Shown here piece after piece: positions 1 to 64,000 of a DNA stretch of 64,000 nt. How positions within the stretch are numbered: the first letter of the stretch is position 1; each line of letters starts with the position of its first letter. The stretch is taken from positions 6,278,707 through 6,342,706 of the forward strand of contig OZ037767.1 of assembly GCA_964035545.1 (NCBI GenBank). Reading direction: 5' to 3'. Under the pieces are notes generated by a model that was not told the DNA's origin, did not search any database, and worked only from the letters and a program-made list of their open reading frames with translations. The position numbers and the translations under genes were made by a program. This DNA is from Bugula neritina. Lineage: Eukaryota; Animalia; Bryozoa.

Positions 1-137
1 TACATAAATGCAATACTTTTTAAAGCATCAATCTGCGTTGACTGATTGTAGCTTTATTCAAAAAGCATTACATGCAGTGACTGCCTAGCCTGCTGCATTA
101 GCATTAAAAATTAGCCCTCAACTGTTGCATATATAAC

Positions 138-357
<220 letters not shown>

Positions 358-394
358 TTTGCCCTGCACAAAACATTTCTTTATGATATGTTAC

Positions 395-932
395 CTCAGC
401 TGTTGGTGCATTGCAAATAATTGCTCTGTGTAGCAAGGTTAAACCCTCTCTATCAACATATTCTTGCTGCTCCTCAGAGAGAAAAGCATTGTGGGAATAT
501 CCAAGAGACTCTCTGACTGCCTGAATTCATGGAATAAGCTCATGTTTTTAAGAAGTTTACAGCTGTGTGCAGGGTTTAGAAACTTATTTAATGTATGTAT
601 ATTTCATTTATTTTTTACCCAAGGACTAAAATAGTAACATTTGGACAACATAGCAAAGCCTGCAAAGTTTTGTGTGGAATTGCCTTATTAGCAGCTCCAA
701 GATAAGGGTATTGCATGTAGTTTAGGATTCTCAAAATTGGAATTAGATCCCGAAATCCAAACCTAAACATCCTTAAGTGCTCTATTCATTCACCCTCAAC
801 TTGGAGCTGCTTATAAACCACTTCCCTTGTGTGTGAACTAATACTGTGCTATACCTCAAATCGATTTTCATTAATGGAATAACACATTGTCCTCAATGTC
901 ATTATCCTATCCTGTCCATAGTGTCTAGCCAT
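395..932 (-). CDS. Ankyrin-repeat protein, first two coding exons (gene continues off the left edge; possibly ASB-type)
   Basis: Exons 932-855 (aaaacaATGG context; [26 protein letters not shown]) and 520-395 ([42 protein letters not shown]), phase-0 GT/AG joins; D-x-x-G-x-T-x-L-H-x-A ankyrin motif. A possible 5'UTR exon lies at 1578-1524. Confidence 0.75.
685..816. repeat. Short imperfect inverted repeat (MITE-like remnant) in intron
   Basis: ttattagcagctccaag...agggt vs accct...cttggagctgcttataa, with an inner gtttagg/cctaaac pair. Confidence 0.5.
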
Positions 933-2837
933 TGTTTTTGTGGTTAGAGTCTTTTTTGTCTTTAGCATATATGTTTCTAATTTAGATTTTTTTGTGTTTC
1001 CCTTTCTTTATTTGCCAACTGTCACTAGACCAATATCTACAAAAATCACATTGAATCACACATACAAGCAGATGTCAGAAGTATTTCAAAATTAAGACTC
1101 TCTCAACACAAAGGTTTCTGGAAAACTTCAACCTAGCAATTTTTGCTAACTTTTTAGACCATTTAAAAAGATTAAACTGCTTTCTAAAATATTTTACTAA
1201 ACTATGTATACATTATTGCTAAAGAGATATTATAATAATTTATTTAAATTTATGAGTTTTGATGAAGGTTTGTAATGATTTACACTATAATAATTCAGTA
1301 CATAACAAAGTAATTATTATCTAGAAATGATTAGTTTTAAAATTTACTGTTATTGAGCTATTGGTAAAAATTCAATTTAGCAATGAGGTAATTGGTTAAC
1401 CCTGGAAAGTAATACTGGTAAATTCATTTAAAAGCTGGTCTTGATACTTTAATGCTCAAGTTTTTTAGGAAACATTTTACACATTCACATGTTGAAAAGA
1501 ATTTAAACAATAAAAAAAGTTACCTTGTATATATAGCAGCTGACGGAGTTTCAGGTAAAAATCAAACTTCCTCTGTACTGCAGACAACCAGAAATGAAAC
1601 AGCACTACTGCATATAAACTAAATAAAGCTAACAAGCTATTTCTATGTGAGCTTTACAGCTTTTATTCACCAGTGCATCCAGCTTTCTTTCAAATTTATC
1701 TAAGCTGTAAAAGTAGTTTGTTGAGATATTTCATCGGATGAAAAGTTACTTCAACTTATTTTAACATCAATTTATAGCAAAGCTGCAATATTTATATCAC
1801 ATCGGCTCAGTTCTGATCTATTTGATATAAGTAACTTATATACAGCACAATGTGTAGAGCCTTAGGGGGTTAAATTTGTTTCTTCCTGAATGCCGATTAT
1901 AAAATCTTGTCTTCCCCAGTATAATATGCAAAATGCAAAATTATATAATCATTTAGCATATGATGTTCTAATAATTGATTCTGAGTGTTGAGTTTAAAAA
2001 CAATGTGACAAAGTAATAGCTATACTGAGCTTTTTGGTGACAATTTGTGGAACAAGTGATAATTGATCTTAGTTTATTTAGTTGTTAAAATATAGTGTAT
2101 GCTTAAAGAGTTAAAACGAATGTGACAGTAACTTTTTATAAAAGTCTAAAGTCCTAATTTATTTAGCATTTCATAACACCAGTTTATTTCACCAATATTT
2201 ATTAGTTTTAAAATTTGTCTTCTTATAATAGTGAGAAACTAAGAACAGGCCTGCTGTAATAAAACATATTTTAGTCACTATAATTCTATGATGGACTGCA
2301 ACTGTACATTAGGCAGTTAAAGTTAACATGTAAGATCAACAACTGCTTTGATTACCATGAAGTAATATTTCAGGTTGAGAGAAGAGAGAATATGAATTGA
2401 TATATCATATGTCTGATGCATGTTGCTTTAAAATGTTTATGGTCAACCAGAACTACACAAATATTCTATAGAATGTGGTCTAAATTTTATCAATATACTA
2501 ACAAAGAATTAGTTCTGTTTAGCATGCATTATGAAAAGCTGTTTACTCCCACTACCTGAACAGGATAAAAATGAGATAGGTGAGAATAAAAAAATGGAAG
2601 AGCATTCCTTGTGAAACTCAATCATAAAAAGGAATTGTAAAATTATGCATAAACTGCAGCTGCTCAATCTTGATGAAGTTTTAAAAAAGATTTCAAACCA
2701 ATAAAAATATTGAAAACTTGGAAAAGATAAATGAATAATATATAAGTGATTTTATAGCTTTTGCTTTTAAAGTAAAAAAATTATACATAAAGATACTAAG
2801 AACATGGTTAAAGAATTATATGCTTTTTACATCGGAA

Positions 2838-3188
2838 TTATTCTAGGTCATCAAAATCTGTGTCTTGAAGCAGTAGGTATTCTATCAATACTTTTGGTAA
2901 CTGGTAAAGTTGAGGAACTTTCTTGACTAAAGAATGACCAAGACATCTCTCCTTACAACTGGACGGCATATTTCTTTTAGAGTTTGAACATTATAGTAGC
3001 AGTAATCTTCTAGAAACTCTACTGCATCTACATTTTTTTCTCTTAACTGATTCAATAAAATACTTGCTGCTAAGTTGGCTTTATCTGATCTTGGAGGTCT
3101 AGAAGGTTCTATTCCGTGGTTCACAAGCAGGTAGAGACAACTCAAATATACCGCCTTTTTGCTAGAGCACATTGTTCTGCAGTAATAC
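2838..3188 (-). pseudogene. Frameshifted terminal exon with SOCS box (ankyrin repeat and SOCS box-like paralog remnant)
   Basis: Frame 1 ...YYNVQTLKEICRPVVRR; removing an extra GA at ~2947-2950 continues CLGHSLVKKVPQLYQLPKVLIEYLLLQDTDFDDLE*, giving a complete BC-box plus cullin-box SOCS motif. Acceptor at 3189-3190; only a short candidate upstream exon (3302-3336) remains. Confidence 0.7.
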
Positions 3189-3364
3189 CTATAATCATAG
3201 ATTTACCAACATTATTATCATATAATTAGTACAGACAATTTTGCCTCCCAAAGGAAACAAGAAATATACTTAAACATGGTGAGCAGGCTTAAATAAGTTA
3301 CCAGTTTTTGCTACGTTGTTGGTCAGCATCACCTCCCTATTCACATTTACCGTATCGTATCGTG

Positions 3365-3885
3365 TAACCATGACATGTGTGAAAGAAACTCATGATACAT
3401 TTCAGGTAAACTAAAAAAGATCACAATAGGTTGTAATGCATCAATCTTTAGTATTGTAGGCAACTAATTTAATTATAATCACTTTGTGATGTTTTTGTAT
3501 CTTTAACGATGACTTTCATGGTTTTAGTTTATTATTAAAGGCAAAGCAATATTAAACTCTCTCATCAAATTGCATTGACTAAGAGATTTTTGATAGTAGC
3601 ATTATTACTTCTGCGCGGCCTATAAAGATGGAGTTTTCAGATATAAGTCTAGGGCAAGACATAGAAGATGTCTGATTAACAGAGATTGAGCTAAAACTAA
3701 GTAGCACCTGGAAACAATAAAAAGTTGATCATCTAGACCCTTGCCAATAAGATGAGGTTGTCTTATCAGCTCAATTTCTCTGTAGCTCTGTATCTGATCA
3801 CTTGCTACAGCTGCTTATAAATATTTATTGTTGTCAGTCTGCTGTTACGGTGATAAATATTATGTTGCAGATAAGAGTCAAATTT
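3365..3885. repeat. Orphan copy of the downstream block of the peptide-gene duplication unit
   Basis: Direct-orientation similarity to ~8200-8590 and ~11347-11840 (aaccatgac..tgtgaaagaa, aatcactttg, aaattgyattgact, gatgaggttg, gtatctgatcac). Confidence 0.75.
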
Positions 3886-4071
3886 TATACTGTTTTTTAC
3901 AAAATGATAGGAAACAGTACAAAATATTTAGATTTATAAAAAACTATAATATATATTATATAGCACGACCTCCTATCTACTACTCCTTCAGTCTTCAGGC
4001 TCCCCTGGCCTTTCAACTCCCTCAAAGTATTGCAAAATTTTACACTTCACTAAATAGCTTGAAAAATAATT

Positions 4072-4142
4072 GCCTCTACCGCGATTTAACCACAGGCCGC
4101 TGGCTTGCAGGCAGGTGTGCCAACCAAATACACCACAGAGGC
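4072..4142 (-). pseudogene. Degenerate tRNA-like sequence (GCA/Cys-like loop), tRNA pseudogene or SINE head
   Basis: Acceptor stem gcctctg/tagaggc, A-box-like tggtgtatttgg, degraded B box; shares the 5' flank gtgatgagtttkcccag with the copy at 8118-8183. Confidence 0.5.
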
Positions 4143-5227
4143 TGCTGGGCAAACTCATCACTGCACTATGTAATATCTTCCATGCAGTAATTGAATAAGT
4201 TCTCTTTTAGATCCTTATGCTATAACATTCTACATGTCTATAACATTTGTCTTTGTATAAATATGCCAGAAACTACTAAAGTAAAGTTTTTCAAACAAAA
4301 CTGAAAAAATTTCAAAGTCTGTATTTGAGAAAATTTCAATTTTTTTTTAGATCACTTAAGTTTCACTTATTCCCATCTCAGTAGTTGCTATATGTGGTAA
4401 AAATAAAATATAGGCGCTTAGAGCAAATCTTGTATAAATTCCTATAGTCAGCTGGACATACATGTTTCCTAATTTACCAAAACCTAATAAAGTTAGTTAA
4501 AATAGTTAACAATAAATTTTAATTTTAGTAATACCATTTATTAGAAATTATAAATTTGGGCTTCATTAAAACTTCTTTGAATGTTTAATTATTTTGTTTT
4601 TGTAACCAATCATGCCTATAACAACATAACATTTTTTTTCTGTCACTATGCAAAATAGTTGTTATATAGATAGTTTTTTTATGCGTCATGAACTTGACAG
4701 TTGTTTTTGCCATACTCCTGTGATTTTATTTAAAATCGATTGCTCTTTTTTCAATCTTTTTATGATTCTCCTTGCACTTAATTTACTTGCTCTAAATCTA
4801 TTAGATTCTATAAAGCTATGAATAATTTTGTACTTTTGCATGTGTATTGTATGCATCTAATCAATTATTGTCTCCGTGTATTTTTGTGTGCTTTACTGCA
4901 TTGAACATTGTTAATTGAATCATTTTTCTACAATTATCAACAAATAATGTGAACTTTTTTTTAGAAATAGGTGTTTTATACAAACTCTAAATTCTTTTAC
5001 AATTAAAAAAATTTATGTTGCTTGTAAAACTGCCTTTTCTTCTATCAAAACTTCTTTAAAGATAAAACAATTTAAATTAGTTCAGTTGGTAGAAAAACAA
5101 AGTAATTGCTTTGCAGTTTTAGTATTCATATTAGACATTCACCTGAATAAAAACAGAAAAGCAAAGTCAATAAATTGGTGTTTAGTATTTAAGCAGTATA
5201 ACTTTTAGACATTGGTAGAACTGTTAA

Positions 5228-5372
5228 CCAATCAGCTGAAAGCTGCAACGTGGAATAATCTGGTTCCGAAACTATATATATAAGGAGAAGTTGATCTTTT
5301 AGTACATAAAGTGTTTATTAGCACTGCATTTAACAACATATACAAGTGTGGTTGAACATAATATAGGGTCAG
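5228..5372 (+). promoter_or_regulatory. Promoter and non-coding exon 1 of defensin-like gene A
   Basis: CCAAT 5228-5232, TATA 5273-5283, exon ending cag|gtaaga at 5372; same arrangement conserved in copies B and C. Confidence 0.7.
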
Positions 5373-5619
5373 GTAAGAAACTAAAATGGTTCAAGTACTA
5401 GACTGACTGTGCTACATAGATTGAAATAAAAACAGTTTTTATCATCATATATTGAGCTACACACATGCACGCACATTAATGTATATCAATATACACAAAC
5501 AAGTATATTATAGTTAACATGTCCTTATATATTAAATAGTCTGCAGTTTTTAACTAATTTTTAAAAGAGAATCTCTTCTATATACGCAGCTCATGTGTGT
5601 TGTAGAATACAGACTCAAC

Positions 5620-6083
5620 ATGAATGTTCATGCATTGTTACTAACTGTCATTATCATGATCATTTTTATAAGTAAGTATCAAGTTTTTTGTATATTTCAT
5701 CAATGAGAAAGTTTATTTTATGTGGACATACTTTGCATCAGGTTTTGTATTAGGTTTTAACTAACATGTATTATAATAGTCAATATATAAATATATGTTT
5801 TAGACAGCGTGTTTCTACTGCATGTTTAACAGTCACTTTTTTAAAATTGTATTAAGTACTATTCCTTGTTTTATTTTTGTTAAATTATACAATTGTGAGG
5901 AACTATTTTTTTCCAATTAAAATGTTACAACGATATTCATGAATATTTGATTCTTTCTTAGGTTCTGCTTCATCTTTATGGACAGCAAAATATGGAAGGT
6001 GCAAAAAGCATTGTAGAGCCAGGGGGTTGAACACATCCAATAATTTAATATTTGGATACTGTTTATGTCATAATATAGACTAA
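5620..6083 (+). CDS. Secreted cationic 4-Cys defensin-like (CSalpha-beta-type) peptide A, 57 aa
   Basis: Exons 5620-5671 and 5962-6083, phase-1 intron. MNVHALLLTVIIMIIFISSASS / LWTAKYGRCKKHCRARGLNTSNNLIFGYCLCHNID*. Signal peptide plus C-x3-C-x15-C-x-C; AATAAA at 6261-6266; two intact paralogs nearby. Confidence 0.85.
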
Positions 6084-7059
6084 GAAAAGAGCTAAGTCTA
6101 ACATAATTTTGAACCAAAAAAATAATCCTCTTTCAGTCACCGCCTATAACAGTGGTTTTATAATGACTGCTAATTGATATAAGTTTCATAGTTCTGCAGA
6201 TTACAAATTCTAATCTCATTCAAATATCCATTCATATGATGTAATACCTGTTTTTTGAACAATAAAGTAACTGCTGTTTTTAAAAAATCTCTGTGTGTTG
6301 GACAAGTCAGGCTAAGTGAAATTTATTCAATTTTGATATTGATACGTCATTATTATAATAGTTTAGCTTGTAAAATTATATCATAGATGTAATTGTAACA
6401 CGCAACATATGCAGTGTTTTATCAAATCAAATGACAGTTTAAAGTTTCAGCATTAGCACTAGAAATAAGATAACAAATGAGACTGTATTAAAAGATTAGA
6501 CGTATCACGTTACTTTCAAATAATAATTCTTCTATTTTTTCCAACTGGTTTTTATGAATCAAGCTGTAACTATGTGCTATTATCTACTAGTTTATAGTAT
6601 ATGCTTTCTCTATAATGCTCAATATATATTCTCTCTCATATACGGACATTTGACCTGCTATTCCCATCATATTAATAATCATCATAATATACAAGGCAAG
6701 CAACAGCAAATGTCATATACCTGAATGAATTTTGTCTGATTTATCATTCCATCAATCCTCAATGCATTGGTCTGGTGAGTGCCAGCTTAATACTATATTA
6801 AAGAGAATATAGCAATTGTTTCATGAACTCCTTATCTGAAAGGTAGGCTACCTAACTTAAGAAAATACAGTGAAGCTAATAGCTAGAACTTTACTTTTAG
6901 TAATACTGTGGTAAACTTTGGGTTATCTATATTGTTAATAGTTGGCAGAGAATAGCTCTGTTATTAACTCACTGGGATTAGTAGCCCGACATTTGTATAT
7001 GCCTTGAAAATGCTATCATTTGTAACTCTCTAGTAATCATGTAAATGGTTTTCCTGAAT

Positions 7060-7525
7060 GGGGGGGGGGGGGGGGGAGAGGGGGTATAACAATGGCTAGC
7101 GATAATAGCTGCCTGGGCAAGTCTGGGGAATTCTTATCTTCCAAGTGACAGTTATGCATCGACTTGTCCCAGAGAGTTCTAGAACATTCAGAACTTCCGT
7201 TTGGATGAATACGTAAATGGTACACAGCGTTATTCATAAGCTTAGGCTTATTGGCCAGCCTTTAAATGGTCTATCTCAGTATATAAAGAGGTGACCATGC
7301 TAGCTCGGAGAGTTTGAGAATAGTTAGGCACTGTAGCATTTTTAGTCTTTGCGCACTGTTATTTTGCTACTTGATCATGTAATTTTTTAGATGACTTTTT
7401 AGTAATAATAAATGGAGTAAGTTTGACCTTTTTAATAGGCAATCCTAAAATGCATGCCTACCCACAGAATACTCTCGCACCTTTCTCAGACAGGGGACAG
7501 ATCCCGAAACAGCTGCTGTCCACAG
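7060..7525 (+). mobile_element. Probable LTR-retrotransposon 3' end: polypurine tract followed by LTR-like promoter
   Basis: G-rich purine tract 7060-7084 abutting tataac (resembles a TGTAAC LTR start), heat-shock element TTCtaGAAcaTTC 7177-7189, ATTGG ~7250, TATATAAA 7280-7287, AATAAA 7407-7412. The 3' boundary is uncertain. Confidence 0.45.
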
Positions 7526-7528
7526 ATT

Positions 7529-7530
<2 letters not shown>

Positions 7531-7620
<90 letters not shown>
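7531..7620. repeat. (TA)n microsatellite
   Basis: Directly visible. Confidence 0.97.
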
Positions 7621-7621
<1 letters not shown>

Positions 7622-7740
7622 TTATGTAAATATACACTAAAATATACCTTGCTGATTACGTTAAATGCATCAGAGGCTGTAGCTATACACATGACGATAA
7701 AAACTATTTTTATTTCGGTCTATGTAGCACAGTCAGGCTA
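7621..7740 (-). pseudogene. Relic of intron 1 of a further, deleted defensin-like gene copy
   Basis: Matches ~9944-10070 (ttgctgat..gttaaatgcatcaga..ctgtagct..acatga.gataaaaactatttttatttc); no exons retained. Confidence 0.65.
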
Positions 7741-7890
7741 ACACACACACACACGCACACACGCACACACGCACACACGCACACACGCACACACGCACAC
7801 ACGCACACACGCACACACGCACACACGTACACACGTACACACGTACACATGTACACACGTACACACGTACACATGTACACAGGTACACAC
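7741..7890. repeat. (CA)/(CACACACG)n/(CACACGTA)n simple repeat
   Basis: Directly visible. Confidence 0.95.
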
Positions 7891-8117
7891 AATTTATCAC
7901 ACCTATATGTACGAACTATATACAAGCCATTATTGTAGCCAAGTCACAATATAAAATGATATAAATGGAATTAAATGAACATATTTATTATAGAGCTGTA
8001 ACTTGCAAAATTTAGTTACAGATATAAAATTTTACTTTGCAAAATGTAGTAATATATACTAATTTATATATGGGGTTCAGAGAATTGAGTGATATGTAGT
8101 GATGAGTTTTCCCAGTG

Positions 8118-8183
8118 GCCCCTGTGGTGTGATTGGTTAGGGTGCCTGCTTGCAAGCCTTTGGTTCGAATCCCGATGGGGGCA
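8118..8183 (+). pseudogene. Degenerate tRNA-like sequence, tRNA pseudogene or SINE head
   Basis: Acceptor stem gcccct/gggggc, A box tggtgtgattgg, B box ggttcgaatcc, internal deletion after the anticodon arm; inverted relative to 4072-4142. Confidence 0.55.
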
Positions 8184-9290
8184 ACTATACTTTGCTTGTA
8201 ATCACTCTGTGATGTCTTTGTATATTGAATGGTAGGGCTCTATATGTTTAAGTTCATTATTACAGACAAAGCAATTTGACTGTCTTGGCAAAATGTATTG
8301 TTTGATAGTAACATAATAATTATATATTTTTACTTTTTGACTTATGCCCTATAATATGAAGATTGAGTCTTGATCTGCTTGATTACCAACACCAAGCAGC
8401 GTGCACCTGGAAATACAAAATCATTTGTATATGCTGAGGTTGTTGTTTTGCCGGACTATCATTTCAAATTAAATGTAACTTCAGTGTATCTGATCACCTG
8501 CAACAAGTGCTTATAAACATTTATTGTTGTCTGCTACTGTGTTATGATGACGACTGTTATGATAGAGATAGCATGATGAAAGTCATCTGCCTGTTATATG
8601 TAAGAAGAGAAAATAGGTATATAGAGCATAGAGAGAATACACACTATAATAAACTAGTAGGAAAGAGTAGTTAGATTCACAGAAAGGTGAATAAAAGTTG
8701 AGTAATTTTACTAGTAAAAGCGGTTAGTTTGATACTTTCAATTTAGTAATACATTTTCATTTCTTATCTTATTTCCCTATAAATGCTTAATTTTTAAATT
8801 GTCATTTGATTTGATAAAACACTATATGCATTTTGTATGTCACAAGTATGCGTATATAAATAAATTTTACAAGGCAAACAACTATATGATAATAATGTAT
8901 CGATATGATTATCTTATTTTTAAGGCTATTGTTTAACTTTTAAACTGTCATTTGATTTGATAAAATGTTAAATTTTGCACTTTACAATTATACATATAAT
9001 ACAATTTCACGAGCTTAACTATACTATAATAGTGAGGTACCAATAAGTGTATTATATTTCATAATACACTTATTGGTACACTTATGCAACACACAGAAAT
9101 TTTTTTAAAACAATAGTTGCTTTATTGCTCAAAAGACAGGCGTTACATCATGAACTGATATTTGAATGAGTTTAGAATTTATAATATGCAGAACTATAAA
9201 ACTTATATTAAATAACAGTCATTTAAAACCATCATTGTATAGGTGGTGACTAAAAGCAGCTTGCCTTCTTTGTTTAAAACTATGTTAGAC

Positions 9291-9760
9291 TTAGCGTGTT
9301 TTTATTTCCTCACCACATAAACAATATCCCAAAAGATAATTATGATGTGTGGCTCTCCCTGTTGCCTTACAATGACGTCTGCACCTTTTAGAACTTGCTG
9401 TCCATAGAGATGAAGCTGAACCTACAAAAAAAATCAAATCTTCAGAAATATCATTGTAAAGCTTTGCAAAAATTATTTAATAAAATCTGGGTATTGAAAG
9501 TAATAAAACAAATGCTAGCACTGAATTTCATTTTTTCAAAAAAACTATCTTGTCAAAAATGCGGTTCAAACACACAGCTTAAAATGTCATCTAATTGTAT
9601 TGACTAAATTTTAGTTGATATATTAAGTAACACAAAACTTGCAAAATACGTCAATATAAAGTCACTTTTAACCATTGATAAAAGAAAGAAAAAAGTTGAT
9701 ATACTTACTTATAAAAATGATCATGAAGATGGCAGTTAGTAACAATGCATGAGCATTCAT
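9291..9760 (-). CDS. Secreted cationic 4-Cys defensin-like peptide B, 60 aa
   Basis: Exons 9760-9709 and 9421-9291, phase-1 intron. MNAHALLLTAIFMIIFISSASS / LWTASSKRCRRHCKATGRATHHNYLLGYCLCGEEIKTR*. AATAAA at 9126-9121. Confidence 0.85.
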
Positions 9761-10096
9761 GTTGAGTCTGTATTCTACAACACACAATTACAATAATAAG
9801 TTTTCTTTTAAATACTGGTTAAATTGTTGTAGAAATATAACAAAAATGATCTGTTAATTGTTTCTTTGCAGTTAATATGTGTGTTTACATGTGTGTGTGC
9901 TTTTATGTGCATTATTGTGCATGTATAAAAAATATACTACAATTATGTAAAAATTTACTGTAAAAAATATCTTGCTGATCATGTTAAATGCATCAGAAAC
10001 TGTAGCTCAATACATGATGATAAAAACTATTTTTATTTCAATCTATGTATAGCACATGCAGTCAAGCTAAGACTTGAACCATCTTTAGTTTCTTAC

Positions 10097-10240
10097 CTGA
10101 CCCTATATTATGTTCAACCTCACTTGTATATGGTGTTAAATGCAGTGCTGATAGACACTTTATGTATTAAAAGATCAACTTCTCCTTATATATATATGTT
10201 TTCTGAGGCGGATTATTACATGTACCTTTCAGTTGATTGG
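10097..10240 (-). promoter_or_regulatory. Promoter and non-coding exon 1 of defensin-like gene B
   Basis: CCAAT 10240-10236, TATA 10197-10186, exon ending cag|gtaaga at 10097. Confidence 0.7.
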
Positions 10241-12426
10241 TTAAAAATCTTACCAATGTCTAAAATACTGTCTTAATATTGAACAACAGTTTATTTATTT
10301 TGCTGGTTTGATTTTATTTGGGTGAATGTTTAATAAATACTAAAACTGCAAAGCAATTTTTCTGTTTTTTCACTAATTGAACTAACTCAAACCGTTTTAT
10401 CTTAAAGAAATATTTGATGGCAGAAAAAGTGATTATGAAAGCAACATAAAGCTTTTAAATTTTGAAATTATTTATAGCTCGTATAAAATAAGGAGTTTTA
10501 ATCACAAAGTATTTCAAATTAACTATTGATTATTGCAGAAGCATAATTTAATTAACCCTGTTTAAACCATCAAAACACACAAAAATACACAGAAGCAAGT
10601 AAATGCATATACAACACATGCAAAAATGCAGAATCATACAAAGCTTTTCAGAATCTAATAGATTAAGAACAAGGAGAAATGCTCAAGGAATATAAAGAAA
10701 CTGAAAAAAATCAAGTTTCAATTAAAAGTCACGGGAGTGTAGCAAAAGAGTATTCAGTTCAATATATATAACATATATATCAATACAGGCATCTAATAAC
10801 AACCAGTTTGCAAATAAGCGGAAGGTGGGGCAGGAAATAGTGTTATGCTGTAGGTGCAGAATAGTTTGAAAAATTAAAAATAGCACTACTTAAACTGAAA
10901 CTACTTCAACTAACTTTACTAACTTTACTATTTCTTAAGTCAGGCAGCATTTCTTGCTGATTAGGAAATTATAGAAACAAATCATTATATATATCATTAT
11001 ATATTTATGTATTATATATGATGATGCGACCGTATCTGGTAAGAATTGATATGGGAATTAGTGAACGCAAAGTTGCATAAACTTTTGACTGAAACAGGAA
11101 TTTTATTAAATAAGCTGTTATACATAGTTTTGATAATTTTTCAGTTTTATTTTAAAAACTTTACTTTGGCAATTTCTGCCATTTATACAAAAAAGAATGA
11201 GATAGAAAAGTAGAAAAGAATCTAAAAAGAAATTATTCACGCAATTACTTCGTGAAAGATATATAAAAAAATAAGTAAATCTATCAACTATACATGTTTT
11301 TTTTGTGTATAAAATGCGTCAGTTAGCAATAGTATCTTTTACAAGTAAACCATGACTTGTGAAAGAACATTAATGCTACATTTGTTTCAAGTAGCCTAAC
11401 AAATATCACAATTGGTTGTAATGTACTGATCTTTGGGTAAGTAGTTTATTCGAAATCACTTTGGGATATTTGTATATATTGAATTGTAGAGCTATTTATA
11501 TTTGAGTTTATTATTGCAGGCAATGCAATTAAACTGTCTTAGCAAATTGTATTGACTTAGAGATTTTTGACAGCAACATCATTATTTCCTGCCTTTAAAG
11601 ATATAGACCTTCAGATACAAGATATAGCCTTCATATTGCTATAATAACATCAAAAAAATCTGGAATAATAAACTGATCATATAAACTATATTTTGCTTAT
11701 GATGAGGTTGTTTTACCAGATTATCATTTTAATTTATCTGTAACTGTGTATATGGTCACCTAGCTGCATCACCTGCCTAAAAGTTTTACCTGCATTGTAT
11801 TATGATGATAAATAGTATTATGATGAAAATAAAAAGTCAATGGCTGTAAGGGGTTATAGAGGGAATACATTGAGCATAGAAAAAATACAGACTATAAAAA
11901 ACTAATAGGAAGCAATATATATAGTTGGTTTCAACAAAAGGTATATAGTTGAATAAGATTAGAATAATTGCTAGTAATTGCAGTTAGTTTGACGTACTTC
12001 CAGCTTTGTAATTTGATTGCATTCCCTATGTGGTTTTGATGACGATAGTGCCTATTTTTAACAAATTTTACCATATGAATTAGTGAAATAATATATGGGG
12101 CATGTTAAAATTATAACTGTAGTAAAACTTTGCTAGGCAAGCAACTATATATAATAATAATAACGTATCGATGTGTGTATATTAAATTCATTTTATGATT
12201 TTATATTTTCACTTAGCTTGACTTGACCAACACCCATAAGTTTTTTAAGACAATATTAACTTTATTGCTCAAAAAGCAGGCGTTACATTAAAAACTGATA
12301 TTTGAAGAAGTTTAGAAGTTGTGATCTGCAAAACTATAAAACTTATATCAAATAGCAGTCCATTTAAACCACCATTAGTTGGTGACTGAAAGCAGCTTAT
12401 CTTCCTGGTTTAAAACTATGTTAGAC

Positions 12427-12887
12427 TTAAATTGTTTTTATTTTCATACCACAATAACAATATCCAAACAAAAAATTATCATAGGTGGTTCTCTTCCTAG
12501 CCTTACAATGCTTCATGCACCTTGTATAACTTGCTGTCCATAAAGAGGAAGCTTTGCCTGTGAAAAAAATAGAATCGTTAAGAAAATCATTGTAATGCTT
12601 TGCAAAATTTATTTGATCATATTTCGGCATTGAAAGTAATAAAAAACTGCTAGCATTGGATTTAATGTTTCAGGAAAAGTTCCTTGTCAAAAAATGCAGA
12701 ACTCAAACACACAGTTTCAAACATCTAATTGTATTGACTAAATTTCAGTTGCTGTATTAGGTAACACAAAACCTGCAAAATATGAAAATTTATAACAGAA
12801 ATTGTAACTGTAGATAAAAAAAAGTTGATACTTACTTATAAAAATGATCTTGATAATGACAGTTAGTAACAATGCATGAACATTCAT
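12427..12887 (-). CDS. Secreted cationic 4-Cys defensin-like peptide C, 60 aa
   Basis: Exons 12887-12836 and 12557-12427, phase-1 intron. MNVHALLLTVIIKIIFISKASS / LWTASYTRCMKHCKARKRTTYDNFLFGYCYCGMKIKTI*. AATAAA at 12266-12261. Confidence 0.85.
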
Positions 12888-13098
12888 GTTGGATCTGTAT
12901 TCTACAACACACAGCTAGAATAAGCTTTCTTTTAAACACTGGTTGAATTACTGTAGACATATAACATAAAAATATAAAATGTCAACTGCTTGTTTAAAGT
13001 TGATATATGTGTGCAAGCATGCGTGCGTGTGCTCACACATAACTACATACTAAAAAATATACTGCCCTGAATATGTTAAATCAATTAGAAATTACAGC

Positions 13099-13101
<3 letters not shown>

Positions 13102-13176
<75 letters not shown>
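13102..13176. repeat. (TA)n microsatellite in intron 1 of peptide gene C
   Basis: Directly visible. Confidence 0.97.
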
Positions 13177-13184
<8 letters not shown>

Positions 13185-13393
13185 ACAATCACAATAGTAT
13201 GTGTGCAGCATAAGTATACAGCAATTAATTTAATCAATTTCAAATTGTTTCATGGAAACACATGGTTTGTCATCCTGATAGAAATTTATTCACACCAGTT
13301 CCACTTGGAGTGACTATCTAGAATAATCTGTTTATCCTGAATATATGTTTATATCGTTAATCTAGCACAGTAGAAAAACATTTGGTTTCTTAC

Positions 13394-13514
13394 CTGGCTT
13401 ATGTTCAACAGTGCTTGTAAGTTGTTACATGCAGTGCACAGGAAGATACACACATTGTACTGTGCTAAACTTTCACTTATATACTCTTTTTGCACTTTGC
13501 TCTTAATTGATTGG
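13394..13514 (-). promoter_or_regulatory. Promoter and non-coding exon 1 of defensin-like gene C
   Basis: CCAAT 13514-13510, TATATAA 13483-13477, exon ending ttgaacataagccag|gtaaga at 13394; more diverged than A and B. Confidence 0.6.
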
Positions 13515-13917
13515 TTTACAGCTCTACCAACTTCTGGAGTTCTAATGATTAACTATCATAGTTCACTTTAGTAATTTTACTGACTCTTGTATTTTTAACT
13601 TATTTTCTATAACAGACATACCATACCTACAAAGAAGTTTGCTCTGCATCTTTTGTAATAAAACTTTAAAATTTGAGAGGTTTTAATTATGAAGGACTAA
13701 TGGGCTAGCTCATCTAAAAAAAAATTGTGTTTGTGTGTGTCAATTATGCATGTCATAAGTTTGTCTGTAAAACAAGTAACTTTGTACAATATATAAATTT
13801 TCTACCCTCTATTTGCAGCTCTCTAAGAACTGTTCTAAGTTGCTTTAACTTGCACTATTTTCTATAACTTTCATTTAAAAGTTTTCTATGTTTTGATGAT
13901 ATTGTGTTTCACATAGA

Positions 13918-14152
13918 CTTACGCAAGTTCATAGTCACTATTCCTGTGAGCACTCCTGATAGAAAGAGTCTTTTTAAAGCTGGCTAACCACTTATTCATA
14001 TAATTTGGCATAGAGGCAATTATGCTGACTGGATGCTCTATCTAACATCACTAATGACCTTCTTTGGGGTTAGAATTTATGATCTAGTGTTTACTAAGCT
14101 AGCGCTGTAACCCTTAGCCCACGGCTGTTTCTAGATAGTGCTTTGAACAGAT
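13918..14152 (-). mobile_element. tRNA-derived SINE (family seen 6 times in the window)
   Basis: Homologous to 22251-22470, 22956-23160, 25027-25177, 30067-30278 and 45809-45899; tRNA-like head with A/B boxes. Confidence 0.75.
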
Positions 14153-14776
14153 AAATAGCTGAATTTATCATAATGAATTTTTAAATCATTACCAAAAAGC
14201 TGTCATCATTGTAATATTATACTTATATACATCAACCCAAATCTATCATCTTAGTCAAGTTGATGAAATCATTTAGATATGCTTAGTTTTGACTATTCAC
14301 GAAAAAGTTGATCTTACTTGATAATAATAATAAGTAAAATCTATTAATTTTTTTCCAAAAAACTTACTTCCAAGTAAAATCTTTAGGTGTGCTTATACAG
14401 TATTTGCACATTGATTTTTCTCATGAGAGTTATCTTTGATTATTCAATCCTTATACTGCATTAACCTATTATTTTAGCAAACTTCAAAGGCCCGTTTCAC
14501 TGCTAAATTTCTGTATGGGCTAAATTTATTCAAAAGTGTATTAAAGGAATTCATCTTTAGCTATGAGGCTTTGTGCAAACAAAAAGAGGCTGAAGCATTC
14601 CAGCGTATTGGTAGAAAACATACTGCTGTAATGAACAAATGTTTTCATATAAAAAATAATAAACTATCCCTATATTTGCTAATATTGAACTATAATTATA
14701 ATATGCTTGTCAGATTGCACACACCCAATATAATTCATTTAAAGCAAGCTGCAGGCCGCATTTAAGATTGGAATAG

Positions 14777-15499
14777 TTTTGTTCTGATATTGTTGAAGAA
14801 GTAAAAGTCACCTCTGTTAACCCTAGTTTTTAAAACTGTCACCTCAGTGTTTAATTAAAGCTGCATTAAGATATTTTTTCCCATGCATTAAGTGGTCAGC
14901 ACACACCGATCTTCAGAATACATTTTTCTGAATACATTATGGCCTGATAATAATATGTTTACTTCCACTTTCATCAATAGTGTGATTAATGTGTATAATA
15001 TAGGCTATTGTCCCTATAATATATTGTGGGAATATTTCATATTATATTTTGTCCATTTCTTGTATAAACAATAGATGCTACCAACAAAACTCCATTACAT
15101 TGTAATTATAACATGGTGCTAAAATTAATGATGATTTCAAAATCAACATAAATGCAAAATAAACAGTGAATGTCCACACTTTGGCCACCAATTTATTCTC
15201 TTTTAGCTTTAAAGCTTACTACCATTTTGCTGTAACATGTATGCATATAAAATATTTCCACAATACATTATGGGGACAATAGCCTATGATATATATACAC
15301 ATTAATCACACTATTGATAAAAGTGGAAGTAAACATATTGTTATCAGGTAAAATTTATTCTGAAGATTGGTGTGTGCTGACCACTTAATGCATGGGAAAA
15401 ACAATTTTAATACAATTTCAATTAAACACTAAGGTGACAGTTTTAAAAATTAGAGTCAACAGAGGTGATTTTTACTTTTCCAATAACATCAGAACAAAA
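14777..15499. mobile_element. Foldback/MITE-like element with ~260-bp inverted arms
   Basis: 14777-15043 is the imperfect reverse complement of 15246-15499 (e.g. cccatgcattaagtggtcagcacacacc / ggtgtgtgctgaccacttaatgcatggg); ~200-bp spacer. Confidence 0.8.
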
Positions 15500-15939
15500 G
15501 TCTGTGTTGTGCATCACACACACGCAAGCAAGCAAGCGCACACACGCACACACACCACAGTGTACTTGACGCAGTATCACACATAAAATGTGGAATGTAA
15601 TAGCTGCTCACATTGGTTTTGTATGTAGTTGTGAAAAAATTTGTTACTTTAAAATATTAATGTACGGTAGTACACTAGTTGTTGCGATCGTTTATTAGCT
15701 TGTCTGAGTTGCTTCCTCCTGGCTCCTAGCGCTATTGGGCAAAATGCAGAAAGAGGCTGTTCTTTAAAAAAAGACCACGAATCAAGTTTACGCGTGACTA
15801 CTTATGTTAGATAACATATGATTCGTCTCTTTTTTTAAACATGTCGAAATAAACTCCATGTAACGTTTTCCAAAACCGGAGAAATTGTCAAACTGGCGTG
15901 GCTAGAATTTTTTCCCATAGCTGCATGCAGAATATCGAG

Positions 15940-16850
15940 CATTATTATTACTATTAGTATTAGTATTAGTATTACTATATTATTTTTTATTACATTTACT
16001 ACTCACTGATGTTACAATTGCTGTTACTTATTAATGTTACTATTAGTATTAGTATTTATAATATTATTTCTTGCAATAGATTAGCTTTACATTAGATACA
16101 GTTCCAAATTGTGAATACAAGTATAGTTGAGTTATACTTGAAGCTGGTGAGACTGACTCCAAGAGTGAGTTAAACTTCATGAGTTAATCTTATCAACTTA
16201 TGCTTAAAGACTAAGAGGTATAGTTATAAATATGCAGTGCTACTTATAGTTATACTTATAGTTAATGTTATAAAGATACTATTTCAAATAGTACTAGTGC
16301 TAGTATGCTAGAGCGTGAGCTCTATGAAAAATTCAACTCAACTGTCGAAGTCAATTTTATTTTTAATTTCAACCTGAAAGTGAATGAGAATCACATTCTG
16401 ATTCACTGAAACTGAAAGTTATTCAATATCAGTATCATTCAACCACCGGTCAATGCAATTCTAGACTAGTAATACTAAGACTGAATAATAGTCATAGTAT
16501 TAGTAATGCTTAAGTTTAACTAAATACTCTTACTCTATCTCCCACTTGAACGTTATAGCCCATGGCTATAGCATAAGCATTAGTTTAAAATATAAAATTT
16601 AATATTATAATTATTATTAATATTAGTTATACTTGAACTAATTCACTTTTAGTGATGGTACTCAGGCAATGGTATTAGTAGTTCTACCTAAAGTAAAAAG
16701 TGAAACTGCAAGACTTAAGGTGAAAGTTATACTCATGCTGATACTCATACTTATAGTTATACTTATAGTATTACTTATGGATAACACAAGTTAAGGTTTA
16801 GTGTAACTGTAGGTGACAACTATAATAATGGTTGTGATATTATGATATTT
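15940..16850. repeat. Degenerate hexamer array (TAGTAT/TATACT/AGTTAT type) in putative first intron of THADA
   Basis: Visible 6-bp periodic low-complexity tract following a CpG-richer segment at ~15660-15940. Confidence 0.75.
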
Positions 16851-17854
16851 TCAATTTTTATTTTAGTGTTTTTTATAAGTTTTTTTTTTGATTTAAATTA
16901 ATAATTGTAGTTTGGGAGATATTATAATTTTGTATTAAAGTTGTAGCATACATTGTTATAAAAACAACGTGTCAATGTTGTACAATCAATAGCAATTGAA
17001 ATTTGTATTACCATCAGAATAAGGTATTTTTGTTAATGGAAGCCGCAAAACAATTCATTTATGATTTTAATAAAAATCTGAATGTTTGAGTCATTACTAG
17101 TTCAGATCAATTCATAAGTCAAGAGACTTTTTTTTAATAATTTGCAATATAATTTTCTATCAAACTACGAAAGCATGTCACTTTTTTATTTTTGCAGCCA
17201 TGCCTTTTAGCTGTATTTAGCTTTACCACAAATTTCAAAATAAGCTCTAAAATAAATTTGTAGCTTTCCTAGTAAAATTAAGATATTAAAAATATGTGAT
17301 ACTAGTCAGTTTGTAATTTGATATTTAAAAAAAAAATTCTTGGTAATTGCCTTGAAAATATAATGTTTTTATTGGTCATTATTATAGTTGTTAACAAACA
17401 GGTATAGGTCTAAAAATTGGCAAAGTTATTTTGTAGTCTTACTGTAGTTTGTCCTGAATAGTCAAATTCTAAAAATATCACTGGTTCACAGTCACCTTGG
17501 CATTTGAAGGGTTATTTTTCATATCATTAAGTCTGATTTCTGCTATTTTAGAACTTTGCTATCTACGATTATTGATGAGGAAAATAGGATTTCAAAGTTT
17601 AAACACATTTTTTAAATGTTATATATATAGCCAAAAGGCAACAAAAATCCCACAATGGGTGTGGTGTAAAAGTGATTTGTCTAAATAGGCAATCAGAGCT
17701 TCTAGTTGGTAAATATATAGGCTTTCCATTTTCATATTTCGCTCAGTTTTCATTATATATTATTGAATTTCATTAGATACAATGTTATTTTTCTGTTGAC
17801 GATATTTATTTCCTCTGTGTATATTGATGCAATGCGTTTATGTAGGAGTAGAAG

Positions 17855-20800
17855 ATGGACTTGTTGGACTCCAAACTGCTTGTTAGTAGTTTAACGAGTT
17901 GCTTAGAAGATTCTTATGAAGGCAATCAGCAGAAGGCTCTGCAACTCTTGCATGCCTCAGCATCTCATAAAGTGAGTTGCAATTGTTCTTTTATCATTTC
18001 TTCTCCGGTTTTAATTAATGTATGATTGTAGTTTATGCTATCATATTGCTGCAACTATTGATGCCAAATAATCTTTTGATCATGTGTATATACCTAACAG
18101 TACTACTATGTGCCAGAGTTTTTATTTATCTCTCATAATCTAATAATTAGAGTTAGTTCTTTCTATGCTGATTCACTGTACGCGTCATTAATTAAAATAC
18201 AGATCTTACAGTATACAGCATAATATTCTAGTCCTGATTATTACCACTGCCTACAAAACTCATTGCAGGAGCTGTTGGACACTAAAGGTATTCTGAGAGC
18301 ATTTCAGTACTTATACAGCAGTAGAACCCAAGACTCCATTTCTGCTGCTTATCTCCTCCTCGCTGCCTTCGCTGACTCTAGTAGAAGTATAGATGCAGTC
18401 CGAGAACTCAGCACAACCTCCCCTTCCTTAGTCGATATTGTGAGTCTGGCTAACTATTTATATACATATATAATCATATAGTACGTATATAATATGATTA
18501 TATAGTATATATACATATATAGTCATATAGTACGCATATTATATGATTATATAATATATATATATACTATATAATCATATAGTATATACACTATATGATT
18601 ATAACAGTATGTATGCTATACGTTTATATTATATTTATATAATATATGCTATATGATTATATATGTTTCAGTTCATCTGCCAACTACTATCTACATTTGT
18701 TCAATCAGTAAATGTTAATCTGTTTTTGAAGTTTATGTGACTAAGAAAGACACTGATGCATCATCCAGATAATAATTTACATTTCAATTTGTCATGTTAA
18801 CCACATTTTATAATACCGCTATTGATTAAACATGTTCATCCGCATTTGAAATGAGATTGTCTACTCGTGTCAACATTGTGATAACTCTTATAGAGTGTGC
18901 TACTCAACGGAGTATCAATCAACAGCAAGAGTGGAAATAAAGAGGAGTTATCTCTCCTTCTCCTACATGTAATATTAAACGTTTTGGAACATCAGGCTAT
19001 TGAGGCAAAACAGGATCTTGTCACTGCCAGCCAGTACTACCCCCTCCACCCTTCACTCCTCTGTCTACGCTACTTGCTGCGGTTAGTGCTTCCACAATTC
19101 TTGTATACACAGAGGAGATGTTTCATACGACCATCCAGACTGCTGTTGATGTTTCAGCACATACTCTGTAAACTCTCAGCTTTTTTCCAAAACCTGAACT
19201 CGATGTGTCTAGCTATTACAATAACACATTTATATTTTATTAGTGCTTCAGGCTCTCTTCATAAGGTGTGTGTTTGCTGCCATGGGGGGAGAGGGGGGGA
19301 GTGAAAAAGAGAACCTTACCATTGTATATTTAATATCTGATGTCCTGGATTTATGACATTCACTAGTCAATAATGGAACTAATCAATGTATTACTAAAAA
19401 TATTCAACATTATTTTGGTTTCAATGTATTTAATATTCAGCTAAGCACTTTTTATTCACAGTGTAATATTATTTATTGTTTAATAAACACCATAAAACTG
19501 CTATATATTAATTTGTGTTATCCTACAGGTTAGGCAAGTTGATGTCTGCATGGTGCAGCATGTAAATATTCAACTCTTCCTTTTACTAATTTATTAGAGT
19601 TTCCTAAAATCAAGGCCATTATTGATGTAATTTACAGCTAATTGTTTAGGGATGAGCTTTGTTTTTCATAGGTTAAATTCATTTTCTGTTTGTGCAGTGA
19701 AAATTATTATGACTCGCGTCAAGTTTGGTGGTGGTTGACTTTAAAATTTCTCAAATCTTAGTAGCTGGACCCTCATTTAAAAATTATTTAAAACTTATTT
19801 GAATATTTTATTGTTGTTTTTAGTTCTGCTGAAATAAAGGATTCCATGAAATGGCAGTTGCTAATAACTCGACTGTTTCATGTGACATTTGATCAGGTTT
19901 ATCCTCTCGTAAATCCTGTGGTCTGTCATTCTTCCCCAGAAGGTTATCTGCCACCAGATGAGAGTGATGACGTCACTGATGATGTCACTGATGATGTCAC
20001 TAATACTAGCAAAGGTACTCCATACAGTTTTACTTCACACTGCACACATGAGTTCATCTGGTGCCTAAACTTAGTGGATGAGGAGTTTTTTCTAGCACAT
20101 TTGCACGAGACCTTATGATATAACATGATCTTTGGTCAAACCTTTCTATGAGCCCTCAAACGTTACTCATTGTGTTGGACATGGTTGTGGTGCAATAGGG
20201 AGGGGAAGTTGGTTATGAAAAAGTTAGTTGTTATATAAGAACACACTTGCTTATGCATGAACAGCCAAAAGTGTAGATATACAATTATGTTTGATTCATT
20301 TCTCTACATGTTTATTCTGTGTTTCTAAATAGCTCTTAAGTTTTACATCTTATATACTATGTTGTGTAGACGTGTCAGGAGGTAAAGCGAGGCCTGGGTT
20401 ACCTCAATTTCTGGTTGTTTGCTGCTGGAGAACAATAAAGGAGATCTCTCTTGTGTACGGAGCATTAATGGAGAAAGTTGTACCACAGGCTGGTGATATT
20501 GTCACCCACAAGCAGGTACCCCAGGTGTCATATAACCACTCATGACTCTGCACTCATGATATGAAGCACTCAGCTACCTTACTACACACTCTACCTTGCT
20601 GGTGCTGGGACTACTTCTACCTGCAGAATCTTGACTCAATAAACCAACTACTATCAAACGCTGCAGATAGCAAAATGTTTATTTTGGGTTTCAGGTGACT
20701 TTACAGAGCTAAACAGACTAGTGTTTTAGTACAGTGCTCTCTCCGTAGCTCACAAACCACTTTCTCACAAGACTGTAGAGTCAACACACTATTATTACAG

Positions 20801-23800
20801 TCCTCCGTACATAGTTCATGGATCATTTTCTCACAAGACTCCATAGGTCACGAGATGGATTTGGACTTCCGCTTTGTTATCGGAAATACTATTGAAAATC
20901 AGCGACATAGCATTTTTTTGTGTGGATTTCAAATTTTAAGTAGTGATTGCCATTATTATGGTAGCTCTTTCTTATATAAATGATGGAGAGGCATGAAATG
21001 TGACTAAAGTTCAAATGCAAAATTGTGTATAAATTAACAGGTTTAGATTAAATATGTTTAAGCCGAATTATTATTCGGTGAGTTAAATCTGGAGTTGAGG
21101 TTTTGGAACCCGTAGTGAGATACAGAGGGAGGATTGTATTAATTTCATTTTTGTGCTAAAGCGAAAGAAATGATTAGTTAACTATTAACACTCCCACAGA
21201 CATTGATAGTACACACCTGTCTCAAGACTGTATTGAATGTTCTTATTACAGATAAGAGAATATATTAAAGTATTTTATGAATCTATACTACTTAATGCAA
21301 AACACAGAGGAGCATTTGAAATGGCATATACTGGGTACTGTAGCTACTGGCACACAATATGGAGGTGAGTGACAAGTGTAGCACATCACGTGACTAGGTT
21401 GAGCAGGTGGAACAAGTTGTTTCATCTGATGCCACACTGACTCAGTAACCCAGTTAATTCATATGTTTTTATTCTGCATATTGAATAGCCAACTGGTACA
21501 AAAACATTGCCAATGTTATCACTATACACTAATCTTATAAGAATGCATTTGCTGAGTTAATTTATTCAGGTTTTTTAGTAAACCTTTTATTAAAAATTTA
21601 ATTACGTTGAAGTTAAATGTAAGATTTAACGTTTTATGAGCTGTTGATGAATAAAACAGGTATTTATGTGTAGCCTACTTGTGATATAAAACATACTAAG
21701 CTTTGCTAGGCTAGCGAGTGTTGATTTAAACAATTGCTGCATGTTTTAGACTGGACAACTCCCGTTCCTTCGTATCAGAATTTCTTAATGATAGTCCGTA
21801 TTCAATGTTACTATCCAAAGAGACTGCAGAGAGTCTATGCGCTACCAGAAGGAGCGCTGGTTTACCGTTTATGGTTCAGGCCTTCGTCACTTCAGAGCCA
21901 AAACACAACAACCACTCTGCTTTGAAGAAGGTTATCCGTGACTTACTCGACATTCAGCTGTATGTCCAGGGTAAGTTTCTCTCTCAGCCTGCATTGCTTT
22001 GTTATATCCAGTGCATACACTCAGTCATGTACGTATGGATTCACACAATTCATAGTGAAAGTAAATTTTGTTTTCCAAACGTTTAGCTAAATCTTGATGT
22101 GATGGTTTGTTACAAATTCTACGAATTTCGCTGATATACAAGTTCTTAAGGAAATCACACAAGTGTATAGGCACCATGTATTTACTTAGCAGTATTCTAG
22201 TATTCCTTCTTAAGTCAGGTTTAATTGTGAATGTATCGAAGATGAACTCACTCACGCAAGTTTATAGTCACCATCCCTGTGAGAAACCCCTGATAGAAAG
22301 GGTTTTTAAATCGGCTAAGGACTTATTCAGATGGGGCACAGAAGCAATTATGACTGAATGCTCCTTGGATGCTTCTTCTAACATCACCAATGGCCATTAC
22401 TGGGGTTTGAAGCCATGACTACGTGTTTACTAAGCCAAACGCTCTAGACCCTAGACCACGGCTGCTCCCTGCATACAAGTGTTTAGATAAAGCTTTATTT
22501 CTTTTTGTATTTAGTAAGGCGAGGCTATTAGCACTTGATACAAGTTGGTAGTTGTCTTCTCTCTGACTGACATACTAATAGTAGCTGGTGGTGGTGTCTT
22601 GTAGGAGATGGAGAAGTAGAGTTGTACAGTCAGACTCAGCTGGTACATTCTCTCAACGTGCTCAGAGCTCTCTTCAGGTCATCTAATCTCGGAGACGCTG
22701 TCCAGCCGTATGTTGGTGACGGGCTAAAATCAGCGGTGAAAGGTTATCAGTCTCAGGTGAGAGGTCAAAGGTCACGTGTCTGATTAAAGCATATGGTGAT
22801 GTAATAAACTTGAAAGAGGTAGCCTACCCATGACTCACCACATCATTTGTGGAGTTCTGTGCCCTTTTTATGAGCCGCACATCTTCATCTTACAAAGAAA
22901 CTTTTGATGTGATCAGAATTTAGCTTGTAAGTTATGTGTTGCACTTGTTTTTTTTCACACGGGTTTAGAGTCGCCACCCTGTGAGAACCCCTGATGGAAA
23001 GATTTTTTAGTGGGTTGAGGACTTATTTTCTAGTGTGACAAAAGAACAGCTCTAACTGAATTCCCTTCATAACAATGACAATGGTGTTTGCTGAAAGTCG
23101 AATCACTGACCTTGTGTTTACTAATCCAGTTCTCTAACCACTGGATTGTGGTTGCTGCCTCATGCATTGCATTTGTTGACAAACATTAAATAGTACATTG
23201 TATTTCACTAGTAAAAGACGGAAGGTTTGAATGTAATTGCTTTGCAAAGCATTACTTGGTCTCTGAAACCGCAATGCAGACAATCAGTATGCTGAATGTA
23301 AATATTGTGCACATGTATAGGCGTGGCCTGTCAGGAACGCATCTACCCTGCTGTTCAGTGCCGTGATAACTCGTATGTTCGGAGTCAAGGTGGGCAAAGA
23401 TGATCTGAGTAAACACACTGGCATGGCTGGTCAACTTTTCTTTCAGAAGTTTCCGGAAGTCCATCCGTTCCTTCTGCAGGTGACTATATATTAAAACTTT
23501 GTGGTAGTTTTATTGCAGTTGATATCTCAACAGTAAGTAGTGAATTCTATACAGTAGATGGTGAACTATAAACAATAATGGAAGCTGCTGTCATGGAAAC
23601 AGATAGCGCCACCTGTCACAGCGTAACTACTTTCTTTATAGCTTCTACTTAAATGGCGAATATTATCTTAGCTCATGTGAAGTTAATATTCGACTGTTTA
23701 TGTGTACAAAGTAACATAGAATCGTATATTATAGCTGCTACCCACTAAATGGTCATAATCTAAGACTGGGTGTGCATCACGGACTAATTTTATAACCGAA

Positions 23801-26800
23801 AGTTTTTTGTTTTGTCCTTCGCTCACATCAAGTCATGTGGTCACGACCTTTATGTTTGTATGTTTCACTTCTTATAACAATATATACATTAGCGGCTAAA
23901 CTGTAAAAAATAGGTAAAGACTATAAATCTATAGTGTGTAATAAATTAAGTAAAAACACCCACACCTATACGTAGTGTTAGTCACTGGTTTACAGGCTAC
24001 TGACTTTATCTGCTGCAGGAACTGGACAACTGCACTTCTTTCAGATCTCCTGGTGGCAAGACACTGCTTCAGCCCAACCTCTACTTGCTACTCATTGTCC
24101 TGTGTAAACTCTACCCATCACAAAGAGATTCGGGAGGTGCTAGCCTCTCTCTAGAGGTCTTTGTACCCTACATACACAGGTATTCATATATAGACTTGTT
24201 GGTACGTCATGTAGATGAGGTCCGGGAGAATCAGCTAGTATATTGTATCATGTGATTTCAGATGCGCTGCCAGTCCTGTATACAAAATAAGAATGCTGGC
24301 AGCGATAGCTCTGTCCAATGTGTTAGACCGTGACCTTTTGACCTTGAAGAAGACCTCCACTGACCTCTGTGATCAGATCATGCTGACAGGCTGCCACAAC
24401 TCTCTGCATGGACTGCTGCTTCAAATTTTATATCTGTACAGTATGTTGCTGACAATTATATAATTCAATCACTTGTGTTTATACCTAAAAGTCTGAATGT
24501 CTGAATACATACACAGAGGTAGGTGCAGTAATGGAGAAATTGAGAAAAGCCTGTGTTCTAGATCGGAAATGTAGAATAAGAAGTTATGTTCTCTTGAGAA
24601 TTTCAACCCCGCCCCAAATCAAAGTTTAATAATAAAATTAAAGAACTTAGTCTATCTCAATTTCTCCACTACTGCTCGTAAATAAATATGTTTATTCTTC
24701 AACATGGACTAATCATTTACTTCATGTGTTACATGTTTTATATACTGAGTTCTATTTACATTATCTAGCGTCCTCTCCCACATCAGAAGCTGACAACTCC
24801 GAGTGCTACTTTCAGCCAGTGCTGGAGATGATACTAAACACATGTGATAAAATACTTTCAAGGTAAAACTTGTATTTCCCTTGCTGACACTCTACGTAGT
24901 GATTAGCACCTGTAATGGTCAGTGAATCAGTCCTATGACAGCCTGCACTTGTAGCAAGCATGTTCTCCTTTATTTGTTAAATTATTCGTTTGTTATATTT
25001 ATTGTGAAATATAAGTGAAAACATTTAGGAGCAGCCGTGGTTTAAGGGTTAGTTAAACCTTAGGCTTAGTAAACCCGAGCTTATGGGTTCAAAGACAAAG
25101 CCCGTTTGTGATTTTAGGTAAAGCATGTAGTCATAATTTCTCTTGTGCCCCACCTGAATAAGTCCTTTGCCCAATTTGAAGAAAATAATCTTTTGCTACA
25201 TTTATTGTGAAATATATGTGAAAATGTAAGGTTTTATATGTGAATGTTGCTAAATTATTATAATGTATCCAATTAAAATAGTGTCTTTTCTTTTTTTAGT
25301 GCCAGTGAATTGGTTATCTCTACTTACATTGATATCATACTAGCGTGCAAACCTAAGTTCAGTCATGTTCTGAACAATAAAGAAGATGTTTCCCAATTCA
25401 TGCGAAAAGTTCTCTTTTCTGCTGGAGAAAGCGAGAGCTCGTGTGATTGGCTGAGAAGCTGGTCGTCTGCAGGAGTTGATTTGCAGCTCAGCAAATGTCG
25501 TTTGCTGTTAGACTTGCAGGAGCCTGTCTTGTGCACAGAGCAGATGCTGTGTGACTTGCTGTCTGTCTATGGCATGTATGAAGTGCATCATGAAATACTC
25601 TCTACACAGGAAGTGGCAGGTGGGTGTGGCCAGAATAAGGACTCTGCTTTGATTGGCCTATACTTGAACATATTTCCTGTTGTCTAAATTATGTCACAGC
25701 AGTGATATATTCGACGAATAGTTTCACAGAAAATGAATTTGTAACAACTCTTTTCAATACACTATTCATTCAAAAATATGTTGCTTCAGTTTTTTTTTCC
25801 TTTTTTAGCTTTATCAACCAGTTTTAATGATCAGAATATAATATAAAACAATATTATAAATGTTTATTATTGACAACACCATTGTTTTAGATGAAGTTTT
25901 AATCTCAGTCGAGAAGTTATCCTCTCTTATGTTTACCATGATGCAGTGGAACAAAGACAAGTTCTCTTACAGCACAACGCAGTCTATATATCTGGTATAT
26001 GAATTAAAGCTCTTGTTTGTCTATTTCTCTTTACAGCTGGGTTATTGTGACCCAATATATTTATATTATATTATATTCTGAAGTGTATTACATTAGTATT
26101 ATATTTTATTCTGAATGAAACACCATACTGCAATTCAACTGTAAGTATAATACATATACAATATAGTCTAGTTAAAGTATGTTTATAGTTTTCACATGAT
26201 ATGTTCTGAATAATGCCAATGACTCATTGTCGGCCATTATGCTACTCATTGAAAGGGGTGTGGCTCAACATACTATATGGTTACTGTGAATAGTTTCGTG
26301 ACAAATTAATCTAACTTTAAAGATGATTGCATTTTTTTGCATTAGGAATCATAATTAAAAGTATAAATAGATTGCTTACTTACACAAACCAGATCCTATT
26401 AGCACCAAATGGAGTTAATAGTAGTTTAACTTGGAGCTTGTTTTATTCTGTGTATTGTACCGACACTCAAAATAGTTGTAATTAATAACTTGGTTCATAG
26501 TTTATTTAAAACTTGTATTGGTTTGAAAATTTATAATCATGTTTTTAAACACATTAAAAAAATTAAAAACATTAAGTAATTTAGTCAGAATAGCAATTAA
26601 TCATTAACAATGTCATCATGTATCTTGATACCATAAAATTTCTGCTCTCTTTGTAATGTCAAAATAAATACCTAAATCTATAAATTGTTTTTATTCAACA
26701 AATTGGTAAAATTATTTTAGTTTGAGGGTCTGGAATTTAAAAACTTTAGGTGCAATTGTTTTAAGAATGTTTTCTATGCTTGGATGTCATTTTACTGCTT

Positions 26801-29800
26801 GTTGTTTGAATTGTATCAAATACAAAACTGTTCATTTAAAATGGACAGAATAAGTTTTTATTTACAAACAAAAACATAATAAAATATATAACAAATAATA
26901 TATTTTGCGGTGGTGAATGCCAGTGGAAGTGGTTGCCCTCAGGGTGGCCAAGATCTTCTGGGCTGAGACGAGCGGGTATGCTGCTCAAAAGAATGTTTTA
27001 TAGGCAGCATACCCTAAGGCAGTGGCAGCTAGACCCACAGCAGCACAAATACCCACTTTTTTTGCTGTGCTGTATTTCTGTAAATAAATTAATTTAATTG
27101 TTACAAGATGAAGAAGTATGATAAAACAAAACAAAGTAGTGGGTGAGCAGTGATATAAGATATGCAGAAGATAAAAGCATACTCCTATACTTACTTCATG
27201 GGTCTGCCACTGCCTTACATCTGCTCGTCTCAGCCGGCCACCCTGCTCGATGGAATAGACTAAGGGATGATGTTTTTCAACCACTTCTACAAATCATGTG
27301 ATACGCTAACAGCATACTATCAATACTTTTATGATATACTAAATGAGCAGCTATGGTGAGAATACTAACATGGATGCTAAATGAAAATTTGGTCATGATG
27401 ACACACTGGAATATTTTCCTAACCTATTGTTAGCACATTCAGACGTTCAACACTGTTACCTTGTTAGTATGTATCTATCAACTTAACATTTAACAACAAA
27501 GCTATTGACTTACCCACTTTTGTGGGAAGATGCCAAACTGGTGTATCCCTTCTGCAGAAGTTGGGTGTATAGGTGACTTGTTCATGCTTCTTGAAGGGAT
27601 ACACCAGTCGGCCCTCTTCCCACAATCTCCAGTGCAGCTGCCTTTCCTTAATGGACCGCACTGTGGCATTCACCACCGCATACGCCAAGATCTCTATAAG
27701 ATATTCACAACAACATGCAATGTCATCACTAGCAAAACATTAAATATGTTTAAATGTGACTATGCTAAAATTATCAAGCAATAACTTATGCAAGCGAGAT
27801 AGTCGTGTCATGGCATGTTCAGCAGTGATAGTTTTAACATTTATACTAATCGTTTTTAAATAATTTGAATGCTTACCGTTCTTTCGAAGCATCCACAATC
27901 TATCACGTAAGTCAACGTTAGTTGGTGGCACTAAAACACATAGTAGTATATTAAGGCATTGCAGTGACTCACCAAACCTGATAATCTAAGTACATGCAGT
28001 CTAGCAATATTACATTATTTGAAACCCTAAAGCAGTGGCAGCTAGTCCAGCAGTAGCAGTTTTTCCAATTTATTCATTTTACTATAATTTTGTAAATAAA
28101 TTAATTGAATTGCTACAAAGCAAAAAGTCACAGCAAGCACTACCATTTGTTTGAACTAAGACTATAAATATAAAAGATACTTACTGTAGTAATCTGCTTC
28201 AGTCGGGATTTGGGGTTCCGGTATAATCAGATAAGTCTTGGCACTGTTAGCATGCATGGTGGAGTTGGTGGGTGGGATTTCTTTCTCCTCTGGCACCATT
28301 TTCACCTGACCCTGTTTATAGCATGATGACGACATGGTTTTCCGGGGAATTAGTATACAGGAGGTTTTATAGTCTGATGAGTTTGCTAAAAAGTACACAT
28401 GAGTCAATTAAACTACGAATAAAGCATTTTATACACTTACAATCAAATATTATGATTAATTATTATCAATTGACTATAGCTTAAAATTGAGACTAAGCGA
28501 ATAGTGGTCACTACAGATATTAGAAAAATTACTGCTATTTTAAGCATATTAGAGCCATTAAAATTTAATTTTGTCTTTTCCAATAAATAAAATATATTTT
28601 TTAGTAGATATTTTATATTCTTACCTTGCTAGCTTTGACGATCAAGTTCGACTGATTCTTCATCAAAATCTGTCTCCTTTTATATGAAAAAGAACAATCG
28701 GAAGACAATCGAAACTTTTTAATTGGCCGGTAATGGCTTCAAGGTTTACTTGTAAACACCTTATTGGACAGCAATTTTATTCAAGAATTTTTCTCCTCTG
28801 CTCGTAAATTCGTGAAACCATAAAATAATTCTAACAATGTTGCATTGTCATAAGTTTATGTAGAAAATCATGCAACAATTTCAAAAATATTTGAGTTTAG
28901 CCAATAGATTTTTTTCTTCACCTTTAGACATTAATTTTATGTTTATTTTTCTCAATTGCACTAAATAATAGTCAACAATAAAGTAATAATAATATTGCCA
29001 CACTCCTAATACAAATTGTGATATTATATTGATCCACCTCTACTGCTCTTACAGTATTAAATGGCTTATTTTATTTATTCTTATTTTATCCACATACTGT
29101 TTTCAGGTGTCCTTTGATATTGCAGAAATTGTATGTAGAGTTCTTGTATCTGCAGTCATTTGATGAATGATTTAATGTGCCACAGCAATAAAAAGTTTGT
29201 TGAGGCTGTTGGTCGTGTTTTTTGCTAAATTTTCGGTCTGTGTCCACCACAGTTCCAATGCCTCCAGAAAATGTGAAATCTTTATCTTAAGTTTGAACCT
29301 CGAGTTTAGTTCAGCTTCATTTCTTACTGAAGAAATGAATCATTTCATTCATCTTATTGTTCATTCATTGAAGAGAAATCACAAGTCGTCGAATTCTGGA
29401 AATTAGTTCAGGGATTGTCTCTCCCAGTTTTCTTTTTATGTCAACCCATAATCTGTCTCTTTCTCTGATGATTAAAGTTTTTTTCGGTTGTGCTGTCTGT
29501 CCGTGTAATTGTGAATATTATCTATTGATAACTTGATTGTGGGTAGTGGTAAGTGACATATTGTCTCCAAGGTGAAGGTCAAACGTTGTATTCATGTTAC
29601 TTTGCTCTTTGAATCTTTGGGCTCACTCTAATAGATGTTTTATCCATTCTTCTGTAGTGCAACAGCTACTGTAGAAGTTAGTGGAAGCAATAAATGACCT
29701 TCTCTAAACTGCATCAGCAATTGATTTTTTTATTAATTATATGTATATATATAATGATAACATCGCTTTATATGTTATGAATTAAAAGCTGTTGCTCATC

Positions 29801-32666
29801 TGTTGGATATAATAATATATTCTCTAAAGTTTCAAATATTTTGCATTGTTGGGAGTTATATAACCTCGCTTGGATTTCTTGTAGTTTGCTGATGTAATTT
29901 CTAAGAAGGTGTCTGTTGGGGAAAAGCTAGAAGTTGGACTCGCTGAGTTGATATATCACAACTGTCAGCAGTACTGCCCAATCAGTAGATGCCACTTGTC
30001 TCTTCTACGTCTGCTAGTCAACTGTGTGAGTATTTCAAACAAGTTTAAATCATGATGCTGTGTATTAACGGGCAAGTTTGTACTCGCTATTCCTGTGAGA
30101 AAACCCCTGGCGGAAAGGGTTTTGTTAAATCGGGCTAAGGACTTATTCAGATGGAGCACAAGAGCAATTATGACTGGATGCTTTTCCTAACATCACCAAT
30201 GGCCTTTGTCAGGGCTCGAATCCATGACTTCATGCTTACTAGTTGAATGCTCTAACCCCTAGACCACGGTTGCTCCCTTGCCCTGCATTAATATTTTTAG
30301 TCAAATTGAAAAATTAGATATTTTCGAAGATACTTGAAAGTATTTACTGTTCTAGTCGTCATAAGGTCATAAGGTGTATGAAGTGTAGTGATTAGCTGGT
30401 TTTTAGATGTTATGCTGTGCTTCAAGTTGAGCTTTGTAAAATTATGAGCTGTGTTGGTTTTAGAAAAACCACTACAATTTCTGTAACTCTTTTTGAGTTG
30501 AAGTAAAGTTTATTCAACAATGTGGAACCACAGTAATACATATTGTTGTGCTCTCTATAAAAGCACCTTTTTCGGTGACTGTGAAGTTATATAACCGCTT
30601 GCTCTAATATTTTGTAATGTTGAGCAAATTTAGTGTGGTTTGAGATGTGAAATTAGCAATTGTTTTCACTAAAATTCATTGCTGGCTATTGAAAGTGCCT
30701 AGTAAAATACAGCCCTTCATTTGTGGTGACAGAGTTATGAGTAAAGATTTTTTGCAGTTGTCTAAAGATCACAGCTTCTTCATACCAGGTTTACAAGAAA
30801 TAACGGAGCGAGTTTACGAGCTGTTACGTGGTGATGAGCTGGGAGTTGAAGAACAAGAAACTTGTGTAAACATTGTGAAATCTATTAGCACTAATCTAAT
30901 AGTTGCTTTATCTTCTTATGGTAAACATTACTCACTCTTTTCTCATAATGGTGAAATTAATTTTATATAAAAATTGCAGTGGATGAGAGATCAAAACTGA
31001 ACATGACTTGTTTTTTCTAAAGCTATCTTATTTTGCCATACTCGAGGATGACTTGGGCAGTCAACTGTACTGAACCAATAAAGCTGGATGTCACATTTTC
31101 CTTTTTATAGATGATATACAGAACACAGCTAATAACTCTACATTTTCGAGTTTCTGTGGCAGTTGTGTTCTCCTGTTGTTTTCTCATGATGATTGTATTA
31201 GAACTCTGGCTTCCGATATAACCTGCACCTTTATGGCTCAGCGCAATCTTTCAACACAAACATGTAAGTAATGCTCACCGTCATGTCCTGATCGGGTGAC
31301 TGGTCAAAATTGTAAATAATACTAACGGAAAAATCCTGATAATCTACCGGTTGGTTTAGAGACAACTCCAAGTTTGTCTATTTCATCAACTTTAATCACT
31401 AATTATACTACAATCATTACTTCTAATTGAAGTATTCAGTATTATTTTAGTTCTATAACATTATTTTAGCATTGTCACCCCATGATGTTCTTCCAATGCT
31501 GTTTGAGTGGATGCGTTCATGTCCCATACCCAAACCAGAAGTCCTGCGTATATGGAAGGAGTGGTTAGAGGACCCTGCATTATGGTCAGCTGATGATTCA
31601 GCAAATGATAACCCTGTGAGTATCTTACATCATTACTGAAATGTGCAATAATTATATAGTATGTAGTAGTGTCACAGTGATATCTTTCTTTGCATATGGC
31701 TAAACAAATTAGTTGTAGCAACGGTTTATATATTTTGTTGCTGTGGACAATTTATAAGATAAATACTTTTAATTACGCAATCTGAAAGATGTGCAAATGC
31801 AAATAAAAGCAAGATATTTTTGATAGTATGGGCATAGATATATTTTTTGCTATAGAGAGTATTAATATTGATGACAATGGTTATTGAGTGAAACTTCGAC
31901 ATGTGCTTTATTTATGTCTTGGTTTTGAAAACTGATATTACTAAAATTAAAAGTTAACTAATTGTTATTAGATTAACCCACTTCCTGGAAGTGCCACAAC
32001 CATAAATTGTAATTTCTTTCTGATGCGCATTTTTAAGAAAAAATGCCTCACTATATGGAAGTAAATAACTAAGTGATTAGCAAAAAATTCATGTGGACAA
32101 ATTATTTCAATTCATCTTATTCAAAGTTCTTGATTGCTTGGCATTGGCTGGAAAAGTTTCTTCTGTGTAGCAAAATTCGAAGTTAAATCAATTTACCACC
32201 GAAATTGCTTCAACACTATTAAGATTGGAGTTTTAACCTGCTTCAGTATCTCGTAGAGTTTAGACTGTTGTATCTTTTATGGTGGTTTTGAAACCCGACA
32301 CTATCAAGTTCCTAAACTAACTCATCCATGTGAATACGAAATGATTTTTCAGGTTTTTTATTTTAATTCTACCAAGAAAAATTGTTTCCAAAAGACTTGG
32401 CAACATAGTGTTGTGTAAATGTGAAATGGGTTTCTTTAATTACAATCTTTTATTTTAGTTGATTATATAATGTGCTGTTATTTGCGGAGTTTTCTCAGTC
32501 TTCTACATGTTATCAAAGCTGTTTCAGGTTGCATACTTTTCATTTGTGTTTGCAGGATGACGACGAAAGCAAACTGTTCAGCAAGTGTCAAGGGAGCCTA
32601 CTATGTGACCCAGAATATTTTTTCTCAATTCTTAAGAGCAGTTATAACGCCTTTCGCAATGCTTAA
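17855..32666 (+). CDS. THADA: THADA / Trm732-like tRNA 2'-O-methylation regulator (DUF2428), ~1000 aa as modelled
   Basis: Exons 17855-17971, 18269-18439, 18894-19081, 19824-20014, 20370-20515, 21252-21364, 21750-21970, 22605-22756, 23321-23479, 24019-24179, 24262-24440, 24769-24862, 25300-25619, 25891-25994, 29885-30025, 30758-30920, 31111-31263, 31470-31615, 32556-32666 join in phase. Hallmark motifs SSPEG, CCWRTIKE, HRGAFE, TRRSAGLP, VHSLNVLRALF, WPVRNASTLLFSA, NSLHGLLLQ. Exons after 25619 are less certain. Confidence 0.9.
18465..18665. repeat. TA-rich degenerate tandem/palindromic repeat (tatataatcatatagta...atatgattata)
   Basis: 3-4 diverged ~50-bp units in a THADA intron. Confidence 0.7.
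22251..22470 (-). mobile_element. tRNA-derived SINE
   Basis: Head gggagcagccgtggtctagggtctagagcg...ttagtaa...ggcttcaaacccc; tail ...ctcacagggatggtgactataaac. Confidence 0.8.
22956..23160 (-). mobile_element. tRNA-derived SINE (diverged)
   Basis: Homologous to 22251-22470. Confidence 0.7.
24525..24675. mobile_element. Small MITE-like element
   Basis: ~34-bp imperfect terminal inverted repeats gcagtaatggagaaattgaga / tctcaatttctccactactgc. Confidence 0.55.
25027..25177 (+). mobile_element. tRNA-derived SINE, 3'-truncated
   Basis: ggagcagccgtggtttaaggg...cttagtaaac...gggttcaaa...gtgccccacctgaataagtcctt, opposite orientation to the other copies. Confidence 0.7.
26906..26984 (-). other. Structured 3'UTR element complementary to the gene's own CDS
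   Basis: Five perfect antisense blocks (11, 13, 10, 14, 17 nt) to 27004-27014, 27223-27235, 27236-27245, 27278-27286+27514-27518 and 27664-27680, in nested order. Confidence 0.85.
26985..28335 (-). CDS. Uncharacterised 189-aa protein with C-terminal tail anchor; gene nested antisense in a THADA intron
   Basis: Coding exons 28335-28185, 27930-27877, 27693-27514, 27286-27195, 27077-26985, all with gtaag donors and in-phase joins: MSSSCYKQGQ...EADYY M PPTNVDLRDRLWMLRKN E ILAYAVVN...WHLPTKV E VVEKHHPLVY...QWQTHE KYSTAKKVGICAAVGLAATALGYAAYKTFF*. Non-coding exon 1 at 28653-28625; AATAAA at 26862-26857. Confidence 0.8.
28021..28120 (-). pseudogene. Degenerate duplicate of the nested gene's last exon inside its intron 2
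   Basis: accctaaagcagtggcagctag...tgtaaataaattaatt.aattg.tacaa matches 27011-27106; acceptor AG mutated to AA. Confidence 0.7.
28625..28770 (-). promoter_or_regulatory. TATA + initiator promoter of the nested gene
   Basis: TATAAAA starting 28684, 31 nt upstream of the A of a TCAGT initiator (28653); CCAAT at ~28726-28722 and ~28767-28763; inverted gtttac/gtaaaca forkhead-like pair at ~28744-28758. Confidence 0.7.
29190..29600 (-). mobile_element. Possible decayed retrotransposon gag-like fragment
   Basis: Stop-interrupted frame containing RDRLWVDIKRKLGETIPELISRIRRL, resembling the gag Q-x-x-x-E-T/S-I-x-E-x-x-x-R-x-x-x-L motif. Confidence 0.3.
30067..30278 (-). mobile_element. tRNA-derived SINE
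   Basis: Head gggagcaaccgtggtctaggggttagagc...tagtaag...ggattcgagccc; same body as 22251-22470. Confidence 0.8.
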
Positions 32667-32815
32667 CTAGATAAAACATTTTTTATTACGGCTTATTACG
32701 GCAATTTTTATTTTATTAGTATTTTTATATATTCAGAATTGCTAATAAAAATAAAGTTTTAAAACTAGTTCTGTCAGTAAAGATAGACATTGACAAAGTT
32801 TGAACCCAACAGAAA

Positions 32816-35800
32816 TCATTTCAATTTCTTTTTAGTTATCAGCAATCCATAGTCGTATAGTATCTGTGCCATGTCCACCTTCAAAGTAAATACAGCAATG
32901 ATTAGACAAGTCAGTTATTATATTAGGAGCCAAGTCATACACAGATCTTAGCAAGTGCTCCTTGGTTCTGTGAAATTAATTTGAGTAAGAGTAAAAGGTT
33001 CAGTATCACCATTGCTCCATGGATCAATCTGGTGATGTAATGGGAAAACTAATGAACTGAACACACTTTTCAGATTGAATTGGCTGAGATGGAACTGGAA
33101 TCGGTCCATGGACCAACCGTTGATATGTCCTCCACCACGTGGTAAATAAAAGTTGAAATTGAGATGAATATAATTATTGTCTGTAGAAGCGAATGTGAAC
33201 TACTCCCAATGCTACAGTCAAATTGCATGATTTTTTATTCCGAAATATCCATTAAACCAGTTTGGAGACATCAAAGTTATTGTAAACATCATTAAAACAC
33301 AGGAAGTGACCTCAAACAGGAAAGAACATCACACAAGAGCTTTAGCTCACCTGAGCTGTGACGGTCATGTCCGGTATTTCTGCGATTTGTACAAAGTCTG
33401 GATAAATCCGCTGTAAATATTCTATGCCAGGAGCCAGCTGATTGGGAATACACAGAATAAATGCTGTTAGAAACCGATAAACATTTGACAAAAGCAAAGT
33501 TTGTAATAAATTAGCGAAACACACTGATCCAGTATAAGTTTGATTATTGCTTAACAGTTCAATGGTCAGAATGTATACCATTTCTAGAAGTATACGTCAA
33601 ACTATGAAAACTGCGCATTCTTATTTTTCTTCCATATGACTGTTGAAATGTAAATTAAAAGTGACGACTCGCTATTGGCTGAAAAATGACATTACTGAGT
33701 GAGACTATATACTACACAGTTCAGTTAAACTAATAATAGTTATACTCGGCATTTACCTTTTCATTCACCATGAAGAACTGAAGTTCATTGCCATGGTAAA
33801 GCCGATCATTGTCAGTGTTATAGTAAACTCTAATTTTATGTTCACCACTGTCACCTTGACCTTCTAGTTGATCTTTAGCATCGTCTTCCCCTGAAAGCAA
33901 CATGATGCATACTGGAAAACCATGTGATGAATTTTATGAACACCAACTGCATAGTCTACAGCATAGCAGTCTGTACTTTAAAGCATAGCACAGTTACCTT
34001 CATTATAGTCATTCACAATTCTTATACTGTGTTTTCTTAGCAGCCGCACTTCAACAGTGGAGTCTATAGCGATACAACCTTCAGGCTGGTTTCCCACCCA
34101 CTTGCCTCCTTGTTTTGCTATGCTGTGCTCTTTCTCTCCTGTAGAAACAATTAAGAGTGACATATTGTCATTGTGGGATATAAATAACAAGAGATAATTA
34201 GGAAGCAGAAGTTGCGTCTGATGTCTCTGAAGAAATCTATTTAATTATGATGTAATTGCTTGATTCAGTTTTCTAAACTTTCTCTGGCTGTATTTAACAA
34301 CTTCAAACTCAAACAACTACTAAGTAAGCATCAATTCAGAAAGACACATTTTCAAGTGCAAATAAAGGCCAATTAAATTTTTTTTGACAAATTGATTATC
34401 ATATAAAAAATTGAAAGAAAGTAAGATATAAAGATTACAGTTTTATTACTGATCAGATAGCGTACACTAGATACTGTGTATAGCTACTGTAGTACAGACT
34501 ATGTAGTATTCTACACCTACTTTCGGTTAAGAACGGAGGAAGAGAATCATGAATAAACCTTTTGCCAAGAGCATCACAAGCATCGTCTACAGCTGACGGC
34601 AGCTGCAACTTGTTCATCAGTGCAAACACTTTACGCATCAACACATCACGCTGCTGGGAGGCCTGAATAAAACAACCACATTGTTTAAAAGAGTGTGAAC
34701 CATAAGTCAAACTGCTGCCTTTGTTTTTAACAACCATTTTAACATGAAACATAGATTGTGGAATATCTTTCATTGCCAGCACTTCCTACATTACAAAAAG
34801 GCGAACTCTTCTTCGTTCTAACATAGTGCTATAACAGCAGCAAATATAAATTCTGCAATGCAAAAAGAGAAAGTGACCATTTAGTTTAATCACATAGTGT
34901 ATCTTCAGCACACAGTAGGAGCTTTGACACTTTAGCAGGCTGGAAAAATGCCAGAAATTAACTTCTTACTTGTTATGAACAGATCAAGCTAATAAAGTAA
35001 TGCCAACACATCTACACATAAAGTCAGCCATAACCACATCTACACATACAGTCAGCCATAACTACATCTACACATGCAGTCAGTCATAGCTACAGTTGCA
35101 AAGTACTGCTGACTTACGTCTTGCAGAGCGATGCCGGTATAGTTGAGGAAGTCTATGGGTAGACTTTCCCTGAACTCTGGATCTGATTGGGTCAATTCAT
35201 TCAATGCAATAGGAAGCATCTGCAATACAAATACAGAACATTAGTCATTGTAGTGATGTCACTGAATGACATGTCTAGTGAGACAAGCAGGTGAGAGACT
35301 GACCAGGTGTAGCAGGTTACTCCAGCTGTTCTGTTGGTGTGTAGACAGGGTTATATGCAGAGAGTGTTCATCTTCCTGGGCCATTGCCTGGTGTATCGCA
35401 CCTCTTGGCATATAGAGCAAGTCACCGGGCTCAAGAACACAGTCTATGAGAGGGTTAGACAACTCCTCTTGTGTCAGGTTCGCTATAAGTACAGCAAAAC
35501 TACACATTTGAATTGCACAGAAATGTCGACACACAAATTTAAATAACAAAACATCATTATTCATATTTTAATGGTCACCTATCAAAATCATAGGTGTGAG
35601 CATCTTTCAAACTTTACAAGAAAATTATCAGACCTCAACTTTCTGGTGAGAATGTGAAGCTACTGAACCAAATTCTCACAGAGCAATCATATCATAAACT
35701 GAGAGTTAATTGAAACAAGCATTTATTGCACTGCTTCACCAACTCAACAAGAGAGTAGTAGCCTATCTACAGTGAGGTAAGTACTGTAACACAGCCTACC

Positions 35801-38800
35801 TAAAGTAAGGTAAGTACTGTAACACAGCCTACCTACAGTGAGGTAAGTACAACACAGCCTATCTACAGTGAGGTAAGTACAACACAGCCTATCTACAGTG
35901 AGGTAAGTACTGTAACACAGCCTATCTACAGTGAGGTAAGTAAGTATATAACACATTAGCTACTTACGACTAGAAGTCAGTGGCCACTTCTCACCAGGAT
36001 GGCGAGTCTTGTACACTTTCCAGTGCTTTTTACCTTCCAGCTATAAAATATTTCAACTCGAGATACACACATGCATACAAATTTATCATCTACACAACAT
36101 TGTGACTGATTCTAGAGCGCAAAAATGATGCATAGAATACTAATGTGATAAGTGCATGAGCGGACTTTCGAGTCGTAAAAGGAAGATTTAATCAAGTCAC
36201 TATAACACATATGATTGAGTAAGACTTAAATGATATCAAGCACTTTGTGTAAACAAGTAGAGAACCTGTAGAACAAATGCTTCAATGTCATCATAGTGAG
36301 GTGCAAATCCCTGAGTCCCTGGAGGAGTGAGGTAGACATTAGCTCCTGTCATGCTGCCAAACAGCTCCTGGAGAGAGCCGAGCAGACGCCAGACGTTGGT
36401 AGAGTACGTCTGCGGGTTGAGCAGTCTGACAGAGTGCCCAGCCTGTGAAACCACAGAATCAAAATCTATTGTTACGGAGGCACTTTGACTTATATCTCAA
36501 ATTTTATAACATGGGATAGAATATTAGGAATCACAAAGAACCTAAGCTCACGCATGATAAAAATATCTCACTAATGTGAAACCGCAAGCTTGACACTAGG
36601 AAAGAATTTCAAAAACAAGTCATTGTGAAAAACTTGAACAAGTTTTTATTTAATAAAAAAGTTTAGCAGTAGCAAAAACTGCAGTTAAAAAACATTACGT
36701 GGAAAGTAAACCAAGACAAGCGGCTGGTATTGATTATTCAATATATCATAAATACAGGCAGCTCAACATGACATTATTGAAATATGCTGAAGATCTGAAC
36801 TATAAAAGTATTTCTAAAACATTTAATGTGAAACTATCACCAAAGGTTTCAAAATTGCACTACAAACACACACTTCACAGTATTCATACACACCTCATAG
36901 TATTCATACACACCTCATAGTATTCATACACACCTCGTAGTATTCATACACACCTCATAGTATTCATACACAATAGCTGGGAATGCTCTGCCATGCAGCT
37001 TTGCTGTGTCACGTTCCCCATCTACATACGATGTAATATCCAAGTTCACCCCAAAACGAACATTTTCCTGTAATCATAACAAGAGGTTTGGATAGGATAG
37101 GATGCATGTAATGGTAGCCCTCACACCTCCCCCCTCAGTGTAGAGGCCAACAGTTAAAGTGTAGACATTGATAAAGTTACAAAATATGCACTCAGGTTAC
37201 CAGAACATCTTTATACTATCACAAGGCTCTTTCACAGACGGTAGCTTCCAGCTTATAGTATCTACAGCCTTGTTCTAAATCATAACTGTATACTCAGTTA
37301 GATGATGTAGTGCAGGTTCTATATGGGGGAAGAGGATCCTATAAAACTCTTCAAACCAAAAATGAAAGAATTTAGGTTATTGGAAGTACTCTGTCAGGTC
37401 CACGCCAAGTGGTGAAAAGTCAACTATAGACTATATGCGTTGAATTTACAACTTTTTGTGCTTTCAGTAAAACTAAGCGTGGTATGAATATAAAAATACA
37501 AACCTCTGACAGGATTCGATGAAACTCCTTCATGGAGAACCAATCATCTTCAAAATAATATTCTTTGTTTTTCCTTTGAATATGAAGTGGCTTCTTTAGC
37601 CAGTAGTTCTTGAAAAACTTGAGCCTACTTTCAGGATAAAGAAGCTTCGTTAACAACGCTTTAGCTTCAGTTTCTGGAATAGTATGATTAGGGGCCCCAG
37701 TAGCATCTGCTCGACCACCTCCAACTTTAGAAGAACTGAGTGACGAGCTTGAATTGTGTAGATGGCCATTTGAAAGTGATTCTGTGCCTTGACTCTACAA
37801 AAATTAAACTTATGCCTACAATATATTTCACAAGCGGTACTAGTGCTAGCCACCCGCAATAATGTGAAGAGCCTATCAGCAGGGTTCCAGGCTAACCCTG
37901 GAAATACAGTGGAAGAGTGAGGTGATGCAGAAAACATGCTATTTAATTAGACAACTCCAGAAAATAACACGTGAAGAAAAGTACCGTTTCTCATATAACC
38001 ATTATGGTGTGGCTGGTATTGCAGCATGGTGCATGAATAGTTCTGATGAAAAATTCTTGAAAAAGAACAATGAATTATTTCCACAAATAATCTATGATTA
38101 TAGTGAATACACAAAGGACAGTGTCTTTTCTACAGCTAATGCTGCAAACCCCAAGATATGCTCAACATTTTTCTAAGAGATAATTAAAAATTTGAGCATT
38201 TTACACTAATTTTTAACAAATCAAAATACAAGATATTTTAGACACAATTAATATGAAAGTCTGAGGATTACCTTCAGACTCTTTGTTGACTTTTTGCTGC
38301 TGACCAAACTGGGCGGAGTCCACTCCTTTACTTCCACTTTCTTAGAGACTTTGCGAGACTTTTTAACAGTTTGTTGGGCTGGTAATTCCGAACTTGCATG
38401 TTTCTCAGTTGTGGTGAGTTTGCTGCAAGCCTGAGCACCCAGATTCTCTGTCTGCAGAAACAAGAGTCTAACTTAGAGAGGAAATTTTATGAACTTTGTT
38501 AGAAAATCATTATGAAATGCCTTTTACATTAAACAACTGATATCAACTCATTCATGCAAGTTTAGTTCAGCTATGGTAATCATAGGCTTATTAATACTAA
38601 GTCACCAACCACAAAATCTTATTCACTTTGTAAAACCGTAAATAAGGTACGCAGTGGAAGTGCTTTACAAATTGAAAATTTATTGACTACCAGCTCTCAT
38701 CACGCTTACAGACAGACATCTTCCTAACACCATAATAAACTAAGACTACCCGCCTGAATCTAAATAATATTAGAAAAATAGCTTCAGCTTTCCAAAATCT

Positions 38801-39948
38801 AAAAATCAGGCAGCTTACTTGACTTTTTTCATCACATGGCACCGAAGCATAGTCACACACAGTCACAGTTACATACAGTCACAGCCATAAACATAACTCC
38901 AGTCACACAATTAACACAAACCTCTCCATCATCAACCTCACTGCTGACTGGGTCTGGTTTCTCAGGTACTTTGGGCGTCACTCCTTTATTTTTCCCTTTC
39001 AGCAAAGACATGCCACGCTTCTTGTTTTCCCTGAAAGGCTGAACTTCAACTTCAGGGTTTTCAGTGAGTTTAACTCTTTTCTCTGATTTAGGTGCATTGT
39101 ACCAGCTCAGAGGCTTTTCTGTAGGCTGTTTTACATCCTTTTTTCCAGGCTATTAGAACAAGACAAGCTTTCATTTGCGCAATGAATTCTTGCATCACAC
39201 TTCCCCAACAGCTCCGAGCTGCAGCTTTATACAAAGTAACTAATTTATTTTGATAATTAGCAGAACCTTCATTACTAAATACAAACTTGAATACAGCCAG
39301 CTGCATATTTTATGTAAGTGCAGTGAAAACCCTAGGCTACTGGCAGCATACATTAGCATTGCATAACATCCAACTATTTAGTCTGTACTTTACTTGAACA
39401 GCTCAATATAAACAATTACCATGAAGCTGTTATTCTACTATGACTAGCCATCATCTCACTGTTTGAGATGAGCTAAATCATTTAAATATTATTGAAGATC
39501 CCTGAGAGAGAACCCTGGAAGTGCAGAACCCACCTGATCCGTGGCCGAGGCTCTGTCTCGTGCAGCTCTTTTCCTTTTAACAGCCTTCTGCTCATCTTTT
39601 CGAGTTTTCTTTTTCAAAGTATTGGCTCTATTTTTCACGTAATTAGTAGCTATTTCCTCAGCTGCTTTGTTAAACTTCTCATCTTTATGAATTGATGCAA
39701 TCTTTTCCATCATCTCAGTGGGAAGCTGCAGTTCCTGTTTATTCTAAAATATTCGCCGTCGTAGAGAATATATATAAAAAAGAACTAAGAGGCACTAAGT
39801 GATTCAAACAGAGCTTATGAACTAAACATTCTTTTCAACAACTTTTAAGAAATCCAAGTCATCTGCTGCACTGACTCACCCCAAGAGCTTTAGCGACAGC
39901 AAAAGCAGATACTTTTCTGCTGTTTCTAGGAGTGCCACTTTTCTCCAT
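32816..39948 (-). CDS. RIOX1: Ribosomal oxygenase 1 / NO66 (JmjC histidyl hydroxylase, lysine demethylase)
   Basis: Exons 39948-39880, 39743-39534, 39149-38922, 38451-38272, 37794-37504, 37067-36954, 36442-36266, 36040-35968, 35482-35304, 35219-35118, 34662-34521, 34138-33998, 33890-33757, 33437-33351, 32878-32816. Motifs [74 protein letters not shown]. Confidence 0.96.
35007..35095. repeat. Minisatellite, ~27-bp unit x3
   Basis: acatctacacatacagtcagccataac repeats in a RIOX1 intron. Confidence 0.8.
35760..35945. repeat. Minisatellite, 30-33-bp unit x~6
   Basis: gcctatctacagtgaggtaagtac(tgt)aacaca repeats in a RIOX1 intron. Confidence 0.9.
36879..36972. repeat. 20-bp tandem repeat x~4.5 containing a RIOX1 exon end and splice donor
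   Basis: tattcatacacacctcatag repeats; on the - strand each unit reads ...tactatgag|gtgtgt. Confidence 0.9.
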
Positions 39949-40299
39949 TATAAACACTGCTGTAAACAAAAAATATGAAAACATGCATTTTTGCCAGTGA
40001 AATGGGCTATAGAGGCTGAATAAAAATGGGTTTTTCCAACAGCTAATAGAAGTTATCTTCTTTTTCCAAGAGAACAACACAAAACTGGTTTTATTAAAAT
40101 ACCATATTACAACTTTTAACAGTGAAATTAGTTTTAGGTAACTACGAAGTATAGAAAATGTTAAAACATAGACTAGGAGAGCATTAATAGGAAACTATTA
40201 AAAACAACTTTAAGGTTATGAGTTCAGTGTTGAAACTTATGATAAGATAAAGTTAAACAGGTCACAGAATTCAAACAGTTATACTAATTAAAAAATGTA

Positions 40300-41130
40300 T
40301 CAACATGATAATCATATCAAAGTAAATCAGTAATCACTAGTTAAGTATTTCAGTAGTTGGTAATGGTTAGCAATACTAATTGAGTAGTAGTTTGATTTTT
40401 AAGGGAGTGGAAAGTGGGAATACAAGATTGATGCCAAAACCACATATCTCTAATACTAATAGTAATACTATTAGTATTACCACGATTAGTATTAGTAAAA
40501 CTAAATGCGATACCAATACTGATACTCAGTACTCACAGAAATGCTGCAACACAGTAATAGTAATAGTAATACACTTAGTCTTACTCTTCGTCTTACAGTA
40601 ATACTCTAATAGTAATACTAATAGTAATAGTCTAATACTAATAGTAATACTAATGGTAATACACTATTAGCATTACTATACAGTAAAACTAAAAGTAAAT
40701 GTAATACAGTAATTGTAAAACTAAATGGTAATTCAAATTGAGTGTAAAGTAATAAGTATAACTATAACAGTAATAGTAATACTAATGCCAATGGTAATAC
40801 ACTATTAGCATTACTATACAGTAAAACTAAAAGTAAATGTAATACAGTAATTGTAAAACTAAATGGTAATTCAAATTGAGTGTAAAGTAATAAGTATAAC
40901 TATAACAGTATAAGTATAAGATTAAGTATAAGTATCTCTATCTCAGTATCTGTATTGCTATTGCCTATTAGTATTAGTATTAGTATTACTATTAGTATTA
41001 GTATTAGTTATAGTATTAGTATTACTATTAGTATTAGTATTAGTATTACTGTTACTATGAAGTAAAAGTTAAACTGAAACTAGAATAATACTAGAATAAT
41101 ACTAGTACTACTACTGCTACTACTACTAAA
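40300..41130. repeat. Degenerate hexamer array in putative first intron of RIOX1, including a 138-bp-period duplication
   Basis: AGTAAT/TAGTAT/AATACT periodicity; 40652-40770 is repeated at 40790-40908. Confidence 0.8.
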
Positions 41131-42293
41131 ACTTCTTATCAAAATTAAAGTATTGTCATTAATAATAAAAATCCAACTATGCAATGTTGAATTCACACGT
41201 TGAGTGCCAAAGTGAAATTATAATATTTGGAAATGGAGCAGCTACACGGTATCACCTAGGTTCTACAACTTTAATTGCGACTAAACGCGGAACGTTCAAG
41301 TTTCTCGCAAAACTGTGAAAAAGTGAAGCTTGCTCACAACTGCAGTTTTAGAAAACAACTCCAAATCGCAAGAACACTATAATTATGTTCAGTAAATAAA
41401 TATCCTAACTATAAATGATAATTTTGTATAGTTGAAATTGGGTTATTGCCTATCATTAGTATACAGGTTGAGTGAATAGCTATATTATCCTTCATTATTA
41501 AGAGTGCTGTTTTGTGCATTTACTGTATTACTTTCTTGTATTCAATCTAGGTAATGATAATTCACAACTTCTATAACATTAACTTATAAGTCAACTATGA
41601 GGTAATCAATAATTTTAAATGATGCAGCGTAGATATAGTTGATATTTTATTTGTAAACATCTTGTAGGAACAATGTACTAGATAAAAAAAATGATAAACA
41701 TTGATATTATTAATTGCACAAAAGTTACAGTGTTGTCTACTTATGTCCTTGACGTCATTACACATTTTTGTAAAATCAAACAACAGGTGTCATACGTCAA
41801 AATTATAATAACAATATTATTTCAAACATCCTATAACAATTTTTCAAAACATCACATAGATGTAGAATGAAGACAATAGAAAAAAATTAATAAATACATG
41901 ACTTCAAAAAGACAGTTAAGTTATAAAATGTATTATCAAGTAGGCATGATTGAGATTCAATGAATATAACTAACAAATCAAAGCATATGTTTGTGTCATT
42001 GTACATAATAAATATATAAAGGATAACAAAAGCATACCAGTCTTATGCAATTGCTAATAGCATGTTAATCAGAGACAGTAATACTAACAACTTACATCTA
42101 CTCTAGAAATGTTTCTATTCATTAGTTCCTTATAAAAATTACCTAGTAAAGATTTTCATTTTGTTAGTTTGGGCTTATATGGCAGCATACAAAATTATAG
42201 CTGCCAATACAAAACTAATAAGTACAAAAAACAACAGACTACAGTGTGAGAGAGTAGTTATAGACCAAGAGTTGGCAACTGGTAAACTACACT

Positions 42294-45200
42294 TTAGAAA
42301 TCCCAGTGAGTATTAAACTGGTACTTCAACATAGGATTATCTTCGGCATCACTGTCATACCCATAAACAATCGGTGACAGGATATAGAAACTAAAATATA
42401 TAACAAGTAGACAACCTAGATCCAGTCTATGTAAAACTCACAAGAGATAGGGTACAAAAAGCATCTAATAGCAAGAGATATAATATAGCAAGAAATATAG
42501 TATAGCAAGAGATAGCATAGGGATAGTACATAAATAGGTATATATTTCATTATCAATAATAGCTGGTGCTAATCTCAATACCGAATACCAAAATAACAGC
42601 AATCAACATCCAATTAGTCCACTTGAAGTCTATTATACAAGCCTTGTCTTTCAAAAAATTAGCATATAAGTATTTATTGTATTTAGTTAGTAAACTAAAT
42701 TCAATAAATATTATATTATTTTTATGTACCATGGTGTCTAATTGAATGATATAGTCCGGCAAGTTGGTGGAATAGTGATAAGGTTATCACAAACTAAAAC
42801 ATGCCGGCACGTCAAACATAAAACAATATGTAATTCCTATCATTTTCTAATAAAACTGAAGAATTAAAAACCAACAGCTTGATGTAATAAGTTTACCTTG
42901 CAGCAGTAGATGCACAAAGCAGCACAACTCCAAAGTATTGAATAACACTCGCAGTACTGGGTTTAAATAAAGACGCGAATCTCTTCAACAAGTGATCAGC
43001 TGAAACACCTGCAGATTAAAATATAGCGCAGTGAGCTGCGAGTAAGAATACTAGGCAGGTTTTGATCACATTTTAAACCTCTGTGACTATCTCTAACACA
43101 GTTGCTGTTGAAATGAAATAGCTAGCCTGGTATTAATTAGATTAACAGTTAACATACATTATTTTATTCAGTATGGATAGTATTTTATTGAGGACGTCAC
43201 AAATCTAGTTAAAAAATAAACTAAGAAGTTTCAGTACAACACACTAGTGAATTGGCTCCATAATTCCAGACGAATATTCTTACCAGTCAACATGCAGCTA
43301 AACAAATAGGCTGGCAGATAGTGGTGAGGATACAGAACTCTAGTCATTGGCCAAAATGGCAAATAATGGAGTAGCCAGGCGAGACCTAGCCAACCCATTT
43401 GTCTGTATACTTTTAGTATGGCGGTAAACGACCTTTTATCTGTAATAATAAAAGTCCTACAAATATTAAATCATGAGCTAAAAGATGTAAAACCCATATA
43501 CGGATATGGTAGAAATTAGTTCACTAAGGCACATAGAAGACATGGTGAAAAGGTTCAGCAATTAAGCCTGAACAAGCAACTGATTAAACCTAATTTATTA
43601 ATATCAGAATGCCACGTGCCTGTACCTTTGTAGGCTTTAGAACGCTGATATAGAACCATATCACGGAGAAACAAGTATGCAGTAGGAACGAATAATAGCA
43701 GTATCAGCACATGAGTCACAGGGTTTCCCAGCATCAGGATGTGTGGCTCAACACTGAAGAGCTGACCCTAGTGAGAGAGAGTGATTTAGATCAGACAACA
43801 TTTCAACAATCTAAACTAAAATGTTTAGTAGTTACAGCATAATTCATACATTTAGGCTCACAAACAAACAAAATATCAAAAAGCAACTTTAAAAGCAAAA
43901 CAAAGCATTTTAGCTTCAAACAAAAACCATACAATAAATTCAACAATTTAATAGTGCTAACTCTATTCATATGGCAATATTATTCATAGTCATATATTAA
44001 ACATTCCAACAAAGCCTCTGTTAAAAACAATGGCGAGGTGTGTCCACTTTTCTGTTTCAAACTTTCTTAGAACTTGACATATTGTAAACAAGTAATACAA
44101 GTACTAACTTTATATGCTAAAGGCCACATCCATGGCCTTGACCTAAACTCTTCTACTTTAGGCTTCAGATTTCTATTATTAGCAAACATGACGAGATGCG
44201 CTTCAATGAGCCGAGAGAAGAACGTTGGTCTGCTGTGCTTCCAGTCTAGTCTAATCACTTACAAACAGGAAATGAGAATATTTATAAGAGTGATGTTACT
44301 TTTAATAAAATAATTTATTAAAATAATCAATTAAAATTAATTAATAAAATAATTAATAAATAATTAATTTTAATAATAGGCTCACATTTTCTTCTAACTT
44401 TTCAGAAAAATTCAACGTTATACTTCATTCAAACTATCAAAAAGTGAAATTAAAGTATATTTATAATGCTCTTGCATTGAATTATATGCATTCATTTACA
44501 AAATAACTTACTTGGCAATCTCGCATCAAAAATTTCTTCAATATTCCACAAAGAGGCTGGCTCAGAAAACACATCAGAGTTACATGTTACTTCCTGTTGT
44601 CCTGAAGCCCTGTATTACAAGTACGAGTATGACTCAGCCCCATATGAACTGGTGATTACTAGTACAAGCATTACTAGTTCACATCATTTCTCAGATTTTA
44701 AATCAAAGTTGAACTTTTTTGGCATTCCAAGTATAAATTATAGATTTGCAGTAGTGGTTAGTTTGTGGTGGTTAAAAGTAACAATAACTCAATACTGAAA
44801 CTTTGAACTATTGTAAAATAAGTAATAAAAAGTATACATTCTACATTACATAAGATATATAAATCATGCTACATTATATCATTATATAAATTTTGGAAGA
44901 AATATTACCAGTTAGGAAGTTCTCTTCCCTTACAGCTAAGAGAGCAATTCTGATTAGTATGTATCATTTGGAAGACGGTGTATATAGGAGATATTCTACC
45001 ATCATCTTGGTGGCCCTGCACTACCTTTATCTTGAACATATTATTCTTATTATCTGGCGTATCCTATAATGGCATGAAAATGTTATACGTTTAGATGAAG
45101 TGAGTCGAGTGTTGTGAGTAAGTAAAGTGTAAATAGTTGGTAATAACACAGGTTAGTAAATACGTAATTTATCTTTCAGCATATATTATGGTAAGTATAA

Positions 45201-48200
45201 TGCACATTGACCTATATTATGGTAAAAGTATGTAAGTGTAGGCAGTGCAGCACAAAGTACCTTAAGTAGCATGGTGACAGTGGCCAGATATATAAATACA
45301 TCAAAAAGGAAAATAGCAGTTGAAAACTAACTCATTGCTAAATATCTAACTGTGCCCATAGAAAGAAACAAGTAAAAACAAGCCGGTTTTAAATTTACAT
45401 TTAAAAGTTCAGAAAAATAGTTAAATAAACAAATAGGCCAATCAACAATCATGTTACATAAATTCAGCTGACACAGTTTTCCGTTTAAAACAGTTTTAAC
45501 TCAAGTTGACACACAAAGTCATTATACAAGTTGCAGAGATCTGCCTAGAAAATGTTTCAGTGACAATCATGCAGTAAGCGAGACATAGACGCATCAATAC
45601 GTAATGTAACTTACTGAATAACAACCAACTCGACTCTGTCTGTGTGTCAAAGGAGCTGGCTCATCAACACTATATAACCACTCTTTTGTTCTGAAACACA
45701 AAACAGATACTTTAAAAGGTTTACAAACATATTCTCAGCTTACACCTGGTCCACCGGTTACATTTTCATTATAAAGCCAGTGCAATGCTTGTAAAAAATA
45801 ACTCCTTAGGGCTTATAGTCGCCATCCCTGTGAGAACCTCAGATGTAAAGGGGCTTTTAATTGGGCTAAGGACATGTTTTTATTGTGGCACAGGAACACT
45901 TATAGTATACTCACTCTTTATGTTGTAGTAATATAAAGTCTCCATCTTTGATGTAAACATGTTCATTAGTGTTTTGCAGTTCTTTACTCACGGCTCCTAA
46001 TATCCAATGATTGCCTTCGTGTCTCTGACTGTATGAAGTAACCTGAGAATAGTGTGCAAAATAAGGATCCAAGGCTAGCATTTGTTGTATAGTTAAAAGG
46101 TTAAAATTTACTGATTCTAATCAACAAAGATTTTGCGTACTGCTACGATATCCTTTATATAATGGCAAAATATACCAATTTACATTGGCGTCTTTAAATC
46201 AATATGATTCACTGTTGTATAATACAGAACACTAATATCTCTCAAATTCTTCCACAATGCAACGTTTTCCTAGAAGGCATTTATCCTTTTGCTTTATATT
46301 TTCAAGATATCTCAAGTGTTTTAATAATCTGTTAAACTGTGAGAAGTCAGGAGCTCCTAATAAACCTAACAAAGCTCTCTTAGCAATTTCAACTAAACTG
46401 CCATTAACAGTGACAAAACTGTAAGTATTTTAATTACAAAGGCTATAGAAATGCATGTAAACCGCCTGTACCTGTTGCATGTGTGCTCCAAACTCTTTAG
46501 GATAGTGTTGAGGGTGGGAGTGTAAATAGCCCCCAGTTGTTCTATAATTCTTCAAAGTAATTTCAGACCCATAAGCCACATCTGCAATATTCAGTTGCAG
46601 TCAATAAGACTCACATAATATGAATATATCGAATAAAATAATTATATTGACTAACTATTTGGGCTGAGTCCATTTGACAAAACGAACATACAATTCTGAT
46701 TGTTCTACTTTTTACAATGTTTGATTAGTGACAAAACTTTACATCCCTACTAGTATGACAACAGCTGTGTTTCTTTGATGCGGTTTCAATAATAATAAAT
46801 TCAACTTTTCAGACAGCTATTTCAATTTATTGAAAAACTATACCAAAAAATTATTAGAGAGTAAAACCTAAAAACTTGTTAAATAAAAGTCACATAAAAA
46901 TGGAATGGTCTTGATCTAAACTCTAAAGCAATTATTGAATATTCTACATAAACTAGTTAACTTCAAATATTCCTATATATTCAAAAGTATGGTTTGACAT
47001 TAATATCATTAAATGTTACATTTTATACACATTGTGTACTCATTTGAAGAAAGAGTTGGTGAATAACATGGGTTACTTACACTCTGGCATCTTAGCATGA
47101 TATAGTGGATTGTTTATAACAGATGTTTGAAAAACAGAACTGTAAAAGCTGTCCCCTGGACCACTAAAACAGAGAATGTTCATCATCATGGTATACTGTG
47201 CTACCAAAAACAATGATTTCACAAAATGTACAAAATTTGTGAGCTGCTAATATAAATATTCAATGAGTAATTAATGAAAAACTCTACGATGATTTTTTTA
47301 AATTGAGAAATAAAAAAGAAGTTGTAGTGTTTAAGCCTGCTACTTTCCTACTTGAAACAGGAAATATATCCTCCAATAACAAAGCAAACTAGCAGACAAG
47401 TACCAATAATAGAACATACTAATTTGAAGAAAGATATTTTTAAATCGTAGCCAATTAATTAAGTGAAATACTAAAAGGTCAAGGAGGAACAACTCACCTG
47501 CTACTGAGAGCTATAAAGTGAAGAACATATATGCTACAGTATACAAAGACTGGAATGAAGATTAACGTGTAAATTCTAGCCAAGACGTGCTGAACAAACT
47601 GCTCCTAAAACAGAACATTTAATAAAGGTTGTAAGTATTACTGATACATTTATTTCAAGGTATGGCAAGTGAAACAAGAAACTGAAGATGCATAACGAAA
47701 AGACTCAAGTTTCTAGTTATAAGCATATTACACAGTTTGTGAATATTTATCAGTTTATAAGCTAGACTACATTAAAAATTAATTTCGTAAACATGTCATT
47801 ATTATATCTTTTAAACAAATTGAAAACAAACAGCTGAAAATTTATATTTAAAGAACTTTTTAGGACAATATCACAATTCCAGTATTAAAATTATTACAAT
47901 AAAAACATTTTTTTAAAAAGGAGGTGAGAGAAAATATAGTGTAAGTAATTATCTACTCCATATACTCAAAAGTATGAGACAGACAACTCCATAGCACGTT
48001 GAAAAGTATATCAAATTACCTAATTTGTTTGAAACAAAAACATAGTGTCTGTTGCCAATCAATAACAGTTGAATCATTTATGTCACCCACAAAAACATGT
48101 TGTTAAGGAGTAAAAGTTTCTTACCAGAGGAATAGCCTTGTTTCCGACAATTCTCCATAAGTCACCTATAACTGACAAGCCAATGAGAGCCACAATAAAC

Positions 48201-50458
48201 AGCCCGACAAACTTGACTCTACAAAATGAAGGAGTAAGGCTAAAGTGAAAACCAAGCAATGACTGTAATTAAGCTAACAAGTTGAGTTTCCGTGGAGTGT
48301 TTTAATACAATGAAACTTACCCAACTGTACAAGCCAAGGAAACACCACATCCACACAGATGTAGCCACCAACTGCTACCGAAAGGTCTAAAAATAATATT
48401 ATAATGAAATTCAGTTAGAGCAAATTTGCGTAAAGGGATAGTATAAATATTCTATACATATGCAATTTGTATATAAAATATAATAGAACAAGTACTGTGT
48501 ACGATGCGCAATTGTGGCCAAGTCAACAACCTATATATTTGACACGACTCGTTTCACTCAAGGGTATGCGATAATATCAGAGCATTATAATTACAACCAT
48601 GATGAATGTCAGCCTGATAGAATACTCAAACAACTTGAATGTTTATCTTTAAATTAACCAAGATGTATAGAATCTTGTCAGTTCATAAATTTCCATACAT
48701 GCAGCAATAATTCCTTAAGCAGTGTACAGATATATAAAGTACACAACTGGAGTAAGTATTCTCAAATACATCACCTGGACTTTGTATGCTTTACGTAGCA
48801 GTAGCAAGAGAGTGACATGTAAAATAGTAGTATGGAGTCGAGTAAGATGAACCTAGACATCACTGTCAGGGCTGTATCTGCAAAGATAAGAAATATAATT
48901 AGCACCAGCGTTATGGAGGCTGACTAAATGCCATTCACTTTAGATTGCGTTATTCATTTTTAGATAGTGAAATTCACTTTAGATAGTGAAATTCACTTTA
49001 GATTGTGAGTGATATTCACTTTAGATTGTGATGTTTCTAACAAAACCTACCAGAGAGAATGAAGAAAGCAGTTAATATAGTTGCAATGGGAGAAGAAGAC
49101 AACTCCCACACAGTAGCTGCAGAGATTGGCACAACTGCTGAACCAAACAGAGCGGACACCTAAGCAGAAAGAAGTTAGCCTTAGTTTGCATAAATTTCTG
49201 AACAAAACTAAATTTACTGAAAAATATAAATAACGTATTCTGCTAGTGAACCATGAATTGGGTAGGCAGGAACCACTGGTAACACACCTGTCTCATTCCA
49301 ACATATTGAACACTTCTCATCACATCACCTGGCTTGTTATAATCAAAATCCCCTTCGTACCCTGTCATGTATCCACTCAACGCAAAAATAATCTACAAAA
49401 TAACTTCAATAATTAGCAGAGTTGGTATTGCTTAAAAATGATGCATTTAAATCGTTTGGAATAGTTAATAAAATTTAGTTCAACATATCACTAATCTGAG
49501 AAGTTGACTGTAAAGTGAAGCACAAGTTTTTAAATTGTGGATTGGTATGTTTATGTTTAAGTAACTACTTCATACTCTACCTTGCCAAGCGGTGGATGAA
49601 CATCAAAAAAGAGTGTTCTGTTAATGTAGTATGATGCATACTTGCCAAAATGCACCTCATCCCAGCTACAAACATTGTACATGTAAATGTATAGTGTGCT
49701 ATATTACAAGACAGCATTCGCATATAAACTAACCTACGAATAAAATTAAGACATAGCACCTCAAAACATGTAAATACACGTTTACTTTTTATTTGTTAAA
49801 CGATTAGAATTTAAAATCAAAATAATTCAAACTGTTTTGTTGAAATATTCAATCTATAAAAACAAAAGAAAGATATATCAAAAGTTTACATCTTCTATAT
49901 ATAACATATGCATAGTGGAAGAATAAATCATTTGCAGCTAAGTAATGCTTTATATAAGCAGATAAACTTTCAACTTATATCTGGTTATTCCCCTGAATAA
50001 TATACTAGAACGTCTACTTTATAAAACAATAATGTAAAACTTGAAAAGTAAAACAATGTCAGCTAGTACAACATAACAATAACCAGAATGCTATTTGTGT
50101 CATCTTTAAAAGTTAGAACGGGTAAAGGGTATTTTAACTTTTCGTTCATATGATCACATGATACTATACAGTTGACTACTCAAATGTCTACAAATCCATA
50201 ACAAAAATGTCACATACTCATATTTTTGCCTTGCTTTATTTTTAGTTATAGAGTATTTAGTCTAGAACATGAAAAACATTGTACAAAATCTTTTACTCCA
50301 ACTTTTAGATGATTCCAAAACCTAAATTTTTCAACCTCAAATGTGAATATTTACAAAACATAAAATATAAGAACATACCATACATGGTCAGGGTGTTCTA
50401 TTTGATAGAGCCGCAAGCCAAGAGAAATGGCACCTATAAGCGCTATAAATGTCTCCAT
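42294..50458 (-). CDS. POMT2: Protein O-mannosyltransferase 2 (PMT + MIR domains)
   Basis: Exons approximately 50458-50379, 49667-49581, 49392-49288, 49159-49051, 48877-48775, 48387-48321, 48217-48125, 47604-47498, 47164-47081, 46581-46472, 46042-45915, 45690-45615, 45063-44909, 44609-44511, 44257-44109, 43767-43626, 43439-43284, 43008-42897, 42390-42294 (some boundaries +/- a few nt). Motifs [75 protein letters not shown] and terminal WDF match POMT2 rather than POMT1. Confidence 0.93.
45809..45899 (-). mobile_element. SINE 3' fragment
   Basis: tatagtcgccatccctgtgagaacc...gggctaaggac, same family as 22251-22470. Confidence 0.65.
48932..49030. repeat. ~20-bp minisatellite x5
   Basis: attcactttagatagtgaa variants in a POMT2 intron. 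Confidence 0.85.
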
Positions 50459-51099
50459 TTCAGTGCAATCAGTTCAATGACAATGTATCGGTTGGGTTCA
50501 TTGTCCAGGAATGATACTTCACTTTGACCTTGATTTCTTACAAACTTGGAATTTTTATTTTTTCCTTTTGGTGTTTAATATCTACATACAAGTAACAAAT
50601 TGAAGATACATTTATAACAATAAATTATCAACTGAATAAAACTCAACTAAACTTCACTAAATAACACTAAGACTTAGCAAGTTTCTTGATTGCCACTTTA
50701 TTGTATTTCTATAGAATTATCTATAATTATAAGTAGTCCTAATCACAATGATAATCAAAGTCTATGGTATTTTAAACAACTTTTTACAATCATATAATTG
50801 TACATCATTCAAAGTCAATGCTACAGACATGTACGATTACTGAATCTAATGTAGCTGTTATTAAAATTGTAAAATTGTTATTTCAAGTGTTCAAGATAAA
50901 AATAAGATTAAGTTCATTAATAATTTTGAGTTCCAATTTAGTGAAATTGAATGCAAAGTTAATGATGCTTTTAGAGATGTTGCTTTTTACTTAATCATAG
51001 TGACAATATGCACCCAAATTATCTATACATATTAAAAACGCAAATTCAAATTGAAAAAAAGGTGAACACCATTGTCTATTGGTAATTGACCATTGGCAT

Positions 51100-51410
51100 T
51101 ATAATTACTATTAAAGATTAAAACTAAAACTGTGCAACAGTGTAACTATAAGGCCGAATTACTATTAGTATCACTGTTAGTATTCGTATTATAATTATTC
51201 ACTAAACTGAATATTGCTAGTGTTACAATTTGATTTATCGCTTATAAATTATGATTGATTATTATGAATATAAATAATAATAACTATATAAATTAATCAA
51301 TTATTATTAATATTATTGACTGTGAAATTGAATATTTTGACATATTCACACACTCATACTCATACTCATACTGATACTCATAGTCATAGTCATACTCATA
51401 GTCATAGTGA
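51100..51410. repeat. Hexamer array (ACTCAT/AGTCAT/TAGTAT) in putative first intron of POMT2
   Basis: Visible; begins at a candidate - strand donor aaag|gtatca at ~51413. Confidence 0.75.
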
Positions 51411-51413
51411 TAC

Positions 51414-51776
51414 CTTTGAAGACATTGATCACTCAGGCAAACTTGCGGTTATAGAAGTGCCTTATTTTGCTTAAAGTGTAAAATTTGTTTTGACTACAGG
51501 TTAGTCGATGCTGCGTTAAATTTTTATCTATGTTCTTTCTGGTGTCTCTAGTTATTGATTTTGGATCCGAGTGCAAGCAAAATTGAATAGATCATCTCCG
51601 AGTGCCAGGAAATTGCAGAAAAGTTATAAAGTGTGACTGGCACTAGGCTTAAATTATTATCAGATACAAACATTGGTCTTAGGGCGTAGCCGACAACGAA
51701 TCAATTTTGAGGTTTGAAGATTATAAACAAGTGTTACGGTAATCGCTATTTCTCCATTTGCTAAGTAGAAATCGAA
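51414..51776. promoter_or_regulatory. Putative bidirectional promoter region, POMT2 / ubinuclein
   Basis: Short CpG-richer segment between divergently oriented genes, flanked on both sides by first-intron arrays; no clear TATA box. Confidence 0.55.
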
Positions 51777-54700
51777 ATGGAAACACAAAGGAGAGTGGAA
51801 TTGAAAAACTTTGAAAAACCTAGAGAAAATGAGACTAAGCCACCTAAATTAGCTGTCAGATTTGAAATAAGATTAGAAGAAAGCACGGATGAAAAGTGTC
51901 CTGAAATTTCATACGCAAATCTTTTGCTTAAACATGAACTCAAACGCAAGCGAACAAGTTCATCTTCGAACTCAAAGTTATCTCGCTCTCCAACCTGGGT
52001 AAGTGAGAAATGTTATGCATATTTCATTGGCTCTTTTCTGTATGAAATTTCCAGATTGTAATTTTGTTATTAAACAAAGATTTTGAACTTTAACTTTGTT
52101 GAATATTCATTCGTTCAATGAGACTCAGAGTGAGAGTAAAATAAATACAAAGTAGAAGTGCACTGCCACTAGACTAGTACTAATAGTAATAGTAATACTA
52201 TTAGTCTATTACTAATAGACAATAGTAATATTAATAGTGATACAGTAATACTGCTACTAGTAGTACTACCTTTAATAATAGTTGTTGTTGCAGTAGTGGT
52301 AGTAGTAGTATTACTTAGTTACGGTAGTCAAGTATTGTATAACTTCACTTTAACTTATAATATAATTATAACTATAAGTATAAGGTATCATTATTGGTAT
52401 GAGTACCAGTATGATTATGACTGTATGAGTATAGCCTGTGTTACTATTAGCATTAGTATTACTATTACTATACCTGCATATTATTATAGGTTATGAATAC
52501 TAATATTACTTATACTTATAGTTATCTGATTAGTTTCAGTTAATGATATTGTTAAGTTAAACTTAAACTAACTTACACTAACTCTAGGTTACGATTAAGA
52601 CGTACCTAATAGGTATGACTCTATTTTTACTGTTTAGCTGTTTAAGCTTTTAGAATTTACTTTGGTTTGGTAATATCTTATTTACATTTTATACTTGGGC
52701 AGGCCCACTTCAGGTTGTCGGCTACTCATCTTAACACTTTGAATCTGATTCGTAGCTAGCATGATTTTTGAATCAATATAATAGCTAACCACATTAAACC
52801 ATGCTTCAAACAAAATGATCAAGCTAAATTCAATCATATCAGAGCAATAGCTCACCTAACTCAAATAGATTGACTGAGTTAATGAGTGATTAGTTTTAGT
52901 TGATGGTGTTTACAATTCAATTTTATTTTTTAAAGTATCAAGTGATGAGCCAGCATGACTTGGGCCAACTTCTGATATCTATTGCTGGTTTAATAATGAA
53001 AATAAACCAGACACTTACTATTACCCCAGTGACCTACGTATTAGCCCTAGCGTTACCTTAACAAAATTCATCTAAAACCTGTAACTAAACCACATATTAG
53101 CACAAATGTGATACAGTTTTTCAAAAGGAATTTAAGTTACCTAACTCGGTACATGGCACAAAAAAGTCAGTTCTTTTTTGTATTATATTAGCTCTAAAAC
53201 CTAACATTACCATCCATGCTATCTTCAGAACACTGAAAATTTATTCCCTGATGAAACTGATGGCAACATGGAGGCAATTGCCAAACAAATGGAGGAAAAA
53301 TATGTTAGTATATTTTTTGTATATAAATCATTTGCTAAAATGTTTCTGGCTATGCGGTCTACATTCCATTCACTTTGTATTTATACCAACTTTTTTAATT
53401 ATTGCTTGATCCCTATAGTTGAAAGAGTACAGTTTACTATATTCATAACCAGCTGGAATGATTAAATATGTGCAGTTATATCACTGAGATTTCTTATAAC
53501 AACGATAATAAAATGCTGACATTTTATTACATTAGCTTTCTTTAACTTGTTACTTGTCATACTTAGGTTGCACTGTTGATTTTGTATTGTAGGGTAAAGC
53601 ATATGTGGGGTGTGGTAGAGGAAAAAATGTTGATCTAGGTGATGGCTACGACACAGACGATAGTTTTATAGATAATGATGAAGCTGTTAGTTTATATTAA
53701 TTATCGTTTAATTGTTAAAATAACTTCATTGCTTATAAAATGGAATCATTTCTTGTCATCCACCCAATATTATTTCTGAAAACTTTTCCATATTTTTTGC
53801 AAAATCTGTAGTAATACCTGCAATGATTTCATAATGATCCATTTGTTTTGTAAAACTAATCTAATTTGTTTCTATTTTTAAGATTTTAGTTTACTGTATT
53901 GATAGTACGATGAGCTAGTTCCATCGTCCCTGACTACAAAGCACGGGGGTTTCTACATCAACACTGGCAAACTTGATTTCAAAGAAGTTTCCGATGATGA
54001 GATCGTTTCTGATGAAGAGGTAAAGCAAAAGAAAAAGAAGAGAAAACTGGGAGTTCTGGTAAACAGTTAAATCTATTAAATGTGTTAATCTGAGTGCGTA
54101 CAGACTACCTTTTTTATTAATGAAGAGGGTTCATTAAATGTGATGCAAAGTCATGTTATAGCAAACCTATGTTTTAGCCAATAATTTAACACAAAATTTT
54201 AAAAATATTCTTTTTTTATTACTCCTAAATAAGAAACTTTTATTCTTGGCTATAACTTTGTAAAATAGGCAAAACTAGAGATATTCAGTGTCCACTAAAA
54301 TTCGTTAAGTGACCCAGTTTGAAGCCGACACTCAACACTGTGTTCTTAATTAGATTTATAAACAGCAATTTTTGTTTGTTTTTAAGGCAAATTCTTCAAG
54401 TGAAGCCGATGAGGATAGACCTCCAGTAAAGCCCAGAGTAAGTCTTTTGCTTCTCATAACTGTGCCCGTTTTTTATTTCATAATAAAAAGGATCCACTTG
54501 GTTTTCAGTGCCATCACCAATATCAGTTGTTCAGTCAGAATGCGATAAATAGTTTTAACATTTTTTATAGCTTTGTTGTTTTGGATTTGTCTACTCTTAT
54601 GTAAGTGCGATTTAATAGTAAGTTGGCATCTCTACATTTATGATTTATGCCATTTACTAGTTGTTGAAGCTACATTTGGTGGGTTAAAATATGTTTATGA

Positions 54701-57700
54701 TAAATTAAGGTTAACTACAGTACAGTTGTAATTTGTCTCGCGTCTCAACAACCTGTTGTACACGTGTAAAATTTTGAGCTTCAATCTAATTATTAATCGA
54801 CTATCTCAATCTACTCAATCTACTTGTAAATGATACTTAGATTACTCAACTGAGAGTACTGGTTGTCTTTTATTTATTACTATAAACATATTGTATTCCT
54901 AGTTACTTGCACAATACAGGTTATCTTGACTAGCCTGCTTTTCCTACCTTTTTCTTACACGAGTTAGTCAGCTCAGATTAATCTCCAATTTTTTATGCAC
55001 TCATTGGCCCGTGGTTCAACTCTGTTCTCCTCACACTAACTGCCATTGAATTAAGATTATGAGAGAAGGTGAAGCTTTCTTGTCTACTGTAGATTATTGC
55101 AAATATTTCACTCGCTTTCGTAGCCTGGGTTTCAATCTATTCAAAAGGTTAAATCTTTGAATTATAGAAAAAGAGAAAAACACTCTCTGGTGATACAGTG
55201 GCGAAGAAAGCACTACTCTCTGCTAAGAAAAGAAAGAAAATGCTTGCTCCAAAGGCAGGGCTTGACAATCAGAGGCTGAAGAAAAAGCTGCTACATAAAA
55301 ATAAGTTAGTACATCTGTCAGCTTTTCTTTTGAGGTTTGCTGAAACATTTTACCTGCACTATTTTATTTACTGTTGAATTGTCTGTAAAACTGTTGAATT
55401 TTTTTTCACCAAGGTTGTTTTATAATCATTTGGCTAGACGTATTATATAGGCATGTTGAACAAGTAATGTGAGAGGATATGAACATACATATATACTTAA
55501 TTCTTCTGCATCTCCTGCTCTCTTGACATCAGTTTGGTTGGTTTTCAGGCTCATGGTTAAAGCACAGCAAAACTCAAGCGAGAAATCTAACCAGTATGAC
55601 TCTACAATAAATGATGTCTTGAAGTCTAAAACTGCTCAAACAAAGAAACCTGCTTCCTCTAGTCACTCGAAAGTTCTTCCAACTACAAACCAATCACAAT
55701 CAGCTACCAGTGTTCCAACTGGAGACACGCTCAGTGAGTTGGGGACGCCTCGATAATTCTCTCATAAACTTTCTAAAGATTATTGGCTTATTTGAATATA
55801 ACTGTTCTAATGTTTATTCTCAGGCAGCGTTCACCTGAGTAGTTTGGAATTGTGTTGCCTTTGTCGTAAGATATAGAGCTTGCAAAGTATGCTCATCATG
55901 TAAGTGCATATTTTCAGAAAGCAAGGATGCAAAAACTGACCCAGTTAAATTACCTGATAATCTCTCTGAGAACTGTCTGAAACTGATCAACAGTCTAAAA
56001 GAGGTAGGTAGTCAGGCTGCCAGTCTTCCAGATTTGGACAAAGCTTGCAGTCGAGTCAGCTTGTATAATTACTTTGAAGTTTTATTTCGTCAAAATCTAA
56101 ATGTTTTAGAGTTGATAATTGCTTTATATTTTTAGTTTGTTTTCCTAGGTGCATCAAATATAAATAGCTTGTAAAGGATTTCGTCACATTTTGTTTGTAA
56201 TGACGAAATGTAGAATTGTGTTCAGCTTTTGTTGTATAGCTGGTAGTCACTAGTAAGCAAGTCTGGGGATGGGTTAATCGGGAGGATCCACTTGCATGTG
56301 GTAGAAGTCAGTTTCTAAAAAGTTGCTTGGTTTAATAAAGCTGTTTGGTTCATCTCTGTGTCAGAGTTTCTCGCGGGCTTTGAAAGTGTTTTTAGTTACT
56401 AGGCATTTGATTCATCCGAGGCAGTCCACCTTCTGTTGCTTGTTGACAGGTAGCATCAAAATGTACAGACGAGAAATCAAAGTTCTTTACTCCAGAAATT
56501 AATGATCAGCTAATCAGGTTTGTTGCTACCTTACTGGGTGGGATTGGAGACTCAATTCTCAAATCTTTCTAAGAAATTGCTTGCTGTTGTAATTGTAGAA
56601 ATACATTTTGCTGGTAAATTTGTTGGAATTTTACAATATTTTATGTCTTAGGCTGTGGCTGCTTAACATTTGTAACCTCCAACATGTTTTACATATAGTG
56701 ATACTATTTCTATGCAGCCTTGACAATGAGGTGAGGCACATTCCATCAATTGGCACCAGAAACTCCGTGTACAGTCACCTCTCCTCATTCCTTCCCATCA
56801 ACAGAGAAACTCTGATGAAGAGAATGAAACTGCTTCGTCAGAAGGAACTCACCAACAACCTTCAGGAGCCAATAGAACAGCTCAAAGCAGGTGAACCAGT
56901 TGACCTATGACCTTTAACTCAGTAATTGGACAAACTGCAAGTGGATATCAAGGCTCACTAAACAATTATTTACTGCTTGTATATACAATGTCTGTGCTAT
57001 AATATGTATACTTACTTTAAGATCATGTGCCTCTACTCTATACTCTATAGAGTATGCTAGCTGGTTTCTTCAGTTATTTATATGGTGCTTCGGTTTCAAA
57101 GCTTCCAGCTTCCTATTTTCATTCAACTGGGGTTGTAAAAATATTGATTCTAGTGGAATTCCCTTCCTGTGGTTTGATTAAACCCCTGGGACTGTCTTTT
57201 ACATTCTACTAACTGTATGTCTTTGTTATTCTCCAGCCATCAATGAAGTCATGCCCGCTCAGATTGAGAAGTATAACTTAGAGGTTCAACAACGGCAAGC
57301 AAGGTTTGTTGATCGATTTAAGCAACTAGTTTGAGTTCTTTAATGCATAAATATAGTACAGTAAGTCACACCACCAATCTCCCACACGTCTCTCAGCTGT
57401 GGTTTGATGCATACGTCAGTCTATGTGTCTAGCATAGAGTTTGCTTTATTCACAAAAGGATAAAGTCAAATTTTTATAGTAAAATGTCATATTTGAATGT
57501 TGAGGTCGGGTTTTGTTCAGTAAATTAGAAGACGTTGAGAAGCAGAAGGAAGATACTCAGGATAGCGATGATGACGGGCCATCCGCTGTCCCACCCTCTA
57601 CCTCCACAAGTTTCAACGCAGATTCACAGGCTGCTACAACTGATGATAAGAAGAAGGAGAAGCCGGTTCCTGCTTTTAGAAAGAAATTTGAATGGACAGA

Positions 57701-60700
57701 CAAAATCAGGTTTTCTGCTAGTCTAAAATTAATATACAAGTTGCAAGTACTCTATGCTCATTAGAATATGTCTTCTTCTATCTTTTTCTGATATAATGTT
57801 GCAATAAATATGCCTAATGCTTGCTCATCATATGAACTATATTTGCTTAGATGTTAAAATAGTAGTTTTTAATAAACAATTTTTACATTCGGTTATGTAC
57901 ATCATGACTTTTGGATAGCCTATTTTATTATCCAGCATAGTACTCATATTTATTATTTCAATGCGCTTTCTGGAGTCAAATGTACCCTCACCATGTGAAG
58001 ACTGGTAGGACCCATTGCTGCATATTACCATCATTTCTGTGAAATATTCTAAGCCCCAGTTAATGGTATACTGGTGACTTTTAATTGTGTAAACTTGTTC
58101 ATGCTGCTGTGCAGGCAATATTCAATGCATATAATTTCTAATATATTTCCATGAATTGTTTTAGGAGTTGTCTCTGCGCTGTGGTGGCTATAAAAATGGA
58201 AAGTTTAAGTGTGTTGAAAGCGAAGGGTCTATCAAATGAGGAATTTGTTAAAGAGTTTTTAGAAAATGAAGTTCGGATACTCTGGCCTAAAGGGTGGATG
58301 CAGTCTAGGTAGGTGCATTCTATTAAACCATGCTGCAATACACTTGTGCTATACTATGCTATTGCTGCACTATGCTGTACTAGTCTATGCTATGCTATAT
58401 GATCATTTAGGCTGTCCTACTGTACCAGCTGCTTTATTAAATGTTATATTTCGTATATCTAAGCCTTCCTGCATTAGACCTAAACTTTACTATTGCTATA
58501 GTATTGTTAGACTATTACTATAATACTGTTAAACTATTGATATAATACTGCTAGACTATTGCTATGCCACATGACGATATTAGGCTGTTCTACTGTCACA
58601 GCTGCTCTATTACATATTAGATTTCTTATATCAAAGCCTTACTGCATTAGACCTAGAATATGACTCAGGTTATGTAATGTGTTCTAACCACTGTACGTGT
58701 GTGCTACACATAAACTCTGCTTTATCATCCTTATTGTTCCTGACTGTTTCAATAATTTTTATTGAAAATTCTGTCCAATGTCTTATATGCAATATAATTA
58801 ACAAATTTTACGTAATATTTTGGTCACTTTTTACAGCATATTCTGTAATGGTTTTGATATTATTAAGATGTATTATGGTAGTCTCTACCGCTGCTGTGAT
58901 GTATATAAATCTTTGGTCATTTACATAAATATAAGTGTAATTAAATGAAGTCGTTGATAAGCCATGTGCGACAGCTACTGATGGTGTATTTAATGATCTT
59001 ATTGTAGAGTACTTTATAAGGAGAGTAAATCTGTTCATATAAAATGGACAAACCCCTCTCAACCACCGTAAGTGTCTCCAGTTACCATCTTCAATCACAC
59101 CACGCAACTTTCATATTCATAGCAGAATTCTGCTAGGGTTTCTTCAATATTCAAAATTCTTTTTTTTTCATTGTTTGAGCAATCGGTTGCGCAGTGGCAA
59201 TGATGTTGAGGATTAATTTTTACGTTTGACTTGAACCTTTAGCATTATTGGTGTTTCCAGTCTGAGTGTTTTGATAAGACTTATCTTGCTTTAAGTTGAT
59301 CATTATTAGTGATGTGTATTTGTATAGCTTGGTTTTATATTCTTATCTTTTAAAGTTGAAAGTTTTATACTTTTGAAATATCCTACTAGTCTTTTCATTC
59401 TTTTTCAGACCTTCAAGACCAGTTATAATAAAAAAACCTCCATTGATCTCTAATGCCATTAAGATGGCGACAAGTATCTCTAGCAATACCAAAAAGTCAC
59501 CAGCACCTCCTGCGAGTAAAGCTGGACAGAGTTTACTGGATAGAGCCACGGTGGACACGACTGCCAAGCTGGCCATCTCCACAGTGCAGGAGAACGACAA
59601 AGCTGAAGCCAAGACAGGATCTGGCATCTTGAAGAACATCTATAAATCAGCAAACAAACCGGTGACCAAACCCTTAGCCAAACTCGTCTCTTCTCCTACA
59701 TCTAAGTTGACCACAAAGCCTACCGTGACTGTGAAAGTGACTAATAAATCTTCAGGTGGGAGTATTTTCAATGTCCGACTGTTTGCACATCTAGAGCTTA
59801 GCCTACGCACCCATATATTAGCAGATTAATCTTTTGGCCTTTTTAGTTCTCTCAATATTAAAACTCGTCAAGTTTTGAAAGTTAATGTAAGAATTTTACA
59901 TTCTTATTCTGCTGGAATACTAGGCTGGAAATACTGCATTTCTCTCAATTTTCTTGCATTACCTGTAATCATTATTTAGCCCTATATAATCAGTGTGGAT
60001 ATAAACTGTGTAAATATGGAGATTCAATTAATTGAATTTTTTGAGGTTTGTCATACAACTCAGGGTTTGCAGTCTGTTTTGGCTTTGAAGTTAGCTTAAA
60101 GCTATAAATAGTAACTTTGAAAAGCTAGACAGTGTAACAAAAATGCAAGTTTGTTGACGGCCAATTTTCTTACATAAATAACTATTTCATATATCAGAGT
60201 TTTATTAATTACTTTGTTATGATCATATGCCAATTAAAAATCTTATTTTTATCCACACTGCAATGGCATGTTTTAGTTATATCTATATTATACTATATTA
60301 ATTGAAATCTGTCATATTTCATGCCATCTCCGTTCCTGTAAACTCTCATTTCAAGTTATATTCCCTTTTTAGACGCTAGTATCAGTCAGTTGTCTTCTCC
60401 TCAGCCTCAATCTGCTGGGAGCAGCTCTTCTCAACCTCTCCTTCACACAAAGTCAATGCAGGTAAACTGCCTTTCATATCTGTCGAAAATTTGTATTTTT
60501 GTACTTAAGACCATAGTTTATTCTTTATTTGAAGGTTTATTCAAAATTGACTCCACTCGGCATTAGTAAAATTATTTTCACACTTTATTTACTATTTCTT
60601 GTCGAAACGATCTTTGTGCCTGAATAAACTAAAATTAAATTATGTAAAGTGGAGTAATCTATAGTTATTAATTTCTAGCAATTTGCTTGTGTCATTTGCG

Positions 60701-63700
60701 TTTAAAACTCAGTTTATGCTTGGAATTCAGGATTCACCTACTCACCCTAGACCTATCAGTGCAGTTGTAAAGACAACTGAAGCTGGAGAAAAAGTGATTA
60801 TGGATGGTACAAAGATGATTGGTCGACTTGTAACAAACACACCTAAGGTTCTCACACGGTTATCATAAAATATTGATTAACTATAAGCGGTTTGATGATC
60901 GAGTTCCAGAAAAAAAAAAATTCTGGACGTTTAACGTTAACTCAATTCTAAATATATTCTTGGTTTTATTTTGACTCTGAGTATTGAGGTTGTTAAATCA
61001 TTGTATTATATAAACTGTATTTTTAATGTTAAGAGTGAACATCAAGCTGCAACTTCGTAATGATAGAATCCATTTAAAGGGTGAAATGTTTGAATCTGTT
61101 TGTCTACATACCGTCTGAAATCAGTTTACTTTTTACAAGATTCTTGCAGAGAACATCTTTAGCTTTCCTTTTTATTTTGACTCCGAATATTAAGGATGTT
61201 GAATAATTATCTTACATAAAATATATTTTTTAATGTCAAATACATAATCAAGCTGTAAATTTAAAATAATAGAATCCATTTAAAGGGCAAAATGTTTGAC
61301 TCAGCTTGTCTCTATAGGTGATAGCTACCTCTAGCCCCATGAGGAAGGAATCACAGTCTGTCACTAGCAAACCATCAGGGAAAATAAAAGTGGACATTGT
61401 CAGAACCAGCTCCAACTCTGGAACATCTTCTGGCAGCCAGTCCGGCTCTCTCACAGATATAAAGCAGATAACTTTGCAAGATTCTCCCAACTGTAACCAG
61501 ACGTTACCTGCAGTGTCATTACCTGTGGTAATTGTTTTAGTAGTCTCTGTTTTCTTCTTCATATGTAATTAATATGGCGTCTGCTACTTTTCATTATATT
61601 TTATGTTGTCATTATAATCCAAGTAACATAGGTGACTGGTGCTGTGTACTAGTATAGTTTTAATTTCACCCTGTTGTCACCAGTATATTTGAGTCTTTAG
61701 TGTTATTTATCTGATATTATTGCATGCATAGCATCACTAGATGGTTTCAACTCTAGAGTATTTTCTTACAGGGCTCTACATCTCCGACGGTAAAGCAGCG
61801 AAGACCTAATATTGCAAAACAGCAGAAAATTGTGGCTCAGAGTCAGCAAGCTGCAGCCACAGCTGTCATGCAGACAGCACAAGGTAAGGGTCTGAATCAA
61901 CATTACTCATGGGTCATTTTACTTAATTTAGTACACACTGGAAATTTCCAGTTTTTAGCTATTTTTCACAATTTAACTGCTAATGAACATGGGTTTTTGC
62001 CCAAAACTAGTAAAATATCAATAAATGCACCTAAATAATCAAGGTTTTTCTTAATTTTGCTTGATTTCCCATGTTTTTTCCTATTTACTTAGCTAATTTG
62101 TATTGCGGACCGTTACTAAAAAACCATAACGGTTCGCAATCAAAAGTAGCTGAATAATTGGGAATATATGCTAAAATAGCTAAAAACTGGAGATTTCTAG
62201 TGTGTACTAAATTAAGTAAAATGACCCTCATATGTAATACTGTGTGTTATGTTATTATCTCAGCTTTAATTCAGACTTTATCTTACAGCTTTACATCAGC
62301 AACACTTGGCTGCAAGTTTAGCCAATCAGGAGGCCATGTTGCATCACAAAAAAGTAGCGGAAGATCTAGCCAATCAGCAGAAATTGGCTAAGCAACAGCA
62401 GATAGCAGCCATTGCTGCTGAACAGAACGCTGCGTCCCACTTAGCCACGCAGAAGAGACTGATGCAGCAGCAAGTCATAGCCGAGCAGCAGCAACAGCAC
62501 AACATGGCAGCGCGACAGAAGATTGTTCAAATGCAACAGCAGCAACAGACTATAGCCAAGCTGAAGCAGCAACACCAGCAGCAGGCAAATCAGTTGGCAT
62601 TAGCACAGCATCAGCAAAAGGTCACTCAAGTTCAACACCAAATTCAGCAGCAGAAGTTGGCAGCTCAAGTAATGCAGCAGCAATCAGCTCAGCAGCAGAA
62701 AAACATGGTTCAATCGTCACCATCACAGCCAAAGATAGTCATGCAGTCAGCACACAAAAAGTTGTCGCAAGTTTCTAAGCAACAGCTAGCCGCGCAGCAA
62801 CAGACTATGGTGCAGGTTGCTAAGCAACAACTAACTGCGCAGCAACAACAGCATTTATTGCAAACTCAGCAGCATCAGCAAAAGTTGGCAGCAGTGAAAG
62901 CACAGCAGCAGAAGGAGTTGAACGCCAGACAGCATAGAGTTGGCTCTCAGCTCGTCAGTCAGAACTCTTCTCTCATGTCCTCACCATACAGCAGTACTTC
63001 AGCTACTGTCAGTCCAGTTACAGCCGGGCTTTCTCAGCCCAGGTCCAGGTCTCCTGTGGCGGCAACTGCTATAGTGTCTACACCAACTAGTCGAATGTAA
63101 GTAACTGTGTGTCCTAGTCTTATCTATTAGAGCTCTGTGAATTACCTGCCACATGAAACGAATTTTTGTATGGGCCATTAGCTAACAGAGTAACAGCTTA
63201 TTTTCATATAACTTCTGGAACTTTGTTGTATACACTGTGCTGATGCAATGTTTGCCCTAGGTATTATCAGCCCAACCTGTACTTCGGGCACAGGCATAGG
63301 TAAGTGTATGCTGTGATTTTCAGCCTTGATTTGCTATAATTTGTTTCCTGTTGCTTCAAAATCTGAAATTTGAGTTATCCTTGCTCGACTACTACTGTTG
63401 TTGCTTGCCCAGAATAAAAGCACTAATACGGCTAGGAACTTGAAATAACTAGCCCAGCCGGACATATGTAATTTGTTCAAAACTTGTTAAGAGTTAAATT
63501 GTAATCTTATGATTGATTGTATATAATGAATTTGGTTTATATTGCAGTCCACCCGGAGTGTTTCCATATGCAGTGAATTCACATTTGTCACCAGTCTCGC
63601 CAACGGTCAGTTTAAAAAAATATGGAGGATAATTTATGAATATAGTAATTCATTAAAAAATGTCTTCTGAAATCTGCATCCTTCAATTACAGATAACATC

Positions 63701-63798
63701 CGGGTCAGCCCTGTGGCCACGCTCTCCATTGCAGCAGCAACAGCCGAGAGCTTCACAAATAGCTGCTGCCGAATACAGGCGCACCATGGAGGCCAGAA
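51777..63798 (+). CDS. UBN1: Ubinuclein / yemanuclein (HIRA complex H3.3 chaperone subunit), 3' end beyond the window
   Basis: Exons include 51777-51998, 53229-53303, 53593-53685, 53906-54058, 54387-54437 and about 17 further exons to ~63798. N-terminal RFEIRL..CPEISY motif, [10 protein letters not shown], Hpc2-related domain [41 protein letters not shown], middle domain [10 protein letters not shown] / [11 protein letters not shown] / [14 protein letters not shown]-rich C-terminus. Likely a co-ortholog of vertebrate UBN1/UBN2. Confidence 0.93.
52130..52610. repeat. Hexamer array in intron 1 of ubinuclein
   Basis: TAGTAA/AGTATT/TAACTT periodic tract starting ~130 bp after the exon-1 donor. 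Confidence 0.8.
58405..58655. repeat. Diverged ~77-bp direct repeat, period ~174
   Basis: ttaggctgt.ctactgt..cagctgct.tatta...agcctt.ctgcattagaccta occurs twice. Confidence 0.75.
60965..61317. repeat. Diverged ~150-bp duplication of an intron 3' end, period ~206
   Basis: tttattttgactc...atagaatccatttaaaggg..aaatgtttga occurs twice; only the second copy keeps the AG acceptor. Confidence 0.75.
61911..62227. mobile_element. 317-bp MITE with ~55-bp TIRs and 4-bp TCAT target-site duplication
   Basis: gggtcattttacttaatttagtacacact... / ...agtgtgtactaaattaagtaaaatgaccc; tcat at 61907-61910 and 62228-62231. Confidence 0.85.
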
Positions 63799-64000
63799 GT
63801 AAGTTCTTGTTGAGTGTTGGTACCTTGCTACCAAAGTGTCCACAGTTTCTGTTACTGGTGTGTGTTCAGAGATTGTGTGTGCGTTAGTTTAATACAGTTT
63901 GATCATAATTCTACAGAACACCTAAATTATTTCTGTCATTTTTGTAATATATACATATACTATAAGCTGATTATTATATACTTTTAGAGCAATTAGAAAA

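What the first reader, a model, noticed from the sequence alone, without database searches (positions are those of the whole stretch)
26906..27680. 3'UTR is a colinear mosaic of antisense blocks that zips back onto its own spliced CDS
Seen: immediately after the UGA of the nested - strand gene, the mRNA reads gcagcataccc-gctcgtctcagcc-(11 nt)-ggccaccctg-aggg-caaccacttccact-ggcattcaccaccgca. These blocks are exact reverse complements of CDS segments in exon 6 (27004-27014, 11 nt), exon 5 (27223-27245, 13+10 nt contiguous), the exon 4/5 junction (27278-27286 + 27514-27518, 14 nt; only 10 match unspliced DNA) and exon 4 (27664-27680, 17 nt; shares one base with the previous block). The order is perfectly nested and skips both introns and intervening exon sequence, so a simple genomic inverted duplication does not explain it. 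The GC-rich part of the UTR ends exactly where complementarity ends. Inference: the mature mRNA is selected to fold into one ~440-nt branched structure closed by its 3'UTR, a candidate undescribed cis-regulatory device (fold-back translational lock, RNA thermosensor, ADAR/Staufen/Dicer substrate, or dsRNA tripwire).
Basis: partly seen in the sequence, partly recalled or inferred. Interest (0 to 1): 0.92.

Follow-up and report, generated by a model that had tools for sequence, protein, structure and literature searches.

The report
Bryozoan mRNA zipped by its tail
A bryozoan-specific gene makes a messenger RNA whose tail pairs back onto its own coding region to form one large, very stable branched fold that natural selection has kept in several gene copies, which points to an undescribed way of controlling an mRNA, though what the fold does is untested.

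Summary
Confirmed. The window is Bugula neritina chromosome 3. A minus-strand, six-exon gene encodes a 189-aa orphan protein with a C-terminal membrane anchor. The first 79 nt of its 3'UTR pair colinearly with exons 4-6 (68 pairs, all Watson-Crick), closing a 431-nt branched fold (-236 kcal/mol, z -15; z -10 against codon shuffles). Five intact family members (four here, one from another colony; exon 4 down to 71% identity) keep the fold. Silent changes avoid or preserve helices (0/160 simulations as stable in two of three comparisons), with compensatory and G-U changes. About 20 broken copies have lost it. Related spliced transcripts exist. The protein is under purifying selection too. Not supported: thermosensor (stable to 80 C), initiation lock (start codon lies outside), the 4-bp block, and 'skips introns' as strong evidence (only one junction matters). 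Best guess: a cis-acting dsRNA scaffold read by Staufen-type proteins that sets mRNA stability or translation; rivals are an RNase III substrate or a brake on a harmful protein. The scan noted this before on a paralog, and a similar CDS-UTR duplex in PEX11, which I verified.

The parts
28677..28767 (-). Promoter-like block: two CCAAT boxes (28763-28767, 28722-28726), an IRF-core-like word (28707-28716), TATA box (28677-28684)
   Evidence: Conserved in A1, A2, B1, B2; the TATA box and the IRF-like word are changed in copy C. Function inferred from motifs only.
28625..28655 (-). Exon 1 (5'UTR; start approximate)
   Evidence: GT donor at 28624; start inferred from the TATA box
28386..28624 (-). 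Intron 1, absent from paralog A2, flanked by a 6-bp direct repeat
   Evidence: single copy in the genome
28185..28385 (-). Exon 2, ATG at 28335; outside the fold
   Evidence: exons 2-3 show 11 synonymous against 5 non-synonymous codon changes
27995..28118 (-). Degenerate duplicate of the intron 5 end and exon 6 (membrane anchor), inside intron 2
   Evidence: (D1, D3); also present in A2
27877..27930 (-). Exon 3
   Evidence: exon 3/4 joint in contigs of runs X1 and X3, with synonymous differences
27514..27693 (-). Exon 4: 5' strand of P1, hairpins P2 and P3, first 5 nt of P4
   Evidence: exon 4/5 joint in X3
27664..27680 (-). P1 5' strand; pairs with the UTR at 26906-26921 (16 bp), closing the domain
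   Evidence: U-A to C-G compensatory pair in B copies, three G-U changes
27630..27663 (-). P2 hairpin (9 bp)
27520..27625 (-). P3 long hairpin: invariant 11-bp lower stem, internal loop, 15-20 bp upper stem, variable 26-38 nt loop
   Evidence: (I1); two compensatory pairs between A and B
27195..27286 (-). Exon 5: rest of the P4 5' strand (27278-27286), two variable bulges, P5 5' strand (27223-27245), P6 5' strand (27198-27217)
   Evidence: exon 5/6 joint in X3
26985..27077 (-). Exon 6 coding part: hydrophobic anchor (about 26997-27053), P6 3' strand (27015-27038), P7 5' strand (27004-27014), stop TGA 26985-26987 at the top of P7
   Evidence: Kyte-Doolittle 19-residue mean up to 1.64
26906..26984 (-). 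3'UTR antisense mosaic: 3' strands of P7, P5b, an 11-nt bulge (26950-26960), P5a, P4b, P4, P1
   Evidence: 68 pairs, none G-U in this copy
26840..26905 (-). AU-rich distal 3'UTR with poly(A) signal AATAAA at 26857-26862; end approximate
   Evidence: signal conserved in A1, A2, B1, B2, C

Best explanation
This is a real, Bugula-specific gene for a 189-aa protein with a C-terminal membrane anchor. Its mRNA folds codons 74-189, the stop codon and the first 79 nt of the 3'UTR into one compact branched dsRNA domain: a UTR-closed trunk of stacked 10-16 bp helices carrying three CDS hairpins. Shown here: the fold is far beyond chance and is kept by selection on RNA pairing (my confidence about 0.9). 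Inferred: it acts in cis on its own mRNA. A translating ribosome must unzip it, so it can be complete only on mRNA that is not being translated. There its symmetric 10-16 bp helices would be bound by general dsRNA-binding proteins of the Staufen type, which compact, store or localise the mRNA and set its half-life and protein output. No reader protein and no direction of effect is shown.
For: Fold statistics. Intact A1, A2, B1, B2 and Bx fold at -236 to -247 kcal/mol; about 20 broken copies at -93 to -143. With all 81 A1-to-B1 changes placed at random: -162+/-8 against -236 observed, 0/300. With silent and UTR changes only: -198+/-7.5 against -235 and -207+/-9 against -245, 0/160 each; A1 to A2 6/160. 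Third codon positions differ between A and B at 2/29 paired and 12/17 unpaired sites. Most tolerated changes give G-U pairs, which only RNA keeps. Protein under purifying selection: dN/dS 0.26 (B1/Bx) and 0.08 (A1/A2); 11 synonymous to 5 non-synonymous outside the fold, p 0.0006. No copy keeps the fold without the ORF, or the full ORF without the fold, as expected of a cis element. Spliced A- and B-type transcripts that include the arms exist. STAU1-bound duplexes are symmetric with few bulges, and long-range ones go with low decay rates (PMC10164587).
Against: No binding, probing or small-RNA data. Known STAU1 duplexes lie mostly within 3'UTRs, are AU-richer at long range, and come from human cells. 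Only two deep lineages (A and B) exist, and their 3' part looks homogenised by gene conversion (intron 5 about 90% alike, intron 4 about 75%), so the invariance of P5-P7 is weak evidence. Broken copies may have lost fold and ORF together simply because they are no longer expressed.
Confidence: 0.45

Rival explanations
1. The fold is an RNase III substrate: P3 is an exonic pri-miRNA-like hairpin, or the domain is an hpRNA-like Dicer substrate, so the mRNA is cut and may yield small RNAs against its own family.
For: P3 has an invariant 11-bp lower stem and a total stem of about 33-36 bp, the canonical size (PMC12553114). A 10-nt core of its 5' arm is shared by A and B. Long and branched miRNA precursors arose repeatedly in invertebrates. 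hpRNAs are spliced, polyadenylated and sit in young multicopy families (PMC10317233).
Against: The longest unbroken helix is 15-16 bp; P3 sits in a four-way junction with 1-4 nt flanks; its arms differ between A and B outside the core; P3 decays in copy C, which still has most of the promoter; no Rfam family reaches its threshold; no match outside the family (short seeds would be missed); full spliced transcripts are seen.
Confidence: 0.2
2. The fold is a brake or tripwire on a harmful membrane protein: stacked GC-rich helices slow elongation or invite dsRNA-triggered decay, and viral dsRNA-binding suppressors or helicases release it.
For: Birth-and-death family with 4 intact and about 20 dead copies; fast-changing N-terminus; an IRF-core-like word in the promoter (noticed after the fact); the one copy that deleted the UTR strand also has a stop before the anchor.
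Against: No evidence that the protein is toxic or immune-related; no homolog, domain or usable fold; the order of the losses in copy C is unknown.
Confidence: 0.13
3. The fold is an ADAR substrate for recoding or for read-through of the UGA, like the amber/W site of hepatitis delta virus.
For: The A of the UGA lies next to the 11-bp P7 helix, opposite an unpaired C; bulges could confine editing (own knowledge).
Against: A spliced B-type contig in run X3 differs from the window at 6 and 4 places in exon 6/UTR and exon 5, the same counts as the unspliced B-type contig L027 (counted by hand), so no majority editing; older copies use TAA or TAG; the read-through frame is not conserved past the fold.
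Confidence: 0.07
4. The UTR is a functionless relic of an antisense copy of the gene's own mRNA (reverse-transcriptase snap-back that jumped hairpins), kept by recent origin and gene conversion.
For: No G-U among 68 trunk pairs in A1; the jumps fall within 0-5 nt of the bases of P6 and P2/P3; the 3' part is homogenised. This may well be how the UTR arose.
Against: The UTR is older than the A/B split and is shared with deep broken copies; partners outside the converted tract differ at 1 of 30 sites while exon 4 differs at 28%; silent-site simulations reject neutrality; arms of 10-17 bp are too short for DNA-level correction (own knowledge).
Confidence: 0.06
5. RNA thermosensor, or hok-like lock on translation initiation.
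For: A 3' end folding back over a membrane-protein ORF recalls type I toxin mRNAs (PMC5416894, abstract seen).
Against: Trunk pair probability 0.98 at 10-50 C and 0.91 at 80 C; the start codon and 5'UTR lie outside the domain and only weakly paired.
Confidence: 0.02

Closest known systems
STAU1-bound long-range mRNA duplexes (hiCLIP atlas, PMC10164587)
   Same: Intramolecular, symmetric helices of 10 bp and more, spanning hundreds of bases in a coding mRNA
   Different: Here the duplexes join CDS and UTR, tile almost the whole proximal UTR, are GC-rich and form one branched domain; binding not tested
Drosophila hairpin RNAs (hp-pncr009, Nmy, Tmy; PMC10317233)
   Same: Spliced, polyadenylated fold-back transcripts in young multicopy families
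   Different: hpRNAs have long inverted-repeat arms and yield Dcr-2-dependent siRNAs; this RNA keeps a selected ORF and has no unbroken helix over 16 bp
Canonical and long invertebrate pri-miRNA hairpins (PMC12553114)
   Same: P3 has a lower stem of 11 bp and about 33-36 bp in all
   Different: P3 is coding on both arms, lacks single-stranded flanks, and its arms are not conserved over 22 nt
Type I toxin mRNAs (hok, aapA1) with 3' fold-back
   Same: The 3' end pairs back over an ORF for a membrane-inserted protein
   Different: Bacterial; the fold hides the initiation region and an antitoxin RNA exists; here initiation is outside the fold, the protein is 189 aa and no toxicity is known
Yeast ASH1 E3 element and Drosophila bicoid 3'UTR (own knowledge)
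   Same: Conserved structures that span a stop codon (E3) or form a large branched domain (bicoid) and steer mRNA transport
   Different: No sequence relation; neither tiles the UTR against its own CDS
Bugula PEX11 mRNA (this genome, chromosome 1)
   Same: 3'UTR antisense to its own coding exon; 47 of 48 positions pair as RNA, three as G-U
   Different: Unrelated conserved gene; one long AU-rich helix, not a GC-rich mosaic; conservation not tested

Membership tests
Rfam RNA families | Match to a covariance model at its gathering score | tested here: not met
   three weak miRNA-model hits, far below threshold
hpRNA (endo-siRNA precursor) | Spliced, polyadenylated transcript that folds back | tested here: met
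   the poly(A) signal is seen, the tail is not
hpRNA (endo-siRNA precursor) | Long inverted-repeat arms giving extended duplex | tested here: not met
   longest unbroken helix 15-16 bp; 23 nt on one strand with an 11-nt bulge opposite
hpRNA (endo-siRNA precursor) | Dicer-dependent 21-nt small RNAs from the arms | not testable with these tools
   no small-RNA run offered
Canonical pri-miRNA (P3) | Basal stem of about 11 bp, total stem 30-35 bp | tested here: met
   definition from PMC12553114
Canonical pri-miRNA (P3) | Single-stranded basal flanks and a conserved 22-nt mature strand | tested here: not met
   flanks of 4 and 1 nt in the spliced fold; only a 10-nt core shared by A and B
Canonical pri-miRNA (P3) | Precise mature and star reads | not testable with these tools
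   no small-RNA data
hok-type fold-back toxin mRNA | The fold hides the translation start | tested here: not met
   the fold begins at codon 74
hok-type fold-back toxin mRNA | Toxic membrane peptide and antisense antitoxin RNA | not testable with these tools
   hydrophobic tail seen; toxicity unknown
RNA thermometer | Melts in the physiological range | tested here: not met
   (model only)
Staufen-bound mRNA duplex | Symmetric helices with about 12 paired bases and few bulges | tested here: met
   P1 16 bp, P4 13-14, P5b 13, P6 13, P3 15; feature from PMC10164587
Staufen-bound mRNA duplex | Bound by Staufen in vivo | not testable with these tools
   needs CLIP or pull-down
Site-selective ADAR substrate | A-to-G differences between RNA and DNA | tested here: inconclusive
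   one spliced contig shows no extra differences; contigs drop rare variants

The most novel reading that the evidence does not exclude
Bugula uses antisense copies of a gene's own coding sequence in the 3'UTR as a recurring regulatory device (this family and PEX11, both for membrane proteins): a fold that is complete only on untranslated mRNA, reports translation state to dsRNA machinery, and here restrains a membrane-anchored defence or selfish protein until dsRNA-binding factors are removed.
Probability: 0.15. Interest if true: 0.9.

Novelty: new variant of a known kind. Interest (0 to 1): 0.68.

Why it matters
Conserved structure inside animal coding sequences is usually short and local, because ribosomes melt it. 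Here about 60% of an ORF is under a second, RNA-level constraint strong enough to fix third codon positions and to go with amino-acid changes (Val/Ala in P1, two residues in the 3' arm of P3), and the UTR pairs with what the CDS hairpins leave free. My paper searches found no animal mRNA described with this design (the library is incomplete). The family supplies its own controls (two intact subfamilies, a copy that lost the clamp, about 20 dead copies), so whether a long CDS-UTR duplex stabilises, stores or silences an mRNA can be tested directly. A second case in PEX11 hints at a wider habit in this little-studied phylum.

Tried and rejected
Protein identity: no Pfam family for any exon except a weak MitoNEET_N hit on the anchor, E 0.15. 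phmmer over 1.84 billion proteins returned three family fragments (P0001, P0002, P0004) and two repetitive chance hits; the word-indexed searches added nothing; ESM Atlas gave no usable hit; the exon 4 model had pLDDT 55, so no fold search was run. Metagenome, viral and bacterial collections gave no further loci. Transposon carriage: no terminal repeats or target duplications seen by eye at the ends of the 2.5-kb unit. Intron 5 is open in frame in this copy only; B copies have a stop and A2 a frameshift: incidental. Read-through of the UGA would end in a CaaX-like word in A1 but not in B: rejected. The palindromic 8-mer in the 11-nt bulge is invariant in intact copies, but so is most of that region: not significant. 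An RdRP search found nothing, but its control did not ring either: inconclusive. No conserved slippery site seen by eye at frameshift distance from a helix.

Full report
Source. The window is G000:C3:6278707-6342706 of a 216.0-Mb genome in 321 contigs. The animal is a bryozoan. THADA exons lie on the plus strand at 19792-24252. Splice-like sites near 25620 and 29909 suggest that the gene sits in a THADA intron; this is inferred, and the paralogs lie in other contexts.

Gene. Six exons on the minus strand with GT-AG introns give a 189-aa ORF from 28335 to the TGA at 26985-26987, ending in a Gly/Ala-rich hydrophobic stretch. Contigs of run X3 show the exon 3/4, 4/5 and 5/6 joints; they are 90-99% alike, so they come from related colonies or paralogs. 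The run is labelled 'probably DNA', but joints that skip the introns point to RNA. The letters at the exon 3/4 joint differ synonymously. One spliced contig runs from exon 5 through the UTR to 26906 and continues upstream with B-type letters. No homolog outside this family was found. The joined protein was left out of all searches and folding; spliced RNA models were built only inside scripts, from stored files, for folding.

Observation. The spliced 431-nt domain folds at -236 kcal/mol against -137+/-6.5 for dinucleotide shuffles and -151+/-8 for synonymous-codon shuffles; the CDS alone is also over-structured (z -6.6). The colinear chain covers 64 of 79 UTR bases, against at most 26 in 20,000 shuffles. 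The architecture is a trunk closed by the UTR (P1 16 bp, P4 14, P4b 4, P5 10+13, P7 11; 68 pairs, no G-U) with three CDS hairpins branching off: P2 and P3 at a four-way junction, P6 at a three-way junction. The UTR skips those hairpins and two unpaired bulges. The stop codon lies at the top of P7.

Family. The genome holds about 25 related places. Four are intact: A1 (window), A2 (43 kb away, 96% alike), B1 and B2 (187 aa, exon 4 72% alike to A). A fifth intact exon 4-to-UTR sequence, Bx, comes from another colony (L027). Copy C has a stop in exon 5 before the anchor and has deleted about 65 nt of the UTR strand. About 20 copies on chromosomes 3, 5 and 7 carry stops or broken splice sites. Intact copies fold at -236 to -247 kcal/mol and broken ones at -93 to -143.

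Selection on the RNA. RNAalifold on the five intact copies recovers P1-P7, with both-sided changes in P1 (one), P2 (one, terminal) and P3 (two) and several G-U changes. Placing the 81 A1-to-B1 changes at random by region and codon position gives -162+/-8 against -236 observed, 0 of 300. Moving only synonymous and UTR changes gives -198+/-7.5 against -235 (A1 to B1) and -207+/-9 against -245 (B1 to Bx), 0 of 160 each; A1 to A2 gives 6 of 160. Third positions differ at 2 of 29 paired and 12 of 17 unpaired sites. The strongest evidence therefore comes from P1-P4, whose CDS strands lie outside that tract.

Selection on the protein. dN/dS is 0.26 for B1/Bx and 0.08 for A1/A2 over exons 4-6. Outside the fold, exons 2-3 show 11 synonymous and 5 non-synonymous changes, p 0.0006, and the length differences between A and B are multiples of three. 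In unpaired parts of exons 4-5, first and second positions differ at about 40%, so much of the apparent amino-acid conservation there follows the RNA.

Mechanism. Shown: a real coding mRNA with a selected, very stable domain. Modelled: it does not melt below 80 C and leaves the start codon outside, which removes the thermosensor and the initiation lock. Inferred: since no copy keeps fold or ORF alone, the fold most likely acts in cis. A ribosome must unzip it, so it marks untranslated mRNA. Its many symmetric 10-16 bp helices fit what STAU1 binds, and long-range STAU1 duplexes go with slow decay in human cells (PMC10164587). I put a Staufen-type storage, stability or transport scaffold at 0.45, an RNase III substrate at 0.2 (P3 has pri-miRNA dimensions, PMC12553114, but lacks free flanks), a brake or tripwire on a harmful protein at 0.13, ADAR editing at 0.07, a relic at 0.06 and a thermosensor or initiation lock at 0.02. 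As to origin, the all-Watson-Crick trunk and the jumps at hairpin bases fit a templated antisense copy of the folded mRNA, but selection for pairing would leave the same pattern; I cannot separate the two.

A second case. On chromosome 1 its 3'UTR (L030:1354-1401) is antisense to coding exon 2 (L030:2681-2728): 44 of 48 bases are complementary as DNA and 47 pair as RNA, three as G-U; the mRNA folds at -232 against -192+/-3 with a shuffled UTR. Its conservation was not tested. Note s1-456690 describes the same design 1.34 Mb upstream, at the position of paralog B2.

Verdict. The feature is real and selected. It works like known long-range cis-acting mRNA duplexes but meets the definition of no named family I tested, and its design (a UTR tiled against its own CDS around CDS hairpins) did not turn up in my paper searches. 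Function is untested and the family is known from one species complex, which caps the score. New variant of a known kind; interest 0.68.

Noticed in passing
L030:1354-1401 and 2681-2728 (G000:C1, near 25,995,000): PEX11 3'UTR is antisense to its own coding exon 2; 47 of 48 positions pair as RNA, three as G-U; a second 9-bp CDS-UTR block lies in order.
   Followed up: partly
window 28386-28624: Intron 1 is absent from paralog A2, single-copy, and flanked by a 6-bp direct repeat that supplies the acceptor AG: looks like a recently gained, spliceable insertion.
   Followed up: partly
window 27995-28118: Degenerate duplicate of the intron 5 end and anchor exon inside intron 2, also in A2; broken copies on chromosomes 5 and 7 carry a second anchor-exon copy downstream of the UTR.
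   Followed up: partly
L005:1990-2240: Copy C keeps an open frame to a TAG shortly before the last junction, lacks the anchor and the UTR clamp, and shows a G-C to A-U pair in P7; either a soluble variant or a dying copy.
   Followed up: partly
window 28677-28767: Promoter block conserved in the four intact copies: two CCAAT boxes, an IRF-core-like word, a doubled CGATTG and a TATA box.
   Followed up: no
window 26950-26960: The 11-nt UTR bulge holds an 8-nt self-complementary word, kept in most copies; a possible loop-loop dimer contact.
   Followed up: partly
G000:C5:10.30-10.38 Mb and 14.56-14.71 Mb (L011-L021): Two clusters of broken family copies, with tandem exon 5/6 duplications and intronless exon 5/6 joins in some; one group keeps the 17-nt P1 3' strand unchanged although its partner has decayed.
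   Followed up: partly
window 26854-26906: Two AU-rich 9-bp hairpins follow the domain; one would bury the poly(A) signal. Weaker in B copies.
   Followed up: no
window 35262-37794: Minus-strand JmjC gene (RIOX1/NO66-like) converging on THADA.
   Followed up: no
L031-L033, L036-L037 (unplaced contigs C39, C42, C66): Further PEX11 matches with TAA/TAG inside the frame, which suggests a co-assembled organism with another genetic code, such as a ciliate.
   Followed up: no

Follow-up and report, generated by a model that had tools for sequence, protein, structure and literature searches.

Animal coding sequences are generally considered to avoid strong, conserved secondary structure, and known cis-regulatory mRNA structures are typically small and located in UTRs. 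The hpRNA genes of Drosophila (hpRNA1, Nmy/Tmy) yield endogenous siRNAs and derive from inverted or retro-duplication of young multi-copy families, arising as inverted copies of a gene's own processed CDS; the hpRNAs described so far do not code for protein, pair over hundreds of base pairs and target other loci. Exonic hairpins of the DGCR8 mRNA are processed by Drosha, and the classic exon-complementary sequences of ADAR substrates are usually intronic and serve a single site. Hepatitis delta virus and the Obelisks are rod-like coding RNAs that exist as small circular replicons, and the cyclisation of flavivirus genomes is a long-range, end-to-end pairing. In Staphylococcus aureus icaR, 5'UTR-3'UTR pairing is reported to control translation (PMC3868564).

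Here we describe a Bugula neritina gene on the minus strand of the window (the whole 64-kb stretch of DNA that was analysed), in which approximately the last 400 bases of the spliced mRNA are predicted to adopt a single nested fold of very high stability, an unusual property in a protein-coding message. With ~140 bp in total that span the stop codon and roughly two thirds of the ORF, apparently kept together with the protein and decaying when the gene dies, this structure would differ from the known cis-regulatory ones. Like the Drosophila hpRNAs, the transcript folds onto an inverted copy, since its UTR is colinear with the reverse complement of its own spliced CDS; unlike them, it carries a constrained ORF, and its pairing is a mosaic of 7-17-bp helices and local hairpins. 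Of the properties that define an hpRNA, it has the inverted-copy arms and lacks both a near-perfect duplex of at least 100 bp and a non-coding transcript. As in flavivirus genomes and in icaR, the RNA would be closed by pairing between a box in its 3'UTR and a region far towards its 5' end; where those systems use one short UTR-UTR interaction, here coding exons are joined to four UTR boxes, and the gaps are filled by four further hairpins. The coding exons lie in duplexes of 15-33 bp, as in ADAR substrates, and the genome contains A_deamin-domain genes. The ORF inside a highly self-complementary, branched-rod RNA resembles hepatitis delta virus and the Obelisks, whereas the present RNA comes from a spliced multi-exon nuclear gene with ~20 chromosomal copies.

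The gene model has six exons with GT-AG introns and predicts a 180-aa ORF with a C-terminal membrane anchor, in agreement with the intact coding frame and the exon numbering of the original prediction. Exon 1 (28625..28700; all features are on the minus strand) has a GT donor at 28624 and a provisional 5' end. It is probably 5'UTR with a short upstream ORF, which starts at an ATG at 28663 and meets a stop early in exon 2; this region is 86-90% conserved in paralogues L002-L005. Exon 2 (28185..28385) was placed by its AG/GT borders and the main ORF, whose ATG is at 28335, and exon 3 (27877..27930) by its AG/GT borders and its agreement with the frame. Exon 4 (27514..27693) contains 59 full codons and is followed by exon 5 (27195..27259) and the coding part of exon 6 (26985..27077), which ends with the stop codon at 26985-26987; an AATAAA polyadenylation signal is located at 26857..26862. 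Exon 6 reads as a ~19-residue hydrophobic stretch followed by four residues and the stop, so that the predicted product has a single hydrophobic segment at its extreme C-terminus, as expected of a tail-anchored membrane protein. A duplicate of exon 6 in intron 2 was rejected as an in-frame alternative last exon, as it meets a stop after two codons in the correct exon 2 phase.

For folding, the exons were joined by their coordinates, and both the gene model and the fold are predictions. The whole domain is closed by helix P, in which 27664..27680 of exon 4 forms 17 perfect bp (100% complementary) with the UTR box P' (26906-26922). Three further boxes, Q' (26927-26933), R' (26940-26949) and X' (26961-26973), form helices Q (7 bp), R (10 bp) and X (13 bp); the 5' arms of R and X lie in exon 5, and helix Q crosses the exon 4/5 junction, with most of its bases in exon 4 and the last one in exon 5. 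Hairpin A (27630..27663) directly abuts helix P in exon 4. It corresponds to an 8-bp stem claimed in the original prediction, which we found at 27663-27656 / 27637-27630 with one G-U pair and which the MFE structure extends to 9 bp including two G-U pairs. Hairpin B (27520..27625), also in exon 4 and entirely coding, has 33-nt arms (27520-27552 and 27593-27625) around a 40-nt loop. The arms are 88% complementary, with 29 Watson-Crick pairs, one G-U pair and three mismatches: 11 perfect bp are followed by a short imperfect stretch and then by a G-U pair plus 16 perfect bp. This confirms the proposed inverted repeat with its 11 + 16 perfect bp, and the MFE structure pairs it as 11 + 5 + 15 bp. 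Hairpin C joins exon 5 to exon 6 across intron 5, and the proposed 14-bp stem between 27204-27217 and 27015-27028 is perfect at all 14 positions. The 7-mer said to extend this stem exists, but it shares two bases with the core, and the MFE structure instead pairs 27198..27217 with 27015..27038, inside the membrane-anchor codons, as 13 bp, a 4-nt bulge and 7 bp. Hairpin D (26974..27014), which was added by this analysis, pairs the last codons (27004-27014) with the start of the UTR (26974-26984) over 11 perfect bp and has the stop codon in its loop.

A single nested MFE structure holds every one of these hairpins and every exon-UTR helix, and the junctions between P and A, between C and D and between D and X' have zero bases, which bears out the claim that the stems lie between the UTR-paired blocks without crossing. 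In the resulting model, the four exon-UTR helices would form a central rod from which hairpins A and B branch off sideways and which carries C and D at its tip. The longest unbroken helices are 17, 15, 13, 13, 11, 11 and 10 bp. The strand lengths at the three-way junction are 6, 0-1 and 0 nt, and a hammerhead-type ribozyme or three-way junction was ruled out by eye on these lengths.

This fold is far more stable than expected by chance. The spliced region from exon 4 to the UTR (404-428 nt) folded at -219/-220 kcal/mol, with a z of -14 against dinucleotide shuffles, and contained seven unbroken helices of at least 10 bp, compared with a mean of 0.35 (maximum 2) in shuffles. Exon 4 alone reached -80.2 kcal/mol (z -5.9; equalled by none of 200 shuffles), and the unspliced region from exon 5 to the UTR -134.8 kcal/mol (z -8.6; equalled by none of 100). 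When synonymous codons were shuffled while the protein was kept, the CDS fold weakened from -139.7 to -105.3 (sd 6.5; z -5.3), and the fold with the native UTR from -220.1 to -143.4 (sd 8.1; z -9.4). Among 110-nt folds on this strand of the window, hairpin B, at -55.3 compared with a mean of -17.1 (sd 6.5), is the most stable apart from (AT)n low-complexity palindromes.

Hairpin B invites comparison with miRNA precursors. It is a 33-bp imperfect stem in an mRNA, and in the truncated copies described below its arms are more conserved than its loop, a possible resemblance to the DGCR8 and pri-miRNA hairpins and to the imperfect stem of about three helical turns expected of an animal miRNA precursor. 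On the other hand, it matches no curated miRNA family and has a 40-nt loop, and in this gene its arms are also constrained by the protein. An Rfam scan of the window, to which intron-spanning structures are invisible, gave no hit at gathering score. At permissive thresholds, hairpin B matched mir-4818 at 25.1 bits (92 needed) and MIR1222 at 21.2 bits (90 needed), reflecting a generic hairpin shape only.

The structure is retained in other copies of the gene. Intact copies were defined as those with an open exon 4-6 frame, namely L001, L002, L003 and L004 of this genome and L023 of an independent Logan assembly. Despite 16% divergence, the energies of these five lie between -215 and -223 kcal/mol (z -13 to -15). 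Five broken copies, which carry stops or frameshifts or have the UTR deleted, reach only -107 to -129 kcal/mol (z -1 to -3.5), with hairpins B, C and D weakening in step. Because the same arrangement is present in L023, it is not an assembly artefact. Between L003 and this gene, 65 of 404 positions are different, and the two fold equally well (-220.0 and -219.3), whereas 65 randomly placed changes gave -141 (sd 11, best -175), or -161 (sd 10, best -182) when the paired and unpaired counts were kept. Divergence is 11% in paired and 27% in unpaired columns, and four pairs are altered on both sides with pairing retained. The compensatory pairs lie in helix P and the upper stem of hairpin B; helix P contains one compensatory U-A to C-G change in L003, L004 and L023 and wobble variants in L002, L004 and L023, and each of its single changes makes a wobble pair or lies at the helix end. 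Hairpin A is kept or stronger in the L003 group (-12.9 to between -15.1 and -21.6 kcal/mol), hairpin B is at -56.1 kcal/mol here and at -49.5 to -53.5 in the other intact copies with 35 differences in 106 nt, and hairpin D is at -19.5 kcal/mol in all five.

Across the copies, there are compensatory changes and intact copies keep the fold, but family-wide covariation is thin, with most stem pairs invariant. RNAalifold on 24 family copies gave a poor consensus (-9.3 kcal/mol, two covarying pairs) because decayed copies and register shifts dominate, and we therefore relied on per-copy folds and substitution simulations. Synonymous divergence of the stem codons between L003 and L023 is 0.088, about equal to the intron divergence of the same pair, so that in this comparison the stems evolve slowly only when set against loop codons.

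The UTR itself suggests how the fold arose. The reverse complement of 26906-26984 is colinear with the spliced CDS minus hairpins A-C (64 identical columns, score 42.5), whereas the same alignment on shuffles gave -1.6 (sd 3.5, maximum 11), and it contains no intron 4 or intron 5 sequence, in keeping with helix Q crossing the exon 4/5 junction. This suggests that the proximal 3'UTR began as an inverted copy of the spliced message. The UTR would be a reverse-complement copy of the spliced CDS without precisely the three internal hairpins, which may have been either skipped by the copying polymerase or later lost from an unconstrained copy. An antisense copy without the hairpins would leave gaps that the hairpins fill, which would explain the zero-base junctions, and this gives a concrete, testable mechanism for the gapless tiling of local hairpins and long-range helices.

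The family comprises ~20 chromosomal copies, which are clustered, often decayed and so far found only in Bugula-like DNA. An 18-nt core of the hairpin B 3' arm occurs exactly 20 times, always at family loci and in few clusters, with two further one-mismatch chance sites, and the P' box occurs only within the family. A transposable element or MITE was ruled out by the low copy number and the lack of genome-wide dispersal. A metagenome scan with an 18-nt degenerate hairpin B pattern returned 120 stretches, all of them chance matches. Intron-less joints between exons 5 and 6 were seen in other family copies, and therefore cDNA-derived pieces have entered the family. The JGI contig L145, ~89% identical to paralogue L008 over the best match, carries a rearranged array of exon-4 units with no clean gene. 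In seven truncated copies on contig 5, hairpin B and the P' box remain, whereas all other parts of the fold and the frame of exon 4 are gone. Among them, the hairpin B arms are 94.5% and 100% identical, the loop 90% and the spacer 79.5%; their P' box is identical to that of this gene, has no cis partner left within three mismatches and is a perfect antisense match to exon 4 in L001 and L002. Hairpin B and the P' box in these copies fit a stand-alone or trans role better than a pure cis clamp.

The layout of the structure, its excess stability and its persistence in intact copies were computed from the sequence, whereas the existence of the RNA in cells and its mechanism are inferred. The explanation that we favor, giving it about an even chance of being right, is that the hairpins are parts of one selected RNA domain that acts in cis on translation or stability. 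The structure could instead be a neutral relic, in which arms made by recent inverted duplications have not yet decayed or were homogenised by gene conversion and serve no function. A templated origin is indeed likely from the UTR-CDS alignment, and among the C3 copies the stretch running from exon 5 into the UTR is almost the same (86-96% identity, with introns at ~80%); gene conversion may contribute to the conservation of exon 5, exon 6 and the UTR among these copies and could mimic purifying selection there. However, the divergence between L001 and L003 is 20% in introns and 31% in exon 4, and yet all helices with exon 4 (P, A and B) hold their energy with compensatory changes where random changes at this divergence would cost 40-80 kcal/mol, and copies with a broken frame have lost the fold, which makes a functionless relic quite improbable. 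We hold it equally doubtful that the RNA is a structured non-coding RNA whose 180-codon frame is untranslated. Many family copies lack an open frame but retain splice sites or hairpin B, and the protein searches, run exon by exon, are in line with this reading: a Pfam scan gave no significant match, a PDB search no match below E 0.29 and an ESM Atlas search no hit of 0.9 or more, phmmer against 1.84 billion representative proteins returned only three read-through fragments of the same family, and cluster look-ups gave singletons. On the other hand, all five copies that fold well have an open frame, with 55 differences and no indels in exon 4, and even distant copies preserve the hydrophobic anchor at the C-terminus, where replacements are conservative. 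The dN/dS values are all well below 1, at 0.06 (L001-L002), 0.21 (L003-L004) and 0.26 (L003-L023), and at 0.16 in loop codons, which are free of pairing constraint, although all these values come from small substitution counts. Given dN/dS of 0.06-0.26 and the retained fold, protein and RNA both appear constrained; the dual constraint proposed in the original prediction is thus supported by dN/dS, the synonymous-codon shuffles and the L003 simulation.

A stronger competitor, though still somewhat unlikely, is that the domain, through hairpin B and the exon-UTR duplexes, serves mainly as a substrate of dsRNA enzymes. Dicer/Drosha-type enzymes would cut it into small RNAs with which the ~20 members of the family are regulated in trans, or ADAR would edit it, and this would make the mRNA the protein-coding counterpart of an hpRNA gene. 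The resemblance of the UTR to an inverted copy of the gene's own processed CDS and the young, clustered, Bugula-restricted family full of decayed copies are as expected for such a gene, and the genome encodes a Dicer in addition to the A_deamin-domain genes. The truncated copies point the same way, since the hairpin B arms are their best-conserved segments, with the arm-over-loop pattern of small-RNA precursors, and their P' box is unchanged with no cis partner within three mismatches, while matching L001 and L002 perfectly in antisense. Against this, the longest unbroken duplexes are 15-17 bp, far under the hundreds of base pairs in known hpRNAs, hairpin B scores far below the gathering scores of the miRNA models, and in the contig-5 10.3-Mb cluster the fold decays along with the ORF, which would be unexpected if small RNAs were the selected product. 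A combined reading, which we regard as tentative and unlikely, is a bifunctional mRNA that encodes the tail-anchored protein and is also its own hairpin-RNA gene: the exon-UTR duplexes and hairpin B would be diced or edited, small RNAs would police the dosage of this young, amplifying family with the truncated contig-5 copies as trans regulators, and the internal hairpins would have been skipped by a polymerase copying the folded, spliced message.

If the hairpins are indeed parts of one cis-acting domain, this domain would clamp the reading frame shut and thereby set how easily ribosomes enter or traverse the message and how long it lasts. The gene would offer a natural system for how ribosomes and dsRNA-sensing enzymes handle a heavily paired message, for the domestication of an inverted copy of a gene's own cDNA as a regulatory tail, and for synonymous sites coming under RNA-level selection. 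Hairpin C is predicted to form also in the unspliced RNA with intron 5 within its loop, and by looping out this intron it may aid its removal. The L003-type genes are shorter, and their helix P begins 5 nt past the likely start codon.

In the 216-Mb assembly to which the window belongs, six exons were predicted on the minus strand for the gene under study (L001), each bounded by canonical GT-AG sites: exon 1 (28625 to ~28700), exon 2 (28185-28385), exon 3 (27877-27930), exon 4 (27514-27693), exon 5 (27195-27259) and the coding part of exon 6, which runs from 27077 down to the stop codon at 26985-26987 and is followed by a UTR carrying AATAAA at 26857-26862. The main ORF of the predicted spliced model starts at 28335 and has 180 residues, ending in a ~19-residue hydrophobic segment and four further residues, a layout that, judged from the sequence, is that of a putative tail-anchored membrane protein. 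An ATG in exon 1, at 28663, starts an upstream ORF of ~24 codons, which closes early in exon 2, before the main start. Exon-by-exon searches of Pfam, PDB and ESM Atlas gave zero matches for any exon, and a phmmer search of 1.84 billion representative proteins with exon 4 as query returned only three read-through fragments, all of the same family; the protein is therefore without a detectable homologue.

From these coordinates we built the spliced RNA and subjected the stretch from exon 4 to the UTR to minimum-energy folding. The original prediction held that long coding hairpins fill the loops left by UTR pairing without crossing, and the minimum-energy fold is indeed one nested structure with the stems between the UTR-paired blocks. 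It is closed by helix P (17 bp, exon 4 with UTR), next to which stand hairpins A and B of exon 4; helix Q (7 bp) spans the exon 4-exon 5 junction, exon 5 is joined to the UTR by helices R (10 bp) and X (13 bp), and hairpins C and D form the tip, with zero-base junctions between P and A, C and D, and D and the UTR box of helix X. The individual stems were recovered as predicted: the 8-bp stem, hairpin A (27663-27656/27637-27630); the 33/33-nt inverted repeat, hairpin B, whose arms (27520-27552/27593-27625) enclose a 40-nt loop and contain 29 Watson-Crick pairs, one G-U and three mismatches, in the order of 11 perfect bp, a short imperfect segment, and the G-U with 16 perfect bp; and the 14-bp stem of exons 5 and 6 across intron 5, hairpin C (27204-27217/27015-27028, 14/14 perfect), which folds as 13 bp, a 4-nt bulge and 7 bp. 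Additionally, hairpin D pairs the last codons (27004-27014) with the first UTR bases (26974-26984) through 11 perfect bp and holds the stop codon in its loop. A diverged duplicate (~76% identical) of the intron 5 end and the first two thirds of exon 6 lies in intron 2 (28024-28118, minus strand) and contains a copy of the hairpin C 3' arm; because it meets a stop two codons in, given the exon 2 phase of the model, it looks like a pseudo-exon, though in the pre-mRNA it could still act as a competing partner of the exon 5 arm.

Exon 4 alone folded to -80.2 kcal/mol (z -5.9), which none of 200 dinucleotide shuffles equalled, the unspliced stretch from exon 5 to the UTR, where hairpin C loops out intron 5, to -134.8 kcal/mol (z -8.6), and the spliced stretch from exon 4 to the UTR to -219/-220 kcal/mol (z -14). 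In this last fold, seven helices run uninterrupted for at least 10 bp, compared with a mean of 0.35 and a maximum of 2 in shuffles. When synonymous codons were permuted with the protein kept, the coding sequence alone reached -105.3 (sd 6.5) versus -139.7 for the native sequence, and with the native UTR -143.4 (sd 8.1) versus -220.1. In a window-wide 110-nt sliding fold of the minus strand (mean -17.1, sd 6.5), hairpin B (-55.3) was outranked only by (AT)n palindromes, and the next ordinary sequence reached only -39.8, in agreement with the claim that neighbouring genes have no comparable stems. Low-complexity (AT)n-type palindromes at 129-341, 7480-7650, 13080-13210 and 18476-18645 dominate inverted-repeat scans of the window.

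Over 20 relatives of the exon 4-UTR stretch are present in the genome. An 18-nt core of the hairpin B 3' arm occurs exactly 20 times, every time at a family locus, so the relatives form a small clustered gene family rather than a transposon. On contig 3, identity to L001 is 95% for L002 (44 kb from L001) and 79% for L003 and L004; L005, which carries a stop in exon 5 and has lost most of its UTR boxes, is a pseudogene. The arrangement is preserved in L023, a contig from the independent Logan assembly that is 92% identical to L003/L004, ruling out an assembly artefact. In seven copies on contig 5 (L006-L012, 10.30-10.37 Mb) the splice sites are retained, and exon 4 is interrupted by stops or by a frameshift of 4 nt. 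Truncated copies lie at 14.56-14.71 Mb of contig 5 (eight: L013 and L015-L021), with single ones on contigs 3 and 7; in these, the exon-4-like part lacks flanking splice sites and has stops in its loop, exon 5 is decayed, and exon 6 and the UTR are well preserved. A JGI contig (L145:10032-10591, ~89% identical to L008 over the best match) carries three tandem exon-4 units spaced ~207 nt apart in one read-through ORF (P0001), the third fused to mid-exon 5, and is a rearranged array rather than a normal gene.

The proposal of dual constraint on protein and RNA was supported on both layers, with small counts, by dN/dS, by the open exon 4 and by synonymous divergence in stems versus loops. The dN/dS was 0.06 for L001-L002 (5 synonymous changes, 1 non-synonymous), 0.21 for L003-L004, 0.26 for L003-L023 and 0.16 for codons wholly within loops; the 55 base differences between L001 and L003 in exon 4 bring in no stop and no indel; and synonymous divergence was 0.09-0.12 in stem codons versus 0.46-0.48 in loop codons. 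Across homologs, the fold is kept in the five copies whose frame is open across exons 4-6 (-215 to -223 kcal/mol, z -13 to -15; hairpins A -13 to -22, B -50 to -56, C -40 to -42, D -19.5) and weakened in five broken ones (-107 to -129 kcal/mol, z -1 to -3.5; B -25 to -42, C -19 to -31, D -5 to -16). Between L001 and L003, 65 of 404 positions have changed, including 35 of the 106 in hairpin B, yet the fold energy is the same. Random placement of L003's changes, same in number and kind, gave -141 (sd 11; best of 150, -175), or -161 (sd 10; best -182) when the paired/unpaired split was kept, and hairpin B alone gave -26 (sd 5.5) versus -52.3 observed. Divergence was 11% in paired columns, 27% in unpaired columns and ~20% in introns.

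The expected covariation was found in part. Helix P shows one clear compensatory change, a U-A pair of L001/L002 that is C-G in L003/L004/L023; its other differences are three wobble variants (U-G in L002, G-U in L004 and L023) and, in L003/L004/L023, a U-to-C or U-to-A change that opens the terminal A-U pair only; in the upper stem of hairpin B, two pairs are altered on both sides with pairing retained, and in hairpin A an A-U replaces a G-U. Most stem pairs are, however, invariant across the family, and RNAalifold over all 24 copies gave a poor consensus. Gene conversion may contribute to the conservation, since exon 5 to UTR is 86-96% identical among contig-3 copies.

Our preferred reading, to which we give about even chances, is a cis-acting domain that would hold the reading frame closed. 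Such a fold would hinder ribosomes or control their access to the message, which it would also protect, and could serve storage or the timing of expression. In L003-type genes the likely start codon is in exon 4 and helix P begins 5 nt downstream; in all intact copies the stop codon is in the hairpin D loop and the anchor codons are in hairpin C, which in the unspliced predicted fold juxtaposes the ends of intron 5. That the conserved structure is instead a neutral relic, or an untranslated structured RNA, seems improbable to a similar degree, as the dN/dS values, the folds of intact versus broken copies and the substitution simulations disfavour these readings.

The main rival, that the duplexes feed dsRNA enzymes, is possible but rather doubtful. 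In seven of the eight truncated contig-5 copies (L017, with a large deletion, was left out), where exon 5 and the splice sites are gone, the hairpin B arms are 94.5% and 100% identical versus 79.5% for the spacer, and the exon 6 anchor frame is 95.7% identical. Their P' box, the UTR side of helix P, is unchanged beside a decayed exon-4-like cis partner; it is confined to this family, and exon 4 of both L001 and L002 contains its perfect antisense match. A_deamin-domain genes and a Dicer are also encoded in the genome. Against this rival, the longest uninterrupted duplex is 17 bp, and no Rfam match reached threshold, those below it being of a generic hairpin kind. The nearest known systems are hpRNA genes, single long-range UTR-UTR clamps like icaR (PMC3868564), exonic Drosha hairpins, ADAR substrates and rod-like coding replicons; the gene has some features in common with each, but for each system open to testing it lacks a defining one. 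We see in it a protein-coding mRNA with an hpRNA-like predicted fold, apparently maintained by selection, in which coding hairpins and CDS-UTR helices would tile gaplessly.

As to the origin of the antisense tail, excising hairpins A, B and C at their bases leaves 80 nt of spliced coding sequence running from P through D, and over its whole length this remainder aligns with the 79 nt of UTR 26906-26984 in reverse complement. The alignment has 64 identical columns and just four indels (3, 4, 5 and 11 nt), scores 42.5 versus -1.6 for shuffles (sd 3.5, maximum 11), and contains no intron 4 or intron 5 sequence. We infer that an inverted copy of the spliced message gave rise to the tail. With the folded RNA as template, a polymerase may have skipped across the bases of the hairpins and left them out; alternatively, palindromes may have been deleted from the tail copy, which was free of coding constraint. 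An RNA-templated origin fits the span of helix Q across an exon junction and the exon 5-exon 6 joints without intron in the contig-5 10.3-Mb cluster (L007:1279-1385, L009:2529-2634, L010:1934-2044 and L012:1551-1662), whose exon 6 part is closer to exon 6 of L001 than to the neighbouring intron-containing one. These pieces stop at the inner helix of hairpin C and look like cDNA-derived insertions or conversions, so cDNA-derived pieces appear to have entered the family. The inverted copy speaks to origin and is no substitute for evidence of later selection.

Lying in the internal loop that separates helices R and X, the 11-nt insertion of the UTR relative to this alignment (26950-26960) holds the palindrome AAGATCTT, is shared by most of the family copies aligned, and could, if the modeled loop exposes it, mediate RNA dimerisation; the same 10-mer, AGATCTTGGC, begins exon 4 (27684-27693). 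Elsewhere in the window, ~30150-30280 (minus) reads by eye like a tRNA-derived SINE head, and the longest ORF is a glutamine-rich open frame of 264 codons at 62306-63100 (plus).
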